Below are positions 1 to 18,562 of a stretch of 18,562 nucleotides of DNA, one piece after another. This stretch comes from Promethearchaeota archaeon. Its GTDB lineage: Archaea > Asgardarchaeota > Lokiarchaeia > Sigyniarchaeales > SOKP01. The position numbers were made by a program, and so were the translations under genes. How positions within the stretch are numbered: the stretch's first letter is position 1; each line of letters begins with the position of its first letter. A model generated the notes under the pieces. That model did no database searches. It worked only from the letters and a program-made list of their open reading frames with translations, and was not told the origin of the DNA. The stretch spans positions 1 to 18,562 of the forward strand of contig SDNY01000071.1 of the NCBI GenBank assembly GCA_004524535.1, written 5' to 3'.

Positions 1-165
1 TTCTCTAATAAAATAGAGAATATCATATCAACGGATATTTCATCTTTGGAGCAGAATATTACAAATGAAATTGAAAAATTGAACACAGAACTGAATAATC
101 TTAAAGAAACTTATAAAGAAATGAATTTAGCAACTGAAAAATTAAAAAACATAATCAAATCTTAA
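1..165 (+). CDS. 3' end of a gene entering from the left edge; coiled-coil-like C-terminus, product unknown
   Basis: Frame 1 is open from base 1 to TAA at 163-165 (FSNKIENIISTDISSLEQNITNEIEKLNTELNNLKETYKEMNLATEKLKNIIKS*), with heptad-like I/L periodicity. It overlaps the convergent downstream gene by 11 nt. Absent from the ORF track because its start lies outside the window. Confidence 0.7.
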   Translation, partial: FSNKIENIISTDISSLEQNITNEIEKLNTELNNLKETYKEMNLATEKLKNIIKS

Positions 166-439
166 ATTTCAAACTGGAAAAATTAGATATTCGTAATTTA
201 TATTTAGGTATTGATGTACTTAATCTTTTTAAATGATTTCGCTTAGCTATACCGCTTAATATTCTCCCAATTTTATCGACTTTTATGTTAACGCCGAAAT
301 TCTCCTTTAGTACGGAATTTATTTTATAAGAGGACAAAATCACAACATCGGAGACATTCTTTTCACATAATAACTTAATTGCCTTTTTTATATAACCTAA
401 TAGACTTTCTTTGTCAATGTCTTTTTTTTTTGTCATCAT
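155..439 (-). CDS. Small basic hypothetical protein, possibly winged-helix-like DNA-binding
   Basis: 94-aa Lys-rich ORF. Pattern 'LSSYKINSVLKENFGVNIKVDKIGRILSGIAKRNHLKRL...PKYKL' resembles helix-turn-helix plus wing (fold inferred by eye only). Confidence 0.6.
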   Translation of the reverse strand: MMTKKKDIDKESLLGYIKKAIKLLCEKNVSDVVILSSYKINSVLKENFGVNIKVDKIGRILSGIAKRNHLKRLSTSIPKYKLRISNFSSLKFKI

Positions 440-518
440 TAATAATTTATCTACTGTATATTTAAATTTTATCTTAGGACCTTTTTAAAAATTATTAAAA
501 TTTAATTAATACGGGGAT

Positions 519-1523
519 TTATTTAGATTCTGTTTTCTCCCACCATTCAGAAATAGATTTTATATAATCTTCGGTCCATAATGTTTTGACTTTACACATC
601 ACCTCAAGGCATTCCATACACCTTTCTGGAGTGAATATTGGATCAGAGATGTACTTTTCACCTCCATCTGGTAAAAGAACGACTAATGTCCCAGAATCCA
701 TTTTATTAGCAGTTTCAAGAGCGACATGCATGGCTGCTCCCGAACTGATACCACAAAAAATGCCCTCTTGTAATGCTAACATACGAGATGCGTGTTCTGC
801 ATCATCCATGGTAACATATATTTTCTCATCTATTCTCGATTCATCAAAAATATTTGGAATGTAAGAAGTTTCCAAGTTTTTTAAACCTTGGATAGGAGCA
901 TTAGGGACAGGTTCTACTGCGATAATTTTAATATCTGGATTATATTCTTTTAATCGTTTAGAGACTCCCATCAATGTTCCAGATGTGCCCAACCCCGCAA
1001 CAAATACATCTAATTCCCCATCAGTATCGTTAATTATTTCTCCGGCTGTATATCTATAATGTGCAAGTGGGTTATTTTCATTTGCGAACTGGTTTGGATA
1101 GAAATACTTATCTGGATTTTTCAATACTATTTCTTTAACATAATCCACAGCACCATTCATCCCCTTATCTCCGGGAGTTAATGTTATTTTTGCTCCATAA
1201 ACCGTCATTATCTTACGACGTTCAACTGACATCGTTTCAGGCATAACGATTTCTAAATGATAATCCTTTACTGCACAAACCATTGCCAATCCAATTCCAG
1301 TATTACCAGAACTTGGCTCTATGATTATCTTTTCTTTTGTTAAAATACCTTGTTTTTCAGCTTCTTCTATCATAGTTATAGCAATTCTTTCTTTCACGGA
1401 ACCTGCTGGATTGTATTTTTCTAATTTAGCCAACATAAGAACATTTTTATTCGGATTAATTTTATTGATGCGGACTAAAGGGGTTCTGCCAATTAATTTC
1501 AGTACATTTTGAAAATATTTCAT
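519..1523 (-). CDS. cysM: PLP-dependent cysteine synthase (CysK/CysM family, CysM-like) with Cys-rich C-terminal extension
   Basis: Motifs IGRTPLV, KLEKYNPAGSVKER (PLP Lys), PSSGNTG, NQFANENN, GLGTSGT, IQGLKN, GISSGAA, PDGGEKY. Likely start is ATG at 1523 (MKYFQ) after GTGAG; the track gives GTG at 1535. Confidence 0.88.
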   Translation of the reverse strand: MKYFQNVLKLIGRTPLVRINKINPNKNVLMLAKLEKYNPAGSVKERIAITMIEEAEKQGILTKEKIIIEPSSGNTGIGLAMVCAVKDYHLEIVMPETMSVERRKIMTVYGAKITLTPGDKGMNGAVDYVKEIVLKNPDKYFYPNQFANENNPLAHYRYTAGEIINDTDGELDVFVAGLGTSGTLMGVSKRLKEYNPDIKIIAVEPVPNAPIQGLKNLETSYIPNIFDESRIDEKIYVTMDDAEHASRMLALQEGIFCGISSGAAMHVALETANKMDSGTLVVLLPDGGEKYISDPIFTPERCMECLEVMCKVKTLWTEDYIKSISEWWEKTESK

Positions 1524-1830
1524 GGGCTTTCTCACAAATTATTGGTCAATTAAGTAAATTGAATGTGTTAAATAATGTAAAATCTACATAAAATAGAAAG
1601 TGTTTCATTATTTTTAAAAAATTTTAATGGAAATCATTAAAAATCCATTATATCAATTTTTTAGGTAAAATGAATTAATTGTTTTAAATTTATCAATTAT
1701 AAATTATCAATTAAAAACAACATTAACACCTTTTTGTGAATATACTTTTTCATTAGGTTTTTAATGATTTTGAGAACCTGAATTTTTATTCTCTATAATC
1801 ATTAAATTTTTAACTTTAATTATTTATTTT

Positions 1831-2217
1831 TTGATTAAGGTGGTCATAATTTATTCTGATAAAGTAATGGAACATTTTAAGAATCCCCGAAATATGGGTG
1901 AAATGGAGGATGCTGATGCTGTAGGGGAGGTAGGCAATCCTACTTGTGGAGATCTTATGTATATTTATATTAAAGTAAAAGAAGATAAAATAGAGGATAT
2001 TTCTTTTCAAACCTTCGGTTGTGGGGCTGCTATAGCTACTTCAAGTATGGTTACAGAGATGGCAAAAGGGAAAACATTAGATGAAGCATTAGAAATAACA
2101 AGAAAAGATGTGGCTGATGCCTTAGATGGACTTCCACCAATCAAAATGCACTGTAGCAATTTAGCTGCGGATGGATTGCATAAAGCGATAGAAAAGTATC
2201 GTGAAAAGCAAAAATAG
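1831..2217 (+). CDS. iscU: Fe-S cluster assembly scaffold IscU/NifU-N
   Basis: YSDKVMEHFKNPRN, GNPTCGD, FGCG, LPPIKMHCS (three conserved Cys plus LPPVK-like motif). Start uncertain: TTG 1831, GTG 1840 or ATT 1849. Confidence 0.95.
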   Translation: MIKVVIIYSDKVMEHFKNPRNMGEMEDADAVGEVGNPTCGDLMYIYIKVKEDKIEDISFQTFGCGAAIATSSMVTEMAKGKTLDEALEITRKDVADALDGLPPIKMHCSNLAADGLHKAIEKYREKQK

Positions 2218-2341
2218 TTGACTGATAATACGAGAAATATAATATTATTGAATCAACTATACAAATAACCTTAGAATTTGAGACCAATGCTTGTTATTTT
2301 AACTAATATTAATTATTCCATAAATCATACTTAATAATTAC

Positions 2342-2395
2342 GTTTATAATATCAACATTCTGAAGTAGATGTTTACAAATTATAAACAAAATCTA
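2342..2395. promoter_or_regulatory. Candidate operator (nested inverted repeats) upstream of copA
   Basis: GTTTATAAT (2342-2350) and ATTATAAAC (2379-2387) are an exact inverted pair. TAGATGTTTA-N7-TAAAC-AAA-ATCTA (2366-2395) is an imperfect palindrome. Confidence 0.3.
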
Positions 2396-2450
2396 TAATA
2401 AATCATTTTGATATCTTCCACTAGAAGTATTATAATCTTGGGTGATAATC

Positions 2451-5400
2451 GTGAAAGAACAAAAAAAAGAAAAGATTAAAATAAAACTTGGTGGAATGAC
2501 TTGTGCATCTTGTGCCCTTAAAATTGAAACTAAATTAAAGAATCTTGATGGTGTAAATAGTTCAGTAGTTAATTTTGCAAATGAAGAAGCTACAGTTGAG
2601 TATGACCCTAAAACGACTAATTATGAAACGTTTAATAAAGCAATAAATGATTTGGGGTATAAATCTTCGTTAGCAAAGATTGATATAAAAATTATTGATT
2701 CGCTTTCTGAGGATAATTTTAATAGTTCAGTGGAATTGATTAAGAAAATTGATGGTGTCTATGGTGTAAGAGGGAATTATAAATCAGGTAAAGTTTTTAT
2801 AGAATTTAGTGAATTAGAGATTGATGAGAATAAATTATATTCAAAAATAAAGCAATTAGGTTATAAAATTGAGAAATCTGCTAGTGTTATAGATAAAGAA
2901 ATTGAGGCTCATAGAAAAGAATTGAAATATAGACGGCATATTTTCATAATTTCTTTAATTTTTTCGCTGATAATAACACCTATTAGTTGGTTTGTAGTCG
3001 AATCGTTTGAAAGGAACTTTTTCCTTTTCTTTTTAGCTATAGCAAATTATTCCATATCGGGATCATTCTTTTTAAAAGGTGCTTACAAATCTCTTAAAAA
3101 TAAATCTGCGAACATGGATGTATTAGTTGCCTTAGGAACCACGACTGCGCTGATTTATTCAATATTAACAACTTTCTTTATATCAGGGAGAACATTTTAC
3201 GAGGCAATGAGTATGATTCTTACTTTTCTATTGATTGGAAAATACCTTGAACATAAAACTAAGGGGCAAACATCTGAAGCTATCAAAAAATTAATAGGGT
3301 TGCAACCGAAAACTGCGACTATCTTAAAAAATAGAAAGGAGATAGAGATACCCATTGAAGAAATTGAAATAGGTGATGTGTTGGTGGTAAGACCAGGTGA
3401 AAAAATACCTGTTGATGGAAAAGTAATTCAAGGGAAAACCAAAGTAGATGAGTCAATGATAACAGGTGAGAGCAAATATGTTAAAAAAGATGTTGATAGC
3501 GAAGTAATAGGGGCAACAGTGAACCAAACTGGTTTAATTCATATGCAAACTGAGAAAGTGGGAAAAGAAACATTATTATCTCAAATTATTGATTTTGTGA
3601 AGCAAGCTCAAGGTAGGAAAGCAGCTAAACAGCAATTAGCTGATAAAGTTAGTAATTATTTCGTGCCTCTTGTTATTATAATTGCTATTGGATCATTTTT
3701 ATATTGGTATTTTATAGGTTCTATTATATATCCCGAACTCCTAGGTTCAAGACTCGAAACATCCTTATTGGTATTTACCTCAGTCGTAGTTATTGCTTGT
3801 CCTTGCGCTTTGGGATTGGCTATACCGACGGCTGTAATGGTTGGAACGGGGAAGGGTGCCGAAAATGGGCTCCTAATAAAAGGGGGCGATTCTTTAGAAG
3901 CTATAAATAATATCAATACTATTGTATTTGATAAGACCGGTACATTAACTGTTGGAAAACCAAAAGTCTCTGTCATCTTTACTGAAAAAGATTTAAAAGG
4001 TCAAGGATATGACTCAAAGGAACTATTATATTATGCAGGAAGCGCTGAAATGGGATCAGAACATCCACTCAGTTTGGCTATTATTGAAGAAGCTAATCAA
4101 AGAGGACTCTCACTCAACACACCAACTGAATTTGATGCAATTCCAGGTAAAGGCATTTTAACTAAAATTGATGGCAAAATTCTCTTGATCGGAAATGATC
4201 GACTAATGTTAGAAAAAAACATTCCAATAAATGGTTACACGGAAAAATTTAAAGAGTTTCAGCAACAAGGAATAACCTCAATTTTAGTGAGTATTGATAA
4301 TGAAGTGAAAGGGATCATTGGTATTTCAGATAAAATCAAGGATCAAGCTCCATACGCTTTAGATCAATTACGAGGGATGGGGTTAAATATCTACATGTTA
4401 ACGGGGGATAATAAACAAACCGCACTAACTATAGGAAAAGAATTAAAAATTGATGAAAAACATATTTTAGCGGAAGTTTTGCCTAATGAAAAAGCACTTA
4501 CTATTAAAAAACTTCAAGATTCTAACGAAAATATAAATGTAGGAATGGTTGGTGATGGCATAAACGACGCACCAGCTTTAGCGCAAGCTGATGTAGGTAT
4601 AGCAGTAGGTTCTGGTACGGATGTTGCTATTGAAACAGCAGACATCGTATTAATGAGGGGAGATCTTAGAAATGTTGTTTCAGCTATCAAATTATCTAAG
4701 AAAACTTACAAAAAAATGATAACAAATTTGTTCTGGGCTTTTATATATAATTTAATTGGAATTCCACTTGCCGCAGGATTATTATTTGGCTTAACGGGAT
4801 ACTTCTTGCCTCCTTATCTTGCTGCAGTATTTATGGCAACAAGTTCTATTTCAGTGGTTACCAACGCATTATTCTTAAAAAGATATGAACCAAAAACTGA
4901 ACAACAACTCGAAGAAGAAAAGTTATTACTGGAAGAAAAAGTAATCGATCCTATATGTGGGATGGAAATTATCCCTAGCCAATCAATTGAGTATAAATAT
5001 AAAGGTGATAAATATTATTTCTGCAATTCATCATGCGAAATTGAATTTAAACGAGATCCTGAAAAATATAAAAATTTTGATAATATAAATCCCAAATTAA
5101 TGCAAAAAGGAATAAAAAAAGAGAAGCTTGTTACCGATCCCGTCTGTGGTATGAAAGGAAAGCCAGAGGAGTGGATTGATTACGAATATAATGGAAAAAA
5201 GTATTATTTTTGCAATCAATCATGTATAGTTGAATTTAAAAAAAATCCTGAGAACTATATTGAAAGTGAAAAAAATGAAGAAATAATTAATTCAAAAAAG
5301 GAGGTTGAAGAAAAAGTGGGAAAATTAAAGTGTGTAGAATGTGGTGCTGAACAAGACTTACCAATGCATTGTGGTAAACCAATGCATAAAGAAGGTAACC

Positions 5401-5483
5401 AATTGGTTTGCTGGATGGGTCCATCATGTGGAGCACAACCGATCCCAGAGCACCATGAAAAACCTATGGAAGTAATTGAATAA
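2451..5483 (+). CDS. copA: Cu(I)-translocating P1B-1 ATPase with N-terminal HMA, two C-terminal YHS domains and an extra Cys/His-rich terminal domain
   Basis: [39 protein letters not shown] and M..SS motifs; [14 protein letters not shown] and [14 protein letters not shown] (YHS). Likely start is GTG 2451 after SD GGTGAT (2441-2446); the track gives 2442. Confidence 0.95.
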
Positions 5484-5491
5484 TAAAAATA

Positions 5492-5500
5492 TTTTTTTTT
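5492..5500 (+). terminator. Oligo-T tract, likely archaeal intrinsic terminator for copA
   Basis: T9 run 8 nt after the copA stop codon, in a convergent intergenic region. Confidence 0.4.
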
Positions 5501-5596
5501 CAATTAAACGTATAATAATTTATTTTTTTACTTTTATTTTTTAAACTAAATAAGATTCAAAGTATTTTTTGATTCTATAATCGTTGCATTAAAAAT

Positions 5597-7855
5597 TCAA
5601 TTTAATATTAATAATTTCCTTTTTTGAGGTACACTAACTTTTTCTACACCCAATTCTTTTACGTAATCTGCTACATCAACTAATTTCTTTGAACTTTGGT
5701 GAAAAAAACAGACTTCCTTAGGCTCAAGATTTTTTATCATTTCTGTTAACTGTAGTTTATCTCCATGAAGTTTTATTTTCAACTGGGGAGCAAAGTTGTT
5801 TAACAATAAAGCTCTAAATGGCATTTTCCATGTTTCAGAAAACTCAATTTCTTCGGCACCTTCAATAAGATCTAACCCCGGTTGTTCATGAATTGCCCCG
5901 GATAGAAAAACTAAGTTATGAGGATTCCTTCCTATTATATTAATTATATTCCTAATTATTCCGTATGAAAGATCTGGTGGATGAGAAATTATTATATTAT
6001 TCTTTTTACGCAGAAAATCTAAATCTTTAAGATCAAACCATCTCATTTTAATACTATTAAATGGATTCGCTTTATCTCGTATTAATCTCGAAATAGGACC
6101 ATAAATATATTCATAACGATGATTTATAACTTGAATGTTTTTTCGGACCATTTGATCTACATAAATATTGGGCCTCTTTTGATATCCTTTTTTCAATTGG
6201 AGCTTTCTAAAATATCTCCAAAAAGTTAAAAGAAAAGAGATTGCTAAACTGGAAGGATCCGCTCCTATTAAAGAGCTATCACCATATTCGGCTTTCTGCT
6301 CCATGAATAGAATTAAACTATGAAATTGCTGAGATTGATCGCCTAAATCTTCATTTGCACAGACAGCATCAATAAGGAGAAAATCAATTGGACGAGAAAT
6401 TTGTTTCAAAAAGCTTCTTGTCCCAGCAAATGGAGTAATATCCCAGTATGTATAATCACCTGTATATAAAAATCGATAATTTTTGATTTTTGCTAACAGC
6501 ATTAAAGCTCCTGGCATATGTCCAGCGTGAAAAAACGAAAGATAACAATTTTTATTCTTAAATTCTATTTTTTCACCATTTTCAACGTAAATTACATTTT
6601 TTATTACATTTATATAACTTTCATCCTCAATAACATCATGATTTTCCTGTTTTAAGAACTCAGAATCTCGGAGGAGGTAAAGATCTAAAGTAATTCTTGA
6701 AGATAAAATTGGAACGTCCGGATATAATTTAATTAATTCCTTTAGCCCTGAAATATGATCGAAATGACTATGAGAGATGAAGATTGCGTCCAACTTTGGT
6801 CTGAAGGAAATATTATCTAATTCTTTTTCATTTTCTTCATTATTACTTATAATCTGATCTTCTTCGGCCTCGAGAATATACTGAGGTAAGTTTTCAAGAT
6901 AATCTTCAATAAATCTATAATAATGCTCAGTAATTCCGCAATCTAGTAGTATGTTAAATTTACCCAATCCTAGAATAATACAATTATGATTAGGTTTTAG
7001 CACTAAAGGGTAAAGTGTTATTCTAATTTTGTCAGAATCATTCTCACTAAGATTTATATCTTTAAAATAATCAGATGTATATCTCCTCTCAATTTTATCA
7101 ACGGCAATAGAAACATCACTATCACCAACAGGAACTCCTGTAATGTAAAAATACCAACCATAATGTTTGACAAGTTCATCAAGATTTTCATACATTTTAT
7201 CCCCAATTAAAGATTTAATGACAATTACTTTCTCATTAAAATAATAATTGATCGTTTTAATAGCAAATTTTTCTTTTTCAGGGATTTGCTTATTATGTAA
7301 AAAGAAATGGTTTAAAAGTTCATTAAACGGTTTTTGAGGGATTTTTTTTGAATTTATAAGCTTAAAATATTTAAAATATTCTTTAGTCTTATATAATCCT
7401 CGCATCTTCTCTTTTTGTTTAATTTTAATTTTATGTTCTTTAAATTCATATTCTTCTGTTTTCACGGTTATTTCTTCTTTTTTAATTTTCTTTTTCGTTC
7501 GTTTTGCTTTACTCATATCCTCCGTCTCGGAAACAAAGAAAAACCAACCATAAAGCCTAATAAATTTATCTCGATTCCAAATAAATTGCTTTCCATGTTT
7601 AGTTATAACAATAATTATACGATCTTTAGGGGAATATAAGATTTTTGAAACAGAATTTTTGGTTTTATTTGAGAGAGATGTATTTTTATTAAATAAATGA
7701 TCTAACACTTCATTAATTTCCTTTTGAGGAATTTTGCTTTTTTCCATAAAGTCTAATTTCTTCTTAAATGATTTAATTCTAAAAGAAGAACTTAATTCAC
7801 TTTTTTCTTCAATTAAAATGGATTTATTATTAAACTTAAATTCCTCCTTCTTCAT
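5597..7855 (-). CDS. Metallo-beta-lactamase/beta-CASP ribonuclease-like protein (CPSF73/aCPSF-like) with duplicated N-terminal domain
   Basis: LLDCG, SHSHFDH (HxHxDH), HAGHMPG, YTGDY, DFLLID, KLHGD and C-terminal FFHQ match MBL motifs 1-4 and beta-CASP motifs A-C. Confidence 0.8.
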   Translation of the reverse strand: MKKEEFKFNNKSILIEEKSELSSSFRIKSFKKKLDFMEKSKIPQKEINEVLDHLFNKNTSLSNKTKNSVSKILYSPKDRIIIVITKHGKQFIWNRDKFIRLYGWFFFVSETEDMSKAKRTKKKIKKEEITVKTEEYEFKEHKIKIKQKEKMRGLYKTKEYFKYFKLINSKKIPQKPFNELLNHFFLHNKQIPEKEKFAIKTINYYFNEKVIVIKSLIGDKMYENLDELVKHYGWYFYITGVPVGDSDVSIAVDKIERRYTSDYFKDINLSENDSDKIRITLYPLVLKPNHNCIILGLGKFNILLDCGITEHYYRFIEDYLENLPQYILEAEEDQIISNNEENEKELDNISFRPKLDAIFISHSHFDHISGLKELIKLYPDVPILSSRITLDLYLLRDSEFLKQENHDVIEDESYINVIKNVIYVENGEKIEFKNKNCYLSFFHAGHMPGALMLLAKIKNYRFLYTGDYTYWDITPFAGTRSFLKQISRPIDFLLIDAVCANEDLGDQSQQFHSLILFMEQKAEYGDSSLIGADPSSLAISFLLTFWRYFRKLQLKKGYQKRPNIYVDQMVRKNIQVINHRYEYIYGPISRLIRDKANPFNSIKMRWFDLKDLDFLRKKNNIIISHPPDLSYGIIRNIINIIGRNPHNLVFLSGAIHEQPGLDLIEGAEEIEFSETWKMPFRALLLNNFAPQLKIKLHGDKLQLTEMIKNLEPKEVCFFHQSSKKLVDVADYVKELGVEKVSVPQKRKLLILN

Positions 7856-7949
7856 TACTTAATACAAATTTCCGTAACAAAAAATTATTACGATTTTTCC
7901 AAAAATCAAGCTTTCAAATTCTAAAGAAAATTAAACTCGATTTATATGA

Positions 7950-8891
7950 TTAAGGCACTTTATTTAATTTATTCAAAAAAATTGCCGCATCTTTAAGGGT
8001 TAATGCTAATCCTTGCATTAAATTGACGTATTTTTGCGTAAAATAAATTTTCCCTTCAAATTTTGGATTATCTTTAATTTCATCAATATTAACTATAACA
8101 GATTTCAAGACACTAATGCCTAAAGAATCGATATAAACCGTATCACCATCTTTTGCGGAAGAATAGTTTACCTTAGAATAGATCCAAAATTGGTTTGTCG
8201 GTTGTTCTATTTTTATAGGTTTTTTAGCTTTTTTAGCTATTTTTTTCTTAGGACTTTCTAAATCGATAATTTTTGCGATTAGTTTTTCCAAATAACTATT
8301 CGCTTCAGTTAAATTAAGCTCAGAAGACATAAGTAAAACAAGATTTAAAGTGATTTCTTTAAGTTGAAGTTTTTTTGAATAGACTTTTTGGTTATTTTCT
8401 AACAACAATATTGTTTGTTTTATATTAATTGGTTGCTTTTTCTCAATTTGCTCTAGTTGGCTTGCTATAATTACAAAGATCTCATCTGGTAATGAAGAAT
8501 ACATTACTTTTCCTTCTAAATTAAATATTGCGCCCCCTAACATTTTTTTATCTATCAATGATGCTCTTAAAATCTCAGCAATATTTTTTATTAATTGGGA
8601 TAAAGTATAGGTTATTATCCCTTCTTTATCTTTAGATTCACTTTCATAGAATTCGATTTTAGTAATTTCAAAATCTGCTTTATGATATGCTCTTACGGTA
8701 AAATTTTTATCTATAAACGCTTGAAAGCTGTGTTCGCATACAAAATCAGAAGGAATCGAAATTGTTGTTATATTTTCACTATGTTTAGTCAGTTCCATGG
8801 GAACCTTCAAGAACTTCTCTTTTCCACATCTAGGGCAGATTAATCTTATTTTTCTGTAATTCTCCCTAAAAATCTCGTCTTCATTGAGCAT
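7950..8891 (-). CDS. Hypothetical protein: N-terminal Zn-ribbon (CxxC...CxH) plus Roadblock/longin/profilin-like middle domain
   Basis: ICPRCG...VCEHSFQAFIDKNF..R, followed by 'LGGAIFNLEGKVMYSSLP...IASQL' and beta-strands then a helix, typical of Roadblock-like folds. Fold is inferred. Confidence 0.65.
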   Translation of the reverse strand: MLNEDEIFRENYRKIRLICPRCGKEKFLKVPMELTKHSENITTISIPSDFVCEHSFQAFIDKNFTVRAYHKADFEITKIEFYESESKDKEGIITYTLSQLIKNIAEILRASLIDKKMLGGAIFNLEGKVMYSSLPDEIFVIIASQLEQIEKKQPINIKQTILLLENNQKVYSKKLQLKEITLNLVLLMSSELNLTEANSYLEKLIAKIIDLESPKKKIAKKAKKPIKIEQPTNQFWIYSKVNYSSAKDGDTVYIDSLGISVLKSVIVNIDEIKDNPKFEGKIYFTQKYVNLMQGLALTLKDAAIFLNKLNKVP

Positions 8892-9006
8892 TGGATCGTA
8901 ACAAACGAAGTAAAGTTCAAAATTCTTATTTAATAAAGGTAAAAAAGATTTATAAATTTTTAAAGTATCATGTTATAAGATATAATCTACATATTTAATT
9001 TACCAA

Positions 9007-9855
9007 TTACCATTCATCGTAATTAGGTTTGCGTTTCTCTAAAACAGAAAATACCCCTTCGAGGAGATCTTTTGTGTTTAGACATATAACTTGAGATCTA
9101 TTTTCTAATTTAATCGCAGATTCAAGTGATTGTGCATCAACATTCGCATTTAACGCATCTTTAGTGAATCGAACTCCCATTGGACTTTTACCTATAATTT
9201 GTTGGGCTAAAACAATGGCCTCCTCGAGCAATTTGTTATCTGCAACTACTCTTGAGACCAGCCCAATTTTATCTGCTTCTTGGGCATCCATAGCTCTCCC
9301 TGTATACATAAATTCTGCAGCCCTTGAAAATCCAATAAGACGAGGAAGCCAATATGAACTTCCCATATCTGCTCCAGACACTCCAATATTGATAAATGCA
9401 TTGCAGAATTTAGCGCTCTCTCCTGCTATTCTAATATCTGATGCAAGAGCAAAACCAAGACCTCCTCCATATGCCACACCATTCACAGCAGCGATTACGG
9501 GTTGAGGTATTTTTCTAAGAAGAATCATGACTTCAGACAATTTCTTCTGAGCAAGGATATTTCTTTTAATTTTATCTTTTGCCATCAGATATTCAGGATA
9601 TTCTTCAGGAATTTTTTTAGCTGGTTTAAGTATAATTTGACTTTCTTTCAAGTCCAATCCAGATGAAAATCCGCGACCTTCTCCAGTAAGAATTACAACA
9701 CGAATAGCAAGATTATTTTCGAGATTTTTTAGATAATCTATCATTTCATGTGTTAACTCGAAGTTTATCGCATTCAGACTCTCTGGTCTATTGAAAATAA
9801 GGATTGAAATACCATCTTCTCTTTCTTCTACCTTAATACTTTTATAATCCTTCAT
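9007..9855 (-). CDS. Enoyl-CoA hydratase/isomerase (crotonase) family protein
   Basis: NRPESLNA, FSSGLDL, PVIAAVNGVAYGGG, ASDIRIA, GADMG, LPRLIG, TGR..A.EA..IGLV, EKRKP. SD-like GGTG before the ATG. Confidence 0.93.
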   Translation of the reverse strand: MKDYKSIKVEEREDGISILIFNRPESLNAINFELTHEMIDYLKNLENNLAIRVVILTGEGRGFSSGLDLKESQIILKPAKKIPEEYPEYLMAKDKIKRNILAQKKLSEVMILLRKIPQPVIAAVNGVAYGGGLGFALASDIRIAGESAKFCNAFINIGVSGADMGSSYWLPRLIGFSRAAEFMYTGRAMDAQEADKIGLVSRVVADNKLLEEAIVLAQQIIGKSPMGVRFTKDALNANVDAQSLESAIKLENRSQVICLNTKDLLEGVFSVLEKRKPNYDEW

Positions 9856-9947
9856 TTACACCACTATCTAATTTAATGTTTATATTAAGAATAAAAAGGA
9901 TAGATTGATTTAAAACAATATTTTATATTTCTTTTCTCCTAATTCAA

Positions 9948-11183
9948 TTAATGATGGTGACCTGATTCTGAGCTCTCATCAAACATATACTTGACTCCTT
10001 TTTTTAGAGGAGACATTTTTCTAAGACGCTCAATTATAGGAGGTAATTTTTCAAGAAAATAATCAACCTCTTCTTCAGTTGTAAATCTACCAAATGAAAT
10101 CCTTAATGAGCCATGCGCCTCTTCTGGTCTTAATCCTATTGCTAACAAAACATGAGATGCCTCCAATGAGACTGAAGAACATGCTGAACCAGTACTGGCA
10201 GCTATACCTTCCATATCTAAACTAAGCAAAATGGATTCACCTTCAATATATTTAAATCCTAAATTAACATTATTGGGAAGTCGCTGTGTAGGATGACCAT
10301 GCAAATAACTATCTTCAATATTTTCAGTTACAGCTTTTATAATCTTATCGCGTAGTTTGATTTGTCTTTCCATTTCTTTTGTCATATCTTCTTTACAAAG
10401 TTCAATCGCTTTAGCATACCCTGCAATTAATGGTACAGCTTCAGTACTTGGTCTCATTTTTCTTTCATGTTCACCTCCATGCATTAGGGGCTCAATATAT
10501 TTTCCCCAACCTTCCCTTTTACCCTTATTTCTGATATAGAGCATCCCAATACCCTTAGGACCATAAAGTTTATGGGCACTTGAAGATAACATATCTATAT
10601 TCATTTCTTTCACGTCTATCGGAACTTTTCCAATAGCTTGAACGGCATCTGTATGAAAAATTACATCATGTTTTCTTGCGATTGCTCCAATCTCTTTAAT
10701 TGGTTCTATAGTACCAATTTCATTATTAGCGAACATTATAGTTATTAAAATTGTTTTGTCAGTTATGGCATTTTCCAATTCATTCAAATCAATTAATCCA
10801 TATTTGTCGACATGCAAAAAAGTTACTTTATAGCCAAATTTCTCCAATTCTTTACATGGATTTTCAACCGCATGATGTTCTATAGAGGAGGTAATTATAT
10901 GATTGCCCCGATCTTTACATTTAAAAGCTACACCTTTAATCGCAAGATTGTCAGCCTCGGTACCCGAAGAAGTGAAAAATATATCATCCTTATCGGCATT
11001 AATGAATGAGGCAATTGTTTCTCTCGACTCTTCCAATATTTGGTGTGCTCTCTTACCTACTGTATGTAAACTCGAGGCATTTCCATAAGTTTGTTTAAAA
11101 TGTTTTTGAATTACTTCAATAACTCTTGGATCCATTGGAGTTGTCGCATTATAATCCAAATAAACATATTTCGAATCAGTCAT
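9948..11183 (-). CDS. iscS: Cysteine desulfurase IscS/NifS (group I)
   Basis: YLDYNATTP, YGNASSLH, TSSGTEADN, NNEIG, HTDAVQ, SAHKLYGPKG (PLP Lys), STGSACSS (catalytic Cys), SLRISFGR. Likely start is ATG 11183; the track gives TTG 11192. Confidence 0.95.
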   Translation of the reverse strand: MTDSKYVYLDYNATTPMDPRVIEVIQKHFKQTYGNASSLHTVGKRAHQILEESRETIASFINADKDDIFFTSSGTEADNLAIKGVAFKCKDRGNHIITSSIEHHAVENPCKELEKFGYKVTFLHVDKYGLIDLNELENAITDKTILITIMFANNEIGTIEPIKEIGAIARKHDVIFHTDAVQAIGKVPIDVKEMNIDMLSSSAHKLYGPKGIGMLYIRNKGKREGWGKYIEPLMHGGEHERKMRPSTEAVPLIAGYAKAIELCKEDMTKEMERQIKLRDKIIKAVTENIEDSYLHGHPTQRLPNNVNLGFKYIEGESILLSLDMEGIAASTGSACSSVSLEASHVLLAIGLRPEEAHGSLRISFGRFTTEEEVDYFLEKLPPIIERLRKMSPLKKGVKYMFDESSESGHHH

Positions 11184-11334
11184 TTCATTCAAATCTTAGA
11201 TTTACCTTTGAATAGGATTTTAAATATTAAAATAATTATGAAATCTTCTAAGATATTATAAGTATAGTTTTTTTTAAAAAGATAATAATTATATTTAACA
11301 AATCTAAAAAAATATATTCGAACGAGATTTAAAA

Positions 11335-11892
11335 ATGGTCTTTTCTCTAATTTGGGGTATTACTGGAACTGGTTATCTTATTCAGGAATCTATTGATTTA
11401 ATGAAGGAGCTAAAAAACGAATTTAAGGATAAAATAAATATTACAGTTATGCTCTCAAAGGAAGGAGCTGTGGTTGTGAAGTGGTATAAACAATGGGATT
11501 ATTTAAATGAAGTTGTCAAGAAAGTAAAGGTCGAGAATACACCGAATAATCCATTTTTAGCAGGTCCACTTCAGCTTGGCAAATATGATTTATTTATTGT
11601 ATGTCCAGTCTCAGCGAATTCTGTTGCAAAAATAGTATATGGAATAGCTGATTCCTTAATTACGAACTGTGTTGCTCAAGCAATTAAGGGAGGGGTTATA
11701 GTTTATTTATATCCATCTGACCAACATTTGGAACCGATAGTTACTTCAAGACCCGATGGAAGTCCTTTAGTTTTAAAGATTAGAGATATTGAAATTGAAA
11801 ACGTCAATAAATTAAAAAAAATGGAAGGTATTGTAGTTCTTTCAGATTTTTCAGAAATAAAACCTATTATTCTACAGAAATTTGAAAAATGA
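11335..11892 (+). CDS. Archaeal flavoprotein (AfpA/dihydromethanopterin reductase-like, HFCD superfamily)
   Basis: WGITGTG, SKEG..VVKWY, GPLQLGKYD, PVSANSVAKIVYGIADSLITN..AQA.KG, YPSD are characteristic of AfpA/DmrX flavoproteins. Confidence 0.8.
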   Translation: MVFSLIWGITGTGYLIQESIDLMKELKNEFKDKINITVMLSKEGAVVVKWYKQWDYLNEVVKKVKVENTPNNPFLAGPLQLGKYDLFIVCPVSANSVAKIVYGIADSLITNCVAQAIKGGVIVYLYPSDQHLEPIVTSRPDGSPLVLKIRDIEIENVNKLKKMEGIVVLSDFSEIKPIILQKFEK

Positions 11893-12314
11893 TTGAGCAA
11901 GGAGCATTTATTACAGGAAATATTATTTTAGACACCATTACAATAATAATCGTTTCGATAATAATCTTCATAATAGGAATTTTTATTACAAAATGGATTG
12001 CTATAAGGGAAAATCGGGATGAATCCTACAAACCAGCTATTATACTAAATATCCTATGGTTGGGGGTAAATATAATATTCTATACTATTTTCAATTTCAT
12101 AGCTTACGGTATATTTCTTGCTTTCATAATTTCCTTCTTGATGAATATATTTATAGGTTCTTTTTTAGCTTCAAAACTCTACAAGCAAGAATATGTTGTA
12201 TCTCTAGTTTTCGTCATTAAAATTTTGGTATATTTATTGATAATTGGACTGATTGTTGGTTTTATAGTATTTATAATAATCTTATTAATAATTATTGGAT
12301 TAACCGTAGTTTAG
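11889..12314 (+). CDS. Hypothetical integral membrane protein (~4 TM helices)
   Basis: 141 aa, four long hydrophobic stretches. ATGA overlap with the upstream flavoprotein stop suggests translational coupling. Confidence 0.75.
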   Translation: MIEQGAFITGNIILDTITIIIVSIIIFIIGIFITKWIAIRENRDESYKPAIILNILWLGVNIIFYTIFNFIAYGIFLAFIISFLMNIFIGSFLASKLYKQEYVVSLVFVIKILVYLLIIGLIVGFIVFIIILLIIIGLTVV

Positions 12315-12348
12315 AGCTAAAAAGAAGATAAATTATTGAATATTAAAT

Positions 12349-12789
12349 CTAACCTTCAAATTTTATTACTTTAATTGCTTTCTCGGGGCAGGATAATTCA
12401 CACTTAAAGCAACCTTGACATTTAGCAATTTCCTTAAACTTAAATTTAATTACATCAATTTCCTTATCATTAACTCGTATTTTGTCCTTGTAGAATAGAT
12501 TATTTGGACATAATTTAACTTCTCTGTCTACACATTTCAAACATAAATTGCATCTTTCATGTTCAATTTTAACTGTAAGTACTTGTTGTTGACTTACTAC
12601 CGAAGTTATTACGATAGCATTTCTTGGACACACTTGTACGCAGGTTAAACATGCCTTACACTTAGAATAATCAACCTGTCTAATTCCATGTTTGAAATAT
12701 ATTGCTTTTTCTGTACAAGCTCTTACACATCTTTCGCATTTTATACACTGATTTTGATCAATCTGAATGGGGAAAAATTTTTCTTTCAT
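12349..12789 (-). CDS. Polyferredoxin with four [4Fe-4S] motifs
   Basis: CIKCERCVRAC, CKACLTCVQVCP, CNLCLKC-x7-CP, CQGCFKCELSCP. Confidence 0.9.
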   Translation of the reverse strand: MKEKFFPIQIDQNQCIKCERCVRACTEKAIYFKHGIRQVDYSKCKACLTCVQVCPRNAIVITSVVSQQQVLTVKIEHERCNLCLKCVDREVKLCPNNLFYKDKIRVNDKEIDVIKFKFKEIAKCQGCFKCELSCPEKAIKVIKFEG

Positions 12790-12861
12790 GCTTATTCAAA
12801 TTAAGAAAAAAAGAGCTAATAAAATTGATTTTTATAAAATAAAGTTCATTTTTTGAAGATA

Positions 12862-13653
12862 TTATTGAAAATATTGCGTATATTCTTTACCTGTTCCAGG
12901 CAATTGTTGTTGTTTCTGATATTCTTGTGCTTTTTGTGCCAGTTCCAACATCTTAGCTTTGATTTCTTTACCTTCCTCGATTAATTTATCAGTTTCTATA
13001 TTTAAATTATAAATATCGTTTAAAACTTCAATAATTGCTGCGGCACCCTCAGGAGTAGGAATCTCTAATACGGGCGTAAATAATGCGTAAGCCCTTAATC
13101 TATTTGTCAAAGCTTCGTTTAGGACAGTTGCTTCAGGACCTACAATAATTCCTTTTTCAACTTTTTTAATACCATGCTTTTCAAGAGCATCTATCATCTC
13201 GGCTTCAGCAGCATAATAAACAGGATAATCGTCTATTATTCCCCTTTGTGGTATTCCTTGAAAAATAACTATTTCTTTTGCCCTCACATCTTCAGAAAGT
13301 GCCCAATTACATATTGTTTTTGAAAGGTCGTTGTAAGCAGAAGGGGTTTGAAAGGGAACTTCACAAACACCAACAATTAAGTTATGCTGAGGGGTATAGA
13401 GTAATCTAAACGGATGTTTCAAAACACCTTGATAAAATACGCTTATTGGTGGAAGATAATCAGAAACTAAAAATCCGATTTCCTTGACATCCGGAATCTG
13501 TTCTATGAGCTGATTTGCCACGATGGGACCTATTAGGCCGATACCCGCAAATCCTAATATTAGAGTTGCACCTTCATTAATTTGAAACGATAAATCTTCA
13601 ATAACTATTTTACTTTTTTTACCAGCGTCACAAATATATTCTTTTTTTACCAT
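12862..13653 (-). CDS. PAC2 family proteasome assembly chaperone (PbaA/PbaB-like)
   Basis: LGFAGIGLIGPI, LPP....G...HPFRLL, I.GP...L, PTPEGAA, IETDKLIEEGKEI. Likely start is ATG 13653 after AAGTGAT; the track gives GTG 13665. Confidence 0.85.
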   Translation of the reverse strand: MVKKEYICDAGKKSKIVIEDLSFQINEGATLILGFAGIGLIGPIVANQLIEQIPDVKEIGFLVSDYLPPISVFYQGVLKHPFRLLYTPQHNLIVGVCEVPFQTPSAYNDLSKTICNWALSEDVRAKEIVIFQGIPQRGIIDDYPVYYAAEAEMIDALEKHGIKKVEKGIIVGPEATVLNEALTNRLRAYALFTPVLEIPTPEGAAAIIEVLNDIYNLNIETDKLIEEGKEIKAKMLELAQKAQEYQKQQQLPGTGKEYTQYFQ

Positions 13654-13855
13654 TTTATAAATCACTTCTATTGTGTATATTTTAAAGTATTTATATTTTT
13701 ATCATGTATTAAATCTTAAAAACTTTCAATGGTTTTATAATAAATATTAATTTTCTTAACACAATAATTATATCTAATTGAATTTAAAAATTGAATGTAT
13801 AATTTATAGATACAAATAGAATTTTAAAATCTTGACACTAAAAGAGGGAAGAAAA

Positions 13856-14374
13856 ATGGTAGTAAATGAATTGAAGGTTGGAGATAAAGCTCCATCATTC
13901 AAATTAGACTCATATAATGCAGGAACTGTTGACTTGGCAGAGGAAATAGGAAAACAAAAAATTGTCTTAATTTTTTCAAGATATTTTGGTTGTCCTATTT
14001 GCCAATTAGATTTAAACGATTTATTGGCTAGGTTAACTGAAATTGAAAATAAAGGTGTTAAATTGCTATATATAACTCAATCCGGAGAAAAAACAGCAAA
14101 AGAATTCATAGAAAAGAAAAAGATCACTTTTCCAGTTATCCCTAGCTCAAAAAAAGAACTATATAAAGATTACGGGTTGGGAATGATGACTCCAGACGCT
14201 ATAAAAGAAGTAAGAACTAAATTCAAAGAGACCATGAAAGCGGGGATCGAACACGGTGAATATGAAGGCTGGGAACAACAAGGACCAGGACAGTTTGTTG
14301 TTGATTCGGATGGTACAATAATTCACGCAAAACAAGGATGGTTAAATATTGAAGCTATACTTGAAGTCTTATAG
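13856..14374 (+). CDS. Peroxiredoxin-like AhpC/TSA (redoxin) family protein, CxxC type
   Basis: LKVGDKAPSF, FSRYFGCPICQ, FP....KELYKDYGL, QGPGQFVVDSDG.I. Likely start is ATG 13856 after GAGGGA; the track gives TTG 13832. Confidence 0.85.
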   Translation: MVVNELKVGDKAPSFKLDSYNAGTVDLAEEIGKQKIVLIFSRYFGCPICQLDLNDLLARLTEIENKGVKLLYITQSGEKTAKEFIEKKKITFPVIPSSKKELYKDYGLGMMTPDAIKEVRTKFKETMKAGIEHGEYEGWEQQGPGQFVVDSDGTIIHAKQGWLNIEAILEVL

Positions 14375-14410
14375 AAATTAAATCCGGAAATAGATTATTA
14401 ATTTATTATA

Positions 14411-14420
14411 TTTTTTTTTT
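14411..14420 (+). terminator. Oligo-T tract, likely terminator after the peroxiredoxin-like gene
   Basis: T10 run about 36 nt downstream of the stop codon. Confidence 0.35.
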
Positions 14421-14538
14421 AAGAAAATTTATAAAATAAAACAATAAATTCAAATCGGTTTATTAACTAATAACAATACAGTTAAAAAGATTAATATTCA
14501 TTAACACTAAATTTTTATTATTTTGAGATATTGTCATT

Positions 14539-15108
14539 ATGGAAATGAAGAAAAAAACATTTAACGAGTTATTAAATATTGATAACGATGATAAAAAGAT
14601 CATCGAAATGATTGAAAAAAATCCTGATATTACTCATTCTGACATCGCAAAAGAAATTGATAAAAGCCAACCAGCTGTAGGCGCCCGAATTATAAAATTA
14701 GAGAGAAAAAATTTAATTACTAAACAAGTTGGATTTAATATTAGAAAGGTCGATATTGTATCGTCAATTGTATTCATCTCTACGAAAGATGTCGAAAACA
14801 TTGTAGAAAAAATTAAGGATTGTCCTTTTATTAATCACGCTTTTAAAATTAGTGGGGAATACAACCTATTATGTATTATATCTGCTTCAGATTTGCAAAC
14901 TATTGAGAGACTCATTGATTTATGCTTTCGTAAAGATCCGAATGTTATTAATGTTAAAACAAATATTTTAATCGATTCTATACATGATTTTGTTGTCCCT
15001 ATTGACTTTCAAATTGAAAATTTTGATGGCAGATATTGCGGACCAGGATGTCATTTAAAAGAAGAGATACCCAAATTTAAGTTTCAACAGATCGAGAAAG
15101 AAGAATAA
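14539..15108 (+). CDS. Lrp/AsnC family transcriptional regulator (paralog 1, Cys-rich)
   Basis: IDNDDKKII..NPDITHSDIAKEIDKSQPAVGARIIKLE (HTH); SGEYNL RAM-domain motif; CPF; C-terminal CGPGC. Confidence 0.9.
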   Translation: MEMKKKTFNELLNIDNDDKKIIEMIEKNPDITHSDIAKEIDKSQPAVGARIIKLERKNLITKQVGFNIRKVDIVSSIVFISTKDVENIVEKIKDCPFINHAFKISGEYNLLCIISASDLQTIERLIDLCFRKDPNVINVKTNILIDSIHDFVVPIDFQIENFDGRYCGPGCHLKEEIPKFKFQQIEKEE

Positions 15109-15122
15109 GTAAATTTTTTTTC

Positions 15123-15662
15123 TCAAATCTTACCTTCTTTTTTGGCGATGAGATATTTACATTTCTCCCCGCAGCCTTCTTCTATTGTTGGTTCGTGATC
15201 TTCAGAATCAAAATCGATAGGAAGAATAAAATCTTTTGCAATCTCTGTCACAACATTCATTGAAACCTTACTCACATCTGGATTCCCCCGGAAATGATAA
15301 TTCACAACATTCTCTAATTTTCTGAGTTCTGAACTCGCCAAAAGAACACAGATATTATATTCACCACTTACACGGAACGCGTTGAGCATAAAAGGACAAA
15401 CCTTCGCCATGCTGAGAATCTCCTCTGGATCGTTAGTATTTACTTCGACAGTCGCCATAAAAATCTCTACCTTTTTGAAATTAATACCAGGTTGAAATTG
15501 TAATACGCCTGATTTTTCTAGCTTTTTTATGCGCATTCCAACTGTAGGTTGACTTCTGTCAATCCTTTCGGCAATTTCAGTATGAGTAAGATTTGGTTCT
15601 TCTTGAACTAGTGTTATTATTTTACGGTCAATATCGTCCAATTTTAATTTTTCTGAAATCAT
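15123..15662 (-). CDS. Lrp/AsnC family transcriptional regulator (paralog 2, Cys-rich)
   Basis: LDDIDRKII..PNLTHTEIAERIDRSQPTVGMRIKKLE (HTH); SGEYNI; CPF; C-terminal CGEKC. Confidence 0.9.
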   Translation of the reverse strand: MISEKLKLDDIDRKIITLVQEEPNLTHTEIAERIDRSQPTVGMRIKKLEKSGVLQFQPGINFKKVEIFMATVEVNTNDPEEILSMAKVCPFMLNAFRVSGEYNICVLLASSELRKLENVVNYHFRGNPDVSKVSMNVVTEIAKDFILPIDFDSEDHEPTIEEGCGEKCKYLIAKKEGKI

Positions 15663-15780
15663 TTTTTTTCAAATTTTAATTTATATCTATTATATAAGAA
15701 ATTGATTTTTACAATTTATAATTTATAAATTAAAAATTAGATTGTTAAATGAAATTTTTAACCGCTAAGAAGAAATAATT

Positions 15781-16026
15781 TTAATCTATTGTTATTGCTC
15801 CAAATTTACAGTTTGTCGTACACATATGGCATTTTATGCACCGATCTTCACGATCTTCAATAACAATGCATTTAGGTTCTGAATCTTTATTGATAACGTG
15901 ATAAATCCCCCTAAAGCAAGCTTCTTCGCAATCATAAGTCGTACATTGTCGACATTTATTAGTGTCGATATGGTGAAATCGATAACTCTCTACAGTCTCC
16001 GTATTATTTGCTTTATTCATATGCAT
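15781..16026 (-). CDS. Small 2x[4Fe-4S] ferredoxin
   Basis: CRQCTTYDCEEAC (CxxCx4Cx3C variant) and CIKCHMCTTNC..GAI. Start is at 16026 or 16020. Confidence 0.85.
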   Translation of the reverse strand: MHMNKANNTETVESYRFHHIDTNKCRQCTTYDCEEACFRGIYHVINKDSEPKCIVIEDREDRCIKCHMCTTNCKFGAITID

Positions 16027-16136
16027 TCTGAAATAAGAAAGCCTTTTATCTCTTTATATTATATTCCATAAAGCAATTTTTTAATATTGACTAATAATTT
16101 ATCAAATAGACCCAATTTTAAAGAAGAGAATTATTA

Positions 16137-16804
16137 ATGGAACAAATAAATAAACCTGTTTATGAAATACATAATTTAAAGAAAGGCATATTTTTATCCC
16201 GACCAAACCGTTTTATTGCTGAAATTAAATATGGTGGACGGATGGAAAGTGCTCATGTCCACGATCCTGGTCGCTTGAAGAATTACTAATTAAGGGGGCT
16301 GAAGTGCTTTTTACTAATTCAAATGGTAAATTGAAATACTACATAAAAGCCGTTAAATATAACAACGAATGGGTTTTAATTGATAGTGCACAACATTCGA
16401 AAATCGCCATGAAAATTTTTTCTTATCTACCTGAATTCTCAAATGTAAGAGAGATAAATAAGGAAATTACGATAGGAAAAAGCAGAATTGATTTTCTACT
16501 AGATGGAACACCTTTAGAGGTCAAAGGATGTACATTAGTGAGAAATGGTCTTGCCTTATTTCCAGATGCTCCAACAGAACGGGGAACACGTCATGTAGAA
16601 GAAATAATTAAACATAAAGGAATAATATTATTCTTGATATTCCGAAAAGCGGACAGCTTTGCTCCTAATTGGGAAACAGATCCTAAATTCTCTAAAAAAT
16701 TAAGTGAGGCAAGGAAAAAAAAGATCAATATTATCTGTGTAGAAATTAGTTTTGATGGAAAAATGCTGTATTATAATGGAAAAATAAAATTGTCCGAATT
16801 TTAA
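16137..16804 (+). pseudogene. sfsA: DNA/RNA nuclease SfsA, interrupted by a 1-nt deletion near 16278-16280 (pseudogene or sequencing error)
   Basis: ORF 16137-16289 encodes MEQINK...FLSRPNRFIAEI...AHVHDPGRLK then NY*. The -1 frame continues ELLIKGAEVLF...SRIDFLL...EVKGCTL...FPDAPTERGTRH...DPKF. One extra base restores a 222-aa SfsA. Confidence 0.85.
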
Positions 16805-18238
16805 TCATTTATCCTCAACATTAATGCCTAATTCTTTTAATTTATCCCGGATATTATCACTTAGGTCATATATTTTTCGGGTTCTCAACTCGGCTCTAAC
16901 ATCATAAATGATTTTCAATAAATTCTGAATAGTAGCTCCCTTTTCATCAAGTGATACCTCATCCCCTAGTGCTAATTGGCTTTTTAGATTCGGAAATAAA
17001 CCAAATATCTTATTCATATTATCTACAAAATTAAAGAATTTATCCTTGAAATCTTTATTAATAGGTAGTTTATTTTCCAATACTTCTCTGTTTATAACTC
17101 TAAATAATCTTAAGAATTCAGCGAGAGCGATGGGAGTATTAAAATCATCATCCATAGCTTTGATAATTGATTTTTCTGCCTTTTCGATTTCTAAAATCAA
17201 CTCTTTAATATTTTTAGAAGAAATATCTTGTATAGTTAGCTCATGGATATTTCTAATAGTACTTAAAAGCCTATTGTAGTTTTTTTGAGCTTGATTCATA
17301 TTGTCTAACGAGTAATTGATAGAACTTCGATAATGGCTTGAAAAAAGAAATAGTCTTATTACCATTGGGTCGTAATTTTTTATAACCTCCGAAACTAAAA
17401 AGAAATTTCCGAGACTTTTTGACATTTTTTCATCATCTATATTAACAAAGCCATTGTGCATAAAATAATTTGCAAATTTCTTACCTGTATATCCTTCTGA
17501 TTGAGCTATTTCGTTTCGATGATGTGGAAATTTTAAATCTTGACCCCCTCCATGGATATCAAGAGTTTCACCTAAAATATTAACTGACATGGAGGAACAC
17601 TCAATATGCCATCCAGGGCGACCTTTACCCCAGGGACTTTCCCAATAAGGTTCTCCTTCTTTGTGTTTTTTCCATAACGCAAAGTCTCGGTGATCTTCTT
17701 TATCATCTCCATAGGCAATATCTTGATCTTCAATATCCTCATTGTCATCGTGTAGCTCTCCTGCTTTTACATTCTGAAATATCGAATCATATTTTGGAAA
17801 AGTTTTAACAGAATAATATACAGAACCATTTCTTTCATACGCATGCTCATTTTTAATTAATCCTTGAATTACTTCAATCATAAAATCGATGGTTTCCGTA
17901 GCTCGTGGATTCATATAATCCTTTTCGACGTTTAAAGCATTCATGATATCCTCGTATTCTTTTATATATTGCTCGCTTAATGTATTAAAATCTATGTTCC
18001 TTTCATTTGCTCTTTTTATTATTTTATCATCAATATCAGTATAATTCTTTACTAATTTTACATTATAGCCTTTAAACTTTAAATAACGATGGACAAGATC
18101 AAAAGCAACGGCAGATTTAGCATGCCCCAAATGAGGACTATCATACACCGTGGGACCACAGACATACATTAGAACTTCATTTGGTTTGATTGTTTTGAAT
18201 TCCTCTTTCTGGAATGTCAAGCTATTATAAACCATCAA
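16805..18238 (-). CDS. cysS: Cysteine--tRNA ligase
   Basis: YVCGPTVY, HLGH (HIGH), NYTDIDDKII, DFALWK, WGKGRPGWHIECS, DIHGGG.DL.FPHH.NE.AQS, KMSKSLGN, MDDDFNT, SDNIRD.L. SD GGTGAT at 18253-18248. Confidence 0.97.
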   Translation of the reverse strand: MMVYNSLTFQKEEFKTIKPNEVLMYVCGPTVYDSPHLGHAKSAVAFDLVHRYLKFKGYNVKLVKNYTDIDDKIIKRANERNIDFNTLSEQYIKEYEDIMNALNVEKDYMNPRATETIDFMIEVIQGLIKNEHAYERNGSVYYSVKTFPKYDSIFQNVKAGELHDDNEDIEDQDIAYGDDKEDHRDFALWKKHKEGEPYWESPWGKGRPGWHIECSSMSVNILGETLDIHGGGQDLKFPHHRNEIAQSEGYTGKKFANYFMHNGFVNIDDEKMSKSLGNFFLVSEVIKNYDPMVIRLFLFSSHYRSSINYSLDNMNQAQKNYNRLLSTIRNIHELTIQDISSKNIKELILEIEKAEKSIIKAMDDDFNTPIALAEFLRLFRVINREVLENKLPINKDFKDKFFNFVDNMNKIFGLFPNLKSQLALGDEVSLDEKGATIQNLLKIIYDVRAELRTRKIYDLSDNIRDKLKELGINVEDK

Positions 18239-18290
18239 AATATTGAGATCACCAAAAAATCAAGTTTAAACATCTTAATTATTAATAAAA

Positions 18291-18402
18291 TGGAGCCAGC
18301 GGTGGGATTTGCACCCACGCTGCTTGCGCAACGGCTCTGCAGGCCGCCTCCTTACTACTCGGTTGCGTAAACTTATATTAACTATAAGTTTTATACGCTG
18401 GC
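18291..18402 (-). tRNA. tRNA-Cys(GCA), intron-containing, CCA encoded; predicted mature length 82 nt
   Basis: Spliced sequence: GCCAGCG TA TCCG AGTAGTA AGGA G GCGGC CTGCAGA GCCGT TGCGCAAGCAGC GTGGG TGCAAAT CCCAC CGCTGGC T CCA. It has a 7-bp acceptor stem, anticodon GCA, G37 and U73 (Cys identity elements). Exons are 18402-18393 and 18362-18291. Confidence 0.9.
18363..18392 (-). other. 30-nt tRNA intron at position 10/11 with relaxed bulge-helix-bulge motif
   Basis: Minus strand: GCGT-AT^A-AAACTTATA-GTTAA-TATAAGTTT-ACGC-AA^C. This gives a 4-bp central helix (GCGT/ACGC), two 3-nt bulges and a perfect 9-bp intron hairpin. Cutting after the 2nd bulge base restores the D stem (U10-A25, C11-G24, C12-G23). 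Confidence 0.8.
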
Positions 18403-18408
18403 GCTGGC
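18396..18408 (-). repeat. Tandem duplication GCCAGC-GCCAGCG: the tRNA leader repeats the acceptor-stem 5' strand
   Basis: GCCAGCG occurs at 18408-18402 and again at 18402-18396, in otherwise very AT-rich flanking DNA. Confidence 0.85.
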
Positions 18409-18562
18409 AATATTTATATTTCGTTAATTTTGTGTTCTTCTTTATCATATCAAAAATCCTTTATCACTTATATATTTAGTTCTAGTAAATGCTTAGAATA
18501 TTACAAACTAATTTAATATATTATTATATGAAAGCGTATGAAGCTAATATTTTAAAAAAAAA

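Follow-up and report, generated by a model that had tools for sequence, protein, structure and literature searches.

A leader copy of the acceptor strand as a probable cis-acting helper of tRNA splicing in an Asgard archaeon

Introns at non-canonical positions of archaeal tRNA genes, position 3/4 included, are on record in the available text of PMC4090602, and the relaxed motif class HBh' is set out in the accessible part of a preprint on Asgard tRNA introns (10.64898/2026.10.13.758758) as a combination of two bulges of 3 nt each, a central helix of 4 bp and, within the intron, a hairpin h' measuring 2 bp or more. In that helix, four nucleotides of the exon, 5' of the 5' bulge, face four of the intron, 5' of the 3' bulge. 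Acceptor-stem and junction introns are treated in Supplementary Note 3 of the same preprint, in whose available text the word "leader" has no occurrence. In the accessible portions of PMC4090602, PMC4033280 and PMC3218864, leaders appear only in connection with split or permuted genes or with leader length. Split and permuted tRNA genes (Nanoarchaeum, Thermofilum, Cyanidioschyzon) keep sequence outside the tRNA for building the EndA substrate; in the accounts available of such genes, the flanks are complementary to each other, themselves form the BHB and are cut off by EndA. In attenuators and riboswitches, where anti-terminator and terminator helices exclude each other, one strand has two alternative partners and the helix that is formed decides the next step. 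To our knowledge, archaeal tRNA introns have been thought removable only where the tRNA's own sequence permits a BHB.

The window considered here (the whole stretch of DNA that was analysed, 18,562 nt in length) contains a tRNA-Cys(GCA) gene with an intron between U10 and C11, preceded by a second copy of its 5' acceptor strand (Table 1). Compared with archaeal relaxed-BHB introns, this intron has the same helix, bulges and h', but the exon half of its helix lies in the acceptor stem and an element outside the tRNA, the leader copy, is added. As in split and permuted genes, extra-tRNA sequence would be kept for building the EndA substrate; the window leader, however, is identical to an exon strand, pairs in folding models with the 3' acceptor strand, lies outside the BHB and would be cut away by RNase P. 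A helper flank of the split or permuted kind, that is, a leader complementary to the trailer or the intron and forming the BHB with it, was not found in the window leader. Unlike attenuators and riboswitches, the proposed switch would respond to neither a ligand nor a ribosome; excision of the intron would drive it, and its target would be RNA processing rather than transcription. We propose that the leader copy is probably a new cis-acting helper for archaeal tRNA splicing; an element standing in for the 5' acceptor strand suggests a way round the limit mentioned above, by which an intron may use acceptor nucleotides. In the literature open to full-text search, which leaves aside subscription papers such as surveys of Thermoproteales, no account of a leader that duplicates the acceptor strand was found.

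Table 1. Positions of the tRNA-Cys(GCA) gene, its parts and neighbours in the window, and of two further tRNA genes of the same genome
Feature	Position	Strand	Basis or remark
Promoter-like AT-rich box gaactaaatatataagtgataaagg	18458..18482	-	read by eye in upstream sequences
Leader copy GCCAGC	18403..18408	-	sequence; with tRNA G1 (18402) gives the second GCCAGCG
13-mer GCCAGCGCCAGCG	18408-18396	-	5' end of tRNA-Cys(GCA) gene
tRNA-Cys(GCA) gene including intron, U73 and CCA	18291..18402	-	Rfam tRNA and intron-less orthologues
Exon 1, G1-U10	18393..18402	-	orthologue alignments: many begin at exon 2, exon 1 common
G5-U8, 5' strand of central BHB helix	18398-18395	-	5' bulge is A9, U10, A11
Intron, 30 nt, between U10 and C11	18363..18392	-	intron-less orthologues; BHB motif
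Intron hairpin h', 9 bp, loop GUUAA	18391-18369	-	
Intron ACGC, partner of G5-U8	18368-18365	-	followed by AA of the 3' bulge
Exon 2, C11 to C72	18295..18362	-	
Anticodon GCA	18340-18338	-	
3' acceptor strand CGCUGGC	18301-18295	-	
Discriminator U73	18294	-	
Encoded CCA	18293-18291	-	
cysS (cysteinyl-tRNA synthetase), 477 aa	16805..18238	-	52 nt 3' of tRNA-Cys gene, same strand
tRNA-Tyr(GUA), L071	G000:C24:6086-6280; locus 6071-6280	+	genome scan; C1-G72 pair, encoded CCA
tRNA-Ser(GGA), L072	G000:C188, about 6770-6954	-	genome scan

The minus strand of the window reads ...AAATATT GCCAGC GCCAGCG TAT AAAACTTATAGTTAATATAAGTTTACGCAA CCGAGTAG..., in which GCCAGCG occurs twice, at 18408-18402 and at 18402-18396, with one G common to both. 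The sequence thereby bears out an earlier reading made from the sequence alone (the sequence-only reading), which had placed GCCAGC directly before the tRNA and described an overlapping tandem of GCCAGCG. The 13-mer occurs once in the window and in none of 200 dinucleotide-preserving shuffles, even when one mismatch was allowed. The tRNA gene itself escapes routine annotation because of the intron at 10/11: the Rfam tRNA model scored 27.1 bits over 18294-18372, below the cut-off of 29, and used a false 5' strand, while ARAGORN missed the gene with default settings, intron options included. A tRNA-Ala(tgc) model, returned by ARAGORN at a lowered threshold, was rejected as wrong. The Rfam alignment nevertheless recovers a cloverleaf with anticodon GCA and discriminator U73, which we take to be a Cys identity element, and the intron-less orthologues have the normal layout. 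In 22 related genomes the gene runs without interruption, as GCCAGCGTATCCGAG... or a close variant; the gene in the window therefore contains, between U10 and C11, an intron of 30 nt. The AT-rich box upstream is conserved 5' of tRNA-Cys in several relatives (L001-L003, L007-L009; by eye) and, if it is a TATA box, would place the start of transcription 5' of the leader copy.

The neighbouring cysS gene has its best matches in four close archaeal relatives, beyond which come matches at 39-45% identity that are nearly all CysRS of bacteria and include one Thermoplasmatota MAG; the closest cysS relatives found by tblastn are MAGs labelled Promethearchaeota, i.e. Asgard archaea. From RNA run X20 a single contig was obtained, spanning 18102-18252, inside and just 5' of cysS. 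The tRNA-Cys has several oddities of its own. Its variable region (18319-18308, minus strand) comprises 12 nt, UGCGCAAGCAGC, with a possible 3-bp stem and GCAA loop, and may be read as an additional arm or as a tiny insertion. Among the orthologues, small hairpins of the same sort but of other sequence occur in some and the usual 5 nt in others. In the T loop (18306-18300 region), UGCAAAU, a G stands in place of the nearly universal U55, and the usual GG is missing from the D loop; these T-loop and D-loop oddities are kept in most tRNA-Cys orthologues of the family.

In the Cys intron, G5-U8 can pair with A35-C38, the ACGC located at the intron's 3' end, in a central helix of 4 bp bordered by the 3-nt bulges A9-U10|A11 and A39-A40|C41. 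Cuts placed by the rule N1N2|N3 (after the second nucleotide of each bulge), the BHB cut position that fits the canonical 37/38 geometry, give GCCAGCGUAU-CCGAG, which is the sequence of the intron-less orthologues. The outer exon helix h of the strict hBHBh' form is missing, as C2-A4 have no complement after the 3' bulge in the window; the motif is thus of the relaxed class HBh'. Across seven orthologues, 97.8% of the cells of the motif were paired, compared with 21-50% for slid controls; all cells of the central helix were paired, with U-A replaced by U-G in three of the orthologues, and 96.8% of those of the 9-bp hairpin h', where two pairs carried compensatory changes on both sides. Of the four nucleotides that the exon gives to the central helix, three (G5-G7) belong also to the acceptor stem, so that the two helices exclude each other, and the conflict between acceptor stem and BHB that the sequence-only reading had pointed out is a real one. 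The genome has two separate genes with a PF01974 (EndA) domain, on contigs C100 and C84, whose open frames span 203 and 202 aa; such a pair would fit a two-subunit splicing endonuclease. It also has an archaeal RNase P RNA (119 bits).

Folding of the window tRNA-Cys with RNAfold gave two different structures depending on the presence of the leader. Without it, the minimum free energy (MFE) structure (-43.4 kcal/mol) had the acceptor stem in its mature form and lacked the central helix, whereas with 6, 12 or 40 nt of leader it consisted of the leader helix plus the BHB (-45.2 kcal/mol), with the copy paired to all seven nucleotides of the 3' strand, C2-A4 bulged out and the central helix formed. 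The predicted probability of the central helix was 0.00-0.02 without the leader and 0.93-0.95 with it, and the ensemble probability of pairing between the leader copy and 18301-18295 was 0.93. Forcing the central helix in the leaderless RNA cost 4.1 kcal/mol, and blocking the copy while keeping the leader restored the mature fold (-43.6 kcal/mol). These models agree with the proposal, made from the sequence alone, that the upstream copy pairs with the whole of CGCUGGC and holds the 3' strand in the precursor, leaving G5-U8 free for the BHB helix. When the RNA was spliced in silico with the leader still attached, the leader register (0.69) prevailed over the mature one (0.18). The model thus places the two registers near each other once the intron is gone. 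A return to the mature register does not follow from folding alone and would have to rest on tertiary contacts or on capture by RNase P.

The comparison was extended to 153 genomes of the order, using a pattern that called for an insertion between nt 7 and the D-stem (nt 11) and did not call for a leader copy. The pattern matched in 20 genomes, 12 of which have tRNA-Cys genes with the intron; matches in the other eight did not start with GCCAG, were not tRNA-like and were discarded. A second copy of the 5' acceptor strand lies upstream in all 12 intron-bearing genes, whereas a search within 45 nt, with up to one mismatch allowed, found no copy in any of 23 genomes whose tRNA-Cys is without an intron of the 10/11 type (one of these has a D-loop intron). 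The distance between the copies varies. The register shift is 6 nt in eight genomes (GCCAGCGCCAGCG), 10 nt in G022 (GCCAGCG-TTC-GCCAGCG), 11 nt in G031 (GCCAGTG-AATT-GCCAGTG) and 12 nt in G001 and G003 (GCCAGCG-(T/C)CTTT-GCCAGCG). In G031, where the acceptor strands are GCCAGUG/CACUGGC, the leader copy has the same change, which is one covarying copy; covariation of the copy with the acceptor sequence was an expectation of the sequence-only reading, as was the restriction of the copy to genes with such introns. An A before the copy in five genomes allows an eighth pair, with U73.

Among 11 Cys orthologues that were folded, the predicted probability of the helix was 0.49-1.00 with the leader and at most 0.01 without; the lowest value belongs to G008, where the splicing-competent fold reached only 0.49, and the MFE structures of G031 show the same leader-dependent switch. 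A canonical BHB is absent at the expected junction in G001, G003 and G031 (L035, L036, L048), and one-step and two-step models built by hand for these three all failed to give that junction. In their introns, a GCAA adjoining the 3' splice site is paired with G1-C2(C3) and the two spacer bases before it (UUGC/GCAA), so that the 5' cut site falls within a large loop or where helices join; the introns of G001 and G003 contain two CGC elements each.

A second and independent case came from a scan of the window's genome (G000) for a 7-mer that is repeated within 60 nt and then followed by its reverse complement, in a GC-rich island with AT-rich flanks. An earlier scan for an acceptor complement plus CCA had given 701 candidates, mostly false, and these stricter filters were used instead. 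Three loci were returned, all three of them tRNA genes (Cys, Tyr and Ser); 3' (trailer) duplicates of an acceptor strand were not found in this genome beyond the reverse-strand images of the three leader cases. The tRNA-Tyr gene has several interruptions, at 8/9, at 37/38 and in the T arm, and is listed neither by the Rfam search nor by ARAGORN of the genome. Its 8/9 intron, 28 nt between U8 and A9, contains GAGG, which pairs with C3-C6 of the acceptor strand CCCCUCU, and the leader reads CCCCTCT-ATAAATAG-CCCCTCT.

With a search pattern that called for an insertion after U8 only, again with no copy required, tRNA-Tyr genes with the 8/9 intron were found in four of the order's 153 genomes, split evenly between the window's genus and one other genus; no further ones were found among 399 genomes of the phylum, where the three extra matches were not tRNA-like. 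CCCCTCT is repeated upstream in all four. The 7-mer is identical throughout, with spacers ATAAATAG, ATAAATAG, TAGATACA and ATACCAT. None of 25 Tyr orthologues that lack the 8/9 intron (23 checked by script, two by eye) has the leader copy, and six of these 25 carry D-loop introns. The predicted probability of the central helix in the four genomes was 0.67-0.98 with the leader, the value of 0.67 being that of G091, and 0.00 without it. A conserved promoter-like box stands 31 nt from the copy in G091, and 31-32 nt from the tRNA start itself in two intron-less relatives of the same genus (L075, L076); the distance to the copy is 29 nt in G000 and G105, by eye. As the box-to-copy distance is about the box-to-tRNA distance of the intron-less relatives, the spacing suggests that transcription of tRNA-Tyr starts upstream of the copy.

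The third locus, tRNA-Ser(GGA), is a counter-case. Its first 12 nt are copied 41 nt upstream, amid four TAACGCG repeats, and an intron near the acceptor stem is absent. No leader copy was found at any of 29 related loci that were fetched, the close relative G008 included, so that within this set it occurs only in G000. Recent duplication might account for it, as might a quirk of the assembly. An alternative in which the upstream copy is exon 1 of an intron-containing gene was rejected, as the 12-nt repeat has no self-complementary 4-mer for a central helix. The tRNA-Ser copy indicates that leader duplications can arise without the function proposed here and leaves room for an origin as a by-product.

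From these observations, GCCAGC together with G1 is rather likely to act as a surrogate 5' acceptor strand that enables BHB splicing of the 10/11 intron. In a precursor with no leader, the GC-rich acceptor stem of 7 bp would outcompete the central helix of 4 bp. In the primary transcript, the 3' strand CGCUGGC would be held on the leader copy, with C2-A4 single-stranded and G5-U8 free to enter a central helix, on whose borders lie the bulges A9-U10|A11 and A39-A40|C41 as well as the intron hairpin. Cleavage by the splicing endonuclease would follow, and a ligase would join U10 to C11. Once the intron ACGC is gone, the 3' strand would move to the true 5' strand, and RNase P would remove the leader as the last step. 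The 16 positive genes are from related genomes and may go back to as few as two events. That a leader surrogate strand is a general requirement for introns beside the acceptor stem, acting as an RNA chaperone and imposing splicing before final 5' trimming, because a precursor that was trimmed first would be trapped unspliced, is a more tentative proposal, to which we would give slightly less than an even chance.

Several other explanations of the duplication were considered. Assembly errors can yield short tandem repeats, yet chance or an artefact has a probability that is next to negligible, given the absence of the 13-mer from the shuffled sequences and the recovery of the arrangement from 12 genomes as well as from contigs of two further runs. 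The 6-nt-shift form alone is found in eight separately assembled genomes; a contig from run X2 covers 18370-18562 with one difference, and a contig from run X3, of another, unrelated sediment study, covers 18380-18464 with six substitutions, all of them 5' of 18408 (in 18409-18464), and no difference within 18380-18408. The duplication is thus not an assembly artefact, a possibility that the sequence-only reading had named as one that would undo its proposal. A real duplication could still be a neutral by-product, in which one event (tandem duplication or template switch) made both copy and intron and the copy is kept because the event is recent. Such duplications do happen, as the 41-nt leader duplication of tRNA-Ser(GGA), confined to G000, illustrates; the Tyr copy-to-box spacing in G091 equals the spacing of the tRNA start in L075 and L076, and the unit GCCAGCGTT(C/T) of G022 resembles a plain 10-nt tandem repeat. 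The 7-mer is nonetheless identical to its acceptor strand in all carriers while spacers and flanks have diverged, the register shifts differ (four in Cys, two in Tyr), the copy tracks the acceptor change in G031, its GC-rich sequence persists inside leaders of 7-17% G+C, and the intron hairpins are old enough to have acquired compensatory changes. On balance we consider a neutral by-product unlikely.

Two further readings accept a role for the sequence and assign it differently. The copy may be functional by a route other than the BHB, by setting the site or timing of RNase P cleavage, by shielding the 3' CCA or as a decoy for the intron ACGC. A leader helix stacked on the T arm would resemble an acceptor-T minihelix and would be a plausible RNase P substrate, judging from the MFE structures and the known behaviour of RNase P, and the helix also covers U73 in five genomes. 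The copy, however, is found only with introns that use acceptor nucleotides and is absent both from genes with D-loop, anticodon-loop or T-loop introns and from intron-less genes; as for a decoy, 3-4 nt would suffice, yet all seven are conserved, and the covarying position of G031 is one that the intron leaves unpaired. A role of this kind appears distinctly unlikely to us. It is also conceivable that the tRNA truly begins with the upstream copy and that the downstream copy belongs to a second intron or to a longer version of the first. With a 6-nt shift, removal of either copy gives the same product, and the window sequence alone cannot separate the two; the 4-bp helix, however, must directly precede the cut bulge, as the downstream copy alone does. 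Position 8 would moreover be A in Tyr and in G031 and C in G003, G022 would miss one base before the D-stem, and we know of no mechanism for removing 6 nt. These points make an upstream 5' end very improbable.

If the leader copy does serve as a surrogate strand, the positions open to tRNA introns depend on sequence outside the tRNA, and copies are to be expected wherever archaeal introns use acceptor nucleotides, for example with the 3/4 introns of Thermoproteales. The copy would represent a new kind of cis-acting signal in tRNA maturation, for which an obligatory order of processing is predicted. It also offers a usable signature for gene finders, since the tRNA-Cys gene goes undetected by ARAGORN and by Rfam at the gathering score, and the tRNA-Tyr gene is absent from the output of both.

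Beyond the three loci, the tRNA complement of the window's genome, which is rated 99% complete, stands at 19 Rfam tRNA matches and 20 ARAGORN predictions. Many of its tRNA genes, with interruptions in the D, anticodon and T loops, go unseen by standard finders. A tRNA-like gene on the reverse strand of contig C188 (31693-31846), with several insertions, an anticodon loop CUUCAAA (UCA) and a G discriminator, may, by eye, be a tRNA-Sec.

What the first reader, a model, noticed from the sequence alone, without database searches (positions are those of the whole stretch)
18291..18362. tRNA-Cys with a class-II-like variable arm and A18/G55 replacing the near-universal G18/U55
Seen: 12 nt separate the anticodon and T stems (TGC-GCAA-GCA-GC), forming a 3-bp stem with a GNRA tetraloop. 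The D arm is class-II-like (G13.A22, three WC pairs). The D loop reads AGUAGUA (AG instead of GG) and the T loop reads UGCAAAU (instead of UUCRA). The two changes hit the interacting positions 18 and 55, which suggests covariation rather than decay. All stems pair, and GCA, G37, U73 and CCA are intact. Known: tRNA-Cys is normally class I with a 4-5-nt variable loop, and in archaea long arms are confined to Leu, Ser and Sec. Inference: an unusual structural class of tRNA-Cys, possibly derived from a Leu/Ser scaffold. SerRS recognises long arms, so dual charging is worth testing. The extra 7 nt are too short for a plausible second intron.
Basis: partly seen in the sequence, partly recalled or inferred. 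Interest (0 to 1): 0.72.

Follow-up and report, generated by a model that had tools for sequence, protein, structure and literature searches.

The report
Cysteine tRNA with an extra arm
The only cysteine tRNA gene of this Loki-type Asgard archaeon carries a small extra hairpin and a swapped elbow contact; both are inherited and widespread among its relatives, and the hairpin is seen mostly where a second cysteine-charging enzyme has been lost.

Summary
On the minus strand lies a tRNA-Cys(GCA, U73): exon 1 at 18402-18393, a 30-nt bulge-helix-bulge intron, and exon 2 at 18362-18294. It is the only tRNA-Cys found in a 99%-complete genome, and it sits 53 nt upstream of cysS.

The A18/G55 elbow is not special to this gene. 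In 143 tRNA-Cys genes of the order, G55 always goes with A18 (99 of 99) and U55 almost never does (1 of 44). The same pair occurs in many other archaeal phyla.

The 12-nt hairpin variable region is a heritable allele of the cysS-linked gene. It occurs in 54 of 143 genes, comes in 18 sequence versions, and every stem cell is paired, with compensatory changes. It sits at the same locus as class-I alleles, so it does not derive from a Leu/Ser tRNA.

New lead: in the family, 47 of 50 hairpin genomes lack SepRS, against 3 of 35 with the class-I/G55 allele. These genomes are kin and not independent.

Most likely the arm stays in the mature tRNA, which CysRS charges. No RNA data exist.

This scan noted the same feature before in another genome (e1-5603324). 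No paper describing it was found.

The parts
18393..18402 (-). tRNA-Cys exon 1: acceptor 5' strand GCCAGCG (positions 1-7), T8, A9, T10
   Evidence: Pairs with 18301-18295. Intron-less orthologues (L009, L010, L011, L012, L014, L015, L021) read this 10-mer directly followed by CCGAG. The covariance model hit spans 18294-18402.
18363..18392 (-). 30-nt intron between positions 10 and 11, bulge-helix-bulge type
   Evidence: Missing in the intron-less orthologues. The fold of 18356-18402 gives a 5-bp helix (positions 5-9 with the intron's 3' end), a 3-nt bulge and an 8-bp inner hairpin: -11.9 kcal/mol, z -3.64. By hand, the register with a 4-bp helix (5-8) puts both junctions two bases into 3-nt bulges. 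Two splicing-endonuclease genes are in the genome.
18294..18362 (-). tRNA-Cys exon 2: positions 11-73 (D arm, anticodon arm with GCA and G37, variable hairpin, T arm, acceptor 3' strand, T73)
   Evidence: BLAST matches of relatives begin exactly at 18362 (query position 54).
18353..18359 (-). D loop AGTAGTA with A18 (18356) and G19 (18355) in place of G18 G19
   Evidence: The same AG is seen in all 97 G55 genes of the order tabulated and in 60 of 61 rows from other lineages.
18319..18330 (-). Variable region, 12 nt: T-GC-GCAA-GC-A-GC. That is a 3-bp stem (T:A, G:C, C:G), a GNRA tetraloop and 2 unpaired bases.
   Evidence: Stem covariation across 28 distinct relatives. Present in contigs of three other studies, with variants that keep the hairpin.
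18307..18313 (-). T loop TGCAAAT with G55 (18312)
   Evidence: No differences were listed at these places in 4 metagenome runs. Thirteen other tRNA or tRNA-like genes of the same genome printed read TTC at 54-56.
18291..18293 (-). Encoded CCA after T73 (not conserved in relatives)
18402..18408 (-). Second copy of the acceptor 5' strand (GCCAGCG) in the 5' leader, overlapping G1 by one base
   Evidence: Such a leader copy lies 6-12 nt upstream in 11 of 11 genes with the 10/11 intron.
16808..18238 (-). cysS (cysteinyl-tRNA synthetase), starting 53 nt downstream of the tRNA on the same strand
   Evidence: TIGR00435, 497.8 bits (cut-off 340), open frame 484 aa. The same tRNA-then-cysS order is seen in 34 of 47 relatives' loci.

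Best explanation
This is the organism's single, working tRNA-Cys gene.

How it most likely works:
- It is transcribed with a 5' leader and a 30-nt bulge-helix-bulge intron between positions 10 and 11. The archaeal splicing endonuclease removes the intron.
- The mature tRNA keeps a small extra stem-loop in the variable region (3 bp plus a GNRA loop). Its elbow has A18 opposite G55 instead of G18 opposite U55.
- It is charged with cysteine by the class I CysRS encoded directly downstream, through the usual GCA anticodon and U73.

The A18/G55 elbow is an old, widespread archaeal tRNA-Cys form.

The extra arm is a lineage-specific insertion into the cysS-linked tRNA-Cys of Loki-type archaea. It is kept as a compact hairpin by selection on folding. 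[quoted passage not shown] It is found almost only where the class II SepRS pathway is gone or has its own second tRNA-Cys.

Shown: gene structure, uniqueness in the genome, orthology, the two covariations, and the enzyme inventory. Inferred: splicing, retention of the arm in the mature tRNA, charging by CysRS alone, and the reason for the link to SepRS.
For: Gene and junction.

Only tRNA-Cys in a 99.11%-complete genome:
- The model search lists 7 hits at E<=10; only C173 is Cys (the other hits are read).
- A scan for GCA anticodon stem-loops followed by a T arm finds this gene alone.

Enzymes in the genome:
- CysRS 497.8 bits.
- SepRS best hit 69.8 bits against a cut-off of 380.
- SepCysS best hit 31.4 bits against a cut-off of 365.
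- Two EndA genes.

Elbow: AG+G55 97, GG+U55 20, CG+U55 11, AG+U55 1 among 129 genes. Fourteen more genes fit the rule. 60 of 61 rows from other lineages read AG with G55. Of 32 such non-Loki genomes, 29 have CysRS and 0 have SepRS.

Arm:
- 54 hairpin alleles in 18 versions.
- All stem cells paired, with compensatory changes.
- Same synteny with cysS as class-I alleles.
- The label needs only 3 changes on a CysRS tree of 33 rows, against 8.1 for shuffled labels.
- Independent metagenome contigs carry it.

CysRS does not seem to read the arm: 0 of 513 alignment columns separate CysRS of hairpin genomes from CysRS of class-I genomes.

SepRS link: hairpin/G55 47 SepRS- and 3 SepRS+; class-I/G55 3 SepRS- and 32 SepRS+.

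Direction of approach of SepRS and CysRS: passages of PMC2330236.
Against: No RNA evidence of any kind. No RNA run holds the stretch, so splicing, expression and retention of the arm are not shown.

The SepRS association rests on related genomes:
- Concordant contrasts come from only three genera (g1, g2, g11).
- Against it stand G006 and G116 (hairpin with SepRS), all four genomes of family f4 (hairpin with SepRS or SepRS fragments), and SepRS-less lineages that kept a class-I loop (family f2; G139, G070, G046).

The variable loop is a true intron site in two relatives (G151, G068), so removal of the hairpin cannot be excluded.

The tRNA-Ser arm in this genome is itself short (4 bp + GNRA) and looks like the Cys arm, so cross-recognition by SerRS is less absurd than in other organisms.

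The BHB register was worked out by hand. The minimum-energy fold shows one bulge only.
Confidence: 0.72

Rival explanations
1. The hairpin is not part of the mature tRNA. It is a very small intron or other processed insert in the variable loop, removed after transcription to leave an ordinary class-I tRNA-Cys.
For: Patchy distribution within genera, as for introns. The tRNA-Cys genes of this order carry introns at many sites. Two relatives (G151, G068) have 29-30-nt introns in the variable loop itself.
Against: - The inserts exceed a 5-nt loop by only 7-9 nt. They form a flush 3-4-bp stem with a 3-4-nt loop and have no 3-nt bulges around a 4-bp helix.
- The true introns in the same genes are about 15-45 nt by my reading.
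- Cutting in any bulge-helix-loop register would remove C48.
- Selection keeps the stem paired through 18 versions, and population variants keep a GNRA loop or lengthen the stem. That fits a structure that persists.
Confidence: 0.08
2. The arm gives the tRNA a second identity. SerRS charges it with serine, giving either Cys-to-Ser ambiguity or entry into the PSTK/SepSecS route that the genome encodes.
For: - The arm (T-GC-GCAA-GC-AGC) resembles the tRNA-Ser arm of the same genome (T-GCGC-GCAA-GCGC-TC), which is only one or two pairs longer.
- SepSecS scores 484.8 bits. A PSTK-like gene scores 144.4 bits, below its cut-off of 290.5.
- SepRS and SepCysS are absent.
Against: - The discriminator is T73, while both tRNA-Ser genes have G73. 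G73 plus the large variable region are the listed serine determinants in Bacteria and Eukarya (table passage of PMC9976931).
- The acceptor/T stack is 7/5 and the D stem is short, unlike tRNA-Sec.
- In G114, G077 and G133 the tRNA-Ser arm stays GCGC-NNNN-GCGC (GTGT/ACAC in one copy) while the Cys arm differs.
- The gene sits next to cysS, and CysRS is intact.
Confidence: 0.04
3. The gene is a decaying or unexpressed copy. The odd elbow and the extra arm are damage.
For: Standard tRNA finders fail on the genomic sequence. U55 is replaced.
Against: - It is the only tRNA-Cys in a 99.11%-complete genome that encodes CysRS.
- All helices pair.
- The identical gene is in G008, and hairpin alleles persist through whole clades.
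- Both features covary in ways that preserve structure.
- The finders fail because of the 10/11 intron.
Confidence: 0.02

Closest known systems
Canonical archaeal tRNA-Cys (class I; GCA, U73, G15, G37), charged by CysRS and, where present, SepRS
   Same: Anticodon GCA, U73, G15, G37, a 7/5 acceptor/T stack, a G15-C48 pair, and a cognate CysRS gene. Identity sets are from passages of PMC9976931 and PMC2330236.
   Different: The variable region is a 12-nt hairpin instead of 4-5 nt. A18/G55 replaces G18/U55. It has U10:A25 rather than the G10:C25 listed as a minor SepRS element. The gene is split at 10/11.
selC* tRNA-Cys of anaerobic bacteria (Mukai et al. 2017, as described in PMC7609411; passages seen)
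   Same: A tRNA with cysteine identity (U73, GCA in part of them) that carries a long variable arm.
   Different: selC* tRNAs are bacterial and tRNA-Sec-like, with an 8/4 acceptor/T structure, long arm and long anticodon stem. They are often paired with a dedicated CysRS* or SelB*. Here the body is an ordinary 7/5 tRNA-Cys with a minimal hairpin, and it is the housekeeping gene.
nev-tRNAs of nematodes (PMC3333845; abstract start seen in the listing)
   Same: Class-II-like variable arms on tRNAs whose anticodons are neither Leu nor Ser.
   Different: nev-tRNAs are extra gene copies misacylated with leucine in vitro (abstract of PMC4300185). The gene here is the sole tRNA-Cys and keeps the Cys discriminator.
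Split use of tRNA-Cys isoacceptors by SepRS and CysRS in Methanosarcina mazei (passage of PMC9976931)
   Same: Two routes to Cys-tRNA coexisting with distinct tRNA-Cys species that differ in the core. In this family, SepRS-positive genomes carry a second, canonical tRNA-Cys with G10:C25 (15 of 17 genomes with that type are SepRS+).
   Different: No biochemical data exist here. The difference includes the elbow pair and, in part of the lineages, an extra arm. The window's genome has lost the SepRS branch altogether.
Bulge-helix-bulge introns at non-canonical tRNA positions in Archaea
   Same: The intron sits outside 37/38. Exon-intron helix and 3-nt bulges are present. The genome has two endonuclease subunit genes, as expected for the types that cut non-canonical introns (abstract of PMC5829648 in the listing).
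   Different: The intron is always accompanied by a tandem copy of the acceptor 5' strand in the leader (11 of 11). I have not seen this described; that is from recall, not from a search.

Membership tests
tRNA-Cys | Anticodon GCA in a 7-nt loop closed by a 5-bp stem | tested here: met
   CTGCAGA between GCGGC and GCCGT. ARAGORN on the joined exons calls tRNA-Cys(gca).
tRNA-Cys | Discriminator U73 | tested here: met
   T at 18294. It is T in every tRNA-Cys row.
tRNA-Cys | Cognate synthetase present | tested here: met
   cysS 497.8 bits, 53 nt downstream.
tRNA-Cys | Charged with cysteine and used in translation | not testable with these tools
   No RNA or biochemical data; no RNA run listed.
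Class I tRNA (4-5-nt variable loop) | Variable region of 4-5 nt | tested here: not met
   12 nt at 18330-18319. Orthologous alleles with 5 nt exist.
Canonical tRNA elbow | G18 G19 in the D loop and U54 U55 C56 in the T loop | tested here: not met
   A18 G19 and T54 G55 C56. G19 and C56 are kept.
Class II tRNA (Leu/Ser/Sec type) | Variable region over 10 nt forming a stem-loop | tested here: met
   12 nt, 3-bp stem + tetraloop. The stem is supported by covariation.
Class II tRNA (Leu/Ser/Sec type) | Common descent with, or identity elements of, tRNA-Leu, -Ser or -Sec (A73 or G73; Leu, Ser or Sec anticodon; 9/4 fold for Sec) | tested here: not met
   T73, GCA, 7/5 fold. Orthologous to class-I tRNA-Cys at the same locus. 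The arm does not track the tRNA-Ser arm.
Rfam RF00005 (tRNA) | Score at or above the gathering cut-off (29 bits) on the genomic sequence | tested here: not met
   27.1 bits at 18294-18372, with the intron's 3' end mis-read as the acceptor strand. This follows from the 10/11 intron.
Archaeal bulge-helix-bulge intron | Exon junction proven and both junctions in 3-nt bulges 4 bp apart | tested here: inconclusive
   The junction is fixed by intron-less orthologues. The fold shows helix, 3-nt bulge, helix. The second bulge and the 2|1 cut rule were placed by hand, and the rule itself is recalled.
selC* tRNA-Cys | 8/4 acceptor/T structure with a tRNA-Sec-like body | tested here: not met
   7-bp acceptor stem and 5-bp T stem.

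The most novel reading that the evidence does not exclude
In Loki-type Asgard archaea, tRNA-Cys is split into two channels that do not cross.
- One is a cysS-linked species marked by the A18/G55 elbow and U10:A25 and, in many lineages, by an extra arm that sterically shuts out the class II SepRS.
- The other is a canonical G18G19/U55, G10:C25 species that serves SepRS/SepCysS.

On this reading the arm and the elbow swap are specificity devices, not neutral drift. The window's genome shows the end state after the SepRS channel was lost.
Probability: 0.2. Interest if true: 0.8.

Novelty: new variant of a known kind. Interest (0 to 1): 0.6.

Why it matters
G18-U55 is among the most conserved contacts in tRNA, and long variable arms in Archaea are taken to be limited to Leu, Ser and Sec. 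Here a housekeeping tRNA-Cys breaks both rules in an orderly way.
- The elbow pair covaries cleanly across many archaeal phyla. That gives a natural isosteric test case for T-loop/D-loop architecture and for enzymes that need U55.
- The extra arm has been kept as a hairpin through many species.

The link to loss of SepRS, and the second canonical tRNA-Cys in SepRS-positive relatives, turn an oddity into a testable idea. The idea concerns how two routes to Cys-tRNA share or partition their tRNAs in the closest archaeal relatives of eukaryotes.

In practice, standard tRNA finders miss this gene, so such genomes will be annotated as lacking tRNA-Cys.

Tried and rejected
- RNA evidence: no RNA holder is listed for the stretch. 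Only DNA contigs could be laid.
- Earlier notes on this genome: none fit.
- ARAGORN and Rfam at gathering threshold on the genomic window: nothing.
- A second tRNA-Cys in the genome: not found by the covariance model or by a pattern scan.
- Co-evolution of CysRS with the arm: 0 of 513 columns separate the 9 hairpin rows from the 23 class-I rows (G025 left out).
- Arm copied from tRNA-Ser: rejected as a general rule. tRNA-Ser arms stay alike in G114, G077 and G133 while the Cys arms differ. The resemblance in this genome remains unexplained.
- A18/G55 as a mark of coexistence with SepRS: rejected. 0 of 32 non-Loki genomes with a G55 tRNA-Cys have SepRS.
- tRNA-cysS linkage as a general archaeal feature: not seen. 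By my comparison of coordinates, only about three of the 32 have cysS on the same contig within about 1-4 kb.
- Literature: searches, and passages of PMC7609411, PMC5424206, PMC9499178, PMC8762117, PMC13433404 and PMC9976931, gave nothing on an archaeal tRNA-Cys arm or on G55. Supplements were not opened. Subscription papers (e.g. older tRNA surveys) are outside the library.
- One search was rejected for a term that was too long and re-sent shorter. One script was not run for a machine reason and re-sent as told.

Full report
WHAT IS THERE

Read on the minus strand, window 18402-18291 is a tRNA-Cys gene in two exons.
- Exon 1 (18402-18393) is the acceptor 5' strand GCCAGCG plus T8, A9, T10.
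- A 30-nt insert follows (18392-18363).
- Exon 2 (18362-18294) supplies positions 11-73 and is followed by an encoded CCA.

- D loop AGTAGTA.
- Anticodon loop CTGCAGA.
- A 12-nt variable region TGCGCAAGCAGC, which folds as T:A, G:C, C:G around a GCAA loop.
- T loop TGCAAAT.
- T73.

ARAGORN and Rfam miss the gene on genomic DNA: 0 genes, and 27.1 bits against a cut-off of 29. The cause is the unusual intron site. With the exons joined in a script, ARAGORN calls tRNA-Cys(gca), 82 nt, with an extra arm. A covariance model (R1) built from nine intron-less relatives scores the locus at 60.4 bits, E 2.2e-10.

THE INTRON

Seven relatives lack the insert and read the exon-1 10-mer straight into CCGAG. 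BLAST matches of many relatives start exactly at 18362. The junction is therefore fixed by comparison.

The stretch 18356-18402 folds into a 5-bp helix between positions 5-9 and the intron's 3' end, then a 3-nt bulge, then an 8-bp hairpin (-11.9 kcal/mol, z -3.64). In the neighbouring register (4 bp, positions 5-8), both junctions fall two bases into 3-nt bulges. That is the classic bulge-helix-bulge geometry. I placed this register by hand, and the cut rule is recalled.

The genome has two splicing-endonuclease genes (107.9 and 70.7 bits). That fits the heteromeric enzyme type which, according to the abstract of PMC5829648 (listing), can cut non-canonical introns.

THE ORGANISM AND ITS CYSTEINE MACHINERY

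The genome has 3.66 Mb in 198 contigs, 30% G+C, and is 99.11% complete. Public records that carry the same or near-identical tRNA-Cys are titled Promethearchaeota (Loki-type Asgard) MAGs.

The gene is the only tRNA-Cys found:
- Of the 7 model hits at E<=10, the others are Ser, Thr and other tRNAs.
- A scan for GCA stem-loops followed by a T arm returns this locus alone.

cysS lies 53 nt downstream on the same strand (16808-18238; 497.8 bits). SepRS and SepCysS are absent (best 69.8 and 31.4 bits, far below cut-offs). SepSecS (484.8 bits) and a PSTK-like gene (144.4 bits, below cut-off) are present.

THE ELBOW

I collected tRNA-Cys genes from the order with the model. A script tabulated 129 genes from 124 genomes. 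Three model hits that proved to be other tRNAs were dropped (L194, L195, L200).

| Positions 18-19 | Position 55 | Genes |
|---|---|---|
| AG | G | 97 |
| GG | U | 20 |
| CG | U | 11 |
| AG | U | 1 |
| GG | G | 0 |

Fourteen further genes read follow the rule (2 AG/G55, 12 GG/U55). The totals are G55 with A18 in 99 of 99, and U55 with A18 in 1 of 44. U55 forms occur in several separate genera (g3, g8, part of g11, g21, f3), each time with a change at 18.

The pair is not a Loki trait:
- The 80 loci listed include Caldarchaeum, Micrarchaeota, Nanohaloarchaea, Woese-, Pace- and Aenigmatarchaeota, Iainarchaeum, Bathyarchaeia and Thorarchaeota.
- 61 of the 80 match the model. 60 of the 61 read AG at 18-19. 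The exception is a 24-bit match in a bacterial record.
- Of 32 such non-Loki genomes, 29 have CysRS at E<=1e-30 (26 over cut-off) and none has SepRS.

In the window's own genome, 13 other tRNA or tRNA-like genes printed all read TTC at 54-56. So A18/G55 is a tRNA-Cys-specific, old and widespread alternative elbow.

THE EXTRA ARM

Variable regions of 12-14 nt occur in 54 of the 143 genes. All 54 are on G55 genes (54 of 99; 0 of 44 U55 genes).

| Group | Hairpin genes / genes |
|---|---|
| g1 | 3 / 9 |
| g2 | 23 / 39 |
| g11 | 23 / 36 |
| g6 | 1 / 4 |
| family f4 | 4 / 6 (all four genomes) |
| other genera of f1, and f2, f3 | 0 |

There are 18 different arm sequences.

On an alignment of 28 distinct 3' halves, the four stem pairs are paired in 100% of cells:
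- Two pairs show changes on both sides (CG 25 / TA 2 / GC 1, and TA 16 / CG 8).
- Two pairs show wobble changes.
- 0 of 500 shuffles reach the observed covariation.
- Sliding the partner columns drops pairing to 37-72%.

Evidence that the arm is an allele of one gene:
- Hairpin and class-I alleles sit in the same place, directly upstream of cysS. That arrangement holds in 34 of 47 loci with enough flank. The 13 without it are mainly genus g11 and family f4, and one locus has too little flank.
- On a CysRS tree of 33 genomes the hairpin label needs 3 changes, against 8.1 for shuffled labels (0 of 500 as low). The window's genome is represented there by G008, whose CysRS is 96% identical. Loci without an adjacent CysRS match over more than 380 residues were left out.
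- Contigs from three other studies carry the arm. Their variants change the loop from GCAA to GTAA, change AGC to ATC, or insert two bases that lengthen the stem.

The arm is thus a heritable, structurally constrained part of the gene. It is an insertion into an ordinary tRNA-Cys, not a converted Leu/Ser tRNA.

In this genome it does resemble the short tRNA-Ser arm (4 bp + GNRA). But in G114, G077 and G133 the Ser arm stays the same while the Cys arm differs.

IS THE ARM REMOVED?

Two relatives have true 29-30-nt introns in the variable loop (G151, G068), so the site can host introns. The hairpins, however, exceed a 5-nt loop by only 7-9 nt, are flush stems without bulges, and are far smaller than the introns seen in these genes. 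I rate removal at about 8%. Only RNA data can settle it, and none is available.

A LEAD: THE ARM AND LOSS OF SepRS

SepRS was found in 53 of 150 genomes of the order, 48 of them over cut-off. Within the family, the state of the cysS-linked gene against SepRS is as follows.

| Allele of the cysS-linked gene | SepRS+ | SepRS- |
|---|---|---|
| class-I / G55 | 32 | 3 |
| hairpin / G55 | 3 | 47 |
| class-I / U55 | 4 | 12 |
| V-loop intron / U55 | 0 | 2 |

One of the three SepRS+ hairpin genomes (G127) has only a SepRS fragment with a stop.

SepRS-positive genomes also carry a second, canonical tRNA-Cys with G18G19, U55, G10:C25 and a 4-5-nt loop:
- It was seen in 17 genomes, 15 of them SepRS+.
- It was not searched for systematically in all genomes.
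- Of the six hairpin genomes that do have SepRS or fragments of it (leaving G127 aside), four have such a second gene (G026, G028, G032, G116).
- The other two (G006, G030) are 72% and 78% complete.

Passages of PMC2330236 state that SepRS approaches tRNA-Cys from the major groove and CysRS from the minor groove, and that G10:C25 is a minor element for SepRS only. That class II enzymes face the variable region is textbook knowledge that I recall.

Taken together, this suggests that an arm is tolerated, or useful, only on a tRNA-Cys that SepRS need not charge.

Caveats:
- The genomes are kin.
- The concordant pattern arises in only three genera.
- Several lineages are discordant (f4, G006, G116; SepRS-less f2, G139, G070, G046 with class-I loops).
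- CysRS shows no residue that tracks the arm (0 of 513 columns). That fits an arm which CysRS ignores.

MOST LIKELY MECHANISM

1. Transcription with a leader.
2. Splicing of the 10/11 intron.
3. End processing.
4. A mature tRNA-Cys that keeps the hairpin and an A18-G55 elbow.
5. Charging by CysRS through GCA and U73.

The arm is a small expansion, kept compact by selection on folding. It is free to exist here because CysRS is the only enzyme that must bind this tRNA.

Serylation is unlikely because of T73 (tRNA-Ser here has G73). A decaying gene is excluded for practical purposes.

COMPARISON WITH WHAT IS KNOWN

The closest cases are:
- selC* tRNA-Cys of bacteria, which has a long arm but a tRNA-Sec-like 8/4 body (passages of PMC7609411).
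- nev-tRNAs of nematodes (abstract).
- The distinct tRNA-Cys isoacceptors preferred by SepRS and CysRS in Methanosarcina mazei (passage of PMC9976931).

Six searches and the passages read in six papers gave nothing on an extra arm or on G55 in archaeal tRNA-Cys. Supplements and subscription journals were not seen. An earlier agent of this scan reported the same pair of features in another Loki-type genome and read it the same way (e1-5603324). My results agree with that reading. They add the wide distribution of the elbow, the counts, the cysS linkage and the SepRS lead.

LIMITS

- Everything about the RNA itself is inferred.
- The numbering of the single D-loop G as G19 rests on alignment with the GG forms of equal length.
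- Counts depend on the best-scoring gene per genome, plus second genes where I looked.
- MAG incompleteness can hide SepRS or a second tRNA.

Noticed in passing
window 16808-18402 (minus strand): The tRNA-Cys gene and cysS form a tandem pair 53 nt apart on the same strand. The same order is kept in 34 of 47 relatives' loci across most genera of the family, but not in genus g11 or family f4. A tRNA next to its own synthetase suggests co-transcription or co-inheritance of the pair.
   Followed up: partly
window 18402-18408 (minus strand); L003, L004, L006, L007, L020, L022, L256, L257, L259: A second copy of the 7-nt acceptor 5' strand lies 6-12 nt upstream of the real one in 11 of 11 genes that carry the 10/11 intron. 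It is absent from the other 114 genes scanned. Five other genes also gave two matches, but these are not leader copies: an internal match at +17 in four g21 genes, and a distant one at -90 in G032. It might hold the 3' acceptor strand while positions 5-8 pair with the intron. Unexplained.
   Followed up: partly
loci (e.g. L232, L236, L013, L016, L260, L263): The tRNA-Cys gene of this order is an intron hot spot. Inserts occur at 10/11, inside the D loop, early in the anticodon loop, at 37/38, in the variable loop and in the T loop, often two per gene.
   Followed up: no
G009, G010, G012, G018, G021, G063, G072, G074, G080, G099, G111, G112, G116, G143 and others (L201, L261, L286, L296-L307): A second, canonical tRNA-Cys (acceptor GCCAGAG, T8 C9, G10:C25, GG in the D loop, TTC T loop) is present in 17 genomes, 15 of which have SepRS. 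It may be the SepRS-dedicated species. It is absent from the window's genome.
   Followed up: partly
G008:C22:33015-33087 (L295): The near-identical sister genome G008 holds a further G55-type tRNA-Cys with a different, G+C-richer body on a 280-kb contig. No counterpart was found in the window's genome. It could be a real second gene or a mis-binned contig.
   Followed up: no
whole genome G000: ARAGORN finds only 22 tRNA genes, some with implausible kilobase introns. Rfam finds 15 above cut-off in a 99%-complete genome. Most tRNA genes are probably hidden by non-canonical introns, so routine annotation will under-count them.
   Followed up: no
G000:C188:20404-21705 and G000:C148:7941-8696: Selenocysteine machinery: SepSecS at 484.8 bits and a full-length but low-scoring PSTK-like gene at 144.4 bits (cut-off 290.5).
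   Followed up: no
G000:C98:2505-2587 and G000:C140:14859-14961: tRNA-Ser(TGA) and tRNA-Ser(CGA) have very short variable arms (4-bp GCGC stem with a GNRA loop, 15 nt). The arm is conserved in three other genomes of the family. SerRS of this clade must work with a minimal arm.
   Followed up: partly
window 18466-18485 (minus strand): An A+T-rich motif (…AACTAAATATATAAGT) about 65-80 nt upstream of G1 recurs by eye upstream of the gene in many relatives (L001, L003, L005-L007, L012, L019, L020, L022, L023). It is likely the promoter box.
   Followed up: no
window 18320, 18326, 18327: Metagenome contigs from other studies show population variants confined to the extra arm: loop GCAA to GTAA, 3' tail AGC to ATC, and a 2-nt insertion that lengthens the stem. 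The arm evolves quickly but stays a hairpin.
   Followed up: partly
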